The position numbers and the translations under genes were made by a program. A stretch of DNA of 64,000 nt from Dehalococcoidia bacterium (GTDB lineage: Bacteria > Chloroflexota > Dehalococcoidia > UBA2979). The notes under the pieces were generated by a model. That model ran no database searches, was not told where the DNA came from, and worked only from the letters and a program-made list of their open reading frames with translations. The stretch covers positions 73,784 through 137,783 of the forward strand of contig JAWKPL010000001.1 of NCBI GenBank assembly GCA_041390685.1, written 5' to 3'. This document shows, one piece after another, positions 1 to 64,000 of this stretch (the stretch's first letter is position 1; the number at the start of each line of letters is the position of its first letter).

Positions 1-693
1 GTCGGCGTTGCCGTCATCTTCCCGGTCGTCTTCTCCATCGCCAGCGCCTACACCCGCCGCGAGGAGGCCCTGCGCAGCTTCGCCGCCATCAAGGCGGACG
101 CCGCCTCCCTCTACTACGCCCACCGTGACTGGACCATCGACAACACCGGCCTGGGCGCCACCCGAACGGCACTCGTCCAGGAGCTGCTCACCGCGATCGG
201 CGCGTATTTCGCCACGCCCCCCGAACGACAGCGCCCCGCTCTCCAGCGCGTCTACGCCGCCTTCAGCGACGTCTCGGGATCCTATCGCGACCTCCGCGCC
301 GCGGGCGTCTCGGGCAGCGAGGTCTCACGCCTCGGTGCCTACCTCCGCGAACTCATGACGGAGTTCGAGGCGATGCGCAACGTTGCCCACTACCGCACCC
401 CGGTCACGCTCCGCGCCTTCAGCAGGTTCTTCCTCACGCTCTTCCCCGTGCTCTTCACGCCGTACTTCGCCTACGTCGGCTACCCCGAGCATCCGGTCAT
501 CGGCTACTGCTTCGCATGTGTCTACGGCATCGTCCTCGTCGGCCTCGACAACGTGCAGGAGGAACTCGAGAACCCCTACGACGGCCTGGGCCCGGACGAC
601 CTCCGTCTCACGATCGCCAGTGAGTTCGTCGATCTCCTCGTGTGCCCCACCGAGGCTACACCCGCGTTCGAGCCCGCCAGCCGCCCGCGTTGA
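1..693 (+). CDS. 5'-truncated membrane protein, bestrophin/UPF0187-like (C-terminal ~230 aa present)
   Basis: Frame 1 is open from nt 1 to the stop at 693. The hydrophobic segments and the C-terminal 'ELENPYDG...DDL' motif resemble the bestrophin/YneE family. Family assignment is from memory. Confidence 0.45.
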   Translation, partial: VGVAVIFPVVFSIASAYTRREEALRSFAAIKADAASLYYAHRDWTIDNTGLGATRTALVQELLTAIGAYFATPPERQRPALQRVYAAFSDVSGSYRDLRAAGVSGSEVSRLGAYLRELMTEFEAMRNVAHYRTPVTLRAFSRFFLTLFPVLFTPYFAYVGYPEHPVIGYCFACVYGIVLVGLDNVQEELENPYDGLGPDDLRLTIASEFVDLLVCPTEATPAFEPASRPR

Positions 694-694
694 A

Positions 695-1090
695 CTAGAT
701 CGGCAGCGCCACTACCTCGCCGAGGACCGCCACCACCCCCGCGTCTGCATCGACGACTACGATCTCGCCATCGGAGACCGCCTCCGTCGCACCCGCCGCC
801 GCCACAATACAGGGCACGCCAGCTTCTCGCGCCAGCGTTCCGAGGCTGCACAGCACCCCGCCCCGCTCCGCCACCACCGCGGCCACCCGTCCGAGCGTGG
901 CTCCTGCCTCGGGCCACGCGCACCGTAGGACGGCAACTTCACCGTCCTGGACCATCGCCAACTCCGCCTCCTCGCGCATGACGCGCGCGCGGCCCATCGC
1001 CCGCCCCCGCGAAGCGCACGTCCCGCGCGCCAGGACAACCATCGAGGACCCGTCGGACGTCAGTTCCATGCTCGCGAGGATCGCCGCCAA
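695..1090 (-). CDS. stand-alone PEP-utilising-enzyme mobile-domain protein (start uncertain)
   Basis: 'GGVLCSLGTLAREAGVPCIVAAAGATEAVSDGEIVVVDADAGVV' matches the PEP-utilisers phosphohistidine domain. Leu occupies the position of the usual phospho-His. Confidence 0.45.
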   Translation of the reverse strand: MAAILASMELTSDGSSMVVLARGTCASRGRAMGRARVMREEAELAMVQDGEVAVLRCAWPEAGATLGRVAAVVAERGGVLCSLGTLAREAGVPCIVAAAGATEAVSDGEIVVVDADAGVVAVLGEVVALPI

Positions 1091-1377
1091 GAGTTAACGC
1101 CCGATGATCACCACCCATGACGCCCGCCCAGTCTGCGGTGCCTCGAGGTGAGCAGAGGCCAGCGCCCGCATCTGCGAGCGAGATGCAGCTTGAGAACGAC
1201 CTCCTCACAACGGGGTCAAAGGGGCGAAGCCACCTCCCGGGGCCGGTCGCCAGGCGGGGTCTTCCGAACACCAGCAACCACGCGCACGGCTTCGCAGCGC
1301 GCCGCCCGACCAATACGAATCGAGGACGCAACAATCACCCCGACACGCGAGACCGTCGGAATGGCGCCCTCAGGCGC

Positions 1378-1749
1378 CTACCCCGCCGTCGGCGCGGACG
1401 ACCAGCCCTCGGGCGCCGGCAACCACATCTCCGCCCACGTCGCGAGCGCCTCAACCACAGGCCGCAGCGCCTGCCCCTTCGCCGTCAACCGATACTCGAT
1501 CCGCACCGGCGTCTCCGGGAACACGATACGCTCCGCCAGACCCTCGGCCTCGAATTCCTTCAGCCGCTCCGAAAGCAACCGGTCGCTCATCCCCGGGACC
1601 GCCTCCCGCAGCTCCGAGAACCGCCACATGCCCGCGAGCATCGCCCGCAGGATCGCTCCGCTCCAGCGCCGTCCCACCAGCTCCACAGCCTGGTGGTACC
1701 GAGGACAGAACGCCCCCAGCTCCGACTCCGCATCCGTATCGATCGTCAT
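1378..1749 (-). CDS. HxlR-family winged-helix transcriptional regulator
   Basis: Conserved 'CP...LVGRRWSGAILRAML...FSEL' HxlR signature; ~120 aa. Confidence 0.85.
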   Translation of the reverse strand: MTIDTDAESELGAFCPRYHQAVELVGRRWSGAILRAMLAGMWRFSELREAVPGMSDRLLSERLKEFEAEGLAERIVFPETPVRIEYRLTAKGQALRPVVEALATWAEMWLPAPEGWSSAPTAG

Positions 1750-1851
1750 ACGGAAAACTTACCACTAATAAGCCACTTGACAAGCATCATCTACTGATAC
1801 ATCATCAACTTACGAACCGTAAGCCACCACCGAAGCGTAAGGAGAACCGAG

Positions 1852-2406
1852 TTGCCCGCCCCGACCACCGACACCGCGACGGCCGCCTACGCCATCGACG
1901 CCTACCACTCCTCCGCCGAGTTCGCCGTCAAGCACATGATGGTCGCGACGACCCGAGGGCGCTTCACCGACCTCGAGGGCGTCATCCACCTCGATGAGGC
2001 CGACCCCGCGCGTTCCTCCGTCGAGGCTGTCATCCGCACCTCCAGCGTCGACACCGGCGTCGAGTTCCGCGACAACGACCTCCGCTCCGACAACTTCTTC
2101 GATGTCGAACGCTACCCGGAGATCCGATTCCGCAGCACCCGCGTCGAACCCGGCAAGGACGACCGCTGGCTCGTCCACGGCGACCTGACGATCCGCGACG
2201 TCACCCGCCCCGTCATCCTCGATACCGAGCTCGAAGGCCGTGGCCAGGGCATGCAGGGCGAGGACCGCGTCGGCTTCACCGCCACCACCGCCATCGACCG
2301 CCGCGAGTTCGGCCTCAACTACAACGCCGTCCTCGAGACCGGTAGCCTCGTCGTCAGCGACCGCGTCCGCATCACCCTCCACATCGAGGCCGCCCGCCAG
2401 CCCTAG
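1852..2406 (+). CDS. YceI-family protein
   Basis: 'HSSAEFAVKHMMV..VRGRF' and 'DVERYPEIRF' are typical YceI-like. An 'aaggagaa' ribosome-binding site lies upstream of a TTG/GTG start. Confidence 0.85.
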   Translation: MPAPTTDTATAAYAIDAYHSSAEFAVKHMMVATTRGRFTDLEGVIHLDEADPARSSVEAVIRTSSVDTGVEFRDNDLRSDNFFDVERYPEIRFRSTRVEPGKDDRWLVHGDLTIRDVTRPVILDTELEGRGQGMQGEDRVGFTATTAIDRREFGLNYNAVLETGSLVVSDRVRITLHIEAARQP

Positions 2407-2474
2407 CGAGTCCGACGGGCCTCGCGCCACCTTCAGGTGACCGTCGTCCACCACTTCATGAGGAAGGACCATCG

Positions 2475-2969
2475 ATGTTCACGATCAACCGCCTGAACCA
2501 CGCGGTCCTCTGGGTCCGCGACGCCAACGCCGCACTCGACTTCTACCGCGACGTCCTCGGTTTCACCGTCGTCGAGTCCATCGAGGGCCGCGCCCACTTC
2601 CTGCGCGCCAGCGGCAGCGACAACCACCACGACCTCGGCCTCTTCGGCATCGGACCGGCCGCTCCCCCGCCCACCCGAGGTGAACGCGTCGGCCTCTACC
2701 ACCTCGCCTGGGAGGTCGCCACACTCCCCGACCTCGCCCACGCCCTCGTCGACCTTGCAAACGCCGGCGCGCTCACCGGCCAGTCCGACCACGGCAGCAG
2801 CCTCAGCCTCTACGCTGAAGACCCCGACGGCAACCAGTTCGAGGTCTTCTGGCTCGTTCCGCGTGAGGAGTGGGAGACCCGAGGCTTCGGCACCCGCCCT
2901 CTCGACCTCGAAGGCGAGCTCCGCCGTCGCGGCTTCGACCCCATCGACATCGACGCCATCACCCGCTGA
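2475..2969 (+). CDS. VOC-family (glyoxalase/bleomycin-resistance/dioxygenase) protein
   Basis: 'LNHAVLWVRDANAALDFYRDVLGF' is a VOC N-terminal motif. A 'gaggaagg' ribosome-binding site precedes the start. Confidence 0.85.
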   Translation: MFTINRLNHAVLWVRDANAALDFYRDVLGFTVVESIEGRAHFLRASGSDNHHDLGLFGIGPAAPPPTRGERVGLYHLAWEVATLPDLAHALVDLANAGALTGQSDHGSSLSLYAEDPDGNQFEVFWLVPREEWETRGFGTRPLDLEGELRRRGFDPIDIDAITR

Positions 2970-2998
2970 CCCGGCACACCAGAGGGAAACTTCGCTGC

Positions 2999-4363
2999 CT
3001 ACGACTTCGGCAACCACACCACCACCGCCGCACCTGCGTCGGCCGCCCGGTCGATGCGAGCCTCCCCGCCGTGCGCACGCGCCACGGACCGCACGATCGC
3101 TAGCCCGAGGCCTGTCCCCTCCCCCGCTCGCGACTCGTCCCCCCGCGTGAACCGCTCGAATGCCCGGTCGATGAACGCCCGCTCGAACCCCCCACCCGAG
3201 TCGCGGACTGCCAACTCCACCCCGTCCCCCGCGTCGTGCACCTCGATCACGACGGCGCCGGCCCCGTGCCGCAGCGCGTTGTCCACGAGGTTCGCGAGCG
3301 CCTGCTCCAGCCGGAACGCGTCGCCATCAACCGACAGCCCGTCGGGGCATCGCACCTCCACCGTCCGGCGGAGCGCGGTCGCCTCCGCCTCGAAGCGCTC
3401 CTGGACGCGCCCGCACAACGCGAGGACCGCCACCTCCTCTTGCCGCAGCTGCGCCGATCCCCCGTCGTCGTCGAGCCGCGCCAGCGTCAGCAGGTCGTCC
3501 ACCAGCCGCCGGAGGCGTCCCACCTCCTCCTCCACCGACCGCAACGCGTCCGTCGCCTCCTCCGCCGACCGAGGCCGCCGCAACGCCAGGTCCAGCTCGG
3601 TGCGCAGCGCCGCCAGCGGCGTCCGCAACTCGTGGCTCGCGTCCGCGACGAACGCGCGCTCCCGTGCGGCGCTCGCTTCCAGGCGCTCGATCATCTCGTT
3701 GAGCGTTTCGCCCAGCCGGTACACCTCGTCGTGCGCCGTCGGCAGCGGCAGACGCCGGCCGGATGCCCCGCCGCCCGCCACCTTCGCCGCCTCGACTCGC
3801 ATCCGCTCCACCGGCCTCAAAGCCGCGCCCGCGAGCGCATAGCCCGCGATCGACGTCACCGCGAGCGCAGCCGGCCCGATCAGCAGGAGCTGCGCCGCGA
3901 GCCCGGACAGCGCCTCGGCCCGGTCGTCGAGTGACGCTCCCACCACCACGACGCCCCCGTCCCCGCTCGGCCCCACGAGCAGCCTCGCCGGCGCCCCGCC
4001 CATCGCGGGGACGCCCGCCCGCTCGATGAATGACCGCCCCCGGCGCCCTCGTTCGATGTCCTCTGCCCGGATGAGCGGTCCGCCCACGACACCCGCCGAC
4101 GCGTAGGCCACCCCGCCATCCGCCCGCAGCACCTGCACAAACGCATCGTCGCCTGCTCCCGACAGGCCGGCGTCGGCCGCCACTCCCCCTCCCGCCACCA
4201 GCGCCACCACCGTGTCGGCGTGCGCCTCCAGGCCGTTGTCCACCTGTTCTAGGAGCGCCGCACTCGTGCGTGCGTACAGCACCGCCCCCACCGCCACGAG
4301 CACCAGCGCCATCGCCGCCCCAAACGTCAGCGTGAGACGCGCCCGGATCGGCAGCCGGCTCAT
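2999..4363 (-). CDS. sensor histidine kinase (two TM segments + HAMP + HisKA + HATPase_c)
   Basis: H-box 'ASHELRTPLAAL' and G-box 'GTGLGLAIV' are present. The ATG at 4363 overlaps the response-regulator stop (ATGA). The listed 643-aa ORF is an upstream in-frame extension. Confidence 0.9.
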   Translation of the reverse strand: MSRLPIRARLTLTFGAAMALVLVAVGAVLYARTSAALLEQVDNGLEAHADTVVALVAGGGVAADAGLSGAGDDAFVQVLRADGGVAYASAGVVGGPLIRAEDIERGRRGRSFIERAGVPAMGGAPARLLVGPSGDGGVVVVGASLDDRAEALSGLAAQLLLIGPAALAVTSIAGYALAGAALRPVERMRVEAAKVAGGGASGRRLPLPTAHDEVYRLGETLNEMIERLEASAARERAFVADASHELRTPLAALRTELDLALRRPRSAEEATDALRSVEEEVGRLRRLVDDLLTLARLDDDGGSAQLRQEEVAVLALCGRVQERFEAEATALRRTVEVRCPDGLSVDGDAFRLEQALANLVDNALRHGAGAVVIEVHDAGDGVELAVRDSGGGFERAFIDRAFERFTRGDESRAGEGTGLGLAIVRSVARAHGGEARIDRAADAGAAVVVWLPKS

Positions 4364-5049
4364 CGCGTTCCGGCATCCCGCAGTCGGTACCCCACACCTC
4401 GCACCGTCTCGATCGTCTCGAGGCCGAACGGTCGGTCCACCTTTTCGCGCAGGTACCGCACGTACACGTCCACCACGTTCGAACGCCGCTCGTACTCGGT
4501 GTCCCACACGCGGTCCAGCAACTGCTCGCGCGTGAGCACCTGCCCCGGACGCCGCATCAGCGCCTCGAGGAGCGCGAACTCCTTCGTCGACAGCGCAATC
4601 TCCGCGCCGCCCCGCCACACCCGCCGCGCCGCCGGGTCCAGCCGCAACCCCCCCGCCTCGAGGAGCGTCGGGCGCTCCACCGGCCCGCGCCGGGCCAGTG
4701 CCCGCATCCGCGCCAGCAGCTCCGCGAACGCGAACGGCTTCGCGAGGTAGTCGTCTGCCCCCGCGTCGAGCCCGGCCACGCGGTCGTCCACCGCGTCCCG
4801 CGCCGTCAGCATGATCACCGGCGCCCACACTCCCGCCGCGCGCATGCGCCGGCACACTTCGAAGCCATCGAGCCCCGGCAACATCACGTCGAGCAAGACC
4901 GCGTCGTACGCGTGCTCCTCCGCCATCCACACGCCGTCATCCCCGCGGTGCACGACGTCGACGACATGCCCCTCCTCGACGAGGCCGCGCCGCAGCAGCC
5001 CCGCCAGCTTGACCTCGTCTTCGACCACCAGCACCCGCATCGCGTCCAC
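4360..5049 (-). CDS. OmpR-family response regulator
   Basis: Receiver domain 'VLVVEDE...LDVMLPGLDGF' with a C-terminal winged-helix 'LTRREFALLEALMRRPGQVLTREQL'. The true start is probably MRVLVV at ~5040. Confidence 0.9.
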   Translation of the reverse strand: MDAMRVLVVEDEVKLAGLLRRGLVEEGHVVDVVHRGDDGVWMAEEHAYDAVLLDVMLPGLDGFEVCRRMRAAGVWAPVIMLTARDAVDDRVAGLDAGADDYLAKPFAFAELLARMRALARRGPVERPTLLEAGGLRLDPAARRVWRGGAEIALSTKEFALLEALMRRPGQVLTREQLLDRVWDTEYERRSNVVDVYVRYLREKVDRPFGLETIETVRGVGYRLRDAGTR

Positions 5050-5162
5050 ATTGTGGCCGAATCATGAGAATCCGATGAGAACGCGCCCGCCCGCTCTCAC
5101 GGTCGTCTCATCTCTCCCCGCTACGGTCACGTCATCACCGGCCCTCGGAAGGAGACACACCC

Positions 5163-5489
5163 GTGGAACGCAAGCAACGCTTCATCGCGATCGCCATCCC
5201 CGTGCTCGCCCTCGCCGGCCTCGGCCTCGGCGTCGCCGCCGCCCGAGGTGGTGACGGCGATGAGCCCCTCACCGGCGCCACACTCGAACGCGCGTCCGCC
5301 GCCGCCCTCGCCTACACCGGCGGCGGCCAGGTCGTCGAAGCGGAAACCGGCGACGACGGCGCCGCCTACGACGTCGAAGTCCGCCGCCCCGATGGTGCCA
5401 CGGTCGAGGTGCGCCTCGATTCCGCCTTCGCCGTCATCGGCCACGAGGCTGACGACGACAGCACGGACGACGAGTCCAGCGACGACTGA
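5163..5489 (+). CDS. PepSY-domain secreted protein
   Basis: Signal peptide followed by a PepSY-like 'YDVEVRRPDGATVEVRLDSAF'. GTG start with a 'ggaaggag' ribosome-binding site. Confidence 0.7.
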   Translation: MERKQRFIAIAIPVLALAGLGLGVAAARGGDGDEPLTGATLERASAAALAYTGGGQVVEAETGDDGAAYDVEVRRPDGATVEVRLDSAFAVIGHEADDDSTDDESSDD

Positions 5490-5517
5490 TCCCGCCCACG
5501 GAGACGAGGAGAGACAG

Positions 5518-6270
5518 ATGCCCCGACTTCGATTCGCGCCCATCGCCGCCGCCGTGGCGCTGCCTCTGCTGCTGCTCGCGGCCGCATGCGGCAACCATGA
5601 CCCGTCCGAGGACGCGCTCCCCCCGCTCCCGTCCCCGACTCCCGCCGGCCTCGATCCCGCCACCTTCGTCGCCACCGTCGACAACCCGTACTGGCCCATG
5701 ACCCCGGGCTCGCGCTGGGTCTACCGCGAGACCGACGCCGACGGCGCCGAACAGCGCGTCGAGGTGACCGTCACCGAGGACACCCGCTTCATCCTCGGCA
5801 TCACCGCCACCGTCGTCCACGACATCGTCCTCGCCGAGGACGGTGCCGTCATCGAGGACACCTACGACTGGTACGCGCAGGACCGCGACGGCAACGTCTG
5901 GTACCTCGGCGAGGACACGAAGGAATACGAAGACGGCAAGGTCGTGAGCACCGAGGGCTCATGGGAGGCCGGCGTCGACGGCGCCATTCCCGGCATCGTC
6001 ATGTTCGCCACACCTCGCCTCGACGACGTCTACCGCCAGGAGTACTACGCCGGGCACGCCGAGGACGCCGCGAAAGTCCTCAGCCTGACCGCCCGCGCCG
6101 CCGTCCCCTACGGCTCCTTCGACGCCGTCCTCCAGACCTGGGACTTCACGCCGCTCGACCTCGAGGCCCACGAGCACAAGCACTACGCCCGAGGCGTCGG
6201 ACTCGTCCTCGTCACCGACCCCGACGGCACCGTCCGCGAGGAACTCCTCACCTACACTCCCGCCCCGTAA
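5518..6270 (+). CDS. lipoprotein of unknown function
   Basis: Lipobox 'LLLLAAACGN'. Ribosome-binding site GGAG. No recognised catalytic motif. Confidence 0.7.
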   Translation: MPRLRFAPIAAAVALPLLLLAAACGNHDPSEDALPPLPSPTPAGLDPATFVATVDNPYWPMTPGSRWVYRETDADGAEQRVEVTVTEDTRFILGITATVVHDIVLAEDGAVIEDTYDWYAQDRDGNVWYLGEDTKEYEDGKVVSTEGSWEAGVDGAIPGIVMFATPRLDDVYRQEYYAGHAEDAAKVLSLTARAAVPYGSFDAVLQTWDFTPLDLEAHEHKHYARGVGLVLVTDPDGTVREELLTYTPAP

Positions 6271-6340
6271 CCCGCGCTTCCGCTACCATTCGGCGCAGTC
6301 CGCTCACTTCCCACACGCCCGAGGAGAAAGCGGTCCGCCG

Positions 6341-7249
6341 ATGCACCAGCGCCTCCGCCCGGCCACGCTCGCACTGATCGCTCTCGTCGTCGTCCTCGTG
6401 TCCGCCTGCGGGGGAGGCGACGACAGCCCCACGCCCACCGCGACCTCGACACCGCTCGTCGCCACGACGGCCACCCTCACCCCCACCGCTACGAGGACCG
6501 CGACCGCCACGCCGACCCCCACCCCCTCGCCTACGCCAACCCCGACCCCATCCGCCACCCCCGCCGGCCCCACCCCCTCCCCGCCCGCTGAGAGAGCGCG
6601 GGTCCTCTGGATGCTCCGCGACCACGGCGGCACCAACGTCGCCGTCGTCCGCTTCGCCACCAACGTCGACACCGTCGCCACCCTCACCGTCTTCGGCAGC
6701 CCCGGCGAGCCCACCGGCGTCGAGCCCCAGACCGACTCCACCTTCGCGAAAGAGCACACCATCGCCACGCCGCTCGCGCTCGGCACGCCCGTCGCGATCA
6801 GCATCACCGTCACCGACCGCAACGGCTACAAAGCCGGCGCCGTCCTCGAATACGGCAACGTCATCGTCGGCATGCAGTACTTCGGCCGCGCCCCCGGCTT
6901 CACCCCCGAATTCACCTGGACCGCCCCCTACGAGGGCACCGCCACCTGGGACGCCATCAGCACCTCCACCCCGCTCCCCCTCGGCCGCGTCCAGGTCTTC
7001 GGCAAGCGCGCCGGCTGCACCACCGCCGAGCAATGCCAGGCCACCCTCCAGGCCACCGCCACCGAGGACACCCGCACCCTCCACGAGGGCTACGAGTCAC
7101 ACTCCGTCCCCGTCACCCTCCCCACCACACCCGCCCAGGACTTCCAGCTCCTCTACACCGTCATCATCGACAACGGCCTCCAGCCCGTCAGCATCTTCTA
7201 CCAGCGCGACCTCCTCGCCGCCGAAGCCGCCGCCGGCTCCTACAACTAA
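6341..7249 (+). CDS. lipoprotein with Thr/Pro-rich linker, unknown function
   Basis: Lipobox 'LVSACGGG', then a (TPTPS) low-complexity linker and a globular C-terminal domain. Confidence 0.65.
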   Translation: MHQRLRPATLALIALVVVLVSACGGGDDSPTPTATSTPLVATTATLTPTATRTATATPTPTPSPTPTPTPSATPAGPTPSPPAERARVLWMLRDHGGTNVAVVRFATNVDTVATLTVFGSPGEPTGVEPQTDSTFAKEHTIATPLALGTPVAISITVTDRNGYKAGAVLEYGNVIVGMQYFGRAPGFTPEFTWTAPYEGTATWDAISTSTPLPLGRVQVFGKRAGCTTAEQCQATLQATATEDTRTLHEGYESHSVPVTLPTTPAQDFQLLYTVIIDNGLQPVSIFYQRDLLAAEAAAGSYN

Positions 7250-7455
7250 CCCCCCCGCGCCCCCAACAACCGCCGAGGCCACCCACCGACCTCGACCCGC
7301 GCGGGGCACAGACCGGCCGCGCATGCCGGGGAGTCGAGGAGACGGCAGCCCCCTCAGGGGCGTGGGCGGGCCCTCCGAACAACAACTGCCGGCCGCGCAG
7401 CGGCCGTCCTCATCGCGCCGCGCAGCGGCGCCCCCCGCCGCCTGCCCCGCCGAGG

Positions 7456-8100
7456 TCAGCGCAGACTGAACGGCGGATACCGGTCCGTCAGCATCAGGAA
7501 CGCATACGCCTGCACCCGCAGCCCCCACCGCCCCACACCCACCACATAGTCGAACAGCCCCCGCGGATACCGGCCCGTGAACAGAATTGCGAACCACGCC
7601 GCGATCACCGCCAGCACCGCCCCGAGGATCAAGAAGAACAGCACGATGTAATGCGGGATCGCCAGCAACCACTTCACGAGGGGCAACCACCGGTTCAGCG
7701 CACGCGCGTCCGGATAGTCCAGCTCCACGTGCACCGCCTGCTCATCCTCCGTCGACGGATACTCATCCCGCAGCAGCGCGAGGTACGCCCCCACCCTCGA
7801 GGAGAACCGAGTCAGCCCGAGCAGAAAGTCGAACCACCACCGCGGATACCGCTGCCGGAACAGGATCATCAGCGCCAGCGCGAACCCGATCCCGCCCACG
7901 ATCGTCCCGCCCGAGTCCCGCGCCGACGCCCCACCGTCCCCGATGCTCACCGCCCCGCCCCCGCCGCTGCTCACCAGCGCCAGGATCACAAAGATCGGCA
8001 CCACCCACAGCAACCGAAACGCCGAGGACACCCGGTCCAGCCGCTCCGGATACTCCACCTCCAGCCGCGCCGCATACGAGGTCACCTGCTCGTTCATCAC
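7456..8100 (-). CDS. DUF4389-domain membrane protein
   Basis: 'AIPHYIVLFFL' and 'FTGRYPRGLFDYVVGVGRWGLRVQAYAFLMLTDRYPPF' are characteristic of DUF4389. Confidence 0.8.
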   Translation of the reverse strand: MMNEQVTSYAARLEVEYPERLDRVSSAFRLLWVVPIFVILALVSSGGGGAVSIGDGGASARDSGGTIVGGIGFALALMILFRQRYPRWWFDFLLGLTRFSSRVGAYLALLRDEYPSTEDEQAVHVELDYPDARALNRWLPLVKWLLAIPHYIVLFFLILGAVLAVIAAWFAILFTGRYPRGLFDYVVGVGRWGLRVQAYAFLMLTDRYPPFSLR

Positions 8101-8201
8101 TCCACCTCACTCACCCACCAACCGAGGCCAACCGGCCCCCGCGTGCAGCGCACTTTACGCCTCGACCTACCCGCGATGTCCGAGCGCTCCGGTGGACCGA
8201 C

Positions 8202-10772
8202 CTATCCATCGACGCGAATCGCGGGCCTCAGCCGAGAGAATATCTCGGCGAAGAGAGGTAATTGAATATCCGCCGCGACTTCGAGGGAGATGGCCATTCC
8301 GTATGGCACACCCGTATCGTCACCTGCATCCGCGGTGTCGCGCCGGTTCACCCTGAAACGCAAGACGCCACCCTCGACAAACGCGGATGCACGCTCGCCT
8401 TCGAACACTTCGTGCTGCACCGTGCCTCGGCGTGCCATGTTCATTTCGACCTCAGAACGCTTGACGTCGATCTGGTGCTCGGAACCATCAGCAGCCTCGA
8501 ACCACAATGCGGCCTGGCGGTAACTACGATGATTCAACGTTGTCGGACTGAGCCACGCCAACGTCAATGTGAGTCGTCGTCGCAGTCGGACACCCGCCAG
8601 GCTTGGAGGCAATGGTACTTCGTAGAGCTCGGCTTCATCTCGTGCCAATTTCCCCCATCCGACCAAGGTCACGCGCTGATCGGTGCCTCCCAGTGCCCGC
8701 TCTTCCTCGATCGCGCCGAACCCGAGCAGTCGCGTAAGCTCTCTCCTCCTCCGAACGGGAGGGACATCGCTGAGCGCTCTTTCAATCACGGTCGCGGCAT
8801 CTCCCCAACACGCCGCGTGCACCACGAGGCATTTCGTCAGCACAGTTCGAAACTCGTCGGGGATCTGCGTCGTCTCTTCCAGCAGCTCATATACACGTGC
8901 AGCAAGGTGTGAAATCGTTGCCGCCGCGTTACTTGTTCCGTGAACAAACGTCGTTGCTGCTAAGTCCCCAGGCGGCCCAACTGCTGCGACTTGCACCCCC
9001 GGGGCTCGTCCCGATGGGAGACTCTGGAGGACCTCGTTGCCGTCGGTACCCATGGGCAAACCGAATCGATACGATATTCTCCCGCCCCGCGCAAGGACAT
9101 CTGGCTTTACGCTTCGCCCGTAGCCCAGTCCAAGTGCGTTAATAGGACTGGGCAAAATCTCACTTGTATAGACTGCGAGTGCCCGTGGATGCATAGCCCC
9201 AGAGCCGTCTCCGTTTACGGCGGCAACCGTCAGTCCATTCACTGACTCCGCTGGCGAAAGAAGCCGCCTAAGACGTGCGTCAGACCATAGTGCTCGCAGA
9301 ATCAAGTGTGTCTTTGCATCCGCTTCCAGTTCGTCGAAAGTGCTACGTGACATGAATAGGGGAACCTGTGCATCGTGATTGCCGGCGCTCACCACGAATA
9401 GGACGTTGTACTTCCAGGAAAGCCAGTCCAATAGCCTGGCCATCGGGCTGATAATCGAATCGAACGGGCGCCAAGAGTCGCCGATCGAGAAATTGACGAT
9501 CCTCACAGTCGGAGCCGCGGGTATCACCGACCCCCCCGTAACTTCGAACATCTCTCGCACAGCACGATGGATCAAATCGACGCTCAGCACATCGTCGGGG
9601 AGCCTTTCAGCTCGTTCTATATGCCGGGAGTCGGGCCGCATGACCGGTCGAACATAGACTAAGTTCCCGAGTGTGGTCCTTGGACTTGATAGGTCCCCAT
9701 GCACAAGAATCGACGCCATCGCAGTTCCGTGCCGCTGCTCAGCCGCTTCATATACAGAAGCCATGTCGTCCGCGTCATTTAGTAGTAACCGTCCCGCCAA
9801 CAGCGCGTGGTTCGTCAGCGGCAACCCGTCCAACAAGGCGAGACGGGGCAGACCGAGCGTCTCCGAAGGCGATTCCGATTGCGCGGTCGTACGTAGCTCA
9901 TCCACCGGATTGACCGGCGCGGTGAATTGTGCGGCCGGGCGAATGAACATGATCGACCCCGCCCGAACAACTTCAACTTCCCGCCCCTGCACGAGGCCTG
10001 CAGCAACGCCGGCCGGAATGTTAACCAACATCGCGTGGTAGCCGATCTCCGGAATGAGAGCGGTTGCTTGTACCGATCCTCCGCTCGCAGCGACCAGCCC
10101 ACGAATACTCTCTTCGGCGTGTAGCCTCGACTCTGCTGTGCCGCGGAACCATAGTTCGATCTCTGCAGGGACCGTCTCATCGCCCACCTGAAGGCGATCC
10201 GCCCGGTCCTCCGCAAGACCCGTGTCGAGGACGCGGTCCCGGTAACCCCAAAGACGGATGTCGCGAAGCTGATCGAAAAGATCCCGCCAGGGGGTTTGAC
10301 CGCGTGGCCAGCCCTCGTCGGCTCCCCCCTTGATTCGAAGGTAGAGCTCCCAGAGTCGTCGGAGCTCGGCGATCGCCTCCTGGTCGGCCAGCACCAAATA
10401 GACTCTGGCCGGGATCCCTGGCTCGGTCGAGCCATCGCTCCCACGGAAGTCGGCATCCTCGTCAACGCGGAATTCATCGGATTCGACCAGCCATTCCCAC
10501 CCAGGCATTCGGCGGACGGCACGAACGAATTCGTCGACTGAACCAGCCACCTCAAACACGATCACTTCCTCGGGTGCTGCGTCCATCGCACTCCGCTGGA
10601 ATGTTCGGCTTCGCTGGCGAAATTGCTCCTCGAGTTCGAGGATACGGGGCGTAACGCGTTCCTGCTGCCGCTGCCATCCCGGACTTGATGGACGGGCACC
10701 GCCGCCACCCCGCCTCACGGAACGTGGCTCCTGCCTAACCGGTCTCAGAAAAATGAACGGTCGGTCGGGCAT
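8202..10772 (-). CDS. S8 (subtilisin-like) serine peptidase, 856 aa, ietS-like
   Basis: Catalytic signatures: 'ALLDGLP' (Asp), 'HGTAMASILVHGD' (His), 'VVSAGNHD' (oxyanion Asn) and 'GTSNAAATISHLAARV' (Ser). It starts about 10 nt after the upstream ATPase stop. GC is lower than the flanks. Confidence 0.85.
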   Translation of the reverse strand: MPDRPFIFLRPVRQEPRSVRRGGGGARPSSPGWQRQQERVTPRILELEEQFRQRSRTFQRSAMDAAPEEVIVFEVAGSVDEFVRAVRRMPGWEWLVESDEFRVDEDADFRGSDGSTEPGIPARVYLVLADQEAIAELRRLWELYLRIKGGADEGWPRGQTPWRDLFDQLRDIRLWGYRDRVLDTGLAEDRADRLQVGDETVPAEIELWFRGTAESRLHAEESIRGLVAASGGSVQATALIPEIGYHAMLVNIPAGVAAGLVQGREVEVVRAGSIMFIRPAAQFTAPVNPVDELRTTAQSESPSETLGLPRLALLDGLPLTNHALLAGRLLLNDADDMASVYEAAEQRHGTAMASILVHGDLSSPRTTLGNLVYVRPVMRPDSRHIERAERLPDDVLSVDLIHRAVREMFEVTGGSVIPAAPTVRIVNFSIGDSWRPFDSIISPMARLLDWLSWKYNVLFVVSAGNHDAQVPLFMSRSTFDELEADAKTHLILRALWSDARLRRLLSPAESVNGLTVAAVNGDGSGAMHPRALAVYTSEILPSPINALGLGYGRSVKPDVLARGGRISYRFGLPMGTDGNEVLQSLPSGRAPGVQVAAVGPPGDLAATTFVHGTSNAAATISHLAARVYELLEETTQIPDEFRTVLTKCLVVHAACWGDAATVIERALSDVPPVRRRRELTRLLGFGAIEEERALGGTDQRVTLVGWGKLARDEAELYEVPLPPSLAGVRLRRRLTLTLAWLSPTTLNHRSYRQAALWFEAADGSEHQIDVKRSEVEMNMARRGTVQHEVFEGERASAFVEGGVLRFRVNRRDTADAGDDTGVPYGMAISLEVAADIQLPLFAEIFSRLRPAIRVDG

Positions 10773-10782
10773 TGCTCGCTCG

Positions 10783-11760
10783 CTACGAAGTCGTTCCAGT
10801 GACCTTGCGTCGGCTATTCCATTGTCGCAGGCGGCTCTTCAGGATCTCGTCGGGCTTGGCCTCTCCTTGCTGCAAGACCATACGGCGCTGTACGTCAAGC
10901 ACGAAGTCGGTTAGCTCAGCGAAACTTGAACCCGCGAGAGATCGACTGATGGAATCGTAAGAGCGCCGCGACTCCCCTACCGCCGAACCAAGGCGCGCGC
11001 GCAGAAATGCCTCACGCTGGATTGGCCCCGGAGCCGGAAGCTCCAGCCGAACCTCAAACCGCCGCCACACGGCGCGATCGAGCAACTCAGGATGATTGGT
11101 TGCTGTCACCACCACAACGTGGCTCGGGAGCGAGTCAATCTGCAGCAGCAAGGAGCTCACGACACGCTTCACCTCCCCGGTATCGTGTGGGTCACCACGC
11201 TCCTTGGCAATCGCGTCGAATTCGTCAAAGAAGAGAACGCACTGCCGAGTCCTAACAAAGTCGAACAGTTGGCTGATCCGATAGGCCGTTTCGCCCAGAT
11301 AACTCCCAATAATGCGATCGTATCGCACGGACATGAGAGGAACAGCGAGCTCGAATGCCAACGCCTCGGCGAGAGAGGTTTTCCCGTTTCCTGGAGGCCC
11401 TACCAGCATGATCCGGTGACGCGGTTCGAGGTTGAAGGACTGCAACAACGTGCGCCTCTGCTGCTCCTCTATCAGTTCACCAACGATCTCCAACAGTGGC
11501 GCGGCGAGATAGAGGTCAGTCAGGCTTCGGGCGGGTAAAGTAGCGTGCACATATGCGTCCGCTGCTGCATCCCCTAAGGTGCTCAGGAGTACGCCTTCCT
11601 TCTCCGGGCGCCGTATCCGCTGCTCTAGCTGATCGGCGAGAACATCGTGACGTCGCCCGCGCTCCTCGGCGATGAGCGCCTCGGCAGCACGACGGAACAT
11701 CACTCGGTCGCCGGCAGACCCGGACTCCACGAGCTTCAGCAGCAAGTCACCTCTAGCCAT
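10783..11760 (-). CDS. AAA+ ATPase (classic AAA clade), ietA-like
   Basis: Walker A 'GPPGNGKTS', Walker B 'VLFFDEFD', sensor-1 'TATN' and an Arg finger 'RRF'. It is directly upstream of the S8 peptidase on the same strand. Confidence 0.85.
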
Positions 11761-11784
11761 TTCGTCAATCTACACGTATCGGGC

Positions 11785-11838
11785 CACACCCACACCCACC
11801 CCACGCCTCCCCCATCCTCCCTACCCCCAACTCCCCCT
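11785..11838. repeat. C-tract/G-tract low-complexity region (G4/i-motif-prone)
   Basis: The plus strand reads 'ccacacccacacccaccccacgcctcccccatcctccctacccccaactccccc' with almost no G. The complement contains at least six G3-5 runs. Confidence 0.7.
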
Positions 11839-11920
11839 ATACTTGACCTCACGCCCGGCGACGCCACCCCGACCGCCCGAGGCCACACCCACCCTCCTGC
11901 ACACACTCGGAGCCACAGCC

Positions 11921-14281
11921 ATGGCACTCTCCGCGATCGTCGGCTACCCCCGCATCGGCACCCGCCGCGAACTCAAGCGCGCCACCGAGGCCTACTGGGA
12001 CGGCAAACAGACCCGCGACGAACTCCAGCACACCGCCGCCGCCCTCCGCCTCGAAGCCTGGACCCGCATGCGTGACGCCGGCATCGACCTCATCCCCTCC
12101 AACACCTTCAGCCTCTACGACCAGGTCCTCGACACCTCCGCCATGGTCGGCGCCATCCCCGCCCGCTACGACTGGCACGGCGGCCCCCTCGACCTCGACA
12201 CCTACTTCGCCATGGCCCGAGGCGCCGGCGACGACGACCCCCACGACGCCACCGACACCGGCCTCACCGCACTCGAGATGACCAAGTGGTTCGACACCAA
12301 CTACCACTACCTCGTTCCCGAGTTCACCCCTGGCATGACCTTCCAGCTCGCCTCCACCAAGGCCCTCGACGAATACCTCGAGGCCCGCGCCGCCGGCATC
12401 GAGACCGTCCCCGTCCTCCTCGGCCCCCTCTCCTACCTCCTCCTCGGCAAGATGCAGATCGCCTCGGCCTACTCCCCCACCGGCGTCGCCCCCAACCCCG
12501 ATGAGGACGCCGACGCCGTCCCCGGCGACGACCGCCTCGCCCTCCTCCCCAACCTCCTCGAGGTCTACAAGCAGGTCCTCGCCGCCCTCCGCGACGCCGG
12601 CGCGCAGTGGGTCCAGTTCGACGAACCCACCCTCGTCCAGGACCGCACCGCCGAAGACCTCGCCGCCCTCCGCACCGCCTACGAGGCCCTCGCCGCCGAG
12701 TCAGGTGACACGAAGCTCCTGATCCAGACCTACTTCGGCGACGTCGACCAGGCCTACCACACCCTCGCCGCCCTCCCCGTTGCCGCCATCGGCCTCGACT
12801 TCCGCCGCGGCCGGCGCAACGCCGACCTCGTCCGCCAGCACGGCCTCCCCGGCGGCAAGTACCTCATGGCAGGCGTCGTCGACGGCCGCAACGTCTGGAT
12901 CAACGACCTCGACGCCTCCCTCACCCTCCTCAAGGAGCTCCGCGCCCGCGTCGGCGAGGACCGCGTCGTCGTCTCCTCCTCCTGCAGCCTCATGCATGTC
13001 CCCCTCGCCCTTGAGCGCGAGACCGCCCTCGACCCCGAGATCAAGAGCTGGCTCGCCTTCGCCCACCAGAAGGTCGACGAAGTCGCCGCCCTCGCCACCG
13101 CCCTCGACGACCCCGAGGCCGTCGCCGACCAGCTGGCCGCCAACCGCGCCGCCCTCGAGTCGCGCCGCACCTCCCCCCGCGTCCACGACGCCGCCACCGA
13201 GCAGCGCCTCGCCTCCGTCACCGAGGCCGACTACCGCCGCCCCGGCTCCGTCGAGGAGCGCCGCCGTGCCCAGCGCGCCCGCCTTGGCCTCCCCGCCTTC
13301 CCGACGACGACGATCGGCTCCTTCCCCCAGACCAACGAGCTCCGACGCGCCCGCCGCCGCCTCACCGACGGCGAACTCGACGAAGCCGGCTACGAGGCCG
13401 TCATGGAGGACGAGATCCGCAAAGTCGTGAAGCTCCAGGAAGACCTCGACCTGGACGTCCTCGTCCACGGCGAACCCGAGCGCAACGACATGGTCGAGTA
13501 CTTCGGCGAACAGCTCGCCGGCTTCACCTTCACCCGCTTCGGCTGGGTCCAGTCCTACGGATCGAGGAACGTCAAGCCGCCCATCATCTACGGCGACGTC
13601 TCCCGCCCCGCCCCCATGACCGTCCGCTGGAGCACGTTCGCCCAGTCCCTCACCTCGCGGCCGATGAAGGGCATGCTCACCGGCCCCGTGACCATCCTCA
13701 ACTGGTCCTTCGTCCGCGACGACCAGCCCCGAGGTGAGACCTGCCGCCAGATCGCCCTCGCCATCCGCGACGAGGTCACCGACCTCGAGGCCGCCGGCAT
13801 CGGCGTCATCCAGATCGACGAGCCCGCCCTCCGCGAAGGCCTCCCGCTCCGTCGCTCCGACTGGACCAGCTACCTTGCCTGGGCCGTCCCCTGCTTCCGC
13901 CTCGCCACCGCCTCCGTCCGCGACGAGACCCAGATCCACACCCACATGTGCTACGCCGAGTTCAACGAGATCATCGAGGCCATCTCCGACCTTGACGCCG
14001 ACGTCATCTCCATCGAGAACTCACGCTCCGACGCCGAACTCCTCGAGGTCTTTCGCGACTTCCGTTATGACAAGGAGATCGGCCCCGGCGTCTACGACAT
14101 CCACTCTCCTCGCGTCCCCCCCACCGAGGAGATGGCGCAGCGCCTCCGCCAGGCCACGGCCGTCCTCCCCCGCGACCTCGTCTGGGTGAACCCCGACTGC
14201 GGCCTCAAGACCCGTCGCGAGGAGGAAGTGGTGCCCGCCCTCCAGCACCTCGTCGCCGCCGCGAAGGCCATGCGCGCCTGA
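11921..14281 (+). CDS. metE: 5-methyltetrahydropteroyltriglutamate--homocysteine S-methyltransferase (cobalamin-independent methionine synthase)
   Basis: Full-length two-domain MetE: N-terminal 'IGSFPQT', C-terminal '[13 protein letters not shown]' and Zn ligands. The ATG at 11921 begins '[19 protein letters not shown]'. Confidence 0.95.
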
Positions 14282-14349
14282 TCTCGCGCGTGCTGACGCG
14301 CGCTCGCCGGTTCTGCTAGGCTGCCCTCGGCGAGAGTGGGAGGCCGTCG

Positions 14350-14823
14350 ATGTTCATGCAGCGGATGGCGCTGGTCGCGCTGGTCGGCATCGCCATGGCC
14401 CTCGTGGCCTGCGGCGGTGACTCCGAGGACTCGGACACCGACCCCGTAGGCGCGGCCGGCGCAAGCCAGGGCGAGTCCGGCGCCACGTCGCCGGCTGGCC
14501 CCTCCACCGGCCAGGCTGCCCCCTCCTCCGCCGGACGAGGCTCCGGCACCGTCTCCCTCAACGGCACGGAATACGACTTCGTCGTCCGCTCGTGCGCCGT
14601 CGTCAACGGCAAGCCCAACCTCGGCGGCGACGGCGCCATCAACGTCGCCCTCGGTGCCGGCTTCCTCGTCCAGCTCCCCGGCGGTGCCTCCTACACCGTC
14701 CGCCAACCTGTCACCGCCGTGCAGGGCAAGACCGTCACCGCCTCGGGCACCGGCAGCAACCTCGCCGCCGCCAACGACCTCGTGCCCGTAACCCTCGAGG
14801 CCACCTGCTCCGACCTCAACTGA
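14350..14823 (+). CDS. small lipoprotein, unknown function (paralog A)
   Basis: Lipobox 'LVACGG', a Gly/Ser-rich linker, and a C-terminal domain with a conserved Cys pair. Confidence 0.65.
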   Translation: MFMQRMALVALVGIAMALVACGGDSEDSDTDPVGAAGASQGESGATSPAGPSTGQAAPSSAGRGSGTVSLNGTEYDFVVRSCAVVNGKPNLGGDGAINVALGAGFLVQLPGGASYTVRQPVTAVQGKTVTASGTGSNLAAANDLVPVTLEATCSDLN

Positions 14824-15055
14824 CCACCGCGCCCCGCCCGAACCCTGCCGGCAACATCCGACCGAAGCCCAACACCCGGCGGCAACCCTCCGTCCGGCGC
14901 GCGGGCACAGCCCGCCGCGTTCGAGGGGGCGAAGCCCCCGTTGGGGTGGGCCGCGCAGCCGCCGACCATGCCGCGCCGCGCACCAGCGCCCCAGCACCGG
15001 CCCTCCCGCATAATCGTCCCCGCGACCCCCGCACCCCGCCCGAAAGGCACCCCGC

Positions 15056-15568
15056 TTGGACAGCCAGCCTCCCCGGCGCCGCCTCATCACCCTCGCACTC
15101 CTCGGCGCGACCCTCATGGCCTGCGCCGGCAACTCCGGCGCCTCAACGGGCGCCCCGACGCCGTTCTTCACCCCACGAGGCGCAACGACGGCGACTCCGA
15201 CGCCGTCCGAAGCAACGGCGGCTGCACCCACTTCCTCCGACGCCCCCGCTCCGTCGACCGCCCGCGGCTCCACCACCCGTGACGGCGGCACGCTCGTCCT
15301 TGCGGGAAACAGCTACGCGTTCACCGTCCGCACCTGCGACACGATCAACGGCGAGTACCACCTCGTCGGCGACGGCGACGCGAGCGTGGCGCTGGCGTCC
15401 GTGCTCATCGTGCAGACGGACGGGCGCGGCTCCTTCATCGTCGACGAACCAGACGCCTCCTCTGCCGGTACGACCCTGACCGTCTCCGGCCCCGCCCGCA
15501 ATCTCGTCCTCCCCGGCGACCGCGTCCCGCTCACCCTCACAGCCACCTGCCCCGGTCTGGCAAACTGA
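15056..15568 (+). CDS. small lipoprotein, unknown function (paralog B)
   Basis: Lipobox 'LMACAG'. The C-terminal domain aligns with 14350..14823: 'G.SY.F.VR.C...NG...L.GDG...VAL...L.V...G' and 'L.V.G....L...D.VP.TL.ATC..L'. Confidence 0.65.
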   Translation: MDSQPPRRRLITLALLGATLMACAGNSGASTGAPTPFFTPRGATTATPTPSEATAAAPTSSDAPAPSTARGSTTRDGGTLVLAGNSYAFTVRTCDTINGEYHLVGDGDASVALASVLIVQTDGRGSFIVDEPDASSAGTTLTVSGPARNLVLPGDRVPLTLTATCPGLAN

Positions 15569-15602
15569 ACCCACCCCCACCGAACGACCGAGGACACGCC
15601 CC

Positions 15603-16394
15603 ATGGCCGACCACCAGCCCCCGCCCTACGTCCGCATCGGCCCGAGGAAGTACGACCGCCTCCTCCTCGACCTCCAGGTCGAGCTCGTCAAGCTCCAGCG
15701 CGATTTCATCCGTGACGGGGAACGCACCCTCGTCATCCTCGAGGGCCGTGACGCCGCGGGTAAAGACGGCACGATTAAGCGCATCACCCAGCACCTCAGC
15801 CCTCGCGAGACCCGCGTCGTCGCCCTCGGCAAACCCTCCGACCGTGACCAGACCACGTGGTACTTCCAGCGCTACGTCCCCCACCTCCCCGCGGCGGGCG
15901 AGCTCGTCCTGTTCAACCGTTCCTGGTACAACCGCGCTGGCGTCGAACGCGTCATGGGCTTCTGCACGGACGACCAGTACGAGGAATTCATGACCTCCGT
16001 CCTCGACTTCGAGCACATGGTCATCCGCTCCGGCATCCGCCTGTTCAAGTACTACCTCGACATCTCGAAGGGCGAGCAACAGGAGCGGCTCGAGGACCGG
16101 CGCAAGAGCCCTTTAACCCAGTGGAAGATCAGCTCCCTCGACGAGAAGGCCCTGGACCTCTGGGACGCCTACTCCGAGGCACGCAACGAGATGCTCATGC
16201 GCACCCGTGACCCCATCGCCCCATGGATCGTCGTCCGCGCGGACCACAAGAAGACCGCCCGTGTTCAGCTCATTCAGGACCTCCTCTCCCGCCTCGACTA
16301 CGAGGACAAAGACGGCTCGCTACTCCGGCCGGACCCCGCCATCGTCTTCGAGTTCGACCCCCTGCACCTCGAAAATGGCATGATCCAGCCCTGA
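15603..16394 (+). CDS. ppk2: polyphosphate kinase 2 family protein
   Basis: Walker A 'EGRDAAGKDG', the 'FNRSWY' motif and a lid region are present. Length is ~260 aa. Confidence 0.9.
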   Translation: MADHQPPPYVRIGPRKYDRLLLDLQVELVKLQRDFIRDGERTLVILEGRDAAGKDGTIKRITQHLSPRETRVVALGKPSDRDQTTWYFQRYVPHLPAAGELVLFNRSWYNRAGVERVMGFCTDDQYEEFMTSVLDFEHMVIRSGIRLFKYYLDISKGEQQERLEDRRKSPLTQWKISSLDEKALDLWDAYSEARNEMLMRTRDPIAPWIVVRADHKKTARVQLIQDLLSRLDYEDKDGSLLRPDPAIVFEFDPLHLENGMIQP

Positions 16395-16512
16395 GGCGAC
16401 GTAGAGCGGCCCCACCCTCCCTCGCACCAGGCCATAAACGCAGAACCGAATACGCGCGTTACTGTTTTACGTTTTGCGTATCTCCCGCATCGTTCGCTCG
16501 CAAGCAGAACAA

Positions 16513-16530
16513 ATGTTTCACGTGAAACAT
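16513..16530. promoter_or_regulatory. perfect 18-bp palindrome ATGTTTCACGTGAAACAT in an AT-rich convergent intergenic region
   Basis: Exact reverse-complement symmetry. It is embedded in a ~200-bp low-GC stretch, and a second palindrome GTGACGccCGTCAC lies at 16534..16547. Confidence 0.5.
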
Positions 16531-16606
16531 GTCGTGACGCCCGTCACATCCGAGACTCCCGATGCGATTGGGGTAGTTCTGAGGCCCCGGCGAGAGCCTG
16601 AGCCGC

Positions 16607-17296
16607 CTAATCCGGCACCCAGATGCGGCGCGCTGCCTGCAGGCCCAGCACCAGGTCACGCCCCTCGAGGCGCACCGTGACCGTCCCCCGGTACGGCGCC
16701 GTCTCCACCACCTCGATCACGGCGCCCGGCCGGATCCCCTCAAGGTCGAAGAACCGCAGCAGTTCTTCATCTTCCTCATACACCCGCTCAACCACCGTGG
16801 TCGCCCCGGCCGGTAAGTCCGAGAGCCGCAGCCGTGACAGCGGATGACGGTGCGGCGAGCCCGGGATCGGGTAACCGAACGGCGACAGCGTCGGGTCACC
16901 GAGCTTCTCCACGATCAGTGGCTCGGTCACGTCCGAGATCGAGTGCTCCATGAGGTGCGCCTCTTCGTACGCGCGCCACCATTCGAGGCCGAGCGTCTCC
17001 ACCAGCAGGCACTCGGCCAGTCGGTGCCGCCGCACCATCTGCTCCGCACGCTGGAACCCGGTCTTCGTCAGCGCGATCCGCTTCCGCTCGTCGACGCTCA
17101 CAAGCCGGTCCCGACGCAGCCGTGACAGCATCCCCGCGATCGAGGCCGGCCGGATCCCAAGCCGGTCTGCGACCCGCGCCGCGATCACCTCTTCGTGCTC
17201 ATCGTGTGACAGCCGGTAAATCGTCGTCAGGGCGTCGTCGGACGCGACGTTCGTGACCTGCTTTGGCACCTGTCTCCTCCGGGCCAGATCGTCCAT
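16607..17296 (-). CDS. DtxR/IdeR/MntR-family metal-dependent transcriptional repressor with C-terminal FeoA/SH3-like domain
   Basis: N-terminal helix-turn-helix 'TTIYRLSHDEHEEVIAARVADRLGIRPASIAGMLSRL', a dimerisation/metal-site region and a C-terminal SH3-like domain. The start is uncertain between the ATG at 17296 and a downstream GTG. Confidence 0.8.
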   Translation of the reverse strand: MDDLARRRQVPKQVTNVASDDALTTIYRLSHDEHEEVIAARVADRLGIRPASIAGMLSRLRRDRLVSVDERKRIALTKTGFQRAEQMVRRHRLAECLLVETLGLEWWRAYEEAHLMEHSISDVTEPLIVEKLGDPTLSPFGYPIPGSPHRHPLSRLRLSDLPAGATTVVERVYEEDEELLRFFDLEGIRPGAVIEVVETAPYRGTVTVRLEGRDLVLGLQAARRIWVPD

Positions 17297-17458
17297 CTGG
17301 CTGCCGCTTACGGCAACCGCTACGGGAGCGCATAGCCGCCCCCCAACGTATGATGCGCGCGGCGCTTCGCTTCGCCACGGGTCGCAGAGGGCACAGACGT
17401 CAGCACGGAAGAACTGAGCGAACCCCAGGCAAGGCACGAAGCCGTCCTCGCCCCGCTC

Positions 17459-17989
17459 GTGCGGGTCGTCGAGGAGGCGGCTGGGGACGGCGTGTGGGCG
17501 CTGGTCGGCGCCGCTTCATGCCGCCTGCAGGGCGCCGACGCGTACTCGCCCAACCTCGAGTTCATCACCACCGACGCCGCCCTCACCACCCTCGCGGAGA
17601 TGCTCGACATGCCATCGACCTGGGGCCGTGGCGCGCATCTCGCCGCGCGCCGCCTCCATTTCATGCGCGGTCACGTCCCCGTCTTCGTCTTCGCCAATCC
17701 CGTCTTCCACGGCCGCTACGAGTCCCTCTCCCCGATGGACATCCCCTCGCTCTGGGACGCTCGCGCGCGCATCGAGGTGGACCGCGCCACCGTGCTCGCC
17801 ACTCCGCTCGAGTGGGAGCTGCTCCTCGCCGTCGTCCTCGACTCCCCGGCCCGCATCTCGGCGCTCCGCCACCGTCTGCTCGAACGCGGGTTCGACGGCC
17901 GCCTGCTCACGCGCCTCCTGCGCGAGGGCCGGGTGGACGCCGCGACTGAGGAGGCAGTCTGGGCCGTCCTGGAGCGTCGGGACGACTAG
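17459..17989 (+). CDS. hypothetical protein, possible degenerate nucleotidyltransferase-like fold
   Basis: 'GAASCRLQGADAYSPNLEFI' resembles a Pol-beta NTase G[SG]...D.D/E motif, but with Asn in place of Asp. Otherwise there are no motifs. Confidence 0.35.
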   Translation: MRVVEEAAGDGVWALVGAASCRLQGADAYSPNLEFITTDAALTTLAEMLDMPSTWGRGAHLAARRLHFMRGHVPVFVFANPVFHGRYESLSPMDIPSLWDARARIEVDRATVLATPLEWELLLAVVLDSPARISALRHRLLERGFDGRLLTRLLREGRVDAATEEAVWAVLERRDD

Positions 17990-18223
17990 CCGGCGGGCCG
18001 CGTGCGACAAGCGCGATCGCGATATCGTTGCGGTCTGTAAGGGTAGCTACCGGCTCCCACCAGTCGCCCGTCCGTTGATCCACTCGCTCACCGGCTCGAC
18101 GCCCCTGGGAACATGTCGAAACGCCTCGGGAACACGCCCATCACCGAGGAGCAGGCGACGAGGACCGCGGCAACGCCGCTCCCGCATTGACCTAACCCAC
18201 CGGCCCTCCAACGGGGACTGCGG

Positions 18224-19354
18224 TCACCGCGACCGCCTGAGCAGCGGCCCCGCCTCCTTCGCCAGGCGGTCATAGCGACGCTTGAGAGCGGGCAGCGCAC
18301 GAGGGTATGCGGGCACTGTCTCGAACATCCGGACGAACAGCCGCACCAGTCCCTCGAGGTCGGCCAGATCGACCGTCTCCGGGGCCACGCGCTCGCGCGG
18401 TCCGGCGTTGTGGTAGTTCCCCAGCGCAATGCATGCGGCGCCCGTCTCGTACCCGTACAGGTCGTACGCCGTTGCCTCGGTCACGCCGCCGTCCATCAGC
18501 TTGCGCTGATAGCGAAATCCATCCCCCTCCGCCGCCAGTTCCTGGGCGGTCGAGGTCATCCACTGTGTCATGGCCGGCGAGAAGACGTGCAGTGCGTCGC
18601 CGACGCGGATGATCGGCCCGCCGCCCTGTTCCGCGCGCCCTCCGGCCATCGAGGACGTCTCGACCGCCACCACGAGCGCGTCGTCAGGCAGCAGCCGCGC
18701 CCGTGCCGCCGCCGAGGCCCCACGCAGGCCAACCTCCTCGGCCCGCGTGAACAATCCGATCAACGTGCCCGGCGTCCTCGCCCGAGCAACTCGCTCCAGC
18801 ACGGCGAGGATCGCCGCGGCGCCCGCGAGGTCGTCACAGGCCCGCGCCCGCACCAGCGTCCCCCTCAACTCGAACGCTGGGACGTCCCACAATGCCAGGT
18901 CGCCCGCCTCGATCAGAGATCCCCGGTCAGCCTCCGCCACCGCACCGGCAATCCTCCCACCAGCCTCCCGGATGTCCGTCACGCGCGCCCGCCCCCGTGC
19001 TTCGAGGTCTCCCGCCGCGTACAGGCGGACCCGCTCGCCGCTGCCGAACTGCGACCCGAGTCCGCCGCGAAACTCCAGCTCGAGGGCGCGGCCTCGCACC
19101 TCGGTCACCACGAACCCCGGATGGTCCATGTGCGCCCCGAGGACGAGCGGACGCCGTGACCGTCCTCGCCGATACCGCACGTACGCGTTCCCGTAGATGT
19201 CCTCGCCGTACTCGAGGCCGGCCTGCTCCGCAAACGCCCGAATAAAGGCCCGCACCCCTTGCTCGGCATACGAGGCCGTCGGGATCGACACGATGTCGCG
19301 CAACAGCCCATCGAGTGGACGGGGTCCCGCCTCTGACGGAACGCGCTCAGACAT
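18224..19354 (-). CDS. M42-family metallo-aminopeptidase (FrvX/CelM-like)
   Basis: 'LVLGAHMDHPGF', 'ACDDLAGAAAIL' and 'RAEEVGLRGA' are typical M42 motifs. The start is taken at MSERVP (19354) rather than the 395-aa extension. Confidence 0.8.
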   Translation of the reverse strand: MSERVPSEAGPRPLDGLLRDIVSIPTASYAEQGVRAFIRAFAEQAGLEYGEDIYGNAYVRYRRGRSRRPLVLGAHMDHPGFVVTEVRGRALELEFRGGLGSQFGSGERVRLYAAGDLEARGRARVTDIREAGGRIAGAVAEADRGSLIEAGDLALWDVPAFELRGTLVRARACDDLAGAAAILAVLERVARARTPGTLIGLFTRAEEVGLRGASAAARARLLPDDALVVAVETSSMAGGRAEQGGGPIIRVGDALHVFSPAMTQWMTSTAQELAAEGDGFRYQRKLMDGGVTEATAYDLYGYETGAACIALGNYHNAGPRERVAPETVDLADLEGLVRLFVRMFETVPAYPRALPALKRRYDRLAKEAGPLLRRSR

Positions 19355-19413
19355 CAGGTGCCTCCCCGGCATCGGTGCTGGCTCGCGGTGCGCCAGCCAC
19401 GTACGCTGCAAAC

Positions 19414-20670
19414 ATGACCATCGAGGCCATCAGCATATCGGGGCAGCGCGGGCGGCGCCGCAAGAACCGCCCGGTCGACCGCCCCCGGACGCCCATCGAG
19501 GTCGAACTGACCGGGTTCGCCGCCGGCGGGCGTGCCCTGGGCCGTGCCCCTGACGGCCGCGTCGCCTTCGTGGAATTCGCCGTCCCCGGCGAGCGCGTCA
19601 TCGCCGAGATCACCCGCGAGGAACCGTCATTCGTCGAGGCCAGCACCGTCATGGTCCTCGAAGCCTCGCCCTCCCGCGTCGAACCGCGCTGCCAGTACTT
19701 CGGCCGCTGCGGCGGCTGCCAATTGCAACACATCGACTACGAGGCGCAACTCACGTTGAAGACAGACCTGGTCCGCGACCAGCTCCGCCGGATCGGCGGC
19801 TTCGACGATCCGCCGGTCCTCGACGCGATCGGGATGAGCGATCCCTGGGGCTACCGGAACCACATGCGGTTCACCGTCCGCCGCGACGGCCAGGTCGGCT
19901 TCATGCAGCGCGGCACGCATCGCTTCTTGCGCATCGACCACTGCGACATCGCGCACCCGAAAGTGAACGAAGTCCTGCGGCACGTCCAGGACCGGACGAT
20001 GCAGACGGCGCAACTCAGCGTCCGCGTCGGTGAGCACACCGGAGACGTCCTCGTCCAGCCGAAGCTCCGCTGGCGTCCGTCCCGCGGCGCGCAGCTCGCC
20101 AGCGGCCAGCAGCACTACACCGAGCAATTGCGCGACGTGACGTACCGTGTGTCCTCGCCGGCGTTCTTTCAGGTCAACACGCGGCAGGCCGAGGTGCTCG
20201 TCGACCTCGTCGTCAGCCGCGTCGCGGAAGCCCGGCCTCGTGTGGCGGTAGACGCCTACGCGGGCGTCGGTACATTCGCGGCGATGCTGGCTGACCACGT
20301 CGACCGCGTTGTGACCATCGAGTGGTCGGCCGCCGCCGGCGATGATGGCGAAGCCAACCTCGCCCGCTTCCCGAACGTCACCCGCCTCGTCGGCAGCGTC
20401 GAGGATGTCCTCCCCGCACTCGACCCCGGTCCTGACGTCGTTGTGGTCGACCCACCACGCATCGGTCTGCAACGCTCCGTGGTCGACACGATCCTGGCTT
20501 CGACGACGCGCCGTCTGGTGTACGTATCTTGCGATCCGTCCACACTCGCGCGCGATCTCCGACTGTTCGTCGATGGCGGCCTGGGCCTCGTCGAGGTGCA
20601 GCCGCTCGACATGTTCCCGCACACGCAGCACATCGAGTGCGTGACGGTGCTCGACCGCCACACCGACTGA
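19414..20670 (+). CDS. 23S rRNA (uracil-C5)-methyltransferase RlmD/RumA-like (TRAM + Fe-S + SAM MTase)
   Basis: A TRAM domain, then the Cys cluster 'CQYFGRCGGCQLQH', then an MTase domain 'DAYAGVGTFA' and 'VYVSCDPSTLARD'. Confidence 0.85.
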   Translation: MTIEAISISGQRGRRRKNRPVDRPRTPIEVELTGFAAGGRALGRAPDGRVAFVEFAVPGERVIAEITREEPSFVEASTVMVLEASPSRVEPRCQYFGRCGGCQLQHIDYEAQLTLKTDLVRDQLRRIGGFDDPPVLDAIGMSDPWGYRNHMRFTVRRDGQVGFMQRGTHRFLRIDHCDIAHPKVNEVLRHVQDRTMQTAQLSVRVGEHTGDVLVQPKLRWRPSRGAQLASGQQHYTEQLRDVTYRVSSPAFFQVNTRQAEVLVDLVVSRVAEARPRVAVDAYAGVGTFAAMLADHVDRVVTIEWSAAAGDDGEANLARFPNVTRLVGSVEDVLPALDPGPDVVVVDPPRIGLQRSVVDTILASTTRRLVYVSCDPSTLARDLRLFVDGGLGLVEVQPLDMFPHTQHIECVTVLDRHTD

Positions 20671-21278
20671 TGCGGCTCATCCTTGCATCTGGTTCCGCGC
20701 GCCGTCCAGAGCTTCTCGCCTCCCTGGGCGTTCCCTTCGAGGTCCAGCCCGCAGGCGTCGACGAGTCGTCCGGCGAGCGCGACCCCGAGCGACTTGCCCG
20801 CGAGCTCGCGCTGCGGAAGGCATCGGCGGTCCAAGCGCTGGAGCCGCAGGCTGTGGTCATCGGCGCGGACACGCTCGTTTCCTTCGGGGGCCGCTTGTTC
20901 GGGAAACCCGCCGATGCCGCCCAGGCCACCGAGACCCTCCGCGCGCTGAGAGGCCAGACGCATCAGGTCGTCAGCGGCGTGGCCGTGGTCGGCCCGGAGA
21001 AGCGGGCAGTGGCTGCAGTCGTCACCCACGTAACGATGCGTCCATACACCGACGATGACATCGATCGCTACGTCGCGACAGGCTCGCCCCTCGACAAGTC
21101 CGGCGCGTATGCGATCCAGGATCCTGGCTTCGCGCCCGTCGCCTCGTACGACGGCTGCATGTGCTCAGTGATCGGGTTGCCGCTCTTCACCACGCGCCGG
21201 CTACTGCGGGAGGCTACTGGCATCGAGACAGAGCGCCCTGCGTACGACCGCTGCCGCGTCTGCCCCCTGCGGGGGTGA
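20670..21278 (+). CDS. maf: Maf-like nucleoside triphosphate pyrophosphatase
   Basis: 'LILASGSARRPELL' and 'GADTLV...GKP' Maf signatures. The ATG overlaps the upstream stop (ATGA). Confidence 0.85.
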   Translation: MRLILASGSARRPELLASLGVPFEVQPAGVDESSGERDPERLARELALRKASAVQALEPQAVVIGADTLVSFGGRLFGKPADAAQATETLRALRGQTHQVVSGVAVVGPEKRAVAAVVTHVTMRPYTDDDIDRYVATGSPLDKSGAYAIQDPGFAPVASYDGCMCSVIGLPLFTTRRLLREATGIETERPAYDRCRVCPLRG

Positions 21279-21284
21279 TCGGGC

Positions 21285-21914
21285 TCAGCCGCGCACGACG
21301 AGCAACTCCCCGACGAACGTCGAGAGACGCATGCGGAGGCGCTTCGGCTGCTGCTCGTACTCGTCGCTACGGACGTGGATATCACGCACGAACCCCTCCT
21401 CGCGCCGCCCGAGCACCTCAACCGAGCCCACCATCGTCTGCGCGGTCACGTCGACGGCCACGTCGGCCGGCACCCGGACGTGAATCGCCCCCAGCCAGCA
21501 GAGCAGCGTGAGTTCGGTCTCGCCCTCAGGCAGGTCGGCCCTCCCGAGATCGAGCGAGATGTCGCCGAGCACCGTCGAGATGACGGCGTCATCGACCGTC
21601 CAGCCGGACAGGTCCGATCGCACGTGCCCGATCGCTCGGCGCAGGCGGCGCGTGAAGCGACGCACACGCCACGCTGCGATAAACGCCAGCGCGCCGGCCC
21701 AGACGAACGCGAGGCCGACCGCAACGCCGACCGAGCCCGCGACACCATACGAGCGGATCCCCAGGCTATCGAGCAGGAAGAGCGAACCGAGCGCCACGAG
21801 ATACGCGGCGACCGACAGAGGGAGAACGTCCTTTGCGCGCCAGCTCATCCAGTCGGAGCCGTCATCGCCGGCGGTAGTAACGCCGCATACGCTCATACAC
21901 GATGACGAGTCCAA
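21285..21914 (-). CDS. LiaF-like / DUF2154-type membrane protein (start uncertain, possibly MSWRAK at 21848)
   Basis: N-terminal TM helices. The C-terminal beta-rich domain '[33 protein letters not shown]' resembles the LiaF/toastrack domain. Assignment is from memory. Confidence 0.5.
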
Positions 21915-22251
21915 CGGCGATCAGGATCAATGGCCACAGCTCATTGATCCCCACATCGATCACATCGAGCGACTCCAGGAGGAAGATCACTCCGATGACC
22001 ACTAGGACGACGCCGATCGCCAAAGAACCCCCCGTAGCCACGGACACTGCCACGATTGATTGTACGTTTACAGGGCCGTGTGTACCTTGGACGAGTCCGT
22101 CGATCCGGCTCGGCGTACGTGGAACCCCTCCCGCCCAGCGCTCGGCCTCCCGGCGCCCCCGCGCTCCCTCATCTTCCGACTTGCCGCTCAACCAGTCGTA
22201 TGCACGGAACGGGGACTCGATGACCAACAACGCCGCCTCAGCGATCAGCAA
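21862..22251 (-). CDS. small membrane protein (PspC/LiaI-like?), start uncertain
   Basis: The C-terminal two-TM region is '[16 protein letters not shown]...[25 protein letters not shown]'. The N-terminal part overlaps the promoter of the divergent ABC gene, so the true start is probably internal. Confidence 0.35.
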
Positions 22252-22951
22252 TCAGATCATCCAGGTCTCGGATCTCGTCAAGAACTACGATTCCGGCGCG
22301 GTCCAGGTGCAGGCCCTGCGAGGGGTCTCGCTTGCCGTGCGCCGTGGGGAGATGGTCGCCGTGATGGGACCCTCTGGCTGCGGCAAGACCACCTTGCTCA
22401 ACTGTCTCTCCGGCATCGACGACGTCACCAGCGGCCAGGTGCTGATCGAAGGGACGGACATCAGCACGCTCGATGACAACACCAAGACGTCATACCGGGC
22501 CCGGCGCATGGGCTTCATCTTCCAGTTCTACAACCTCTTGCCCGTGCTCACGGCAGTGGAGAACGTCGAGTTGCCGCTCCTGGTGTCGGGCACCTCGCCG
22601 AAAGAGTCCCGCGATCGAGCCATCGAGGCGCTGCGTCGCGTCGGCCTCGAGGGCTGGGCTCAACACAAGCCGGGCCAGCTTTCAGGCGGCCAGCGTCAAC
22701 GGGTGACCATTGCGCGGGCGCTCGTCAACCAGCCGGCCATCGTATGGGCAGACGAGCCGACCGGCGACCTCGACTCGGCGACGGCCGGCGACATCATGAG
22801 CCTGATGCAACAGCTCAACCGCGAGCAGTCCCTCACGTTCGTCATCGTGACGCACGACGCCAGTATCGCCGCGCGATGCCACCGCATCATCCACATGCAG
22901 GACGGGCGCATCGAGCGCGAGGTCGTCAACGAGGGGGCCACTGTTGGATAA
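22220..22951 (+). CDS. ABC transporter ATP-binding protein (MacB/FtsE/LolD type)
   Basis: Walker A 'GPSGCGKTT', signature 'LSGGQRQRV' and Walker B '[11 protein letters not shown]'. Confidence 0.9.
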
Positions 22952-25900
22952 GCTCTTCGGCATCCCCCTCAACAGCATCATGGTGGCGCTGCTGATCCTG
23001 CTGGCAGTCGCGTTCGCTGTCATCATCTGGATCGCGCTCCGGCGGCCGCTGCTCGTTCGGATGGGACTCCGTAACGCCATCCGGCGCCCTGCGCAGACAG
23101 CGCTCATCGTCGTCGGCGTGATGCTGTCGACCCTGATCATCAGCGCCGCGTTCTCGACCGGTGACACCGTCGGCTACTCCGTGACCAACGTCATCTACAA
23201 CTCGTTGCGAGGCGTGGACTACCTTGTCGGATTCGATGCCGAGAACAACGGCGTGGAGCGCGATCAGGCGTACCTCACGACCGACTTCCTCCGGTCGGTC
23301 GAGGACGAGTTCGCCGACGATCCCGACATCGACGGCATCACCCCGGTGCTGATCGAGCAGTTGCCCATCCTGAACGAAGCGCAGCGTCTGTCCCAGCCAC
23401 AGGGCGCCTTCATCGGCATCGACCCGGAGTCAGTTGAGCCGTTCCGGGCGCTCCGCGACCTGAACGACCGTGAAATCGGCGCAGCCGACCTCACAGGAAA
23501 CCGCACGTATATCAGCGAGCGCCTGGCCCAGCAAGTCGACGCCACGACCGGCGACACGCTCACCGTCTTCGTCGAGAATCGACCAACGACGTTCGAGGTC
23601 ATCGGTGTGGTTCGCGACACTTCGCTCACTTCGCGGAGCGCGCTCGAAGGCGACGCCACCACCGAGCCACCGGGCGGCATGATCGTGAACCTCGAGGTCG
23701 CGCAGGACATCCTCGATCGTGCCGGCCGTATCTCCTTTATCGGCATCTCCACGAGCGGGGGCGTCCGAGACGCGCTGGCACTCGAGGATGACCGGGTGGA
23801 GCAGAAGCTCGATGACTTCATCGACGCGAACCCGGAGAGCCGCGCGACCGTCTTCGCGGCGAAGGATCAGCTCGTTGGCATCGCGGAGCTGATCGGCTCA
23901 GTGTTCGTGACGCTCTTCATCGTGTTCGGGCTGTTCTCGATCGCCGCGGGAATCATGCTCATCTTCCTGATCTTCATCATGCTGGCCGCCGAGCGCCGTT
24001 CGGAGATGGGGATGGCGCGGGCCGTCGGCATGAGTCGGCTCAACCTCACCGAGAGCTTCCTTGCCGAGGGGATGGCGTACAACATCGGTTCGGCAGCCGT
24101 GGGCGCCGTCCTCGGCGTTGGCGTGGCCGCGCTGCTCGTCCTCATCCTGGGGCGGGTATTCAGCGAGACCGGTCTCAACATCACGTTCCACTTCAATCCC
24201 CGCGCGTTCGTGATCGCCTATAGCCTGGGCGTCGTCCTGACGTTCATCACCGTGACGTTCTCGGCCTACCGCGCCGCGAACCTCAACATTGTGCGTGCGA
24301 TTCGCGATATCGATGAGCCTCAGATGCTCGGTGGCAACAGCCGCTCGATCGGAAGCCTGTCGAAGTCGGCGGTCGGCGTGCTGTGGTACGTCGCCTGGCT
24401 CACGCTGCTCGCCGTCCTCGGGTTCGGCGCCACCGTCCTCTTCTTCCTCGGCCTGAGCACGTACGGGATCGGCTTCTTGATTGCCGGGCTGTTGATCGCG
24501 CTCTTCTGGGTAGGCGCACGGTCCGTCAACCGGAGCGGACGCGGACGCTCGCTCGTCGGCTGGGCAGTGCTGGTGCTGTGGTGGGTGGTCTTCACCCCCG
24601 CGGGTCTGCTGGCGCCGCTCACCTGGCTGCTGCTGAAGACGCGCGCGTGGGCGGCGCGTCACCGACACGCGGGTGGATGGGCGCTATGGATGCTCATCGT
24701 CGGTGTGACGCTCACGTACTTCGGCGGCTGGGTCTGGCATCAGCAGTTCGCCTATACGGGCGGTACGACGCTCGCGGTGCTCGCCGTCGCGATGCTGGCA
24801 GTGTATTTCGGCATCCCGGCGCGTCCAGCGTTCACCGTCGCGAGCATCGCCCTCGTGTGGTACTGGCTGCTACCGCTGCCGTTCTCCCTCTTCACGGACG
24901 AACCGCTGGAAAACTTCGGGCCCCTCGAGGGACTCACGAAGATCCTCGGGCTTCCACAGCCTCGCTCGACCGGCAACATCGAGATGTTCTTCGTGTCCGG
25001 CATCTGCATCACTGCATCGGCGACGCTGCTCGTGATCTTCAATGCCGCAGCCCTCCTGGGACTCGTGTCGGCATTCGGGCGGCTGCTGGGCGGTATTGCA
25101 CCGGCTCTGAAGACGGCGATCGCCTATCCGCTCGCCTCGAAGTTCCGGACGGGCATCACCCTCGCGATGTTCGGACTCGTCGTCTTCAGTCTCGTGGTGA
25201 TGGCGACGCTCAACTCCAACTTCACTCAGTTGTTTGCCGGCGAGGAGGCGACCGCCGGCTTCGACGTCGTAGTCGACGCGAACCCGTCGAACCGTATCCC
25301 GGACCTGCGAGCCGCGCTGAACGACGCCGGCTACGACGGCCCACCGCTCGCTGCCGTCGGTACCCAGGTGCTCGCCTCGTCGTTCGGCACGGTCGTCCAG
25401 CATGACGCCAACCCGAAGGAGGACATTCAACCGATTCGGGTCGTCGGAGACGACGAGGAGTTCCTCAGAGTCGCGAACCTGCCCATGAAGTACCGCGCCG
25501 CAGGCTACGAGACCGATCAGGCCGTGATCGAGGCACTCCTCACCGACCCCAGCGTAGCCATCGTCGATGACTCACTCATCGCGGGCGTGAACGAGTTCGG
25601 TGGGCCAGCGGCCGCCGACCAGTTCTCCCTCCGCCGCGCCATCGCGGCCGACGGCTTCGAGCCGGTGGCCGTCACCGTCCAGAATCCGCGCGGGGGCGAG
25701 GATCTGCACCTCAAGGTGATCGGATCCCTCGAACCTCAGGTCACGGGCATTCTCGGGCAGCTCGTCGGGCTGCACACGAACCGGCAGAACATCGACCGGC
25801 TCTTCGGAGGCGGCGATGTGGAGACCTTCTTCATTCAACTCGACGGCGCACCCTCCAAGGCCCGGACGCTGGAGGCGGCGAACGCGATCGAGTCGACGCT

Positions 25901-26372
25901 CCTCGAACGTGGCGTCCAGGCGAGTTCCATCCAAGAGCGTATCGACGATGCGGCGGCGCGGTCGACGGCCTTCCAGTATCTGTTCGAGGGATTCATGGGG
26001 CTGGGTCTGATCGTCGGAATCGCGGCTCTCGGCGTGATCGGCTTCCGGACGGTGGTCGAGCGGCGGCAGCAGATCGGCATGCTCCGCGCGATCGGGTACT
26101 CGAGACGGCTGATCGCCCTCTCGTTCTTCTTCGAGTCCTCGTTCATCGCCCTGGCCGGAGTAGCTATGGGACTCATCCTCGGGACGGCGCTCTCATACAA
26201 CCTGCTGACCAGTCCAACGTTCACTGACGGCGCGGCGATCGACTTCCAGGTGCCGTGGATACGCATCCTGGTCATCTGTGGAATCGCGTACGGCGCGAGC
26301 GCACTGATGACTCTCATCCCGGCCCGGGCAGCATCCCGTGTGGCGGTTGCGGAGGCCCTCCGCTACGAATAA
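22944..26372 (+). CDS. FtsX-family ABC transporter permease with duplicated FtsX domains and large extracytoplasmic domains (1142 aa)
   Basis: Two TM bundles resemble MacB/FtsX C-terminal four-helix domains. The start overlaps the ATPase stop. Confidence 0.85.
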
Positions 26373-26438
26373 TACAAAAAGGTATGTACGCCTTAGCGAA
26401 AACGCGCTACCCTACCGGTCGCTGGAAGAGGAGCACTT

Positions 26439-26789
26439 ATGTCGAACACCCTCATGCGTGGGGCAGCTACGGCGGTCCTGATCGTGGCGCTGGCCGTCGC
26501 GCAGACTTCGGTCGTGTCAGCACAGGCGCCCGGCGAGATCGGCGGCAATCTACCCCAGAACGGCGGCTACGCGATCGTCGTCTGGGGCGGCGGCACACCC
26601 GATGCGCTCGTCCAGGCCGCAACGGACAAGGGCTGCTCCCCCGCGTCGATCTGGATCACGGCGCAGGGCCAGTTCGTCCCGTACGTGGTCGGTGCTCCCG
26701 ACTTCGTGAACGAGGGGTTCATTGAGCGATTCGACGGTGGATCCCTGCCAGGAGGCACGCCCGTGATCATCGTCTGCCAGACCCTGTAA
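26439..26789 (+). CDS. small secreted protein, unknown domain
   Basis: A signal peptide precedes a domain with 'VVWGGGT...GC....IWIT..G....YVVGAPDFVN', which is shared with the next gene. Confidence 0.6.
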   Translation: MSNTLMRGAATAVLIVALAVAQTSVVSAQAPGEIGGNLPQNGGYAIVVWGGGTPDALVQAATDKGCSPASIWITAQGQFVPYVVGAPDFVNEGFIERFDGGSLPGGTPVIIVCQTL

Positions 26790-26856
26790 GCCTCTAGACG
26801 GGGTTCGGCCAAGGCGTCAAGATAGGACGCCACTACTACTGGAACACGGTGAGCTC

Positions 26857-27678
26857 ATGCGCCTCGAGCCCACACACCCGCTGGTCGGGTTCTTGATCGT
26901 ATCCGCGATAGCGGTCGTGCTGCTCGCAACCCCGCCGCCGGCGGTCGCGGCGGCCGGGGATCTCGTCGGAGACATCCCCGTTCACGGTGCTGGTCTGGTG
27001 GTCTGGGGCGGCGGGACGACCTCGGACCTGAGTCACGCAGCGGAAGGGCGTGGGTGCCACGCCGACATTCTGTGGATTACTGACAGTGGCCGCCTTGCGG
27101 TGTACGTCTACGGTGCACCAGACGTGGTAAACGCCGCGTTTGCCGAACTCTTTCCAGGGGGCATGATCGCCTCTTCGACGGCACTTGTGTTGATGTGCAG
27201 CCCGCCTGTCGCGTCAGCGCCGGCGTCCTCCTCGCCCGCCCAGCCGTCGTCCTTCGATGAGCAGTTCGCTGCGGTCGTGTTCGAGGGCGTAAACCAGGCG
27301 CGTGCGACGGACGGCCACTCAGTGTTGAACCTCGATACGCGATTACGCAGCGCGGCTGAATCCTACGCTCGGCTGCTGCTTGATCGGGGTGAGCTCAGCC
27401 ACAGCCTCGACGGTCAGCCATGGGAGCGAGCACAGCGGGTGGGGTACCCCAGCCAGTATGTGGGCGAAGTCCTCGTCTCCCGGAGCACCTCACTCGAGTT
27501 GAGTATCGGTAGCGATGGACCGGAATTGGTCACCGCGTGGATGGAGAGCCCTCCGCACCGCGCGATCATCCTCGGGAGGGACTACGCGTTCACGGGCCTC
27601 GGTGTGGGGTGTGCAACGGGCGTCGACCCCAGCGGGCTCAATGCCGTCGTCTGCGTCGCGCTGCTGGGCGCGCCGTAA
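26857..27678 (+). CDS. secreted protein: N-terminal domain paralogous to 26439..26789 fused to a C-terminal CAP (SCP/PR-1-like) domain
   Basis: The N-terminal half aligns with the preceding ORF. The C-terminal half has CAP-like 'VNQARA', 'HS' and 'GEVL...W..SP.HR..IL...Y...G.G' motifs. Confidence 0.65.
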   Translation: MRLEPTHPLVGFLIVSAIAVVLLATPPPAVAAAGDLVGDIPVHGAGLVVWGGGTTSDLSHAAEGRGCHADILWITDSGRLAVYVYGAPDVVNAAFAELFPGGMIASSTALVLMCSPPVASAPASSSPAQPSSFDEQFAAVVFEGVNQARATDGHSVLNLDTRLRSAAESYARLLLDRGELSHSLDGQPWERAQRVGYPSQYVGEVLVSRSTSLELSIGSDGPELVTAWMESPPHRAIILGRDYAFTGLGVGCATGVDPSGLNAVVCVALLGAP

Positions 27679-27747
27679 CGCACCCAGCGTCCTTCGTCGT
27701 TCGTCGTTCGCGCGCTCGTTCGACGGAACCGGCGCTGTCGATATCCG

Positions 27748-29190
27748 CTAGAGGGGCGCGGGCAGCGCGCTCGAGCCCATCAAGTAAGCATCAATTCCAT
27801 GTGCCGCGGTGCGGCCTTCGGCGATCGCCCAGACAATGAGCGACTGCCCCCGAGTCATGTCGCCGGCGGTGAAGACGCCCGGAACGCTGGTCATCCGGTT
27901 CTCATCTGACCACACGTTGCCCCGCTCCGTCAGGCGTACCCCGAGCTGATCGAGCATCCCCGCCTGTTCCGGGCCGACGAAGCCCATGGCGAGCAGCAGC
28001 AGGTCTGCGTCGACCTCGAACTCCGAGCCGGCGACTTCCTTCATGACCTGCCGTCCGTCCTCGGGGATGAATTCCACCCGTACCGCATGGAGCTTCTGGA
28101 GGACGCCGCCTTCGCCCGAGAGACGTTTCGTCAGGATGCTGTAGTCGCGCTCGCCACCCTCCTCGTGAGCTGAAGAGACACGGTAGACGTTTGGCCACGT
28201 GGGCCACGGGTTCTCAGGTGGCCGTCCGTCGGGCGGGCGAGGAAGCAACTCGAACTGCTTCACCTCCGCAGCGCCCTGTCGGATGGCCGTACCGAGGCAG
28301 TCCGCTCCCGTATCGCCCCCGCCGAGGATCACGACCTTCTTGCCCTTCGCGCTCACGAATTGGTCGTCCGGGATCTCGTCACCGGCGTTGCGCCGGTTCT
28401 GCATCGGGAGGTACTCCATCGCGAGGTACACGCCTCGCAGGTCACGGCCCGGCACATCGAGGTCCCGCGCATGCGTCGCGCCGCCGGTCAGGCAGATGGC
28501 GTCGAACTGCTGGAGCAGATCACGCGCATCGATATCCTGGCCCACGTTGACGGAGGTTCGGAACTCGACGCCCTCCGCCTCCATCTGCTGCAGGCGACGG
28601 TCGATGAACTCCTTCTGCATCTTGAAGTCCGGGATCCCGTAACGGAGCAGACCTCCGATGCGGTCGTCGCGTTCGAAGACGGTGACGGCGTGACCCGCGC
28701 GCGCCAGTTGTTGGGCGGCCGCAAGACCCGCGGGGCCGGACCCGATGACCGCCACGCTCTTGCCGGTCCGCTGCTGTGCCGGCTCAGGCGCGATCCAGCC
28801 CTCGCGGTACGCATGCTCGATGATGGTCAATTCCACCTGCTTGATGGTGACCGGGTCGTTGTTGATGCCGAGGACGCACGCAGCCTCGCAAGGCGCCGGA
28901 CAGAGCCGTCCCGTGAATTCGGGGAAGTTGTTCGTGGCGTGCAAGCGTTCGATCGCCTCATGCCACTTCTCGCGGTACACGAGGTCATTCCAGTCGGGAA
29001 TGATATTGCCCAGCGGGCACCCCTGATGGCAGAAGGGGATGCCACAGTCCATACAGCGCGCGGCCTGCTGTCGCAGCGACTCGTTCGGGAAGTCTTCGTA
29101 AACCTCAAGCCAATCGTGGACGCGTTGGCCCACAGGCCGACGCTGGGGCGTCTCGCGCTCGAACTCGAGGAAACCGGTGGGCTTAGCCAT
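27748..29190 (-). CDS. gltD: glutamate synthase (NADPH) small subunit
   Basis: 4Fe-4S Cys motifs '[14 protein letters not shown]' and an FAD/NAD(P) Rossmann '[14 protein letters not shown]'. Confidence 0.95.
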
Positions 29191-32100
29191 CGCCGACCGC
29201 CATCGCTGCGTCGCGGGCCTGTTCCTCGAGCTCGCGTGCTCGCTCGTTCAGGACGCGGCGGTACTCCTTCGGCATGACCTTTACGAACTGACCAGCAACG
29301 GCGGGCCAGCGGTCGAGCAAGCGCTGCGCGACGGTGCTACCGGTGTACTCCAGATGACGTTCCAGGAGGCCCTGCACCAGGTTCAGGTCTTCGGGCTCCT
29401 CAAGACGTTCCAGGTCGATCATCTCGAGGTTGCATCGCGTCCTGAAATCGCCGTCGACATCCCACACGAATGCAATCCCTCCGCTCATGCCGGCGCCGAA
29501 GTTCCGCCCTGTGCGACCGATGACAACGAGGCGGCCGCCCGTCATGTACTCGCAGCAGTGGTCGCCAGTGCCCTCGACCACGGCGTGCGCACCACTATTG
29601 CGCACGCAGAACCGCTCACCGGCCACGCCACGGAAGAACGCGTAGCCACTCGTCGCTCCGTACAGAGCGACGTTTCCGACCACGATGTTGTCCTCCGGGA
29701 TGAACGTCGCCTCCTTGGGAGGGTGAACGATGAGCTTGCCACCGGAGAGGCCTTTGCCGATGTAGTCGTTGCTGTCACCTTCAAGTCGCAGCGTCATTCC
29801 GGCGGGGACGAACGCACCGAAGCTCTGACCGGCTGAGCCGCGGAAGTGGATATCGATGGTGTCGTCCGGCAGGCCAGCGTTCTGGTAGCGGCGAGTGAGC
29901 TCACTGCCGAGGATCGTGCCGACCGTCCGGTTCACGTTGCGGATGGGCATCTCGATGTGTACGCGCTCTCCTCGTTCGAGCGCTGGCGCGGCGAGCGGCA
30001 GCAACTGCTGGTCGAGTGCTTCCTCAAGGCCGTGATCCTGCGTCGTGACGCAATGCGTGGCGACGTCGGGGCCAACCTCCGGGCGGTACAGGATTGCAGA
30101 GTAGTCCAGACCCTGCGCCTTCCAATGGTTGATGGCTCGGCGCATGTCGATCGCGTCTGTTCGACCGACCATCTCGTCGAGCGTCCGGAACCCCAGCTGC
30201 GCCATGTACTGGCGCACCTCCTCAGCGAGGAAGCGGAAGTAGTTGACGACGTGCTCCGCGCGTCCCTCGAACTTCTCGCGCAGGCGGGGGTTCTGAGTGG
30301 CGATGCCGACGGGGCAGGTGTCGAGATGGCAGACGCGCATCATGATGCACCCCATGACGACCAGCGGCGCGGTGGCGAAGCCGAACTCCTCGGCTCCGAG
30401 CAGTGCGCCGATGACGACGTCGCGGCCCGTCTTCATCTGACCGTCGACCTCGACGACGATGCGGTCGCGAAGCTTGTTGAGGACGAGAGTCTGTTGCGTC
30501 TCGGCCAGCCCGAGCTCCCAGGGGATGCCGGCGTGCTTGAGCGACGTGAGTGGGCTTGCGCCTGTCCCACCATCGTGTCCGCTGATGAGGACAACGTCGG
30601 ACTTCGCCTTGGCCACGCCCGCCGCTACCGTGCCGACGCCTACCTCGGCGACGAGCTTCACGCTGATGCGGGCGCGCGGGTTGGCGTTCTTGAGGTCGTG
30701 GATCAGCTGTGCCAGGTCCTCGATCGAGTAGATGTCGTGATGCGGAGGCGGACTGATGAGACCAACGCCGGGCGTGGAGTGACGGACTTCCGCGATCCAG
30801 GGGTAGACCTTGTGGCCAGGGAGCTGTCCGCCCTCGCCGGGCTTGGCGCCCTGCGCCATCTTGATCTGGATTTCGTCCGCGTTCACGAGGTACTCGCTCG
30901 TCACGCCGAAGCGGCCGGAGGCAACCTGCTTGATCGCGCTGCGGCGTGAGTCGCCGTTGGCGTCCGGGGTGAAGCGCCGGCGGTCCTCGCCGCCTTCACC
31001 GGTGTTGCTCTTGCCACCGATGCGGTTCATGGCGATGGCGAGCGTCTCGTGCGCCTCGGCGGAGATGGAGCCGAACGACATCGCGCCGGTCTTGAAGCGT
31101 TTGAACAGCCTCTCGGCGGGCTCGACTTCCTCGATGGGGACAGGCGGGCCCACAGGCCTGAGCTCGAACAGGCCACGAAGCGTAGCGAGGTTGCGGCTCT
31201 GCTCGTTCACAAGTTCCGAGTACTCGCGGTAAATGTCGTCGCGGGCCGTACGCGTGGCGTGCTGCAGGCGGAACACCGTGTCCGGATTGAACAGATGGAA
31301 CTCGCCGTCGCGACGCCACTGGTACTGTCCGCCCCAGTCGAGTTCGTGTAAGCCGCCGTCACGCCTCGGGAAGGCGTGCTCGTGGTGGGTGAGTGTCTCC
31401 TCGGCGATCTCGTTGAGGCCGACGCCCTCGATACGAGATACGGTCTTGGTGAAATAGCGGTCGACAAACTCCTGGGAGAGGCCGATCGCCTCGAAGATCT
31501 GCGCGCCGCGGTATGACTGCACCGTGGAGATGCCCATCTTGGACATCACCTTGACAACGCCCTTCTTGAGCGCCTTCAAGTAGTGCTTGTGGGCCTCGTG
31601 AGCGTCGAGTGCCGGATCGACGGACCCGTCCTCTTGTAGCCGGGAGAGGCTGTCGAGGGCGAGATACGGGTTCACCGCGCCCGCGCCGTAACCAACGAGG
31701 AGCGCGAAATGATGCACCTCGCGAGGCTCACCCGTCTCGAGGATCAAGCCGACTTGCGTGCGGGTCTTCTGGCGGACGAGATGGTTGTGAAGCCCCGCGA
31801 CCGCCAAGAGCGCCGGGATGGCCGCGTGACCCGCGTCAACGCCGCGGTCGGAGAGCACCAGGATGCGAGTACCTTGATCGATGGCCGCGTCCGCCGTCTC
31901 GAACAGCGCCTCGAGGGCCTGTTCCAGGCCTGCCGTGCCGTCCGCAACCGGGAACAGCGTCGAGAGGGCGGCGGTGCGGAAGCGCGGATCGTCCGCCAGC
32001 ATCTTGATTCGAGCCAGCTCATCGTTGTCGAGGAACGGAGACTCGAGCTTCACGAGGTGGATGTCAGAGAGGCCACGGTCGAGGAGGTTGCCCTCGGGGC

Positions 32101-33748
32101 CAATCACCGTGTCCACCGAAGTCACGAGTTCCTCGCGGATCGCGTCAAGCGGCGGGTTCGTGACCTGCGCGAACAGCTGCTGGAAGTAGTTGTACAGCGG
32201 CTGCGCGCGATTCGACAGGACGGCCAGGGGCGTATCGGTGCCCATCGACCCGATCGCCTCCTCGGAGTTCGTCACCATCGGCCCGAGGATGTACTTGAGG
32301 TCTTCGATGGTGTACCCGAACGCCATCTGCTGCTTGAGGAGCTCGTCGCCGCCGAGCCCGGGCGCCGGCTGACCGGCGGGAAGCTCAGAGAGCGGATGCA
32401 GATGCTCGCTCAACCAGTCCGCGTAGGGACGCTGCGCCGCCAGGCCCATCTTGAGCTCGGTGTCGTCGATGATCCGGCCTTCGTCGAGACTGACGAGGAA
32501 CATCTTGCCGGGCTGCAGGCGGCCCTTGGTCAGCACGCGGTCCGGCTCGACGGGCAGCACACCCACCTCGGACGCCATGATGACAAGGTCATCCTTGGTC
32601 ACGTAGAAACGGGACGGACGCAGCCCGTTTCGATCGAGGACGGCGCCGATTGAACGGCCATCCGTGAACGCCACGGAGGCAGGGCCGTCCCACGGCTCCA
32701 TCACGGTGCTGTGGTACTCGTAGAACGCCTGCTTCTCCGCCGGCATCGACTCGTGGCCGCTCCATGCCTCGGGGATGAGCATCATCATCGCGTGGGCGAG
32801 CGGGCGACCGCTCTGGAACAGGAGTTCGACGGCGTTATCGAGCGACGCAGTGTCGCTGCCCGCCTCGTCGATCACGGGCGTGATCTTCCCCACCTCATCG
32901 AAGAGGGGCGACTCGAAGAGCGCCTCTCGCGCTGCCATCCAGTTGCGGTTGCCTCGCAGCGTGTTGATCTCGCCGTTGTGCGAGATCATCCGGTACGGGT
33001 GGGCGAGCTTCCAGCTCGGGAAGGTGTTCGTGCTGAAGCGCGAGTGGAACATCGCGAGCGCGCTTACCAGGCGCGGGTCCCCGAGGTCCGGGAAGTAGTG
33101 CGGCATCTGGGTGGCCGTCAGCATCCCCTTGTACACGAGAGTGCGCGAGGACAGGCTCGCGAAGTAGAAGTACTCGACGTCTCGAATGTCAGCGCGGTCG
33201 ACGGCTTTCTCGAACCGCTTGCGGATCACATAGAGCCGGCGCTCGAATGCGTCATCGTCCTCGATGTCGGCACCGCGGCCGACGAAGGCGTGGAGCATAT
33301 GCGGCTCGACTGCCAGGGCAGACGGACCGACGTCCGCGCCCTTCGCGTCCGTGGGTACGTCTCGCCAGCCCAGAAGGTGCTGGCCTTCCTCCTCGACGAT
33401 CGCGGCGAAGAGGCTCATCGCCTCGCGGCGTGCGTGTTCGTCCCTGGAGGCGAAGAGCAGCCCGACCCCATAGTGGCCGGCGTCTGGAAGCCGAATGCCA
33501 AGCTGGGCGCACTCGTGGCGGAAGAACTCATCGGGGACCTGGATGAGGAGGCCCGCGCCGTCACCGGTGTTCACCTCGCAGCCGCAGGCACCACGGTGGT
33601 TGAGGTTCTCGAGCGCGGTCAGACCATCGCGGACGATCTGGTGCGACCGCTTACCCTTGAGGTGGACGACGAAGCCAACACCGCAGCTATCGTGCTCGTG
33701 GTCCGGGTCGTATAGACCCTGAGCTAGTGGCATTCCGGGCGCGCCCAT
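29183..33748 (-). CDS. gltB: glutamate synthase large subunit
   Basis: N-terminal amidotransferase 'CGVGFV', an FMN domain and C-terminal GXGXG repeats. The start is taken at MGAPG (33748), which has a GGAGGAGGGAG ribosome-binding site. The end overlaps the gltD start by 8 nt. Confidence 0.95.
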
Positions 33749-33896
33749 CTCGCTCCCTCCTCCAGCTCGCGGATGACGATCATCGCGCCGGGCCGGCGCT
33801 GCTGCGCCGACTGACTTCCCGCCGTCGTGGCCGCGTGTGATGGTCCTGACCGTCGATGACAATCCATCGCCGAGAAGTGAACGACGATCATACGCG

Positions 33897-33927
33897 ATCC
33901 TGATCCCCGCTGGGACCGATCAGGATG
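33897..33927. promoter_or_regulatory. inverted repeat GATCCTGATC-N11-GATCAGGAT in the gltB/usp divergent intergenic region
   Basis: 9/10-bp complementary arms read directly from the sequence. Confidence 0.4.
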
Positions 33928-34025
33928 AGCGGCCATATTGCGCGTTCCGTCACAAACTCGCAAGTGGGGCGAGCAGGACCGTCCGCCGACTCGCCCCTGC
34001 CGCGGAAGAGCCTATAGTGGGCCGC

Positions 34026-34940
34026 ATGAAGATCGTATGGGCGACCGATGGCTCAGCAGGCTCCGAGGGGGCGCTGCCCTACCTCAACGGGCTCTTCAAC
34101 CTGCGCGAGAACACCATCGTCGTGACCGCGGTCGCGCCGGCGCCGCTGGTCAGTGCCGCTCGACCCGATCCCGCGATGCTGCTGTGGCACCTCGTGCCTG
34201 GCTATCGCGAGCGGGTTTCGAACGAGGTCACGGAGCTCGTGGTCAGACAAGTGGGCCTCCTCGCGAAGTCCCGCGCCACTGTGACGAGTGCTGTCCGGCT
34301 CGGCTCAGCTCCAACGGAGATCATCTTGCTCGCACGCGACGAGGGCGCGGACCTCGTGATTACGGGTGCGCGGGGGCACACTCCGGCTGCCGAGATACTG
34401 CTTGGGTCGGTGTCCCAGCAGGTGGCGACCAACGCGGAGTGCGCTGTCCTTGTCGTCCGCGGACGGAAGCGACCGGCAAAGGTGCTGCTGGCCTACGACG
34501 CGTCGCCCGACGCACAGGCCGGGTTGGAGTTGCTTGCGTCGCTTGTTCCCCCGAAGGGCGCCGAAGTCATCGTCACAGCGGTGGTAGAGCCGGCGATGCC
34601 GGCCCTTGACGCACCGCCTGACTGGGTGCCCGACTCCGCGCAGGAGCTTGAGCGTTGGAGGCGCACATCCGCGCGCCGCAACGCCCAGGCGGCAGTTCGG
34701 AAGCTGCGTGCGAGCGGGTGGAGTGCTTCCTCGCACATCGGGACCGGGCACCCCGGAGATTCCGTGCTCCGCACGGCTCGCGAACGCGGCGTCGACCTCG
34801 TCGTCATGGGCGCCCGAGGGATTCACTCGTCTGACGCCGAAGCTCGCGGGATGGGAGGCATTCCGCGGCAGGTGATCGAGCGCGCTCTCTGCTCAGTGCT
34901 CATCTCCCGAGACCGCCTGCGCGAATCACCGAGCGCTTAG
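34026..34940 (+). CDS. tandem universal stress protein (two UspA domains)
   Basis: Two repeats carrying 'VITGARG' and 'VVMGARG' ATP-binding G-x2-G-x9-G motifs. Confidence 0.8.
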   Translation: MKIVWATDGSAGSEGALPYLNGLFNLRENTIVVTAVAPAPLVSAARPDPAMLLWHLVPGYRERVSNEVTELVVRQVGLLAKSRATVTSAVRLGSAPTEIILLARDEGADLVITGARGHTPAAEILLGSVSQQVATNAECAVLVVRGRKRPAKVLLAYDASPDAQAGLELLASLVPPKGAEVIVTAVVEPAMPALDAPPDWVPDSAQELERWRRTSARRNAQAAVRKLRASGWSASSHIGTGHPGDSVLRTARERGVDLVVMGARGIHSSDAEARGMGGIPRQVIERALCSVLISRDRLRESPSA

Positions 34941-36190
34941 CCGAGGTCGACCGGCGGTCGCTCCTCCCAGACAACCTCGCGTGCGGCCAGTGCGTCGACT
35001 TCGTCGTCGGTCATACCGAGGCGCTCGCGCAGGATGCTGCGGCTGTCCTCGCCCATGTCTGGAGAGCTGCCGCGAATGCCCGCGGGCGTGCGCGAGAGCT
35101 TGATCGGGCTGTTCACGAGGGGCAACGTCCCGAGTCGCCTGTGCTCGACGGGGACGAACATCTCGCGCGCCTCCAGCTGCGGCATTCGCGTGACTTCTGC
35201 GATCGAGTTCAGGGGGCCGCACGGGATGCCGAAGCGCTCGAGCCGTGCGACCCACTCGGCGCTCGGTCGTTTGCGAAACGCCTCGTTGAGGATCGGTTCG
35301 AGTTCGGCGTGATGCGCGGCACGGGCCGTACTCGTGGCGAAGCGGGGATCGTCGATGAGGTCGACGCGCTCGATCTCCGAGCACAGGAGCGCCCACTGGT
35401 TCGGGACGCCCCACGCAAGCGCGAGCACGAAGTACCCGTCTGCCGTCGGGAACGCCTGGAACGGGACGGCCCAGGAGTGCCGCGTCCCCAGAGGCTCCGG
35501 GGGCTCGCCGGTCAGGAAGTAGCGCAGGAAGGCGTTCTCCAGAATCGCCACCTGGCAGTCCAACATCGAGATATCGACGAGCTGGCCCTTGCCCGAGCGC
35601 TCACGCTCATAGACAGCCGCGAGGGCTCCGATCGCGCCGTACAGGCCTCCAGTGATGTCGCCAAGCGAGACGCCGGGCTTGATGGGGGGGCCACCCGGCT
35701 CGCCGGTGACCGACATGATCCCGCCCGCTCCCTGTACCACGACGTCGAGAGCGGGCTGCTCGCGCATCGGGCCGGTCTGGCCGAACCCGGATATGGCCAC
35801 ATAGATGAGGCCGGGATGCTCCTTCGACAGTACCTCGTACCCCACGCCGAGCTCGTCGAGCGTCCCGGGACGGAAGTTCTCCACGAGGATGTCGAACTCG
35901 CGCACCAGGCGCCGGAACAGCGCCTTCCCGTCCTCCTGCTTGAGGTCGATGGCGATGCTTTTCTTGCCGCGATTCACGCTGAAGAAGTAGCCCGACTCGC
36001 CATCGATGAGTGGCCCGGTCGTCCTCGCCACGTCTCCGAACGGCGGACGCTCGCACTTCACGACCTCGGCGCCCAGGTCGCAAAGCGTCATCGTGCAGTA
36101 TGGGCCCGCGAGCACCCACGACAGGTCGAGCACACGAAGGCCGGCGAGCGGCCCGTCTGCCGCCAGGATGCCGGGAGGAACTGTCGTCAT
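34937..36190 (-). CDS. CaiB/BaiF family III CoA-transferase
   Basis: 'GLRVLDLSWVLAGPYCTMTLCDLGAEVVKCE' and a catalytic Asp region 'GDITGG' are typical of the family. Confidence 0.9.
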   Translation of the reverse strand: MTTVPPGILAADGPLAGLRVLDLSWVLAGPYCTMTLCDLGAEVVKCERPPFGDVARTTGPLIDGESGYFFSVNRGKKSIAIDLKQEDGKALFRRLVREFDILVENFRPGTLDELGVGYEVLSKEHPGLIYVAISGFGQTGPMREQPALDVVVQGAGGIMSVTGEPGGPPIKPGVSLGDITGGLYGAIGALAAVYERERSGKGQLVDISMLDCQVAILENAFLRYFLTGEPPEPLGTRHSWAVPFQAFPTADGYFVLALAWGVPNQWALLCSEIERVDLIDDPRFATSTARAAHHAELEPILNEAFRKRPSAEWVARLERFGIPCGPLNSIAEVTRMPQLEAREMFVPVEHRRLGTLPLVNSPIKLSRTPAGIRGSSPDMGEDSRSILRERLGMTDDEVDALAAREVVWEERPPVDLG

Positions 36191-36288
36191 TCTGGGCCAT
36201 CCGTTCTCTGGCTACGCACGAGTCAACCCGGGCAGCATAAGGGCCGCCGGCGTTCACCGGCGGCCCCTGGGATCTGATCCGCGCGGGG

Positions 36289-36546
36289 CTACTCGAAGGG
36301 GTACCACTCCAGGTTCCGCGGTAGTGCCGCCTCGGCCGCGACCGATCCGTGCGGCCGTCCGAATGCGCGACGCGAGGCGAACGCCGCCACCGGGATGAGC
36401 CCGAGAGCCAGCAGTGAGCCAGCAAGGAGCAGCGGGCGGTCGTGGGTCCGGCGCGAAGCGAACTGACGAATCGCCGGTCCGGACGCCCCAACGAGTCGCA
36501 GTGACTCGTGGGTGCGAGCGAGTGGTTTGATCTGGACGTTCGGCAT
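36289..36546 (-). CDS. possible small membrane protein (85 aa)
   Basis: ATG with an upstream GGAGG. There is one clear TM segment, 'LLLAGSLLALGLIPVAAFA'. No homolog is recognised. Confidence 0.3.
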   Translation of the reverse strand: MPNVQIKPLARTHESLRLVGASGPAIRQFASRRTHDRPLLLAGSLLALGLIPVAAFASRRAFGRPHGSVAAEAALPRNLEWYPFE

Positions 36547-36757
36547 CGTCGGTGACCTCCATCGTCTTGCGGGGGAATGCTTCCATGATACCGCCCGCGC
36601 CAGATCGGGGCTGACCTCGATCCGGGGCGCCGGCGATGCGTCGGGGACTCGTGAGACCCGCGCTGACCGTGCAGGCGTTGACAACCTCGACCGCGATCAG
36701 AATGATGCGCGGCACCACCGCAGGGCAGCGGTGGGCGTCCGTGGGGGGCCGGACGAC

Positions 36758-38071
36758 ATGAAGCCAGCGCCTGCGATCGACTGGGACACCGTCACCGAGG
36801 AGGCCGTCGATCTCCTCAGCGACTACTTGCGCGTGGACACGGTCAACCCACCGGGAAACGAGACCCGCGCCTGCGAGTGGCTCGGGAGCGTCCTTGACGC
36901 CGAGGGCATCGCTTACCAGACCTACGCCCGGGACGCCGCGCGCGCCTCACTCGTCGCGACGTTGCCCGGTACGGGCCGGCGCGGCCGGTCGCTGACTCTG
37001 CTGAACCACACAGATGTCGTCCCCGTCGAGGAAGCGTACTGGACGGAGGCTCCCCTCGGAGGGGCGATTCGGGACGGGTACCTGTGGGGCCGCGGTGCAG
37101 TTGACATGAAGGGAATGGCCATCATCGAGCTGATGGTCGTTCTGTTGCACCAGCGGCTGGGTCTCGCCCTGGAGCGCGATCTGACGTTCATGGCCGTCGC
37201 GGACGAGGAATGCGGGAGCCAGTACGGGACCGAGTTTCTCGATGAGGAGCATCCGGAACTTCTCGACACCGACTTCGTGATCAACGAAGGCGGTACGGGC
37301 GCCCAGGAGGTGTTCGGCGTCCGGCGGCCCGTGTTCCACGTTGGGGTTGCCGAGAAGGGCCCGCTCTGGCTGCGTCTCCGGACGCTGGGCACCCCGGGCC
37401 ATGGGGCAGTCCCCCATGCCAACAACGCCCTGGAGCGACTCGTGCGGGCGCTCGACCGCGTACGGCGCTGGGAGCGTCCACTGCACCTTCCGCCCGAGGT
37501 ATTGACGTACTTCGGAGCACTGTATGACGCGGGTATCCTTCCACAGGCGCCGACGCCCAACTACCTTGCGGCGCTCGCTGTTGAGCATCCGCGCGTCCAC
37601 TCCTTGCAGACAAACTCGATCAGCCTCACCTCGCTGAGAGCGGGCGTGAAGCACAATGTGATCCCGGCTTCAGCAGAGGCCACGCTCGATATTCGCCTGA
37701 TGTCGGGATACGACCCGGACGCGTTCATCGACGAGTTGCGCGCACAGATTGACGACCCACTTGTCGGGATCGAAGTCGTCTTCAGCTCGTCGACGCCCTC
37801 GTCATCCACAAAAACGGAGCTGTACGACGCCATCCGAACGGCGGTGCGACACCACGTCGAGGATGCTGCGGTGGTACCGAGCGTCTCGACGGGGTTCACG
37901 GATCTTCGAGTATTCAGAAGGCGCGGCATCCCTGCCTACGGCTTCGTACCCCTGCTCCTGGAGCCCGAGGATGCGTCCCGCATCCACGGGCACGACGAAC
38001 GCGTGTCCATCGAATCGCTGCGTCTGGCGATCCAGGTGTTGTTCTCGACGGTCCGCGAAGTGTGTGGGTGA
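36758..38071 (+). CDS. M20-family metallopeptidase (ArgE/DapE/CPG2-like)
   Basis: 'LNHTDVVP', 'GRGAVDMKG' and 'NEGGTG' metal-ligand motifs. Confidence 0.85.
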   Translation: MKPAPAIDWDTVTEEAVDLLSDYLRVDTVNPPGNETRACEWLGSVLDAEGIAYQTYARDAARASLVATLPGTGRRGRSLTLLNHTDVVPVEEAYWTEAPLGGAIRDGYLWGRGAVDMKGMAIIELMVVLLHQRLGLALERDLTFMAVADEECGSQYGTEFLDEEHPELLDTDFVINEGGTGAQEVFGVRRPVFHVGVAEKGPLWLRLRTLGTPGHGAVPHANNALERLVRALDRVRRWERPLHLPPEVLTYFGALYDAGILPQAPTPNYLAALAVEHPRVHSLQTNSISLTSLRAGVKHNVIPASAEATLDIRLMSGYDPDAFIDELRAQIDDPLVGIEVVFSSSTPSSSTKTELYDAIRTAVRHHVEDAAVVPSVSTGFTDLRVFRRRGIPAYGFVPLLLEPEDASRIHGHDERVSIESLRLAIQVLFSTVREVCG

Positions 38072-38080
38072 GGCCGCACG

Positions 38081-38722
38081 CTAGCGGTCGGCCGCAGCCT
38101 CCGTCTCGGCCACCTTCTCCGGAAGCAACTCACCGAAGACCGGGCCCAGGACCTTCGCCCGCAGCACGCCATCGCGATCGATGAAGTAGCTCACAGGCAA
38201 GGTCGCCTGACTGGCGTTCCGCGGCGCCACCCCATAACGCTCCGCAACCGCCCCATCCGGAGTGTCGTACACCACGGGGAACTCGATCGGATGCCCGCCG
38301 CGCCCCTCGAACGACGCCAGGAACCGCTCCACTTCGGACTCACTGTCAAGCGGGCGGTAGTCGACCGCGATTACCACAAAGTCCTCCGCATCGAGGCGCT
38401 CCCGGTACAGCTCCTCGAACTCCGTCATCTCTCGGCGGCATGGCACGCACCAGCTGGCCCAGAAGTTCACCACGACGGTACGCCCGCGGAAGTCCGACAG
38501 GCGGACCACCTGGCCATCAACCGACCGCAGGGCGAAGTCCGGCGCCGGCGCCCCGATGGTGGCCGTGGCATCATCGCGCAGCCCCAGATCGGTCGTCGCC
38601 AAGGGGCTTCCCTCGTCGGCACCCGAGAACTCACGCTGCGCGAAGAGCGCAAGCAGCGCGAGCACGATGCCGGCGGTGATGGCGTACCGGATCCGCCAGT
38701 CAAGGGTCGCGAGTGGTGTCAT
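38081..38722 (-). CDS. TlpA/ResA-like thiol-disulfide oxidoreductase (thioredoxin fold, membrane-anchored)
   Basis: An N-terminal TM segment and the 'WASWCVPC' CxxC motif. Confidence 0.85.
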   Translation of the reverse strand: MTPLATLDWRIRYAITAGIVLALLALFAQREFSGADEGSPLATTDLGLRDDATATIGAPAPDFALRSVDGQVVRLSDFRGRTVVVNFWASWCVPCRREMTEFEELYRERLDAEDFVVIAVDYRPLDSESEVERFLASFEGRGGHPIEFPVVYDTPDGAVAERYGVAPRNASQATLPVSYFIDRDGVLRAKVLGPVFGELLPEKVAETEAAADR

Positions 38723-38804
38723 GCCTCCATTGTTACGCTTCGGAGCGACCGCTGGTAATCAAGGCTGGGGTTGCACCTCGATCGCCGCTCGTTAGGATGG
38801 TCGC

Positions 38805-39605
38805 GTGTCCGCACCTTCCGAGTCCGAATCCATCGCCGAGGCCGCCGTGATCCTCCTCGCCGCGTGCCACGTCGTCGCCCTGACCGGGGCGGGCGTCTCG
38901 AAGGAATCCGGAATCCCGACATTCCGCGGAAAGGACGGTCTGTGGACTGTCCGCGGCGAGCCACCGCTGAACCAGTTCGAAGAGTTCCGCCGCGACCCGA
39001 AGGCATGGTGGGTGCGACGGCTCGATCAGCGAGCTCGCCCAGACGAGTTCGCGCTCTCGCTGCGTGCAAGCGAGCCGAATGACGCGCACTACGCGCTCGC
39101 GGAGCTTGAGGCGCTGGGTGTACTCCATCACGTCATCACTCAGAACGTTGACAACCTCCATCGGCGGGCAGGCCAACAGTCCATTACGGAGATTCACGGC
39201 AATATGCGCTGGATGCGCTGCACCGACTGCCAGACCCGCTGGCCCGAAGATGATGTCGATGTGAACCTCGAAGAGCTCCCGCCGCGCTGCCCCGAGCCCG
39301 GGTGCGCAGGGATCGTGAAGGGCGACGGGGTTATGTTCGGCGAGCCCATTCCCCCGGACGCCCTCGAGCGCTGCTACGCCGAGACCGCGATGGCGGACGC
39401 GTTCCTGCTCGCCGGGACCTCGGCGGTGGTGTATCCCGCCGCGATGTTCCCACAGCTCGCGTATCAGCGGGGCGCCCGATTGATCGAGGTCGACCCGGAA
39501 CCGACGGCGTTGAGCGAACTGGCCACGGTCACACTGCGCGGGCCTGCCGGCGAGATGCTGCCGCTCCTCCTTCGGGCCGTCCGCGAACGAATCGGTCCGC
39601 AATGA
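38805..39605 (+). CDS. cobB: NAD-dependent protein deacylase (Sir2 family, class III/U sirtuin)
   Basis: 'GAGVSKESGIPTFRG', 'QNVDNLH', a catalytic 'EIHG' and the Zn ribbon 'CTDC...CPEPGC'. Confidence 0.9.
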   Translation: MSAPSESESIAEAAVILLAACHVVALTGAGVSKESGIPTFRGKDGLWTVRGEPPLNQFEEFRRDPKAWWVRRLDQRARPDEFALSLRASEPNDAHYALAELEALGVLHHVITQNVDNLHRRAGQQSITEIHGNMRWMRCTDCQTRWPEDDVDVNLEELPPRCPEPGCAGIVKGDGVMFGEPIPPDALERCYAETAMADAFLLAGTSAVVYPAAMFPQLAYQRGARLIEVDPEPTALSELATVTLRGPAGEMLPLLLRAVRERIGPQ

Positions 39606-40534
39606 GTCCGTCGCTCAACCTCGCGCTGCTCGCCGGTACCGCCGACGGTCTGTGGTCCCTGCTGCCTGGTGAGCGGGCCCGGCGCGTCGTGGCGACCAGC
39701 GGCGTGCGCGCCATCGATGCTCGCGGCGACATGGCTCTCGCTGGTTCGGCCGATGGGGCATGGCTACACCGGAAGGGCAAGTGGGAGCAGGTACTGGAGG
39801 CGGACGTGCGCTGCGTCCGCGTGAGTCCGGACGGCGTGCTCGTGGCCGGTGTGGCCCCGTCGAACGTCCTGGCGTCAGAGGATCGGGGCGAAACCTGGCA
39901 TGAGTGGAGCACGCTGCAGAACCTCGTGCGCTACCACGGGCAGCGGATGGGGATCCGCGGGACCGCGGCCCCGGTCGCGGGTGTCGCGTTCGCATCCGGC
40001 ATCGTCGTCGCATTCACGGGGATCGGCGCGTTCCTCACCCTCGACAATGGCCGCACCTGGGCACTGCACTCAGAAGGTCTCGACCGCCGGGTGCACGGCC
40101 TGTGGGATCACCCGGAGCGGACCGAGCGTCTGTACGCGGCGGCGCCGAGCGGGTTCTACCGCTCCGAGGACGGTGGCTACTCGTGGGTACAGTCCCTGCA
40201 TGGGCTCGACCGTTCCTGGGCCGACGCCGTCGCCGTTCTGCCAGGGGTACCAGATACGCTCCTGCTGACGGCCGCCAGGTCGGCCGGCGGCACCGAGGCA
40301 GCGCTGTTTCGCTCGGTAGACGGTGCCGTTTCGTGGACGCGGTTCTTGCTGGGCGACCGTGACGAGTGGGACCGCCCCCCGCTGGTTACCAGCCTCTCCA
40401 GTCCGGTTGACGCGCTCTTCGTCCTCGCCGGCGGCGAGGTGTGGGGATCGCATGACCGTGGCGAGCACTGGATCCCGATGGCAGACGGGCTTCCGCAAGC
40501 GGATTGCTTCCTGGCAGCCGTTGGAGAGTGGTAG
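39602..40534 (+). CDS. BNR/sialidase-like beta-propeller repeat protein
   Basis: Repeated 'S.D.G.TW' motifs (SEDRGETW, LDNGRTW, SEDGGYSW, SVDGAVSW, SHDRGEHW). The ATG overlaps the cobB stop (ATGA). Confidence 0.7.
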   Translation: MSPSLNLALLAGTADGLWSLLPGERARRVVATSGVRAIDARGDMALAGSADGAWLHRKGKWEQVLEADVRCVRVSPDGVLVAGVAPSNVLASEDRGETWHEWSTLQNLVRYHGQRMGIRGTAAPVAGVAFASGIVVAFTGIGAFLTLDNGRTWALHSEGLDRRVHGLWDHPERTERLYAAAPSGFYRSEDGGYSWVQSLHGLDRSWADAVAVLPGVPDTLLLTAARSAGGTEAALFRSVDGAVSWTRFLLGDRDEWDRPPLVTSLSSPVDALFVLAGGEVWGSHDRGEHWIPMADGLPQADCFLAAVGEW

Positions 40535-40630
40535 CCGAGGCGCAGAACCGCCGCCGGTGCTACGATCCACGTCCAGATTTCATCGTCCTGGCTCCACCCG
40601 CATGCGCAATGTCCGCCTGGACGAAAGGGG

Positions 40631-41518
40631 ATGGGATACTTGATGTCCATGGCGAACCGAACGCAGGACCAGATGGTCGAGGTGAACGGCCTCCGTCTTC
40701 ACGTCCACGAGTGGGGTGACAGCCGCACGAAGCACGCCCTGGTGTTGCTGCACGACTACGCCGAATCCGCAGCCGCATGGGAAGACGTCGCAGTGGACCT
40801 GTCGCGCGAGTATCGCGTGATCGCGCTCGACCAGCGCGGGCACGGCCGTTCGGATCGCGCGCAGGACCACGACTACAGCCGCGCCTCGCAGGTGGAAGAC
40901 ATCGCGGGGGTCGTCGAGGCGCTCGGTCTGCGCATGGTGACCGTCGTCGGGCACGGGATGGGCGGTGCGAACGCGATCTGCTACGCCGCCGAGCACCCGG
41001 ATGTTGTCAGCGCGCTCATCGTGATCGAGGCGGCACCCGAAGTGCTTCGCAGCGGCATCGAGACGATGCGTCGCGTCCTCGCCGCCGGCGACGAGTTCAC
41101 CACGCTGGACGAGGTGTCCGAGGTCTACCGGCGCTACTACCCCTACGCAACCACCGAGCAACTCGATCGGCGGGCGCGGGCGGTGGTCACCGTGACAGCG
41201 GATGGCACTTACACATGGGCGTTCGACCCGGTGTTCCGCGACCCGACCGCACGCCCGCCCGAGCAGGATCCCGGCCAGCGGCGCCTCTCCAACCTCTGGG
41301 ACTGTGTCGAGCACGTGCAGTGCCCGGTCATGATCGTCAGCGGTTCCGAGACGGACATGGTCACACCTGAGGCGATTCAGCGGCTGCACCGGCGAATCCT
41401 GGGCTCGCGGCGCTCATTGATCGAGGAAGCTGGTCATGCCGTACCGACGGATCAGCCGGCAGCACTCGCACAGCACATCCGCGAGTTTCTCCAGAGCCTG
41501 TCCAGCAGCCCGATCTAG
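40631..41518 (+). CDS. alpha/beta hydrolase fold protein
   Basis: 'LLHDYAESAAAW', a nucleophile elbow 'GHGMGG' and a C-terminal His. Confidence 0.8.
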   Translation: MGYLMSMANRTQDQMVEVNGLRLHVHEWGDSRTKHALVLLHDYAESAAAWEDVAVDLSREYRVIALDQRGHGRSDRAQDHDYSRASQVEDIAGVVEALGLRMVTVVGHGMGGANAICYAAEHPDVVSALIVIEAAPEVLRSGIETMRRVLAAGDEFTTLDEVSEVYRRYYPYATTEQLDRRARAVVTVTADGTYTWAFDPVFRDPTARPPEQDPGQRRLSNLWDCVEHVQCPVMIVSGSETDMVTPEAIQRLHRRILGSRRSLIEEAGHAVPTDQPAALAQHIREFLQSLSSSPI

Positions 41519-41550
41519 ATCCCCGCCGCCTGCCTCGAGGAGCCGAGACA

Positions 41551-42795
41551 ATGCCGCGCACGATTCACCGCGTTGTGGTCACGGGCATGGGGGCGGTGAC
41601 GCCGATCGGGAACGACCTTGCCTCGTACTGGGAGGGACTACGCTCCGGCCGCAACGGCATCGGGCGAGTGACGCTCTGCGACCCGGACCCGCTGCCGGTG
41701 CAGATTGCCGGCGAGGTGAAGCACTGGGACCCGGAGCAATACCTCGAGCGCAAAACCGCGCGACGGACGGGCAGGTTCGCGCAGTTCGCCCTCGGGGCGT
41801 CTGTACAAGCGCTGCAAGATGCCGGCATCACGGTCGCCGACTCCAATCGCGACGATATCGGCGTGGTCATGGCGACCTCGGGGGGCGCGTTCAACATGGG
41901 TGAGCCGTGGGTGGAGATGCAGACGAAGGGGGCCCATCGCGCGGATCCGTTCGTCATCACGCGCGAAGGCCAGCACATGGGCGCCGGACGAGTTGGACGC
42001 GAGATCGGGATTCGCGGTCCGAACACGACGATCAATACGGCCTGCGCATCCGGAACGGACGCGCTGGGGCACGCACTGAACATGATCCGGCTCGGACACG
42101 CGCGGTGCCTGCTCGCCGGGGGTGCGGAGGCAATCATCACCCCGCTGGCGCTGTCCTCGATGGGGCGTATGGGGGCTCTGTCGCACAACAACGACGATCC
42201 GGAGCACGCCTCACGACCGTTCGACCTGAACCGGGATGGCTTCGTCCTCGGCGAGGGAGCAGGAGTGCTCCTCCTCGAGTCCGAAGAATCGGCCACGGCG
42301 CGGGGCGCACGCATCTACTGCGAACTCGCCGGTGTCGGATGGTCCTTCGACGCGACCGATGACACGGCGCCGGATGCCGAGGGCCAATCGCTGGCCATGA
42401 TACGCGCTCTACGGGATGCGGACCTTCCCGCGAGCGCCGTCGACTACATCAACTGCCATGGCACCAGCACCCCGTACAACGACCGGACGGAAACCGTCGC
42501 GATCAAGCTCGCACTCGGCGAAGCACATGCGAGGAGCATCCCCGTCTCTTCGACCAAGTCGATGACGGGACACCTCGCCGCGGGTGCGGGCGGGATCGAA
42601 GCCGTGGCGGCCATCCTCACGCTGCACTACGGTTGCATCCCGCCGACGATCAACCACGTCACGCCCGACCCGGCCTGCGATCTGGACATCGTCCCGAACG
42701 TGGCTCGGGAAGCCGCGCTCAACGTGGTGATGTCGAACTCGTTCGGGCTCGGGGGCCAGAACGCCGCCGCAGTCTTCCGCCGATACGAGGCATAG
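41551..42795 (+). CDS. fabF: 3-oxoacyl-[acyl-carrier-protein] synthase II
   Basis: Active-site Cys 'NTACASG', His residues 'NCHGTSTP' and 'KSMTGH', and the C-terminal 'NSFGLGGQNA'. Confidence 0.95.
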   Translation: MPRTIHRVVVTGMGAVTPIGNDLASYWEGLRSGRNGIGRVTLCDPDPLPVQIAGEVKHWDPEQYLERKTARRTGRFAQFALGASVQALQDAGITVADSNRDDIGVVMATSGGAFNMGEPWVEMQTKGAHRADPFVITREGQHMGAGRVGREIGIRGPNTTINTACASGTDALGHALNMIRLGHARCLLAGGAEAIITPLALSSMGRMGALSHNNDDPEHASRPFDLNRDGFVLGEGAGVLLLESEESATARGARIYCELAGVGWSFDATDDTAPDAEGQSLAMIRALRDADLPASAVDYINCHGTSTPYNDRTETVAIKLALGEAHARSIPVSSTKSMTGHLAAGAGGIEAVAAILTLHYGCIPPTINHVTPDPACDLDIVPNVAREAALNVVMSNSFGLGGQNAAAVFRRYEA

Positions 42796-42807
42796 GCGTC
42801 CATCGGA

Positions 42808-43020
42808 TCACGATGCCTTCCGCAGTGTGCCGATCACCGGCTTCCCGTCGCCCGCGCCCGCGCGTTGCGCGCGGGGCACGTACTTCGAGAAGCCGCACTG
42901 GACACAGGACAACTGCAGGTCACCCTCGAAGTCGACGATTGGGGTCACATCCCCCTGACAGCGCGGGCAGGCCTTGATCAACAGCACGTCAGTCCTCCGT
43001 TCGTCGCCTGTGACGATCAT
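42808..43020 (-). CDS. Trm112-like zinc-ribbon small protein (70 aa)
   Basis: 'LLIKACPRCQGDV...LSCVQCGFSKYVP' fits the Trm112/DUF343 pattern. GC3 is high. Confidence 0.5.
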   Translation of the reverse strand: MIVTGDERRTDVLLIKACPRCQGDVTPIVDFEGDLQLSCVQCGFSKYVPRAQRAGAGDGKPVIGTLRKAS

Positions 43021-43036
43021 GGAGGGAACTCATGAC

Positions 43037-43984
43037 ATGACTGTTGAGCAGGTGTTGCCGCAGTGTAAAACCGGACCGGCCTCGGACGATGGCGCCGCCG
43101 ACCCGTACAATGTCAGCACCCCGGTCTTCTCGAGGCGATGGCTTGCGAGGCCTATGCCCATCGACGTCCGACTGACTGACCATACGGCTGACCCTATTCG
43201 CTCGCTCTACACTGCGTTTCGGGTCTGCTACTCCGCGTTTACGCCGGCAGAGATCGAGGCCCGGATCGAAGACGAGCGCATCACTCACGACCAGATGCGC
43301 GAGTTTGTCGAGGCCCGCCTTGCGACCGGCCACACGTCCCCACTCCAGCAGGTCTGGTTCGAGTTCGGCATCTCCGGCGTAAGCCGCGCGTTCTCGCACC
43401 AGTTCGTCCGCCATCACATCGGCATATCGTTCGAGCAGCAGTCTCAGCGTTATGTCACCTATCGAGACGGTACGTTCCCCTATACACTGCCCGACTCCAT
43501 CCGTCGCGCCGGAAAGTCGGAGACGTTCGAGCGCGCCGTAGACGCCGCAGGCCGTGCTTATCAGGAGCTCATCGATGCCGGGGTGCCGGCAGAGGATGCG
43601 CGATTCCTCTTGCCCAACGCGACGAGCACGAACTTCAAAGTGAGCGTGAACTACCTTGAGTTGCTCCACATCGCGGACCAGCGGCTGTGCACCCGCGCGC
43701 AATGGGAGTTTCGCAAAGTCGTGTCGCTGATGCGCGCCGAGGTGAAGCGGCGCTTCCCCGAGCTCGCACGATACATGCAGCCAAAGTGCGGCGAGTTTCG
43801 CCTCGGATACTGCGATGAGTCGTTCACCGATTGGGAGGGGTGCCCGATCGGCCGCAAGCGTCCGCACAAGTCAACGTTGTTCGAGTTGTACGCGCGCTCC
43901 CGGCAGGGGCAGCTCGATGATCTGCGTGACCCGGACTACCACGTCATCGAGTCTGAGCAACTCAGCGAGAGCGAGCCGTACTGA
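43037..43984 (+). CDS. thyX: FAD-dependent thymidylate synthase
   Basis: ThyX fold with 'SHQFVRHHIGISFEQQSQRY', i.e. the ThyX RHR-x7-8-S region reading RHH. A GGAGGG ribosome-binding site precedes the ATG. Confidence 0.8.
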   Translation: MTVEQVLPQCKTGPASDDGAADPYNVSTPVFSRRWLARPMPIDVRLTDHTADPIRSLYTAFRVCYSAFTPAEIEARIEDERITHDQMREFVEARLATGHTSPLQQVWFEFGISGVSRAFSHQFVRHHIGISFEQQSQRYVTYRDGTFPYTLPDSIRRAGKSETFERAVDAAGRAYQELIDAGVPAEDARFLLPNATSTNFKVSVNYLELLHIADQRLCTRAQWEFRKVVSLMRAEVKRRFPELARYMQPKCGEFRLGYCDESFTDWEGCPIGRKRPHKSTLFELYARSRQGQLDDLRDPDYHVIESEQLSESEPY

Positions 43985-44066
43985 AGGGACGCATGCCCGC
44001 CTTGCCCCCACCTGACCCGGTCGAATATCGTGGCCTAGCAGCATCACAACCATTCAGGGGGGAAGC

Positions 44067-44378
44067 ATGCCGATCGACGAGCGTCTCGCCGCTGAGGGGG
44101 CGGACTGGATTGCCGAGCAACTGACGGAGGAGTACGGCGGCTTCATCTCCGCGGAAGTGATCGACGCGATCATGGAATTCGAGGTCGAGATCCGACAAGA
44201 AGCCGGCGACCCACAGCTTCCACACGCGGTGATGGCGACACACCTCCTGGAGCGGCTCGCCGCCGAGGGCGCTCCAGTTGGAGTCTGGGGCGGGGTGAAC
44301 GAAGTGCTGCTTCAGGAAATCCTCCACCTGGAGGACGAGTTCCTCGCGATGGCGGGACATCCCCGGGACATCCGCTAG
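44067..44378 (+). CDS. hypothetical small acidic protein (103 aa)
   Basis: A GGGGGGAAG ribosome-binding site precedes the ATG, and codon bias is good. No motif is recognised. Confidence 0.5.
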   Translation: MPIDERLAAEGADWIAEQLTEEYGGFISAEVIDAIMEFEVEIRQEAGDPQLPHAVMATHLLERLAAEGAPVGVWGGVNEVLLQEILHLEDEFLAMAGHPRDIR

Positions 44379-44385
44379 GCTACCG

Positions 44386-45252
44386 CTACCCCTCCCGCAC
44401 CTCGTCCCGAAGCGCCTTCAGGCGGCGGATGTTCTCGAGATCTGGTCCCTTGCCATCGATCCCCGGAACTTCAAGGAGCATGGGCAGACGCTGCAGCTCC
44501 ACCGTCGCGAGGATGTTGCGGAAGCCGGCGGAGCCGATGTGACCATCCCCGATGTTCTCGTGCCGGTCGCGCGTGCTACCGCGCTCCATCTTTGAGTCGT
44601 TCGCGTGCATGACGGCGAGGCGGTCGAGGCCGACCTCACCGTCCACCTCAGCAAGCATCGTCCGCATTCCCTCGGGCGTGGTCAGGTCGTAGCCCGCGGC
44701 GTACGCGTGACAGGTGTCCAGGCAGACGGCGAGCCGCGGACTCGCTACGGTACGGAGAATCGCACCGAGCTCCGCAAAGTCCTTACCGATCGTCCCCCCT
44801 TGCCCGGCTGCGTTTTCGAGCGCGAGCAGCGCTGCTCCCGGCGCCGCCTCGAGGATGCGTTCGAGGGCCGCCGCCACCTTCGGGAGCACGGCGTCGATCC
44901 CTTTGCCTCGATGGGAGCCGGTGTGGAGCACGACGCCTTCTGCACCCGCACCATCGGCGACGGTCAGCGCGTTGATAACGGCGTCGACTGATTTCTCCCA
45001 CATCGCGTCGTCGTCCGCAGCAAGGTTGGGGAGATAGGGGCAGTGCAGCCACACCGCTCGGAGCCCGGACGCCCCGCGAGCGTCGCGGAAGCGCGCGTAC
45101 GCCCCCGGCGTATGCTTCGTCGCTCGCCAGGTCTGGGGGGCGCTGCCGAAGATCTGAATAGCCTCCGCCTCAATCGCCTTGCCGCGCTCAATGGCCGTCC
45201 AGATACCGCCCGACGACGACACATGAGCGCCGATCGGCTGGGTTACTGTCAC
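44386..45252 (-). CDS. nfo: deoxyribonuclease IV (endonuclease IV, AP endonuclease family 2)
   Basis: TIM-barrel xylose-isomerase-like with 'HAPYLPNL', 'VLHTGSH', 'LENAAG' and 'CLDTCHAYAAGYD' metal ligands. Confidence 0.9.
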   Translation of the reverse strand: MTVTQPIGAHVSSSGGIWTAIERGKAIEAEAIQIFGSAPQTWRATKHTPGAYARFRDARGASGLRAVWLHCPYLPNLAADDDAMWEKSVDAVINALTVADGAGAEGVVLHTGSHRGKGIDAVLPKVAAALERILEAAPGAALLALENAAGQGGTIGKDFAELGAILRTVASPRLAVCLDTCHAYAAGYDLTTPEGMRTMLAEVDGEVGLDRLAVMHANDSKMERGSTRDRHENIGDGHIGSAGFRNILATVELQRLPMLLEVPGIDGKGPDLENIRRLKALRDEVREG

Positions 45253-45326
45253 GCGTACCTTCTCTCGGTGTTCATCGGGGGACGGCGAGTGCCGCCCGAG
45301 TGAGCCTGATCACAACAGCTCGGCCG

Positions 45327-47495
45327 CTACACCTCGGCGCGGCTCACGGAGATGACACCCCGCACCGACTCGAGTCGTCCCATCAGCCGTGACACCTGCG
45401 GCAAACCCTGTGTTTCGAGGGTGAGGTGCACGGTGGTGGTTCGGTCGTCGTTCTCTTGCGTACGGACGCCCACCATGTTGACGTCTTCGGCCGCCACGAT
45501 CGTGCTGATGTCGCGCAGCAGACCGACACGGTCCCACGCGTGTACATACACCGCCGCCGCATAGAGGCTGCCGGAGGGCCCCCAGTCGCACTCCACGAGC
45601 CGTTCGGGTTCGGCGGCGTGTGAGGCGTTCCGGCAGTCGCGACGGTGCACGGTGACGCCTCGCGAGCGAGTGACGAAACCGATGATCAACTCACCTGGGA
45701 GGGGATGGCAGCAGCGGGCGATCGTGACGTGCATCCCGCCCTCGCCCAGCACGCGCACGCCCGGCGTGCCCGCTTTGCGGGGCTTCTTCGTCAGGACTTC
45801 AAGCGGTTCCGGAGGCGGGGGCGCGAACTCCGCGAGCCGCATCGCCAACAGCTGCAGTGAAACGTCGCCGTAGCCGATGGCCGCGAGCATGTCGTCGAGC
45901 GACTCGTAGCCCAACTGCGGGGCGAGCGTTGCGGGCACCTCGCTGACGCCCAGGCGTTTGCGCTCGCGGTCGAGGAGGTCTCTGCCTCGCTCGATGTTGT
46001 CATCCCGCTGCGAGCGGCGGAACCAGTGCCGGACCTTCTGCCTCGAGTGGCTCGAGCCGAGATAGCCCAGAGCCGGGATTAGCCAGTCGCGCGACGGCCC
46101 CTTATCGCCTCGTCCGCGAATGACCTCTACGACATCCCCATTCCGGAGCCGTGTCGTCAGCGGAGCAATACGGCCATTCACCCTCGCGCCCACACAGTGA
46201 TGCCCGAGGTCGGTGTGGATGCGGTACGCAAAATCGATCGGTGTGGACCCCGCCGGCAGGACACGCACGTCGCCGCGAGGGGTGTAGACGAATACCTGAT
46301 CGCGGAAGACATCTGTCTTGACTGACTCGAGGAAGTCCTCCGTGCCGGACGCCTCCTGCTGCCACTCGATGAGGTGGCGGAGCCAGGCCAATCGCTCCTC
46401 GTACTGATGGTCGCGCTTGCGAGGTTCGTCCTTGTATTGCCAGTGCGCGGCCACGCCGTACTCAGCGAGTTCGTGCATTTCATGGGTGCGGATCTGCACC
46501 TCGAAAGGTCGTGCGCCGGGCCCCATCACGTTGGTGTGGAGCGACTGATACAGCGACTCCTTCGGGTTCGCGATGTAGTCGTCGAACCCGCCGGGGATGG
46601 GATGCCACGTCTGATGGACGACACCAAGAGCGTTGTAGCAGTCACCGATGGTGTCGACGAGCACGCGCAGCGCCAGCAGGTCGTATATCTGGTCGAACGA
46701 CTTCCCTTCGGCGGCGTAGCGACGCATCTTCGCGCGAATCGAGTAGAGATGCTTCACGCGCCCGCTCACCTCGGCCTGCACCCCCGCCGTCTCGAGCTGC
46801 TGCCGCAACTCCCGTTCGACGCGGCGGACGAACCGCTCTCGCTCAGCGCGCCTCGACGCGACCATCTCGGAGATGCGCTTGTACTCCGGAGGGTCGAGGT
46901 AGCGAAAAGCGAGGTCCTCGAGTTCCCACTTGAACTGCCAGATGCCCAGCCGCGCGGCCAGGGGGGCGTAGATGTCCATCGTCTCCTGCGCGATCGCCTG
47001 CTGACGGTGCGCCGCGAGGTGCTGGAGCGTCCGCATGTTATGAAGGCGATCGGCGATCTTGATGATCACGACACGGACATCCTCGGCCATGGCAACGAAC
47101 ATCTTGCGGAGCGTCTCGGCATCGGCCGCTGACGCGCTCGTCGCGGTCTGCGGGCCGATCTGGTCAATCTTAGTGGCGCCCTCGACCAGCCTCGCGACGT
47201 CCGGGCTGAACCGCCGTGCGAGCTGTTCGGAGGTGACGTCGCAGTCCTCAACGACGTCGTGGAGCAACGCGGCCTTCACCGTTGGCACGTCCATGTGCAG
47301 CTCGGCGACCAGACGAGCGACAGCGACCGGATGAGTGATGTAGGGCTCGCCTGAAAGGCGCTTCTGCTCGGCGTGCGCGTCACGCGCGAAGGCGTAGACC
47401 TCGCGGATCGAGTCGACCCGCTCGGCGGGGAGATAGGAACCGAGCGTCGCGAACAGCTCGTCGACGCCGAAAGGGATGTGCTCCGTGACGACCAT
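45327..47495 (-). CDS. relA: bifunctional (p)ppGpp synthetase/hydrolase RelA/SpoT family
   Basis: An HD domain 'ALLHDVVED', a synthetase domain 'RVKHLYSIRAKM', then TGS and C-terminal ACT domains. Length is 722 aa. Confidence 0.95.
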   Translation of the reverse strand: MVVTEHIPFGVDELFATLGSYLPAERVDSIREVYAFARDAHAEQKRLSGEPYITHPVAVARLVAELHMDVPTVKAALLHDVVEDCDVTSEQLARRFSPDVARLVEGATKIDQIGPQTATSASAADAETLRKMFVAMAEDVRVVIIKIADRLHNMRTLQHLAAHRQQAIAQETMDIYAPLAARLGIWQFKWELEDLAFRYLDPPEYKRISEMVASRRAERERFVRRVERELRQQLETAGVQAEVSGRVKHLYSIRAKMRRYAAEGKSFDQIYDLLALRVLVDTIGDCYNALGVVHQTWHPIPGGFDDYIANPKESLYQSLHTNVMGPGARPFEVQIRTHEMHELAEYGVAAHWQYKDEPRKRDHQYEERLAWLRHLIEWQQEASGTEDFLESVKTDVFRDQVFVYTPRGDVRVLPAGSTPIDFAYRIHTDLGHHCVGARVNGRIAPLTTRLRNGDVVEVIRGRGDKGPSRDWLIPALGYLGSSHSRQKVRHWFRRSQRDDNIERGRDLLDRERKRLGVSEVPATLAPQLGYESLDDMLAAIGYGDVSLQLLAMRLAEFAPPPPEPLEVLTKKPRKAGTPGVRVLGEGGMHVTIARCCHPLPGELIIGFVTRSRGVTVHRRDCRNASHAAEPERLVECDWGPSGSLYAAAVYVHAWDRVGLLRDISTIVAAEDVNMVGVRTQENDDRTTTVHLTLETQGLPQVSRLMGRLESVRGVISVSRAEV

Positions 47496-47592
47496 CCTGT
47501 GCTCAAAGTATCACGCGGGACAGGGGCCGTCAGGGCGGGTGGGTCGCACTGCCTTGCTCGCGCCCCCGCCGACACCCACCTACACTCGGGCC

Positions 47593-48864
47593 ATGCCAGA
47601 CATACGCGCCCCCCGAGGCATGCACGACCTCTTGCCCGAGCAGGAAGCGCTCTGGCGCCACGTCCGCGATACCGCCGAGCGCGTGGCACATCTCTTTGGC
47701 TACGGGCTCATCAGCACACCCCTGGTCGAGGACGCCTCGGTGTTCCTGCGCACGGTGGGCGACGACAGCGACATTGTGTCGAAAGAGATGTACCTGTTCG
47801 ACGACCGGGGCGGGGATCGCCTCGCGCTCCGGCCCGAGGGGACGGCTGCCGTCTGCCGGGCCTACGTGGAACACGGGATGGCGAGCCGCCCCCAGCCGGT
47901 CCGTCTGTACTACTTCGGTCCGATGTTCCGGTACGATCGGCCGCAGGCCGGACGTTACCGCCAGCTCTGGCAATTCGGCGTCGAGTGCATCGGGGACGCG
48001 GCAGCCGCTGCCGATGTCGAGGTCATCGATCTGCAGCGGACGCTGTATGAGCGGCTCGGCCTCGAGGCGCTCACGTTGCGCATCAACTCGATCGGTACGG
48101 CCGACACGCGACACCGCTACATCGACGCACTGCGCGAGCATCTGCGACCGCATGTCGCGACGCTATCTCGTGACTCACAACGCCGGTTCGAGACGAACGT
48201 ACTGCGGGTGCTCGACTCGAAAGAGGACGCCGGGCATCCGGCCGTGGCCGGAGCACCGAGCATCCTCGACTACCTGGACGCGTCGGACGCTGCGCACTTC
48301 GCGGACGTACGGACGCTCCTCGACGGCCTCGGCATCGCCTACGAGATCGACCCGAGGATTGTGCGCGGCCTCGACTACTACGCGCGGACGGTGTGGGAGT
48401 TCGAGCCTGCGGGCGCTGGCGGGCAGTCAACAGTGGGCGCGGGCGGTAGGTACGACGGCTTGATCGAGTTGCTGGGCGGGACGCCAACGCCAGGGACGGG
48501 AATGGCGACCGGCATCGAACGCATCATGCTCAACCTGCAAGAGGCCGGGGCGATCAGCACCGACTCTCTGCCGGCGATCTACGTGGCGCCGCTCGGCGAC
48601 CATCTTCCAACCGCCCTCGCGACGGCCAACGCGATCCGCGCCGCCGGCATCTCGACCCAAGTCGGTCAGGCCGGCCGAAGCCTGAGGGCGCATTTCCGCG
48701 CAGCCGACTCGCTTGCGTGTACCCACATCGCCATCATCGGCGACAGCGAAGCATCAAAGGGCGTCATGCAGCTCAAGCCGCTGCGGGGTGACGGCGCGCA
48801 GATCGAGGTCACCGCGGCGGACCTTCCGGCGATGTTGTCCGTGGAGGCGCCGCCAGGGAAGTGA
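47593..48864 (+). CDS. hisS: histidine--tRNA ligase
   Basis: Class II motif 1 'RGMHDLLP', the HisA motif 'LRPEGTA', 'YYFGPMFRYDRPQAGRYRQ' and an anticodon-binding C-terminus. Confidence 0.95.
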   Translation: MPDIRAPRGMHDLLPEQEALWRHVRDTAERVAHLFGYGLISTPLVEDASVFLRTVGDDSDIVSKEMYLFDDRGGDRLALRPEGTAAVCRAYVEHGMASRPQPVRLYYFGPMFRYDRPQAGRYRQLWQFGVECIGDAAAAADVEVIDLQRTLYERLGLEALTLRINSIGTADTRHRYIDALREHLRPHVATLSRDSQRRFETNVLRVLDSKEDAGHPAVAGAPSILDYLDASDAAHFADVRTLLDGLGIAYEIDPRIVRGLDYYARTVWEFEPAGAGGQSTVGAGGRYDGLIELLGGTPTPGTGMATGIERIMLNLQEAGAISTDSLPAIYVAPLGDHLPTALATANAIRAAGISTQVGQAGRSLRAHFRAADSLACTHIAIIGDSEASKGVMQLKPLRGDGAQIEVTAADLPAMLSVEAPPGK

Positions 48865-49395
48865 GAGCGGGCGGTGCACCGGGTCATATCGGCGGGAGCG
48901 TCGATGTGTCGGAAGTCGTCCACCCCGCCGTCCTGGATGCGATGTTGAGCGCAGACGATGGCGTCTGTGCGCGCCAGAAGACAGCAGGGCGCCTCGCCAG
49001 CGGAGTCAGCACTCCTCGCGCTGCCGATCGGATGCATGCCGAAGAAGTGGCGGCGACTGCCGGGCGGGGGACGGTCCTCGGTTGGCCGAGGGAGGCGCTC
49101 CTCGGCCAACCGACGAGAGTCGTTTGACCACTCTGCAACCGAAGGACCGTATGTACTCGGAGGATTACGGGAGTGGGGGCAGACACCCTCCGGGTACGAG
49201 ATGTAGTTTCTGGGACCGGGCACAAGCGGACATCTGGATTTTGACGTATTCGAAGAGATATGTCATTCCTGCGGGCGCCATCGAGACGTTGGAAGGTGAT
49301 CGTTACGTCCAGAACAGAGTCGGTCACCTCACGGGGATGGCCGCGAGGGAACGCTGTACGGCGTCCGGCAGGCGGCCGGACGGAGGAGGTTCCCT

Positions 49396-49551
49396 GTGCT
49401 CGCCCTGATCCTGGTCCTACTGCTCCTGGCGCTCCTGTTCGGCGGGCTGGGCGTCTTCGTCGCGAAGGCGTTCCTGTTCGGCCTGCTGGTCGTGCTGATA
49501 CTGGCGCTCCTCGGCGGCGTCACGATCGGCCGCTCCAGCAGACGTGTCTAA
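49396..49551 (+). CDS. small hydrophobic peptide (51 aa, two TM)
   Basis: A GGAGGAGG ribosome-binding site sits 6 nt before the GTG. The product is 'MLALILVLLLLALLFGGLGVFVAKAFLFGLLVVLILALLGGVTIGRSSRRV'. It is too short to appear in the ORF track. Confidence 0.5.
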   Translation: MLALILVLLLLALLFGGLGVFVAKAFLFGLLVVLILALLGGVTIGRSSRRV

Positions 49552-49589
49552 CGCGACTGGCAACCGCCCGCGGCGGCGACAGCAGGTAC

Positions 49590-49626
49590 GAAGGAGGCTC
49601 CCCTCGGGGAGCCTCCTTCGTTGTTG
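49590..49626. terminator. bidirectional intrinsic-terminator-like hairpin between convergent genes
   Basis: Perfect 14-bp stem GAAGGAGGCTCCCC/GGGGAGCCTCCTTC with a 2-nt loop, followed by 'gttgtt'. Confidence 0.65.
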
Positions 49627-49639
49627 GGCGCGTCCGTCT

Positions 49640-49870
49640 CTAGCGGCCGAGCTTCTCGCCCAGCTCGTCTGCCTTGTCCTTCACTGCGTCCGCCGCATCA
49701 TCGGCCTTGCCTTTGATGTCGGCAGCCATCTGCTTCCCTTTGCCCTCGGCCTGTTCGTCCTGGCCCTCGGCCTGCATCCGTTCGTTTCCGGTCATGTCAC
49801 CGACCTTCTCGCGCGCGGCGCCGAGCGCTTCCTGCCCCTTGCCTTCGAGCTTCTCGCGTTCCTCAGTCAT
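49640..49870 (-). CDS. csbD: CsbD-family general stress protein
   Basis: 'KGKADDAADAVKDKADE' and 'GKGQEALGAAREKVGD' form the CsbD repeat pattern. Length is 76 aa. Confidence 0.8.
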   Translation of the reverse strand: MTEEREKLEGKGQEALGAAREKVGDMTGNERMQAEGQDEQAEGKGKQMAADIKGKADDAADAVKDKADELGEKLGR

Positions 49871-50073
49871 GTCACGCTCCTTTCGTGGGAAGAAGGATGC
49901 GTGACGACACGTTACGGGGGCTCCCGACCCCGAGTAGTGCCGCTTGCAACCGCGTGGCAGCTTCCGCGCCCGAAGACGCAACGCCTGCTGTCTTGATGCC
50001 GACACCTCTCCGATGTGCTTGCCAGCCGTGTGTTACGGGCGCGGGCGTAGCTTCGATCCGAAGGAGGTACCGC

Positions 50074-50478
50074 ATGGCCCAGGATAGTCCACGCGAGGGG
50101 CGGCAACTTCCGGGAGCGATCACGTCAGAGGAGGAGCGCGACGGCATTGAGCTGGTGATGATCCAGATCGTCGAGGGGCAGGTGGAAGTCGAACTCACGG
50201 TGGCCCCGGCGGGTGATGTCCGGGTCGTCGCCATGAACCGAGGCCTCGAGGCCGTGGGGTTGCACATCGGCCGGCAGGATGCCCCGCGCTCGACCGTAGT
50301 CCACCTGCGCGAGATCCACCCTGGGGACTCGGCGGAGTCCGTGGTGGACCTCGATCCGGGCGACTACGTCGTGACGGCTTCCGACCTGCAGGGGCATCCG
50401 CATAGTACTGCAATGCTCATCGTGCAGCCGCAGCAGGGCCTGCTGGGATCAGGTGAAGCGGGAGCGGCGCGAGGGTAG
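50074..50478 (+). CDS. hypothetical protein (134 aa)
   Basis: A GAAGGAGG ribosome-binding site precedes the ATG. The product is a beta-rich acidic protein with a 'GHPH' motif. No family is recognised. Confidence 0.5.
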   Translation: MAQDSPREGRQLPGAITSEEERDGIELVMIQIVEGQVEVELTVAPAGDVRVVAMNRGLEAVGLHIGRQDAPRSTVVHLREIHPGDSAESVVDLDPGDYVVTASDLQGHPHSTAMLIVQPQQGLLGSGEAGAARG

Positions 50479-50552
50479 CGTCACTTTGATCTGACCGGGT
50501 AGTTCCCGGCGTCAGCGGGAGCCGATTGCGGCCCAACGTGTGGCAGCGCGGC

Positions 50553-50640
50553 TGGCGGAGGGGGTGGGATTCGAACCCACGGTGGCTTGCGCCACGACGG
50601 TTTTCAAGACCGCTCCTTTAAACCGCTCAGGCACCCCTCC
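50553..50640 (-). tRNA. tRNA-Ser (anticodon UGA), type II with long variable arm
   Basis: The reverse complement is 'GGAGGGGTGCCTGAGCGG...GGTCTTGAAAACCG...GGGTTCGAATCCCACCCCCTCCGCCA'. It folds as a cloverleaf with a 7-bp acceptor stem, a T-loop GGTTCGAATCC, an encoded CCA and the anticodon loop CUUGAAA. Confidence 0.9.
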
Positions 50641-50692
50641 GGCTGGCTTCATTGTCATCGATGCGATGTACGAGCGGGAGCCCCGGCGGCGC

Positions 50693-52288
50693 CTAGAGAA
50701 TCTTCAGTTCGCGCGCGACCTCGAACGCCTGCATCTTGCCGTGCACATCGAGCTTCTCGTAGATGCGGCTGGCGTGGAGCTGTGCCGTGCGCCAGCTCAT
50801 GCCGAGCTTGAGCCCGATCTCCTTGTAGGTGAGTCCGTCGGCGAGGAGCCCGAGGACCTCGATCTCACGCGGCGTGAGCGGCGACAGGGCGCGGTCGTCC
50901 TGACTGAGGGCCACGGCGGCGGTGGCCGCATAGGCGTGGCTTTGCGGCGGGATCCCGAGTTCTTGCAGCGCGCTCCACCCGGTCCGCCTGAGCTTTCGCG
51001 CGTCGAGCTTCCGGCTCGTGGGCACACTCGCGTGAGTGAGGACCTCCGCGAGCTGCAGCCTCGAAAGCGCGGCTTCGATGGGGTAGCCGGCCTCGTCCGC
51101 CCACCGTGCGGCCTCCTGGAGCAACTGGATGCCGCTCTTGACGGCGCCGGCCCGCACGTGGAGCAGGCCCTTCACCCGGGCGGCGGCAACCGGCCACTCG
51201 GCTGTCGTCTTCACGATCGAGGGGAAGCTGGCGTCGAACCACGCCTTCCAGGTGGCGGCCGCCTCCTGGCTACCGGCGATCGCGATCGCCTCACCTCCGG
51301 CGAGGGCGGCAGCGCAATTCACGAGGCTCGGCTGCCGAGGCGGCTTCAGGCCCTCGACCGGCTCGCCTCGATACGCCCCGGCGAGCGCGCGAAACGCATC
51401 CATCCCATCGATGAAGGCGGGATAGAGCGTTCGGCTCGTTTCGCTGATGAGCTCGAGTCCGCGGTCACTTTCTGGAGCTTTGTCAGACAGCAAGCCGTAC
51501 CTGAGCGTCAGCAGTGCGGTTCTCCAAAGAGCGATCAGATTCAAGGTTGATCGCGCTCCTTCGATCGTCGTTACGGATGGCTCTCCCAGCGTTCCCGGCG
51601 CCGTCCACGCGCAACTAAACACATCCGCGTCAACCAGTCTCGCTGGGTGTCCAACCGCCTGCGCCTGCATACGCAGAGAGTCGATCCAGGGTCGGGTGGG
51701 TCCTCTGTGACCTGTCGCGAACGAGTACGCGATGAACCAGCAGCGTAATGCACTCGCGAGCCAGTCGAGGCCTTCGCGCTCTGACGTGGGAATGGGTGCT
51801 GTCATCTCGCCGGGGGGCCGGTCGTCGAGCAAGATGCAGGATACGGAGGCGCTGTACGCGTCGTAGCCGAGCCTCGAGCGAACGCCGGTTCCCGGCCCGA
51901 TAGAAGCTGCCGCGCGAGCCAGCGATTCACGTGCTTCCGGCTCGTCTCCCAGGAGACTTGCGCAGATAGCCCTCAGCCCGAGGAGGTACGGTTGCGCGTC
52001 GGGACTCCCCTCCGCCATCGAAATCGCGAAATCCAGTTGATCCAAGGCTTGCCGGGAGTGGCCCTGCACATCGAGGAGGGCGGCGGCAAAGCCTGCGATC
52101 GCGACCAAGCCATCGATGTCGTTCCGGCGGTAGGCTTCGCGGAGTCCCCCCTCATACGCGTCCCGCCACCGATCGACATCGGAGGGGTCAATGTTCCGTA
52201 ACGCCTGACGAACCTGATCGACGAAGGACACCAGGTCGCCGGCCGGTTCGGTGGGGAGATCCTCGGAACGAGCGATGGTTGTGGCCAT
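50693..52288 (-). CDS. LuxR-family transcriptional regulator with large N-terminal helical/TPR-like domain
   Basis: C-terminal helix-turn-helix 'LTPREIEVLGLLADGLTYKEIGLKLGMSWRTAQLHASRIYEKL'. The start is taken at MATTIA (52288) rather than the extension that overlaps the divergent gene. Confidence 0.75.
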   Translation of the reverse strand: MATTIARSEDLPTEPAGDLVSFVDQVRQALRNIDPSDVDRWRDAYEGGLREAYRRNDIDGLVAIAGFAAALLDVQGHSRQALDQLDFAISMAEGSPDAQPYLLGLRAICASLLGDEPEARESLARAAASIGPGTGVRSRLGYDAYSASVSCILLDDRPPGEMTAPIPTSEREGLDWLASALRCWFIAYSFATGHRGPTRPWIDSLRMQAQAVGHPARLVDADVFSCAWTAPGTLGEPSVTTIEGARSTLNLIALWRTALLTLRYGLLSDKAPESDRGLELISETSRTLYPAFIDGMDAFRALAGAYRGEPVEGLKPPRQPSLVNCAAALAGGEAIAIAGSQEAAATWKAWFDASFPSIVKTTAEWPVAAARVKGLLHVRAGAVKSGIQLLQEAARWADEAGYPIEAALSRLQLAEVLTHASVPTSRKLDARKLRRTGWSALQELGIPPQSHAYAATAAVALSQDDRALSPLTPREIEVLGLLADGLTYKEIGLKLGMSWRTAQLHASRIYEKLDVHGKMQAFEVARELKIL

Positions 52289-52416
52289 CGATGGTCTCTC
52301 CGCTAGCCGGGTGTGACATATACCGTTTAGTATGGCAAATCTTAGATGCTCCGGCCATGCGATGCAATCAGACTTTGAATACGGGCAGACACTGGAAAAT
52401 TGGACGGGAGTCATTC

Positions 52417-52827
52417 ATGGCTTACGAATGTCGGCGGATTACCGCCATTGTCACGCAGGTCCTCAACTCAGAGGCGGGTGCGGCGGAATTCCGCGCGCTC
52501 ATGGACAGCAACGCCTCATCGGCGGAGATCGTCGACGCGTTCACGCAGCACTGCACCGCGGTCGAGGGTGACCTCATGCGCGCCGAGTTCGCCGAGCTGC
52601 CGCGCTCGTTCGTCGGCACGTTCATGGACGCCTGGTACATGGCCAACGAGCAGGGCCTGCCGTTCGTACTGGCTTCCGAGCCGCCGGCGCGGCCCCTGGA
52701 GTTCGCGCGCAACGGCCGTGTGGGCTTCCGCCTCGAGCACGACGTGCACGGCGTGACGATGTACGTGAGCCACGTGCACGGTCGCCACGCTGACTGGTTC
52801 AAGCCGGCCGCCGCTACCGTCGCGTAG
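52417..52827 (+). CDS. hypothetical protein (136 aa)
   Basis: Good codon bias and an ATG start in an AT-rich divergent promoter. A terminator hairpin follows the gene. Confidence 0.5.
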   Translation: MAYECRRITAIVTQVLNSEAGAAEFRALMDSNASSAEIVDAFTQHCTAVEGDLMRAEFAELPRSFVGTFMDAWYMANEQGLPFVLASEPPARPLEFARNGRVGFRLEHDVHGVTMYVSHVHGRHADWFKPAAATVA

Positions 52828-52847
52828 CTGCGCCAGCGCCTCAGACG

Positions 52848-52880
52848 GAAAGGCCGGAGGGCGCCTCCTCCGGCCTTTCT
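52848..52880 (+). terminator. rho-independent terminator
   Basis: AAAGGCCGGAGG-gcgcct-CCTCCGGCCTTT (12-bp stem) followed by 'ctt'. Confidence 0.7.
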
Positions 52881-53054
52881 TGATCCGTCGGCGAGCCACT
52901 GACACGACTGCCTCGCCCAGGCCTCCCCGGACGTCCCTTGACGAGCGCTCGCGGCGATCCGACACTCGCCTTCGCTTCAATATGGCGTAGCCATCCGGGC
53001 ACGCCACACGCGCCTGTAGACCAGCGGGTCGTCTCGACTGGGATTGAGGGACGA

Positions 53055-54755
53055 GTGGCACAGCCGACGACCGTCGGTTCCGATTCACATCTCGACGTAG
53101 CACCCTTCGCCTCGTTCCGGCCACTGGCGTGGCGCGGAGACCGTCGCGGGTTCCTCGGACTCACGGGGGCCGCTGCGGTCGGGACGGCGCTGCTGTCCAC
53201 TTCGTGCTTCGGAGGCGACTCTGATGGGCCCACGCAGACCGCGACCGCGACACCCACTGAACAGCCGATCCGGCGGGGCGGGACGCTGCGGATGGGCCAG
53301 GGCGCTGACCTGAACCTCGCAGCAGGCCATCCGTTTGCCATCGTGCCTCAGAACCGGCTGCTGCTGTATGCCGCGCACGAGACGCTGGTTGAGTACCGCA
53401 CCGGCCTGACCCCACAGCCGGTGCTGGCGGAGCGGTTCGAGGTCAGCAGCGACTTCCGCCGCGTCTCCGTCATGCTGAAGCCCGACCTCGAGTTCCACAA
53501 CGGCGCTCCCGTGACCGCTGATGATGTCCTGTTCAGCGTTCGCACGGCCCAGGATCCGGCGTCGGCGGGACTTCCTCCCGCCGCGACGATCGAGTTGGGC
53601 GCCTTCGCGCGACTGATCACCGACATCAACGTCGTCGACGCACGGACGATCGAGTTCACATTCGACCAGCCACGTCCGAACCTCAGCGACTTCTTCACCC
53701 AGCTGCAAATCGCCCACCGGGCTACGTACGGGGAGGTCGCGCAGGGCAAGGTCGCCGGCACGGGGCCGTTTCAACTAGCGTCCTGGGACCGCGGCCGCGG
53801 CTACCGGCTCGAGCGGTTCCCCAACTGGCACAACGCGGGAGCCGACGGCCGGCCGTACCTCGATGCCATCGATGTCTCCCTGTTCGCGGACCAGACGACA
53901 GCGACCATCGCGTTCAGGGGTGGCAACCTCGACGCCTATCTGGCCATGAGCGCCGCGAACGCGGCCCCTCTCCGAAACGATGGCAAGACGCGAGATGCCG
54001 GCAAGAGCGGCATGTACTACCTCGGCATGAAGGTGAGCAACCCGCAGCTCCGCGATGCGCGCGTGCGACAGGCCATCTTCTACGCAGTCGACCGTGAACG
54101 GATGGTGCGCGACGCGAACCAGGGGTTCGGCACGGTGACGACACAGCCGTGGGCGCCCTCTTCGCCCGCGTTCGACCCGGCGCGCGACGCGCCGTTCTAC
54201 GAGCCACAGCGTTCGCGTGACCTGCTGGCGCAGGCAGGATGGAGCCAGAGCGACCCGCTGACCATCGAGTATGCCAGCGGCGTGACCGCTCAGGAGCTAC
54301 AGGCGCAACTCCTGCAGGCAGACCTCAAGGCCGTCGGGGTGGAAACGCGCCTGGAAGCGGTCGAGGGGGTGCGGTACGGTCAGCGGCTGCGAGCCGGAGA
54401 AGTGCCGGACTTCTGGATCGCGGCGCACGGGACCGGCGACCTGACGCCACTGACGCTGTTCCAGCAGACATTCGAGTTCCGCATCGCCGCGAACCTCAGC
54501 GCGTTTGAGGATTCTCAGTATGTGGCGTTCGTCCGCCGCCTCGAGACGCTCGCCCCGGACTCGGGGGAGGCGCGCGACGTGTACGCCCAGCTGAACCGGC
54601 TCATGGTCGAAAACCCGTTCGTCATTCCTACCGGTGTCCCTCAGGCACGAATCGACCTCGTACAGGACGGCGTGGCTGGCTGGCCGGCAGGACCCGCAGA
54701 CTACGCCATCGCACCGATCGGCAAGGTCGACCTGAGCCGCGTCTGGCTTCAGTAG
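53055..54755 (+). CDS. ABC transporter substrate-binding protein, family 5 (peptide/nickel type), Tat-signal lipoprotein; orphan
   Basis: Tat motif 'RRGFLGLTGAAAVGTALLSTSC' and an SBP_bac_5-like architecture. No permease or ATPase genes are adjacent. Confidence 0.8.
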   Translation: MAQPTTVGSDSHLDVAPFASFRPLAWRGDRRGFLGLTGAAAVGTALLSTSCFGGDSDGPTQTATATPTEQPIRRGGTLRMGQGADLNLAAGHPFAIVPQNRLLLYAAHETLVEYRTGLTPQPVLAERFEVSSDFRRVSVMLKPDLEFHNGAPVTADDVLFSVRTAQDPASAGLPPAATIELGAFARLITDINVVDARTIEFTFDQPRPNLSDFFTQLQIAHRATYGEVAQGKVAGTGPFQLASWDRGRGYRLERFPNWHNAGADGRPYLDAIDVSLFADQTTATIAFRGGNLDAYLAMSAANAAPLRNDGKTRDAGKSGMYYLGMKVSNPQLRDARVRQAIFYAVDRERMVRDANQGFGTVTTQPWAPSSPAFDPARDAPFYEPQRSRDLLAQAGWSQSDPLTIEYASGVTAQELQAQLLQADLKAVGVETRLEAVEGVRYGQRLRAGEVPDFWIAAHGTGDLTPLTLFQQTFEFRIAANLSAFEDSQYVAFVRRLETLAPDSGEARDVYAQLNRLMVENPFVIPTGVPQARIDLVQDGVAGWPAGPADYAIAPIGKVDLSRVWLQ

Positions 54756-54844
54756 CGCCCTGTCGCAGTTCGCCGCTGTTGTCAGCGTGCATATCATCTG
54801 TTATCCACCGGAGCGAATTGCGCGCGCGAGCGACGGAGGCGAAT

Positions 54845-55651
54845 GTGCCAGACAGGGTCATCGAGGGTGAGGGGACGCGGATCGAGGAGCACGGCCCGAT
54901 CGCCGTCGTGAAACTGAACCGCCCCGAACGTCTCAACGCGTTCGGTGACGAGATGACCGAAGAGATCAACGCGTACCTGCACGAGTTGAACTCGGGCGAC
55001 TACCGGATCCGGGCGATCATCCTCACCGGCGAGGGCCGGGCCTTCTGCGCCGGTGGCAACGTGAAGTCGTTCCCCGGAAACGACCTCTCGCAACAACGGC
55101 CGCCCTGGCGCCCAAGCCACCACGAGGCCTACACCGTAAGCCGCCTGCGCTACTGCGACGTACCGGTCATCGGGGCGATCAACGGGTTCTGCCTGGGGAT
55201 GGGACTCGGTCTCGCGCTCGGCACCGATGTCCGGATCTGTGCGGACGATGCGCAGTTCCAGGTGGCGCAGATCAAGCGCGGGATCGTCGCCGACTACGGA
55301 GTGCCGTACTTGCTGCCTCGAGCCGTGGGGATGCATCGGGCGATGGAACTGATGATGACGGGCCGCCGCTTCAGCGCCGAGGAAGCGAAGGAATACGGCA
55401 TCGTGCTCGATGTCGTGCCCGCCGCGGAGTTGCTGGACCGCGCATTCGATATGGCGAATCTCATCGCCCGGAGCGCTCCGCTGGGACTCGCGGCGACGAA
55501 GCGGCTCGCCTACCAGAACGAGTTCGATGAGCTTGCGCGGGTGCAGGACCTCACTGGCCAGTTCGTCCAGCACCTGTTCCGCACCGAGGACGGAGTCGAG
55601 GGCGTGAACTCGTTCCGCGACCGGCGAGAGCCGGAGTTCCAGGGCCGCTAG
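54845..55651 (+). CDS. enoyl-CoA hydratase/isomerase (crotonase) family protein
   Basis: 'AFCAGGNV', 'GAINGFCLGMGLGLALGTD' and 'GMHRAMELMMTG' crotonase motifs. GTG start with a GGAGG ribosome-binding site. Confidence 0.85.
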   Translation: MPDRVIEGEGTRIEEHGPIAVVKLNRPERLNAFGDEMTEEINAYLHELNSGDYRIRAIILTGEGRAFCAGGNVKSFPGNDLSQQRPPWRPSHHEAYTVSRLRYCDVPVIGAINGFCLGMGLGLALGTDVRICADDAQFQVAQIKRGIVADYGVPYLLPRAVGMHRAMELMMTGRRFSAEEAKEYGIVLDVVPAAELLDRAFDMANLIARSAPLGLAATKRLAYQNEFDELARVQDLTGQFVQHLFRTEDGVEGVNSFRDRREPEFQGR

Positions 55652-55672
55652 TCACCCGGGGTCGCCCACGCC

Positions 55673-56155
55673 TCACTGGGCGTGGGCGGTGTCACCCCGC
55701 AACAGGTCAGTGGCATGTCGCAGCACGGGCAGGATCGTCGCGAGGTTCTCCGTCGCGCCCCGTTCGCTGCCGGGGAGATTGATGATCAGCGTACGCCCGC
55801 GCACCCCGGCAAGGCCGCGTGACAGCATCGCGTGTGGCGTCGACATGAGTCCCGTAGCGCGCATGGCTTCCGCGATCCCATCCACGCGGTAGTCGAGCAC
55901 GTCGGCGGTGGCCTCCGGCGTACGATCGCGAGGGCTCAGCCCGGTACCGCCGGTCGTCAGGACGAGCGCGTAGTCATCGTCGTCGGCCCAGCGACACAAG
56001 AACGCCGATATCTGCTCAGGCTCATCGGGGCACAACGCCGTCTCGCTGACCGCGAATCCTGCCTCGTCGAGCATACGGACGAGGGCCGGACCCGCCGTGT
56101 CGACGCGTTCCCCGCGTGAACCGGCATCGCTGACCGTCAGAACCGCAGCACGCAC
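55673..56155 (-). CDS. MogA/MoaB-family molybdopterin adenylyltransferase
   Basis: 'AAVLTVSD' and the 'TTGGTG' GGTG motif. The start is taken at an internal GTG, because the 205-aa ORF has a non-conserved N-terminus. Confidence 0.75.
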   Translation of the reverse strand: MRAAVLTVSDAGSRGERVDTAGPALVRMLDEAGFAVSETALCPDEPEQISAFLCRWADDDDYALVLTTGGTGLSPRDRTPEATADVLDYRVDGIAEAMRATGLMSTPHAMLSRGLAGVRGRTLIINLPGSERGATENLATILPVLRHATDLLRGDTAHAQ

Positions 56156-56309
56156 GACCTGCTCCAAGCGGGCTTCCCTCCCCCTGACGATGTTAGCAGC
56201 GTATCCGGGCGCCTGATTGTCGCCATCTGGGGGATTGTGGTAGCCTCGGGGGGCAGATGGGGGAAAGTGGGGGCAGTGTCCGCACTCCACCCTGCAGCAA
56301 GGCGGCGCG

Positions 56310-56750
56310 GTGTACTTCTACGGTACGTACGAGCACGCGATCGACGAGCGCGGGCGCATTGCGGTGCCGGCCGGCTACCGCCAGGAGTTCGCCGGCGGAG
56401 GCGTTGTGCGTGTTAACGCCGAGGGCTGCATCGAGCTGTACACCCACCAGGGGTTCGAGGAGGAGGCGCAGCGCCGCATCCGGGTCGAAGAGAGCACGCG
56501 TTCGCTCAGCGCCAGACGTACTCGCCGCAGCTTCCTGGCAGGCGCGTACCCGGTCGACCTCGACAAACAGGGGCGCATCTTGCTGCCACAGCCGATCCGC
56601 GCGATGGCCCGCCTGAACGGACGAGCTTCGATCGTGGGTTGCGGCGACTACCTGGAAATCTGGGAGCGGGAAAACTGGAACCTCGAACAGGCGGCCTTCA
56701 AGGCCGCTGAGACAGAGGCCGGAGCGATCCGGGAGGATGCCGCCGTATGA
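56310..56750 (+). CDS. mraZ: division/cell-wall cluster transcriptional regulator MraZ
   Basis: Two 'DxxGRI(xxP)' motifs (DERGRIAVP, DKQGRILLP). It is the first gene of the dcw cluster. Confidence 0.9.
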   Translation: MYFYGTYEHAIDERGRIAVPAGYRQEFAGGGVVRVNAEGCIELYTHQGFEEEAQRRIRVEESTRSLSARRTRRSFLAGAYPVDLDKQGRILLPQPIRAMARLNGRASIVGCGDYLEIWERENWNLEQAAFKAAETEAGAIREDAAV

Positions 56751-57706
56751 ACCGCGCGGCCGACCACCGCCGGCACGAACCGGTCTTGCTCAGCGAGGCG
56801 CTGGTCGCGCTCGCCGTGCACCCGGGCGGGTCGTATGTGGACGCCACGGTGGGACTCGGCGGGCACGCTGAAGCGATCCTCGAGGCAGCGGAGCCGGGCG
56901 GGCGACTGCTCGGAATCGATCGCGATCCGGAGGCCATCGCGTTCGCTGGCGATCGCCTGGCGCGCTTCGGAAGTCGGGCAGTCCTGCAGCAGGGCAACCA
57001 TACAGATATTGCCACTATTGCCCGGGAGCACGGCTTCGGCGCTGTGGACGGCGTGCTCTTCGACCTCGGTGTGTCATCGATGCAACTGGATGCGCCAGGT
57101 CGCGGGTTCTCGTTCCAACGCGATGAGCCGCTCGACATGCGGATGGGTCCGGATGCGCCGGTGAGCGCCGAACGAATCGTGAACACCTTTGCTGAGCACG
57201 CCCTCGCGGATCTCATCTGGCGTTACGGCGAGGAGCGTCGGAGCCGCGCCATTGCGCGGTCGATCGTGGCGCATCGTCCGATACAGACGACGGGAGAACT
57301 GGTCAACGCAATCGAGCAGGCCGTGGGACGGGGTCGGGAACGTCAAATCCACCCCGCCACTCTGACGTTCCAGGCCTTGCGGATAGCCGTCAATGGCGAG
57401 CTCGTCTCGCTCGAAGACGCGCTTGATGGTGCCCGCGGCCTGCTCGCCGGCGTTGGCTCCCGCCTCGTCGTCATTTCATTCCATTCGCTCGAGGATCGTA
57501 TCGTGAAACGCTATATGATTAAGGAGTCAAGCACTTGCGTCTGTCCACCGCGGACGCCAGTGTGTATATGTGGAGCGGAACCGAGCGTGCGGATGATCGG
57601 GCGGAGGGCAGTGCAGGCGACCGAGGCGGAGGTGGCGCGGAACCCTCGCGCGCGCTCCGCCCGGCTTCGTGCCGCTGAGTCCCTGCGTCAGCAGGTGGCA
57701 GCCTGA
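56747..57706 (+). CDS. rsmH: 16S rRNA (cytosine1402-N4)-methyltransferase
   Basis: 'YVDATVGLGGHA' and 'VLFDLGVSS' with the 'GELV' RsmH motifs. The ATG overlaps the mraZ stop. Confidence 0.9.
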   Translation: MNRAADHRRHEPVLLSEALVALAVHPGGSYVDATVGLGGHAEAILEAAEPGGRLLGIDRDPEAIAFAGDRLARFGSRAVLQQGNHTDIATIAREHGFGAVDGVLFDLGVSSMQLDAPGRGFSFQRDEPLDMRMGPDAPVSAERIVNTFAEHALADLIWRYGEERRSRAIARSIVAHRPIQTTGELVNAIEQAVGRGRERQIHPATLTFQALRIAVNGELVSLEDALDGARGLLAGVGSRLVVISFHSLEDRIVKRYMIKESSTCVCPPRTPVCICGAEPSVRMIGRRAVQATEAEVARNPRARSARLRAAESLRQQVAA

Positions 57707-58158
57707 TGGCCACCCTCCCCCAAGTTCGCCCACCTCAGGGTCAGCGGGTCGCGCCACGGTTCGCGCGGCCCCGCCACATCTCGGGAACCCTGCTTGCCGG
57801 GATCGCCGTGCTCGTCGTTGCAGGTGTGGGACTGCTGCAGGTTCTGCAAACGAGCCGGGCCGCCACAGCCGGGTACGAACTGCGGACGCTTGAGAACGAG
57901 CGTCAGACGCTCAGCGCGGAAGTGCGCCTGCTCGAAGCGGAGATCGCTCAGCAGACGCGGGTGGAGCAGGTTCGCCGGACGGCGATCGACCGACTCGGCA
58001 TGGTGCCGCCTCAACACACCATCCACATCGCCGTGGGCGTCACCGCGCCGTCATCGGTCCCGTTGCCAGAGCGGTACGTCGTGCAGCCGCAGCGGATACA
58101 GACACCGCCGTTGTCCATCTGGGAGCGCTTCTTGCGGAGGCTCCCGGGCTTCAACTAG
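57706..58158 (+). CDS. ftsL: FtsL-like cell division protein
   Basis: A single TM segment plus a coiled coil 'ENERQTLSAEVRLLEAEI'. It sits at the conserved dcw position. Confidence 0.65.
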   Translation: MATLPQVRPPQGQRVAPRFARPRHISGTLLAGIAVLVVAGVGLLQVLQTSRAATAGYELRTLENERQTLSAEVRLLEAEIAQQTRVEQVRRTAIDRLGMVPPQHTIHIAVGVTAPSSVPLPERYVVQPQRIQTPPLSIWERFLRRLPGFN

Positions 58159-58193
58159 GACGGCCGCTCGCGGCCAGGCGTCAGGAGAGCCGG

Positions 58194-59939
58194 TTGCCCG
58201 AGTCCAGGCCGAACCACCTGACCTGGCGCCTGATCGTGCTCACCTGCCTCGTCGGCATGGCGATGGTCGCGCTCCTCGTGCGTCTGGCGATGATCCAGAT
58301 CGTCAACCACGAACGGTACGTCGAGGAGGCCGCCGCCACGCATCTGGGGGTCGCGGACCTCCCGGCTCCTCGCGGCGCGATTCTCGACGCATCCGGCTTC
58401 CCGCTCGCGACATCCGAGGACACCTGGGACGTGTACATCGACCGATTCCTGTGGGGCCAGGATCCGGCCCAGGCGGCCGACGCCGCGAAGGGCCTGGCCG
58501 CCGCGCTCGGAAGCGACGAACAGGCACTGATCGAGCTTGGTATGGATGGGGGTGCAGGCGACGTCGTCGTGCAGCGGCAACTTCCGTACGAGGCCGGCAT
58601 CGAGTTGGAGTCGAGAGATCTGTGGGGCATCCGGCTGTTGCCTTCCGCCCGGCGGGTGTACCCGGAGGGCGGGCTGGCGAGCTCGATCGTCGGATTCGTG
58701 GGCCTCGAGGGCCGCGGCCTCTGGGGCGTGGAGGCGGACTTCGATGGTGTCCTGCAGGGCAGACCAGGCCTGATCGGTTCCGAGCGCGACGCACTGGGAC
58801 GACCGATTTCGTTCGGGGGCCGGACGGAACGCGATCCCGTACCGGGCGGAGATGTCACCCTCACGATTGACCGCTTCATCCAGTCGATCGCGGAGCAGCG
58901 GCTGAAGGAGGCGGTTGGGCGGTACAACGCCCGCGGCGGGAGCATCGTGGTGATGGACCCGCACACCGGTGCCATCCTTGCGATGGCCTCAGTCCCATCG
59001 GTGGGTCAGTCGGGGATCGACCTGGATGACCCACAGCTGCTCGACGAAGTCCGCAACCGAGCGATTGCAGACCTCTACGAGCCGGGGTCGGTCATCAAGA
59101 CGTTAACCACGGCCAGCGCCCTCGACCTCGGTCGCGTGACGCCCGAAACGACGTACGTCGATACGGGCGAGGTCCAGATCGGCGACGCGATCATCAAGAA
59201 CTGGGACTTCTCTGCGAACGGCCCGACTAACGTTCGCGAGTACCTGCAGAAGTCCTTGAACACCGGCTCCGTCTGGCTTTCGCAGCTCGTCGGCGCGAAG
59301 GACTTCTACCGGTACCTGCAGGCGTTCGGACTGGGCGAGCCGACGCACGTGGGACTCTCCGGAGAGGCCGAAGGCCTCATCCGTCTGCCCAGCGACCAGG
59401 ACTGGTACCCCGTGGACCTCGCGACGAACTCATATGGCCAGGGGTTCGCCGCGACGCCGATCCAGGTGCTCACCGCCGTGAACGTATTCGCGAACGGCGG
59501 CCGCCTTATGCGGCCCTACATCGTCTCGCAGGTGGCGAACCAGGATAGCGTGCGGCACTTCGAGCCTGTCGAAGTGCGCCGACCGGTGTCCGCCTCAACG
59601 GCCGAGACGATGGGGAGGCTCATGTACGACGTGGTGGAAGGCGTCGAGTATCACGGCGCGCGCGTCCCCGGCTACAACGTTGCAGGCAAGACCGGCACTA
59701 CCCTGGTCTCGATCCCGACAGGGTACGATCTCGACGGCACCATCGCGTCATTCGCCGGGTTCCTGCCATACGAGCAGCCGCGTGTATCGATCCTGGTCAA
59801 GATCGACCAGCCTAGCGGCGGATTAAACCTCGGCGGGCAGGTGGCCGCGCCTGTGTTCGCAGGGGTGGCGAGCGACATCATGAAGTACCTTCGAGTACCC
59901 GCCAGCCGGCCCGGTGAGCTCCAGACGGCTGCCCAGTGA
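58194..59939 (+). CDS. ftsI: peptidoglycan D,D-transpeptidase (class B PBP, FtsI-like)
   Basis: 'SVIKTLT' (SxxK), 'SLNTGS' (SxN) and 'KTGT' motifs. TTG start. Confidence 0.9.
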   Translation: MPESRPNHLTWRLIVLTCLVGMAMVALLVRLAMIQIVNHERYVEEAAATHLGVADLPAPRGAILDASGFPLATSEDTWDVYIDRFLWGQDPAQAADAAKGLAAALGSDEQALIELGMDGGAGDVVVQRQLPYEAGIELESRDLWGIRLLPSARRVYPEGGLASSIVGFVGLEGRGLWGVEADFDGVLQGRPGLIGSERDALGRPISFGGRTERDPVPGGDVTLTIDRFIQSIAEQRLKEAVGRYNARGGSIVVMDPHTGAILAMASVPSVGQSGIDLDDPQLLDEVRNRAIADLYEPGSVIKTLTTASALDLGRVTPETTYVDTGEVQIGDAIIKNWDFSANGPTNVREYLQKSLNTGSVWLSQLVGAKDFYRYLQAFGLGEPTHVGLSGEAEGLIRLPSDQDWYPVDLATNSYGQGFAATPIQVLTAVNVFANGGRLMRPYIVSQVANQDSVRHFEPVEVRRPVSASTAETMGRLMYDVVEGVEYHGARVPGYNVAGKTGTTLVSIPTGYDLDGTIASFAGFLPYEQPRVSILVKIDQPSGGLNLGGQVAAPVFAGVASDIMKYLRVPASRPGELQTAAQ

Positions 59940-61333
59940 CCAGCGTACCCACCCTCGACACATCGTTCGTCGCCGCCGCGCTCGGAGACCTGCTGATCGA
60001 GCACGCGGGACCTCGGGTGCGGTTCCGCCGGGCAGTGATCGACTCGCGAGAGGCCGGCGACGGCGACCTGTTCGTCGCGCTCCAGGGGACGCGCGTGGAC
60101 GGGCATCAGTACGCGACCGCTGCGGTGGAACGTGGCGCTCGCGGCGTTCTCGCTCGGGAGCCACTCGACCTCCGCCCAGACATCGCCCTCTTCGTCGTGT
60201 CTGACCCGCTGGCCGCGTTGCAGCGCATCGCGGTCGCATGGCGCGATGCGCTCGACCGGCTGCAGGTGGTGGGAGTGACGGGCAACGTCGGGAAGTCGAC
60301 GACGAAGCTGATCACGGCCGCGCTGCTGCGAAGTCGCTACCGCGTCCAGGCCGAGGCCCAGAACTACAACAACGAGATCGGAGTCCCCCTCTGCCTGCTC
60401 CGGCTGCGGCCCGAGACTGAACGAGCAGTCATCGAGATGGGGATGTACACGACGGGCGAGATCGCGCTGCTGTGCACCTGGGCCCGACCTCAGATTGGAA
60501 TCGTCCTGAACGTCGGGCCTGTGCACCTCGAACGTGCAGGGTCGATGGAGGCGATCGCGCGTGCGAAGCGCGAGCTGGTCGAATCCCTGCCTCGGGACGG
60601 GCACGCAATTCTCAACGTTGATGACGAGCGGGTACGGGCCATGGTCGGCCACACCCGCGCGCGGGTATGGACTGTCGGTACTTCCCCGACGCCTGACGTG
60701 TACTCCGCTGATCTCGAGAGCCGAGGGGCGGATGGGTTCTTCTTCACTCTGCACGCCGTCGGCCGTTCGCGGCGGGTGCACGTGCCGTTGCCCGGCGCCC
60801 ACCTCGTGACGAACGTCCTGGCTTCAGCAGCCGCGGCGCTGGCAGATGGAGTCGAGTTCGACGCCGTCTGCGAGTCCATCGAGCGGCTCGACGTGCCCAC
60901 GCGGCTCGCGATCCGGCGGAGCACTCACGGATTCACGGTGCTGGACGACACGTACAACGCAAGCCCGGTGGCGACGCTCGCGGCACTCGACCTGCTCGGA
61001 GAAACGCCGGGCCGCCGCATCGCGGTTCTCGGCGACATGCTTGAGCTCGGAGACCTGTCCGCGGTGGAGCATGAGCGCGTCGGACGGCGCGCCGCGGAGG
61101 TTGCCGATGTCCTGCTCACGATTGGATCGCACGCGAGGGGGATCAACGAAGCGGCGGCGCGAGCCGGGATCGCCGAGACGTATCACTTCGGGAGTAAGGA
61201 GGAGATAGCAGCGGCGGTCCGTGCCCTCGTCGCACCCGGCGACGTTGTGCTCGTGAAGGCGTCGCGCGCGCTGGCACTCGAATCGGTCGTGGCGGAGTTA
61301 CTCGCCTCAGACGATGGGGCGCCGTCAACATGA
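59936..61333 (+). CDS. murF: UDP-N-acetylmuramoyl-tripeptide--D-alanyl-D-alanine ligase
   Basis: 'VTGNVGKSTTK', 'NNEIGVPL' and 'DDTYNASPVA' are MurF-type motifs. There is no MurE 'DNPR' motif. Confidence 0.85.
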   Translation: MTSVPTLDTSFVAAALGDLLIEHAGPRVRFRRAVIDSREAGDGDLFVALQGTRVDGHQYATAAVERGARGVLAREPLDLRPDIALFVVSDPLAALQRIAVAWRDALDRLQVVGVTGNVGKSTTKLITAALLRSRYRVQAEAQNYNNEIGVPLCLLRLRPETERAVIEMGMYTTGEIALLCTWARPQIGIVLNVGPVHLERAGSMEAIARAKRELVESLPRDGHAILNVDDERVRAMVGHTRARVWTVGTSPTPDVYSADLESRGADGFFFTLHAVGRSRRVHVPLPGAHLVTNVLASAAAALADGVEFDAVCESIERLDVPTRLAIRRSTHGFTVLDDTYNASPVATLAALDLLGETPGRRIAVLGDMLELGDLSAVEHERVGRRAAEVADVLLTIGSHARGINEAAARAGIAETYHFGSKEEIAAAVRALVAPGDVVLVKASRALALESVVAELLASDDGAPST

Positions 61334-62289
61334 CGCATGCGCTGCTTTCCGGGGGCGCCGCGTTCCTGATCGCCCTCGTCGCCGGGACGCAGGTCGTGCC
61401 GTGGCTGAGGCGCCGCAAACTCGGCAAAGCCATCTCCGAAGAAGGCCCGTCCTCGCATCTCACCAAGGCAGGGACGCCAACGATGGGCGGGCTGCTCATC
61501 TTCGGCACGGTGGTGGTTGTGACGTTGTTCTCCAACCCGGTCGAGCATCCGGCCGTCCTCCTTCCGCTGGGCGTCGCCGGCGCGGCGTTGGCCATCGGTG
61601 CATACGACGACCTCGGGACGCTGGTAGGCGGTACGCAGCGCAAGCTGAGCTGGCGCGTGAAGTTCGTGTTGCTCTTCGGTCTGTCTGTTGCCGTCGCGAG
61701 TGTCCTCTACTTCGGGATGGACCGCGGGCGCATGCATATTCCGTGGGCGGGCGTCCACGACATTGGGTACGCGTACCTGCCGATCGCCGTCGCCATCGTC
61801 TTCCTGATGACTCCTGCAACCGCCATCACGGACGGGCTCGATGGCCTGCTCGGTGGAACGGGCGCGGTCGCGTACGCCGCATACGGCGCGCTCGCACTGA
61901 CGCAAGGTGACTACTACCTGGGAGGATTCCTGTTCGCGATGGTCGGGGCGTTGCTCGGGTTCCTCTGGTACAACGCCCACCCTGCAGCAGTGTTCATGGG
62001 AGATGCCGGCGCGCTCCCGGTTGGGGCGGTACTCGCGACCGCCGCCCTGATGACCGAACACTGGCTCATCCTGCCCCTGATTGGCCTCGTATTCGTCATC
62101 GAGGCGGCGTCGACGGTGATTCAGATCGCCCACTTCAAGGCGACCGGCGGGCGGCGGTTGTTCCGCATGACGCCGGTACATCACCACTTCGAGCTGATCG
62201 GGTGGAGTGAGCCACAGGTCGTGATGCGCTTCTGGTTGTTGGGCGGCGCAGCGGCACTGGCCGGCGTCGGTCTGGCACTTGCGGTGTGA
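61330..62289 (+). CDS. mraY: phospho-N-acetylmuramoyl-pentapeptide-transferase
   Basis: 'KAGTPTMGG', 'DDL' and 'DGLDGL' motifs across ten TM segments. ATGA overlap with murF. Confidence 0.95.
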   Translation: MTHALLSGGAAFLIALVAGTQVVPWLRRRKLGKAISEEGPSSHLTKAGTPTMGGLLIFGTVVVVTLFSNPVEHPAVLLPLGVAGAALAIGAYDDLGTLVGGTQRKLSWRVKFVLLFGLSVAVASVLYFGMDRGRMHIPWAGVHDIGYAYLPIAVAIVFLMTPATAITDGLDGLLGGTGAVAYAAYGALALTQGDYYLGGFLFAMVGALLGFLWYNAHPAAVFMGDAGALPVGAVLATAALMTEHWLILPLIGLVFVIEAASTVIQIAHFKATGGRRLFRMTPVHHHFELIGWSEPQVVMRFWLLGGAAALAGVGLALAV

Positions 62290-62295
62290 TGCGCT

Positions 62296-63702
62296 GTGGA
62301 TAAGAATGGCTCAATTGCTTTCTCCTATAAGCCGAACTTCGGAGGGGCGCGCGTTACTGTGATCGGCCTCGGTATCGAAGGCATCGATCTGGTGCACTTC
62401 CTTGCAGCGCAAGGTGCACACGTCACCGTGTCCGACGCGCGGCCGGCCGAGGCCCTCGGCAACGCCCTCGCCGCGATCGCGGATGTGGACGCCACCCTCT
62501 CGCTCGGCGCGAACCGTCCCGAGGACACGCGCGACGCCGACTGCGTGTTCATTTCGCAAGGAGTCCCGCGCGACCTGCCGGCGATCGAGGCCGCGCGCGC
62601 TGCGGGAGTGCCACTGTCGTCGATGGCGCAGCTCTTCTTTGACCTGTGCCCTGCACCGGTTGCTGCAGTCACCGGCTCCTCGGGAAAGACGACGACGACC
62701 GCGCTCGTTGGCGCGATGCTCGGCGCCTCGGACGTCGATTATGTCGTTGGTGGTAACATCGGCGTGGGCCTGCTCGGATTGCTCGACCACATCGAGCCCC
62801 AAACGAAAGTCATGATCGAGCTGTCCCACACGCAGCTTGAATCAATGGAGCGCAGCCCCCACCTCGCCTGCGTGACGAATGTCACCCCGAACCACCTCGA
62901 TCGGTACTCATGGACCGCCTACGTAGCGCTCAAGCGGCGCATCTTCCAGTTCCAGACGGCCGAAGACACGTGTGTCTTCAACCTCGACAACGAGGTGTCA
63001 GCGGCTTTCTCGCGTGAGGCGCCCGGTCGAGTGGCCTATACGTCAGCGACACGGCCGCTCCCGGGCGATGGAGTGGCGCTGCTTGGAGACACGGTCACCC
63101 GGTTCGACGCCGGCCAGGCGTTCGCCGTGCTGCCTCGCCGTGACATCCAGCTGCGCGGCTCGCATAACGTCGAGAACGTGCTCTCCGCTGTGGCGCTGGC
63201 GAGCCGTCTCGGCGTGTCCGATCCCGTTGCGGCACGGGCGATCCGGGCATTCACCGGCGTGCCCCACCGGCTCGAACCGGTCGCCACGATCAATGGCGCC
63301 GACTACGTGAACGATTCCATCGCGACAACGCCTGAGCGCACGCTCGCGGGGATGCGCTCGTTCGAGCAACCGCTCGTGTTGATCCTCGGCGGCCGGCACA
63401 AGTACTTGCCAGTGGGCGAGCTCGCAGGAGAGGCGGTCCGCCGCTGCCGCGCCGTGATCGCGTTCGGCGAGGCCGGGGAGATGTTCGCTTCCGCTGTGCG
63501 AGACGCCTCGGGATCTGCGTCGTTGCCTATCGAGCAGGTTCAGGACGTGGATGCAGCCGTGTCCGCTGCCAGCCGCTACGCGCGGCCGGGCGATGCGGTG
63601 CTCTTCGCGCCGGCGGGAAGCTCGTTTGATGCGTATCCGAACTTCGAGCGCCGTGGCGAGGCGTTTCGCGAGGCCGTGCGGCGGCTGGAAGGCGGCGCCT
63701 GA
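62296..63702 (+). CDS. murD: UDP-N-acetylmuramoylalanine--D-glutamate ligase
   Basis: Rossmann 'VIGLGIEG' and 'VTGSSGKTTTT'. It sits at the conserved dcw position. Confidence 0.9.
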   Translation: MDKNGSIAFSYKPNFGGARVTVIGLGIEGIDLVHFLAAQGAHVTVSDARPAEALGNALAAIADVDATLSLGANRPEDTRDADCVFISQGVPRDLPAIEAARAAGVPLSSMAQLFFDLCPAPVAAVTGSSGKTTTTALVGAMLGASDVDYVVGGNIGVGLLGLLDHIEPQTKVMIELSHTQLESMERSPHLACVTNVTPNHLDRYSWTAYVALKRRIFQFQTAEDTCVFNLDNEVSAAFSREAPGRVAYTSATRPLPGDGVALLGDTVTRFDAGQAFAVLPRRDIQLRGSHNVENVLSAVALASRLGVSDPVAARAIRAFTGVPHRLEPVATINGADYVNDSIATTPERTLAGMRSFEQPLVLILGGRHKYLPVGELAGEAVRRCRAVIAFGEAGEMFASAVRDASGSASLPIEQVQDVDAAVSAASRYARPGDAVLFAPAGSSFDAYPNFERRGEAFREAVRRLEGGA

Positions 63703-64000
63703 TGGCACGCCGCGTCGCCGAATACACCGTGCGACGGCACGGACCCGACTACTTGCTACTCGCCGTGCTCACGGTACTGCTCGTCATCGGCCTGATCGCG
63801 GTGTACTCGTCGTCGTACGCGCTCGGATACGCCGAGTACGGCGACCCCAACTACTTCATCAAGAAGCAGGTCTTCTTCACGGCTCTGGGGCTCATCGGGA
63901 TGTTCATCGCGATGAACATCGACTACCGGCTTCTCATGCGTCTCAGTCCGCTGCTGATGCTCGGCGCACTCATCGGGCTGGCGGCCGCGCTGCTTCCCGG
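63702..64000 (+). CDS. ftsW: SEDS-family peptidoglycan glycosyltransferase FtsW (3'-truncated)
   Basis: The N-terminal TM region 'LLLAVLTVLLVIGLIAVYSSS' follows murD, as usual. The ATG overlaps the murD stop. Confidence 0.8.
   Translation, partial: MARRVAEYTVRRHGPDYLLLAVLTVLLVIGLIAVYSSSYALGYAEYGDPNYFIKKQVFFTALGLIGMFIAMNIDYRLLMRLSPLLMLGALIGLAAALLP

What the first reader, a model, noticed from the sequence alone, without database searches (positions are those of the whole stretch)
8101..11920. Low-GC two-gene island: AAA+ ATPase plus large S8 serine protease (ietAS-like)
A ~3.7 kb block sits between a DUF4389 gene and metE. Its GC is visibly lower (about 47-60% in sampled 60-nt stretches) than the ~70% flanks.

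The block carries only two co-directional genes separated by ~10 nt:
- a 325-aa classical AAA ATPase (GPPGNGKT / FFDEFD / TATN)
- an 856-aa S8 peptidase with the complete D/H/N/S catalytic set

This ATPase plus subtilase pairing matches the ietA/ietS module reported as anti-phage but mechanistically uncharacterised. How an ATPase would license or activate a subtilase is unknown, and it is a promising proteolytic-effector system.

No integrase or tRNA flanks the island.
Basis: partly seen in the sequence, partly recalled or inferred. Interest (0 to 1): 0.8.

Follow-up and report, generated by a model that had tools for sequence, protein, structure and literature searches.

The report
Horizontally acquired ietAS ATPase–protease defence pair
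A foreign-looking two-gene cassette in a Dehalococcoidia genome is a clear member of the known ietAS family, an AAA+ ATPase "antitoxin" plus a subtilisin-like protease "toxin" used for phage defence and plasmid addiction; it is a correct call but an ordinary new example of a family whose mechanism is still unsolved.

Summary
Two co-directional minus-strand genes, 10 nt apart, lie between a DUF4389 gene and metE: a 325-aa AAA+ ATPase (10783-11760) and an 856-aa S8 peptidase (8202-10772).

- **Composition:** GC is 0.60 against about 0.70 in the flanks. GC3 is 0.63/0.67 against 0.83±0.055 for 49 other predicted genes (z = -3.7/-3.0).
- **Family:** both proteins match PADLOC IetA/IetS models end to end (445 and 924 bits), and all ATPase and protease catalytic residues are intact.
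- **Pairing:** in about 95 related loci the ATPase always sits directly upstream of the protease, and the two proteins co-diverge (r = 0.93).
- **Context:** relatives sit on plasmids and viral contigs, and some are nested inside BREX or type I R-M operons.
- **Divergence:** the founding pTiC58 pair is only a distant relative. It shares the AAA core, S8 domain and C-terminal domain, but not the ~300-aa N-terminal domain. NCBIfam's E. coli-type equivalog cut-offs are not met.

The pair is therefore a member of a distinct but already modelled ietAS clade. By homology to four tested relatives, IetS is the toxic effector and IetA restrains it; how is unknown.

Novelty: new member of a known kind. 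Interest is low to moderate.

The parts
10783..11760 (-). ietA: a 325-aa classical-clade AAA+ ATPase, the predicted antitoxin/regulator. Motifs: Walker A G121-T128 (K127), Walker B D179-E180, pore loop 1 S153-Y154-L155-G156, sensor-1 N222, Arg fingers R233/R234.
11611..11760 (-). IetA N-terminal three-helix bundle (aa 1-50), followed by a disordered linker (aa 52-62). It is conserved (consensus MARSDLLLxLVxAG..GD) and is a candidate partner- or substrate-recognition module.
   Evidence: AF2 secondary structure and pLDDT. Conservation. No Pfam hit even at E<=10.
8202..10772 (-). ietS: an 856-aa cytoplasmic subtilase (S8), the predicted toxin/effector. The end coordinate includes the stop codon at 8202-8204.
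9873..10772 (-). IetS N-terminal region (aa 1-300). It comprises a conserved Pro-rich extreme N-terminus (MPDRP.., two short strands at aa 7-16), a long helix (aa 33-60) and an alpha/beta domain (aa 69-300). It is clade-specific and has no known family or solved relative.
8688..9860 (-). IetS subtilase catalytic domain (about aa 305-695) with D315 (LDGLP), H348 (HGTAMAS), oxyanion N465 (SAGN) and S614 (GTSNA).
8205..8687 (-). IetS C-terminal beta-domain (about aa 696-856) with the conserved motif R781-R-G-T-V-Q-H-E788. The domain is shared with pTiC58 IetS (NRGSLHGDIWEG).
10773..10782 (-). 10-nt ietA-ietS spacer. The tight spacing implies co-transcription or translational coupling.
   Evidence: Sequence. 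The same -19 to +26 nt spacing is seen in about 90 related loci.
11761..11920 (.). Divergent ietA/metE intergenic region. Only about 40 nt next to ietA share the island's lower GC, and the rest is host-like and C-rich. No consensus promoter was found.
   Evidence: Sequence. 100-nt GC profile. Promoter scan found nothing. No Rfam family.
8101..8201 (.). Host-like (GC 0.70) spacer between the DUF4389 start and the ietS stop. It marks the right-hand limit of the acquired block, which therefore consists of essentially just the two genes.
   Evidence: No terminator consensus here.

Best explanation
The block is a horizontally acquired, intact two-gene ietAS module: a toxin-antitoxin-type abortive-infection system.

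**Components.**
- IetS is a cytoplasmic subtilisin-like serine protease and the toxic effector.
- IetA is a classical-clade, substrate-threading AAA+ ATPase encoded immediately upstream and co-expressed with it.

**Proposed working cycle.**
1. In an uninfected cell, IetA hexamers spend ATP to keep IetS inactive.
2. A phage protein, or a phage-induced perturbation, blocks or diverts IetA.
3. IetS is freed and cleaves essential cell (or phage) proteins.
4. Growth stops and the infection aborts. The same logic makes the cassette addictive once acquired.

**Status of each step.**
- Shown here: family identity, gene architecture, intact active sites, foreign composition, strict A-S coupling, and association of the clade with defence loci and mobile elements.
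- Inferred from experiments on distant relatives: the toxin and antitoxin roles and the abortive-infection outcome.
- Speculative: that IetA acts by engaging the strongly conserved, Pro-rich N-terminus or N-domain of IetS through its three-helix N-bundle and central pore.
For: **Family identity.** PADLOC IetA and IetS match at full length, with 445 and 924 bits. Pfam finds AAA and S8.

**Intact machinery.**
- IetS: D315, H348, N465 and S614 are invariant.
- IetA: Walker A and B, the aromatic-hydrophobic-Gly pore loop, sensor-1 and the Arg fingers are all conserved.
- IetA folds like the threading unfoldases FtsH, ATAD1, Vps4 and p97.

**Obligate pairing.** IetA lies directly upstream in every related locus that has at least 1 kb of upstream sequence. 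Pairwise identities of the two proteins correlate at r = 0.93 over 4005 pairs.

**Foreign origin.** GC3 z-scores are -3.7 and -3.0, and the GC drop coincides with the gene ends. The nearest homologues are only 52% (IetS) and 61% (IetA) identical. In 65 related loci the pair's GC is on average 3.6 points below its flanks.

**Defence and mobile context of the clade.**
- It is nested in BREX (brxC-pglX-ietA-ietS-brxHI-pglZ-brxA) and in type I R-M operons (hsdM-hsdS-ietA-ietS-..-hsdR).
- Full-length relatives occur on 60 plasmids and the clade on 23 IMG/VR contigs.
- Large serine recombinases are adjacent in 9 loci.

**Function of relatives.**
- The protease is the toxin and the ATPase the antitoxin in pTiC58, SGI1 and Mycoplasma.
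- Protease activity is required for defence, and ietA mutants could not be constructed (PMC13069673).
- A B. cereus ietAS acts by abortive infection and is triggered by a phage protein (bioRxiv 10.1101/2022.08.27.505566).
Against: - No experiment exists for this clade or this organism.
- The experimentally studied relatives are distant. pTiC58 IetS is 21% identical, with no detectable N-domain homology. The E. coli-type NCBIfam cut-offs are missed by a wide margin.
- In this genome the pair is solitary among housekeeping genes (metE, PPK2, a DtxR-like repressor, an ABC transporter, glutamate synthase). It is not in a defence island.
- No promoter was recognised, so expression is unproven.
- An empty-site comparison could not be made.
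- How IetA restrains IetS is not known for any family member.
Confidence: 0.75

Rival explanations
1. The pair is a purely selfish addiction module. It persists in this chromosome because losing or silencing ietA would release the toxic protease, and it gives no benefit against phages in this host.
For: - The founding system was discovered as a plasmid-stability and incompatibility toxin-antitoxin pair, and SGI1 sgiAT stabilises a genomic island.
- The Mycoplasma antitoxin gene cannot be deleted alone.
- Here the pair is solitary among housekeeping genes, with no other defence genes nearby.
Against: - The clade is repeatedly embedded inside BREX and type I R-M operons.
- Relatives from E. coli and B. 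cereus protect against phages.
- The two roles are not mutually exclusive.
Confidence: 0.15
2. The pair is a two-component ATP-dependent protease for regulated or quality-control proteolysis. In this view IetA unfolds substrates and hands them to IetS, as in ClpXP or FtsH-type systems.
For: - IetA has an intact pore loop and resembles FtsH, Yme1 and the proteasomal ATPases.
- The genes are tightly coupled and co-evolve.
Against: - The composition is foreign, the distribution is patchy and cross-phylum, and the clade sits on plasmids and in defence operons.
- In tested relatives the protease alone is toxic and the ATPase neutralises it, which is antagonism rather than cooperation.
- Subtilases are not chambered proteases. 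This rests on established knowledge and was not tested here.
Confidence: 0.06
3. The pair is an inactive relic of a past transfer and is no longer expressed or functional.
For: No recognisable sigma-70-type promoter or terminator. The location is isolated.
Against: - Both ORFs are full length relative to homologues, with no frameshifts.
- Every catalytic and nearly every family-invariant residue is retained.
- The consensus promoter scan is not designed for Chloroflexota.
Confidence: 0.04

Closest known systems
PADLOC ietAS, the subtype modelled by PDLC04232 (IetA) and PDLC04233 (IetS)
   Same: Both proteins match end to end at 445 and 924 bits. Lengths match the model lengths (325 vs 330; 856 vs 855), and the genes are adjacent and co-directional in A-then-S order.
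   Different: Nothing detectable at the sequence level. To my knowledge this subtype has not itself been tested experimentally.
IetA/IetS of Agrobacterium pTiC58 (Yamamoto et al. 2009, J Bacteriol 191:4656), the founding toxin-antitoxin pair
   Same: - Same gene order and similar sizes (328/836 aa at NC_003065 97873-101373).
- The AAA core is 42% identical (E 2e-42).
- The S8 domain plus C-terminal domain are homologous (hhalign 98.5%), including the C-terminal RG[ST]...EG motif.
   Different: - IetS is only 21% identical, and the N-terminal ~300 aa do not align.
- The pTiC58 pair scores best on other PADLOC models, PDLC02196 and PDLC02198.
- It is plasmid-borne, whereas this pair is chromosomal.
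E. coli-type IteA/IteS (ietAS of Gao et al. 2020; NCBIfam NF042959 and NF042956)
   Same: AAA+ ATPase plus S8 peptidase with anti-phage activity. There are partial HMM matches: IetA residues 71-308 and IetS residues 415-655.
   Different: Scores of 222 and 74 bits fall far below the equivalog cut-offs of 510 and 900, and only the catalytic cores match.
SGI1 SgiAT and Mycoplasma TA132/133 (AAA-ATPase/subtilase toxin-antitoxin pairs)
   Same: Same two-gene logic. The protease is toxic and the upstream ATPase neutralises it.
   Different: These are different clades, closer to pTiC58 (SgiA is 50% and SgiT 36% identical to the pTiC58 IetA and IetS proteins). They were not compared directly with the window proteins.
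ietHAS (Liu-DS4, NAR 2026, PMC13069673)
   Same: An IetA plus IetS core, with protease activity required for defence.
   Different: ietHAS has an essential SNF2 helicase gene upstream. The window pair has no third gene, because metE is divergent immediately upstream of ietA.
PrrC anticodon nuclease inside the EcoprrI type I R-M locus. This is an analogy in layout only, drawn from established knowledge and not from a tool result.
   Same: Relatives of the window pair sit between hsdM/hsdS and hsdR (L125, L143), just as prrC does. That is the layout of a latent suicide effector guarding a restriction system.
   Different: The effector chemistry is unrelated. The window's own copy has no adjacent R-M or BREX genes.

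Membership tests
ietAS defence/toxin-antitoxin system | An AAA+ ATPase matching an IetA profile | tested here: met
   PADLOC PDLC04232 at 3.4e-134 covers residues 1-320 of 325. Three further IetA models also match.
ietAS defence/toxin-antitoxin system | An S8 peptidase matching an IetS profile | tested here: met
   PADLOC PDLC04233 at 2e-278 covers residues 1-854 of 856. Seven further IetS models also match.
ietAS defence/toxin-antitoxin system | The two genes are adjacent and co-directional, with the ATPase upstream of the protease | tested here: met
   There is a 10-nt spacer and both genes are on the minus strand. The same layout is seen in all related loci with enough upstream sequence.
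ietAS defence/toxin-antitoxin system | Intact ATPase motifs and an intact Asp/His/Ser catalytic triad | tested here: met
   K127, D179, E180, N222, R233 and R234 in IetA, and D315, H348, N465 and S614 in IetS, are all present and invariant across homologues.
ietAS defence/toxin-antitoxin system | Homology to the founding pTiC58 IetA and IetS over their whole length | tested here: inconclusive
   IetA aligns over its AAA core only (42% identity over 178 aa). IetS aligns over the S8 and C-terminal domains (98.5% hhalign probability), but the N-terminal ~300 aa do not align.
ietAS defence/toxin-antitoxin system | Protease toxicity that is neutralised by the ATPase | not testable with these tools
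   Known only for distant relatives.
ietAS defence/toxin-antitoxin system | Protection against phage infection | not testable with these tools
   Known for E. coli and B. cereus homologues. For this clade there is only the indirect support of nesting in BREX and R-M operons.
NCBIfam IteA/IteS equivalogs (E. coli type) | Score at or above the curated equivalog cut-off | tested here: not met
   IteA scores 221.7 bits against a cut-off of 510. IteS scores 74 bits against a cut-off of 900.
Classical-clade AAA+ protein unfoldases | A Pfam AAA (PF00004) domain with a pore-loop-1 aromatic-hydrophobic-Gly motif and second-region-of-homology arginines | tested here: met
Peptidase family S8 (subtilases) | The subtilase fold with a D-H-S triad in that order and an oxyanion-hole Asn | tested here: met
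CBASS-associated Trip13/HORMA regulator (considered because of weak PADLOC TRIP13 hits) | A Trip13-type ATPase next to HORMA and CD-NTase genes | tested here: not met
   TRIP13 models score only 48 bits, against 445 bits for IetA. The neighbours are an S8 protease, DUF4389 and metE.
ietHAS three-gene variant | An SNF2 helicase gene (ietH) upstream of ietA in the same operon | tested here: not met
   Upstream of ietA there is a 160-nt spacer and then the divergent metE gene.

The most novel reading that the evidence does not exclude
**Guard hypothesis.** This ietAS clade is defined by a unique ~300-aa IetS N-terminal domain. It may act as a PrrC-like second-line guard of methyltransferase-based immunity. 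Its repeated nesting between pglX and brxHI/pglZ, or between hsdM/hsdS and hsdR, would mean that the protease is held latent until phage anti-restriction proteins disable BREX or type I R-M. Solitary copies such as the one in this window would be escaped, free-standing versions.

**Possible control mechanism.** IetA may restrain IetS by engaging its conserved Pro-rich N-terminus through a Vps4/MIT-like three-helix bundle and threading it through the pore. That would be a new way of controlling a protease with an unfoldase.
Probability: 0.12. Interest if true: 0.6.

Novelty: new member of a known kind. Interest (0 to 1): 0.3.

Why it matters
ietAS is one of the defence families whose mechanism is still open. 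It is not known how an AAA+ unfoldase keeps a subtilase silent, or what the protease cuts. This instance adds little on its own: it is an intact, minimal two-gene copy in an uncultured Dehalococcoidia genome, already recognisable with existing HMMs.

The comparative work around it gives some useful handles:
- The clade has a conserved, family-specific N-terminal domain and a conserved extreme N-terminus on the protease.
- The ATPase has a Vps4-like layout: a three-helix bundle, a disordered linker and then the AAA core.
- Relatives are often embedded in BREX and type I R-M operons.

These points suggest concrete experiments, namely N-terminal deletions and triggering by anti-restriction proteins. 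They do not change the picture of the family.

Tried and rejected
1. **Empty-site or synteny test.**
   - A genome-contig scan with the DUF4389 protein returned 80 loci. The best was 73% identical, and none had metE, IetA or IetS beside DUF4389.
   - No close relative was available, so insertion rests on composition alone.
   - The exact-sequence look-up of the source contig also failed.
2. **Insertion scars.** No flanking direct or inverted repeats of note were found. The 9-15-nt matches (D11, CCGAGGCCA) are at chance level. There is no nearby tRNA and no integrase.
3. **Regulatory signals.** No sigma-70-like promoter, no terminator by ietS, and no Rfam family near the block were found.
5. 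**Accessory-domain families.** Pfam at E<=10 on IetA 1-75, IetS 1-300 and IetS 696-856 gave nothing credible.
6. **Other architectures for the IetS N-domain.** In the 150 best of 1126 representative hits it is N-terminal, mostly in IetS-length proteins; the shorter hits are probably contig-truncated.
7. **Phage-encoded copies.** Only four partial S8 hits were found in the GenBank phage collection, although 23 IMG/VR contigs carry the pair.
8. **Trip13/CBASS reading.** Rejected, because the hits are weak and no partner genes are present.
9. **Primary papers.** Yamamoto 2009 and Gao 2020 are not held in the library. Their findings are cited through papers that describe them.
Full report
**1. Observation**

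The window holds two co-directional minus-strand ORFs.
- The first is 10783-11760 (325 aa) and the second is 8202-10772 (856 aa). They are separated by 10 nt.
- They lie between a DUF4389 gene (7456-8100, minus strand; Pfam PF14333) and metE (starts 11921, plus strand).

The composition of the block is clearly different from its surroundings.
- Sliding-window GC falls from 0.68-0.74 in the flanks to 0.56-0.63 across 8250-11750.
- At 100-nt resolution the drop starts at about 8200 and ends at about 11800, which matches the ends of the two genes.
- The block is the lowest-GC 3.56-kb stretch in the 64 kb.
- The codon-level signal is stronger. GC3 is 0.628 for IetS and 0.669 for IetA.
- The 49 other predicted genes have mean GC3 0.832, sd 0.055 and minimum 0.725, so z = -3.7 and -3.0.

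There are no signs of a classical integration event.
- The only tRNA is 39 kb away.
- There is no integrase nearby and no convincing flanking repeat.
- The surrounding genes are housekeeping: PPK2, a DtxR-like repressor, an ABC transporter and glutamate synthase.

**2. Identity**

Family searches give a clear answer.
- Pfam finds AAA (7.6e-32) and Peptidase_S8 (1.9e-12, aa 342-654).
- PADLOC's IetA model PDLC04232 matches residues 1-320 (3.4e-134).
- PADLOC's IetS model PDLC04233 matches residues 1-854 (2e-278). Several other IetA and IetS models also match.
- NCBIfam's equivalog models for the E. coli-type IteA and IteS match only the catalytic cores. The scores of 222 and 74 bits are far below the cut-offs of 510 and 900.

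I located the founding pair on pTiC58 at NC_003065 97873-101373 and compared it directly.
- IetA is 42% identical over the AAA core.
- IetS is 21% identical over 608 aa.
- A profile comparison gives 98.5% probability of homology, but only over the S8 and C-terminal domains.
- The N-terminal ~300 aa do not align.
- The pTiC58 proteins prefer other PADLOC models.

The window pair therefore belongs to a distinct ietAS clade that PADLOC already models.

**3. Source and relatives**

- Proteins 100% identical to both products come from a 2.6-Mb contig of a Dehalococcoidia MAG.
- The next-best homologues are only 52% (IetS) and 61% (IetA) identical.
- More than 1700 IetS relatives were found, from many phyla.
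- The deposited annotations start 62 aa (IetS) and 5 aa (IetA) too late. The omitted residues are conserved, and the HMMs align from residue 1.

**4. Anatomy**

*IetS.* The AlphaFold model is confident (pLDDT 90.7, pTM 0.93). It has four parts.
- A conserved Pro-rich N-terminus forms two short strands and is followed by a long helix.
- An alpha/beta N-domain runs to about residue 300.
- The subtilase core carries invariant D315, H348, N465 and S614.
- A C-terminal beta-domain carries the conserved motif RRGTVQHE.

Structure and family searches on IetS show the following.
- There is no PDB sequence match and no Pfam signal for the accessory regions.
- The N-domain occurs in 1126 representative clusters. 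In the 150 listed it lies at the N-terminus, mostly in IetS-length proteins.

*IetA.* The model has pLDDT 87.3.
- It has a three-helix N-terminal bundle, a disordered linker and a classical AAA core.
- The core carries Walker A and B, a Y/F-L-G pore loop, sensor-1 and Arg fingers.
- It resembles the threading unfoldases FtsH, ATAD1, Yme1, spastin, Vps4 and p97.

**5. Comparative genomics**

I examined 80 metagenomic and 23 IMG/VR loci of the clade, plus others.
- IetA is directly upstream of IetS, on the same strand and within -19 to +26 nt, in every locus with at least 1 kb of upstream sequence.
- Pairwise identities of the two proteins correlate at r = 0.93.
- The pair's GC is on average 3.6 points below its flanks.
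- Full-length relatives lie on 60 plasmids, mainly rhizobial and actinobacterial.

Clustering the flanking ORFs and scanning them with Pfam and PADLOC gave an unexpected result. The pair is often nested inside other defence operons.
- In L096 the order is brxC-pglX-ietA-ietS-brxHI-pglZ-brxA.
- In L125 the order is hsdM-hsdS-ietA-ietS-PDC-S23-hsdR.
- In L143 the order is hsdM-ietA-ietS-hsdS-hsdR.
- About 14 loci have the BREX arrangement and about 8 have the type I R-M arrangement.
- A large serine recombinase is adjacent in about 9 loci.

This supports a defence role for the clade. The window's own copy is solitary.

**6. Mechanism**

Experiments on relatives agree with one another.
- The protease is toxic and the ATPase neutralises it in pTiC58 IetAS, SGI1 SgiAT and Mycoplasma TA132/133.
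- Protease activity is needed for defence, and ietA mutants cannot be constructed.
- A B. cereus system acts by abortive infection and is triggered by a phage protein.
- As of April 2026 the anti-phage mechanism is stated to be unknown.

My best-supported model is that IetA uses ATP to keep IetS latent, and that infection interferes with IetA. IetS then cleaves essential proteins and the infection aborts.
- Engagement of the IetS N-terminus by IetA's N-bundle and pore is speculation. It is consistent with the conservation pattern but untested.

The rivals are less likely for the reasons given in their entries. They are a pure addiction module, a cooperative ATP-dependent protease and an inactive relic.

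**7. Verdict**

- The feature is an intact, horizontally acquired member of an already modelled ietAS clade, so it is a new member of a known kind.
- It is of low to moderate interest in itself.
- The family's unsolved mechanism and the nested-operon observation are the parts worth following up.

Noticed in passing
L096 73-14236; L125 2038-12795; L143 2379-13250 (also L095, L104, L107, L109, L110, L113, L118, L123, L124, L134, L135 and L115, L120, L130, L138, L146, L150): Relatives of the window pair are nested, on the same strand and with touching gene ends, inside BREX operons (brxC-pglX-ietA-ietS-brxHI-pglZ-brxA) and type I R-M operons (hsdM-hsdS-ietA-ietS-..-hsdR). The layout recalls prrC in the EcoprrI locus. 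I found no description of this nesting in the paper library, beyond a report that ietAS co-localises with type III R-M in E. coli.
   Followed up: partly
window 10587-10772 and 11746-11760: The deposited annotations of the source MAG start IetS at M63 (794 aa) and IetA 5 residues late (320 aa). The omitted N-termini are conserved across homologues and are covered by the PADLOC models from position 1, so the longer ORFs are the real genes.
   Followed up: yes
L120, L140, L167, L169, L171, L176, L177, L178, L181 (for example L171 8701-10377): A large serine recombinase (Resolvase, Recombinase and Zn_ribbon_recom domains) lies next to the ietAS pair in about 9 loci, several of them on IMG/VR viral contigs. 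This suggests that some copies are carried by integrative elements or prophages.
   Followed up: partly
L125 8567-9571: A 334-aa gene between ietS and hsdR matches the PADLOC candidate defence family PDC-S23 (1.6e-161). This makes a third embedded module in the same type I R-M operon.
   Followed up: no
window 11761-11920: The metE leader is strikingly C-rich on the plus strand and contains an exact 12-nt repeat, GGCCACACCCAC, at 11782 and 11881. No riboswitch or other Rfam family reaches the gathering threshold upstream of metE.
   Followed up: partly
window 14350-14823 and 15056-15568: Two adjacent small ORFs (157 and 170 aa) have lipoprotein-like N-termini and similar C-terminal ends (..VTLEATCSDLN and ..LTLTATCPGLAN). 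They look like tandem paralogues and have no Pfam match. The ORFs at 5248-6270 and 6341-7249 are likewise unassigned, with Thr/Pro-rich linkers.
   Followed up: no
window 8205-8687; L188 38863-41373: The IetS C-terminal beta-domain motif R-G-[ST]-x-x-x-[ED]-x-[FW]-E-G (RRGTVQHEVFEG here, NRGSLHGDIWEG in pTiC58) is conserved between otherwise very divergent IetS clades. It may be a functional hallmark of the family.
   Followed up: partly
window 1-22000: GC skew is negative in every 500-nt window (about -0.01 to -0.40), so C exceeds G on the plus strand throughout, whatever the gene orientation. The skew is weakest inside the ietAS block.
   Followed up: no

Follow-up and report, generated by a model that had tools for sequence, protein, structure and literature searches.

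Within the window, a 64,000-nucleotide stretch of a contig from a Dehalococcoidia bacterium, six genes are clustered at 21285-27678. A LiaF-like and a small LiaI-like membrane protein are encoded on the minus strand. Divergently from them, on the plus strand, lie the genes for an ABC ATPase, a fused FtsX/MacB-type permease and two secreted proteins sharing a domain that is called DOM here, the second of which is fused to a CAP domain. A sequence-only reading had claimed these six genes, and all of them were found where it placed them and with the domains it named, apart from a PspC assignment. The domain assignments likewise bear out its view of the region as envelope-related. The only division-linked neighbor is maf, which belongs to a conserved housekeeping synteny, and a division-gene context is not recognizable.

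The stretch that separates the divergent liaI-like and ABC ATPase genes, read from the sequence as 22054..22219, is presumed to carry promoters. A scan of 21000-28000 for a sigma-70-like consensus, which is uninformative for Chloroflexota, gave no promoter-like site, and a consensus scan of the same interval for terminators gave two sites on the minus strand, with 2.5 expected by chance. RNA folding of three intergenic or 3′ regions yielded z-scores of -0.65 to -1.44, which point to neither a terminator nor a structured RNA element. Within the cluster, Rfam returned nothing at E≤1 beyond chance snoRNA matches. The sole Rfam match in the whole window is a tRNA outside the cluster.

The ABC Pump and the LiaF/LiaI Pair

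The ATPase gene (22220..22951, plus strand) encodes a MacB/LolD/YbbA-clade protein of about 243 aa (ABC_tran, 1.7e-36). Its best NCBIfam matches are LolD (3.9e-77), YbbA (6.1e-68), MacB (2.7e-67) and FtsE (6.6e-59), and the LolD, YbbA and MacB matches fall below their equivalog cut-offs. Translation most likely starts at the ATG at 22220 (243 aa, with relatives at 238-239 aa) rather than at 21902. The ATPase stop and the TTG start of the permease overlap by 8 nt (TTGGATAA) with a GAGGGGG stretch ahead, and conservation in orthologues of the residues right after the TTG makes the coupled start credible. The translational coupling proposed earlier for these two genes therefore appears sound.

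The permease gene (22944..26372, plus strand) encodes a fused, pseudo-dimeric FtsX/MacB-type protein of 1142 aa that matches Pfam FtsX in two stretches. By hydropathy, it has about 16 TM-like segments and two extracytoplasmic domains, each spanning about 260 aa. An extra N-terminal TM precedes module 1, which consists of a TM at 52-70, an extracytoplasmic domain at ~71-329 and then three TM. A central insert at ~486-719 contributes seven TM-like segments, and module 2 consists of a TM at 738-756, an extracytoplasmic domain at ~757-1015 and again three TM. The Type VII module layout of TM1, large extracytoplasmic domain and TM2-4 (FtsX) is matched twice. A 48-sequence permease profile matches MacB, LolC/E/F, YtrF, 5xu1_M and FtsX, with both halves covered (LolF 1.1e-18, YtrF 2.9e-18, LolC 4.3e-15); 5xu1_M aligns with the whole C-terminal module and MacB (5lil) with the N-terminal module. 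Pfam, NCBIfam and profile matches thus support membership in the MacB/FtsX (Type VII) superfamily, in agreement with the MacB-type ATPase and double-FtsX permease first read here. The description of the permease as unusually large did not hold, as its length is normal for the family. Homologues were found at no fewer than 80 metagenomic loci at 29-56% identity, and the 55 with a full-length reading frame span ~1000-1200 aa from stop to stop. Across 80 loci, L051 is the only one with upstream sequence in which the permease is not immediately preceded by an ATPase reading frame. Within the Type VII ABC superfamily, this fused ~16-TM permease stands as a distinct architecture, and its environmental homologues number at least 80.

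By analogy with its family, the pump most likely works by mechanotransmission, as described for Type VII ABC systems (PMC12646458). Two copies of the LolD/YbbA/MacB-like ATPase would combine with one fused pseudo-dimeric permease. ATP binding and hydrolysis would then move the stalk helices and extracytoplasmic domains, and this movement would expel or extract an envelope-located molecule or move a partner on the outside.

Divergently upstream of the ABC genes, the LiaF-like gene (21285..21848, minus strand) encodes a protein of ~187 aa with two TM and a C-terminal LiaF_C/toastrack domain. Its matches to Pfam PF09922 (LiaF-like_C, 2e-22) and NCBIfam NF040535 (LiaF_C_term, 76.2 bits, above the cut-off of 57) confirm what had been read at this position. 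The ORF extends to 21914, and its long form has TM at residues 30-48 and 62-80 by hydropathy; the start is most likely at 21848, giving the 187 aa that relatives also have. The LiaI-like gene (21862..22053, minus strand) encodes a small protein of ~61-63 aa with two TM by hydropathy. The listed ORF reaches 22251 (129 aa), which is probably a 5′ over-extension; orthologues have 53-61 aa, and GTG start candidates are read in the window. Pfam PF18917 (LiaI-LiaF-like TM region, 3.6e-10) and PF22570 (7.1e-8) match the C-terminal 50 aa of this ORF. Of the PspC/LiaI-like character ascribed to the protein, the LiaI part stands and the PspC part found no match. Neither a LiaS histidine kinase nor a LiaR response regulator is adjacent, the neighbors being maf and the ABC ATPase gene, likewise in orthologous loci.

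Among the 80 permease homologues, LiaF/LiaI is found in 10 loci, and those that reach far enough upstream all keep the M42-TrmA-Maf synteny. Insertions in L018, L023, L029 and L034 fall between maf and liaF and never between liaI and the ATPase gene, a pattern that hints at a link between LiaFI and the pump. The pair, which is observed as an adjacency, would probably serve in membrane-stress sensing or buffering. It may be co-regulated with the pump, by analogy to known operons of Toastrack, ABC ATPase and permease (Ravi et al., 2024, PMC11237479). It is possible, if doubtful, that the pair and the pump make up a BceAB/Ytr-like module for detoxification or envelope stress, directed at cell-wall-active compounds, with the secreted genes as bystanders. 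The LiaFI-ABC-FtsX block that those insertions leave intact fits this reading, as do the described Toastrack-ABC operons and the place of YtrF among the closest solved relatives of the permease, the Ytr operon being inducible by lipid II cycle inhibitors (PMC12772383). However, loci that have lost the local synteny (L020, L021) are without LiaF/LiaI, as are L031/L032, and the window has neither a sensor kinase nor a response regulator next to these genes.

A Domain Shared by Two Secreted Proteins

Downstream of the permease, a gene at 26439..26789 (plus strand) encodes a stand-alone secreted DOM protein of 116 aa, with a signal-like N-terminus and one DOM at 26526-26780. It has 25 homologues, which are 62-100% identical and 104-135 aa long (most 115-117), and neither Pfam nor NCBIfam gives a match to it. 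The next gene (26857..27678, plus strand) encodes a secreted protein of 273 aa, in which a DOM (~26953-27204) is joined by a linker to a CAP domain (~27286-27654). Both proteins begin with a hydrophobic, signal-like segment, as seen from hydropathy with signal peptides judged by eye only. Their N-terminal paralogy had been noted before, and it is evident in BLASTP as 43% identity over 82 aa (E=3e-21), the shared domain covering ~85 aa; the motifs quoted for it (VVWGGGT, Cys, WIT, GAPDxVN and a final Cys) are all seen. The CAP fusion is equally clear, with Pfam PF00188 at 33.8 bits and a gathering score of 21.1. The AF2 model of the 273-aa protein has two domains, with a linker below pLDDT 50, and Foldseek recovers the CAP alpha-beta-alpha sandwich fold from it (BB0689, 4d53, E=1.4e-6, TM(target) 0.75; GAPR-1, 1smb, 2.2e-5). 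Searched as sequence against the PDB, the CAP part alone gives nothing at E≤0.01, so that the fold is recovered by Foldseek only.

DOM is a previously undescribed alpha/beta extracellular domain of ~85 residues, and its predicted novelty is upheld by searches of Pfam, NCBIfam and the PDB. No Pfam family covers DOM in sets of 19 and 100 members, no NCBIfam family does so in 100 members, and the best match of a DOM profile in the PDB has E=0.06. The AF2 model of the 116-aa protein (pLDDT 93.2) finds nothing closer by Foldseek than E=0.47 in the PDB (TM≤0.40) and E=0.33 in BFVD, and hhalign indicates no relation between DOM and the permease family (probability 0.3%). The family is large, with 1132 proteins at E≤1e-3 and 403 at E≤1e-10, counted as representatives of clusters at 50% identity. 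A conserved C37-C84 disulfide was considered and rejected; only 85 of 146 family members have the first Cys, and a conserved bond therefore cannot be claimed.

Wherever a DOM source carries an organism name, the organism belongs to the Chloroflexota. A scan of genome contigs, which used one peptide pattern and is biased to close relatives, located at least 10 loci, all of them in this phylum. Ten diverse DOM proteins looked up by cluster included an SLT-domain protein from a Dehalococcoidia MAG. When homologues were searched a third time, with the DOM profile, nearly all matches were short proteins and little taxonomy was gained.

Among the best 146 of the 1132 proteins, DOM is C-terminal in 67, N-terminal in 55 and stand-alone in 11. 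In 45 of the 46 proteins longer than 900 aa within this set, the DOMs sit at the end, 2-39 residues from the C-terminus, as a tandem pair in 43 and as five copies in two. These giants are LRR/cadherin/Kelch surface proteins. In small secreted proteins and enzymes, DOM is instead N-terminal and follows the signal peptide. Fusion partners include SH3_3 (10), CAP (9), Cadherin-like (9), trypsin/HtrA (3) and Peptidase_S11 (2), as well as GH3, SLT and others. Several are peptidoglycan-related, namely SH3_3, S11 DD-carboxypeptidase, SLT, GH3 and a weak CHAP match, and the DOM-fused GH3 domain has a beta-N-acetylhexosaminidase as its best NCBIfam match. Named Chloroflexota genomes supplied six distinct DOM proteins for scanning, and all six carry SH3_3, S11 DD-carboxypeptidase or a sub-threshold CHAP. 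Two further loci in such genomes encode near-copies of those six.

These fusion partners point to the cell wall and agree with the envelope setting first suggested for the cluster. From its placement and its repeated fusion to peptidoglycan-related modules, we infer that DOM is probably a non-covalent anchoring module of the cell wall or envelope. The evidence for this role is an association of domain architectures, and the searches gave no structural analogue. On this basis, the DOM-CAP protein would be a wall-tethered CAP protein, comparable to DalA, a CAP lipoprotein that binds peptidoglycan, and the 116-aa protein would be a free copy of the anchor. A definition of DOM would improve the annotation of thousands of "hypothetical" surface proteins, and it would offer a handle on protein attachment to the wall in the Chloroflexota, about whose envelope little is known.

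Evolution and Interpretation of the Cluster

In the NJ tree, DOM/CAP genes lie behind the permease in one monophyletic sub-clade only (the window, L001, L004, L006, L007 and L016), and the stand-alone DOM gene is limited to its inner part. Among the 80 permease loci at 29-56% identity, DOM/CAP is found only in L016, and in 14 further syntenic loci the permease is followed directly by gltD or gltB. L016 has a NUDIX-like ORF (recognized from the translated sequence only) between the permease and the DOM-CAP gene, and the latter contains an in-frame stop. At the root of this small sub-clade, a DOM-CAP gene was inserted between the permease gene and gltD. The 116-aa gene would have come from a duplication of the DOM part, an event that fits its restriction to the inner sub-clade.

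Taken together, we favor the view, at a probability of roughly 55%, that the cluster consists of three adjoining envelope units that evolve separately and differ in evolutionary depth, rather than of one machine. The Type VII ABC pump is the family-wide core, the LiaI/LiaF pair a clade-level unit seen as an adjacency, and the DOM and DOM-CAP genes are a recent addition. Counting against independent units, the DOM-permease adjacency persists across the sub-clade to 62% permease identity. Given this persistence, the same-strand gaps of only 66-67 bp around the DOM genes downstream of the permease, and the lack of a terminator-like hairpin in them, co-transcription and a functional link with the permease are possible.

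The sequence-only reading saw in DOM a possible FtsX-docking module. In a fuller form of this model, DOM would dock on the FtsX-type extracytoplasmic domains, the transporter would mechanically activate or position the CAP effector, and the 116-aa protein would be a competitor or adaptor. The close same-strand spacing, the retention of the arrangement in six related loci, and the precedent of YbbAP-TesA and FtsEX-EnvC as Type VII ABC systems with adjacent extracytoplasmic partners (PMC12646458) are all compatible with docking. However, the gene neighborhood checked across relatives has DOM/CAP after the permease in the one sub-clade only; about 74 of 80 permease homologues are without a DOM gene, including 14 loci of otherwise identical synteny, and L016 shows the interrupted arrangement described above. 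DOM is also no dedicated module, since more than 1100 protein clusters contain it, alongside many unrelated extracellular partners, and the flanks of non-orthologous DOM loci contain an FtsX permease in 0 of 11 cases. The CAP genes found behind the permeases of L038 and L054 have no DOM at all. With gene order largely unconserved and DOM a common, promiscuous module, docking is not supported, and we regard it as highly improbable.

Those two loci raise an alternative in which CAP rather than DOM is the partner of the permease, in a YbbAP-TesA-like pairing, and DOM or a lipid anchor merely tethers it. In L038/L054, a distant second lineage on a different tree branch, with permeases 38% identical to that of the window, a CAP gene lies ~300 bp downstream of the permease, and in its product a Thr/Pro-rich linker joins a signal-like N-terminus to CAP. 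If CAP genes are rare, chance would not be expected to place one immediately behind the permease in two separate lineages, and the recurrence is a hint of a transporter-CAP link. In eukaryotes, CAP proteins bind lipids and sterols, which also fits this alternative. In bacteria, the CAP-type lipoprotein DalA binds peptidoglycan and affects division (PMC10470522). Yet the recurrence is limited to two lineages, the nearest L038/L054 relatives with downstream sequence (L036, L045, L050, L056 and L057) have no CAP gene there, and three more distant CAP homologues (P0043, P0046 and P0049) are not near ABC/FtsX genes. We therefore consider CAP unlikely to be the partner. Clustering of neighbors in the distant permease loci revealed no shared partner. 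One soil clade among them has a recurrent upstream ORF of ~250 aa without a Pfam match, and LuxR-type regulators are scattered among these loci.

A transporter-effector system is not established. In its broadest form, the pump would be a Chloroflexota counterpart of FtsEX-EnvC and YbbAP-TesA with, as its client, a CAP protein held on the wall by a DOM anchor, a proposal that we rate as rather improbable. If true, it would provide the first defined molecular partner for bacterial CAP proteins and a new class of non-covalent wall anchor for more than 1000 Chloroflexota surface protein clusters. The CAP-permease recurrence is weak, but if real would point to a new type of client for mechanotransmitting ABC systems.

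Comparison with Known Systems

YbbAP-TesA resembles the cluster in its MacB/LolD-clade ATPase, its single-polypeptide, internally duplicated FtsX permease with two large extracytoplasmic domains, and a secreted protein encoded next door. However, YbbP has 10 TM and a 2-TM linker, whereas the window permease has the seven-segment insert and the extra N-terminal TM. YbbP (9GE6-8) is not among the PDB matches to the permease profile at E≤0.01, so the window permease is probably an independent fusion. The neighbors in the window are LiaI/LiaF, DOM and DOM-CAP, with no TesA-type GDSL hydrolase among them; a CAP protein takes its place, in an adjacency confined to a small sub-clade.

Both permease halves align to the single-module families MacB, LolCDE/LolF, YtrEF and Spr0694-0695. 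These are homo- or heterodimers of ~400-670-aa permeases, whereas the modules in the window are fused and carry a large TM insert, and all NCBIfam equivalog cut-offs are missed widely. FtsEX with EnvC, PcsB, CwlO or RipC belongs to the same superfamily and embodies the same mechanotransmitter idea with a wall-active extracytoplasmic partner. The window differs in having no coiled-coil hydrolase activator nearby and no recognizable division-gene context, and the FtsEX equivalogs score below their cut-offs (FtsE TIGR02673, 199.1 bits against 264.85; FtsX_actino, 19.3 against 250).

LiaIH-LiaFSR of B. subtilis and the Toastrack-ABC operons (PMC11237479) likewise place a LiaF_C/toastrack protein and a small LiaI-type 2-TM protein beside an ABC ATPase and permease. 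In the window, by contrast, the pair is divergent from the ABC genes rather than in one operon, and LiaS/LiaR, PspA/LiaH and a GntR or RHH regulator are absent. The CAP fold is shared with the bacterial CAP/SCP proteins BB0689 of Borrelia (4d53), 4ifa of B. anthracis and SAV1118 of S. aureus (4h0a), at Foldseek E=1.4e-6 to 3e-5. The 273-aa protein scores 40.8 bits against the cut-off of 200 for Rhodobacter DalA (NF052539) and 30 bits against 171 for YkwD, and none of these five proteins contains DOM.

DOM itself has no sequence or fold similarity to the SLH, LysM, SH3b, CWB2 or GW anchors, and its likeness to them is one of placement only. As with those anchors, secreted proteins and enzymes carry a single N-terminal copy and giant adhesin-like proteins a terminal tandem, and DOM co-occurs with peptidoglycan enzymes and SH3_3.

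Composition of the envelope neighbourhood

The region is an envelope neighbourhood of three parts: a widely conserved ABC pump of Type VII (the MacB/FtsX superfamily) with an unusual fused architecture, a LiaI/LiaF pair present at the level of a clade, and two recently acquired secreted proteins with a new, widespread and probably wall-anchoring domain. The definition of this domain family, an approximately 85-residue unit common to the two secreted proteins and here termed DOM, is the most useful outcome of the analysis.

The source of the window is a Dehalococcoidia (Chloroflexota) MAG, and identical proteins are so named in NCBI. The cluster at 21285-27678 opens with two minus-strand genes, one LiaF-like and one small and LiaI-like. 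Transcribed divergently from these are plus-strand genes for an ABC ATPase, a 1142-aa permease and secreted proteins of 116 and 273 aa. The genes maf, for a tRNA U5-methyltransferase and for an M42 peptidase lie upstream, while a gltD-gltB operon on the minus strand converges on the cluster from downstream. Domain assignments made from the sequence alone were confirmed by Pfam and NCBIfam: LiaF_C in the LiaF-like protein (Pfam 2e-22; NCBIfam 76.2 bits, cut-off 57), the LiaI-LiaF TM region in the LiaI-like protein (Pfam 3.6e-10), ABC_tran in the ATPase (1.7e-36, LolD, YbbA and MacB being its best-scoring named relatives), FtsX twice in the permease (Pfam) and CAP in the 273-aa protein (Pfam 33.8 bits, gathering score 21.1). 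The motifs quoted for the secreted proteins are all present, and their paralogy extends across about 82 residues at 43% identity (E=3e-21). The gene starts needed correcting. The ATPase most likely starts at 22220 and LiaF at 21848, giving 187 aa, and the predicted LiaI-like protein is about 61-63 aa long, all in agreement with called genes in orthologous contigs. The 8-nt overlap of the ATPase stop with the permease TTG start, TTGGATAA, is confirmed, and conservation among orthologues of the residues encoded directly behind this TTG makes the coupled start credible.

Elsewhere in the window, GC content falls to 0.60-0.62 at 8202-11760, from about 0.71 in the immediately flanking DNA. This island carries minus-strand genes for an AAA ATPase of 325 aa and an S8 subtilase of 856 aa, which match the IetA/IetS anti-phage defence pair (PADLOC: IetS 2e-278, IetA 3.4e-134). 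A tRNA gene (50556-50640), a HAMP-HisKA histidine kinase gene (2999-4930) and a DtxR/FeoA-type iron repressor gene (16607-17437), all on the minus strand, are ordinary context.

The domain shared by the secreted proteins

The 85-column DOM alignment matches no Pfam family, and its best PDB sequence match reaches only E=0.06. Its AF2 model is confident (pLDDT 93.2, pTM 0.83) and shows a beta-alpha-beta-beta-alpha-beta order, for which Foldseek returned no match in the PDB (best E=0.47, TM<=0.40) or in BFVD. By profile comparison, DOM is unrelated to the permease. Searched exhaustively with the profile, a set of 1.84 billion representatives yielded 1132 DOM proteins at E<=1e-3, of which 403 reach E<=1e-10. 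In the best 146, DOM lies at the C-terminus of 67 proteins, at the N-terminus of 55 and by itself in 11, and two copies occur in 64. Of the 46 proteins in this set that exceed 900 aa, 45 have only 2-39 residues after their last DOM; 43 of these 45 carry a tandem pair and two carry five copies. The C-terminal Cys of the domain is almost invariant and the first Cys is present in 85 of the 146 members, and a universal disulfide is therefore not claimed.

In the 100 members scanned, DOM is not covered by any Pfam or NCBIfam model, and its partners include SH3_3 (10), CAP (9), Cadherin-like (9), HtrA-like trypsin (3) and S11 DD-carboxypeptidase (2), as well as SLT lytic transglycosylase, GH3 (best NCBIfam match beta-N-acetylhexosaminidase), a nuclease, esterases and a pectate lyase, with LRR, Kelch and cadherin as the partners in giant proteins. 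In named Chloroflexota genomes, six distinct DOM proteins were scanned, with architectures of SH3_3 ahead of one or two DOMs, SH3_3-DOM-S11 carboxypeptidase, DOM-S11 carboxypeptidase, and a sub-threshold CHAP match followed by SH3_3 and two DOMs. Near-copies of these proteins are encoded at two further loci. Because this placement logic and these partner domains are as expected of such a module, DOM is probably a non-covalent cell-wall anchoring or targeting module.

Domain and CAP genes beside the permease

The sequence-only reading had proposed that DOM is an FtsX-docking module delivering a CAP effector. This proposal is disfavoured by DOM loci that are not orthologous to the window and lack an FtsX permease, and by an adjacency inherited with the neighbourhood. 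No FtsX permease lies within about 10 kb of any of eight non-orthologous DOM loci in genomes, or near three further stand-alone metagenome loci, two of which sit among genes for giant cadherin, LRR and Calx-beta surface proteins. In the converse test of 80 permease loci, an ATPase reading frame directly precedes the permease wherever upstream sequence is available, except at L051, and DOM is found only at L016. In fourteen further loci of the same synteny, the permease is directly followed by gltD or gltB. A neighbour-joining tree gathers all DOM/CAP-bearing loci (the window, L006, L007, L001, L016 and L004) in one sub-clade and limits the stand-alone 116-aa gene to its inner part. In the simplest history, a DOM-CAP gene was inserted once, between the permease gene and gltD, and the 116-aa gene would have arisen later by duplication of its DOM part. 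The DOM-permease adjacency is therefore inherited with the whole neighbourhood and provides no independent evidence for a functional link. The same-strand gaps around the 116-aa gene are short (66 and 67 bp) and contain no terminator-like hairpins, and co-transcription of the permease and DOM genes is possible.

At L016, an in-frame TAG takes the exact place of the conserved DOM Trp codon in the DOM-CAP gene (7852-8673), which is therefore either a pseudogene or affected by a sequencing error. This gene is separated from the permease gene by an ORF (about 7300-7800) that is NUDIX-like as judged from its translation alone. The 66-bp spacer between the permease and 116-aa genes in the window (26373-26438), GGTATGTACGCCTTAGCGAAAACGCGCTACCCTACCG, is almost identical in L006 and L007, despite L007 proteins being only 63-87% identical to those of the window. 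It has no Rfam match and no significant fold. Its conservation speaks for a link between the genes but could just as well stem from an internal promoter; an operator is a further possibility.

The CAP assignment is solid. AF2 models the DOM-CAP protein as two domains joined by a flexible linker, and the CAP domain of this model matches Borrelia BB0689, GAPR-1 and SCP proteins of B. anthracis and S. aureus. Rhodobacter requires DalA, a CAP-type lipoprotein that binds peptidoglycan, for normal division (PMC10470522). The window protein falls far below the DalA equivalog cut-off. A DOM-less CAP protein with a signal-like N-terminus and a Thr/Pro-rich linker is encoded about 300 bp downstream of the permease at L038 (4873-5493) and L054 (2545-3393), a separate lineage whose permeases share 63% identity with one another and 38% with that of the window. 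Assuming no more than a few CAP genes per genome, this second independent adjacency would be unlikely to arise by chance (roughly 1-2% over the lineages sampled). The nearest relatives of L038 and L054 with downstream sequence have no CAP gene there, and three more distant CAP homologues occur in unrelated contexts. A CAP-pump partnership is a possibility of low probability.

The LiaF/LiaI pair and the pump among known systems

LiaF/LiaI adjoins the pump at 10 loci (47-56% identity), with M42-TrmA-Maf synteny kept wherever the locus reaches far enough upstream. The pair is absent at L020 and L021, where synteny is broken, and at L031/L032, and no adjacent LiaS/LiaR was found. Insertions at L018, L023, L029 and L034 fall between maf and liaF and never between liaI and the ATPase gene, a pattern that lends mild support to a LiaFI-pump unit. 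Operons that combine an ABC ATPase and permease with membrane-anchored Toastrack proteins are on record (PMC11237479).

Hydropathy gives the permease about 16 TM-like segments, arranged as an extra N-terminal helix, FtsX module 1, a central insert of seven TM-like segments and FtsX module 2; the extracytoplasmic domain of each module measures about 260 aa. Within the insert, residues about 471-557 (24354-24614) give weak profile matches to the TM repeats of Piezo1 (E about 0.007-0.008); no stretch passes alone, and the matches are most likely compositional. The permease family is not rare: a metagenome scan found homologues at 80 loci (29-56% identity), including 55 full-length reading frames of about 1000-1200 aa from stop to stop. 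In the most distant clade, from soil metagenomes (L064-L095), a conserved ORF of about 250 aa without a Pfam match (e.g., L089 531-1289) lies directly upstream of the ATPase gene at 12 loci.

A profile of 48 family sequences matches the solved permeases LolF (1.1e-18) and YtrF (2.9e-18) as well as LolC/E and FtsX, pneumococcal 5xu1_M across a whole module, and MacB over the N-terminal module. These profile matches place the window transporter in the Type VII superfamily. Orthology to FtsEX, LolCDE, MacB or YbbAP was rejected, with every equivalog cut-off missed by a wide margin and YbbP absent from the PDB matches of the profile (E<=0.01). The operon of YtrF, one of the closest solved relatives, is induced by lipid II cycle inhibitors (PMC12772383). 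Closest in architecture is the YbbP of the YbbAP-TesA complex, a fused, pseudo-symmetric permease (PMC12646458), from which the window permease differs in its much larger TM linker.
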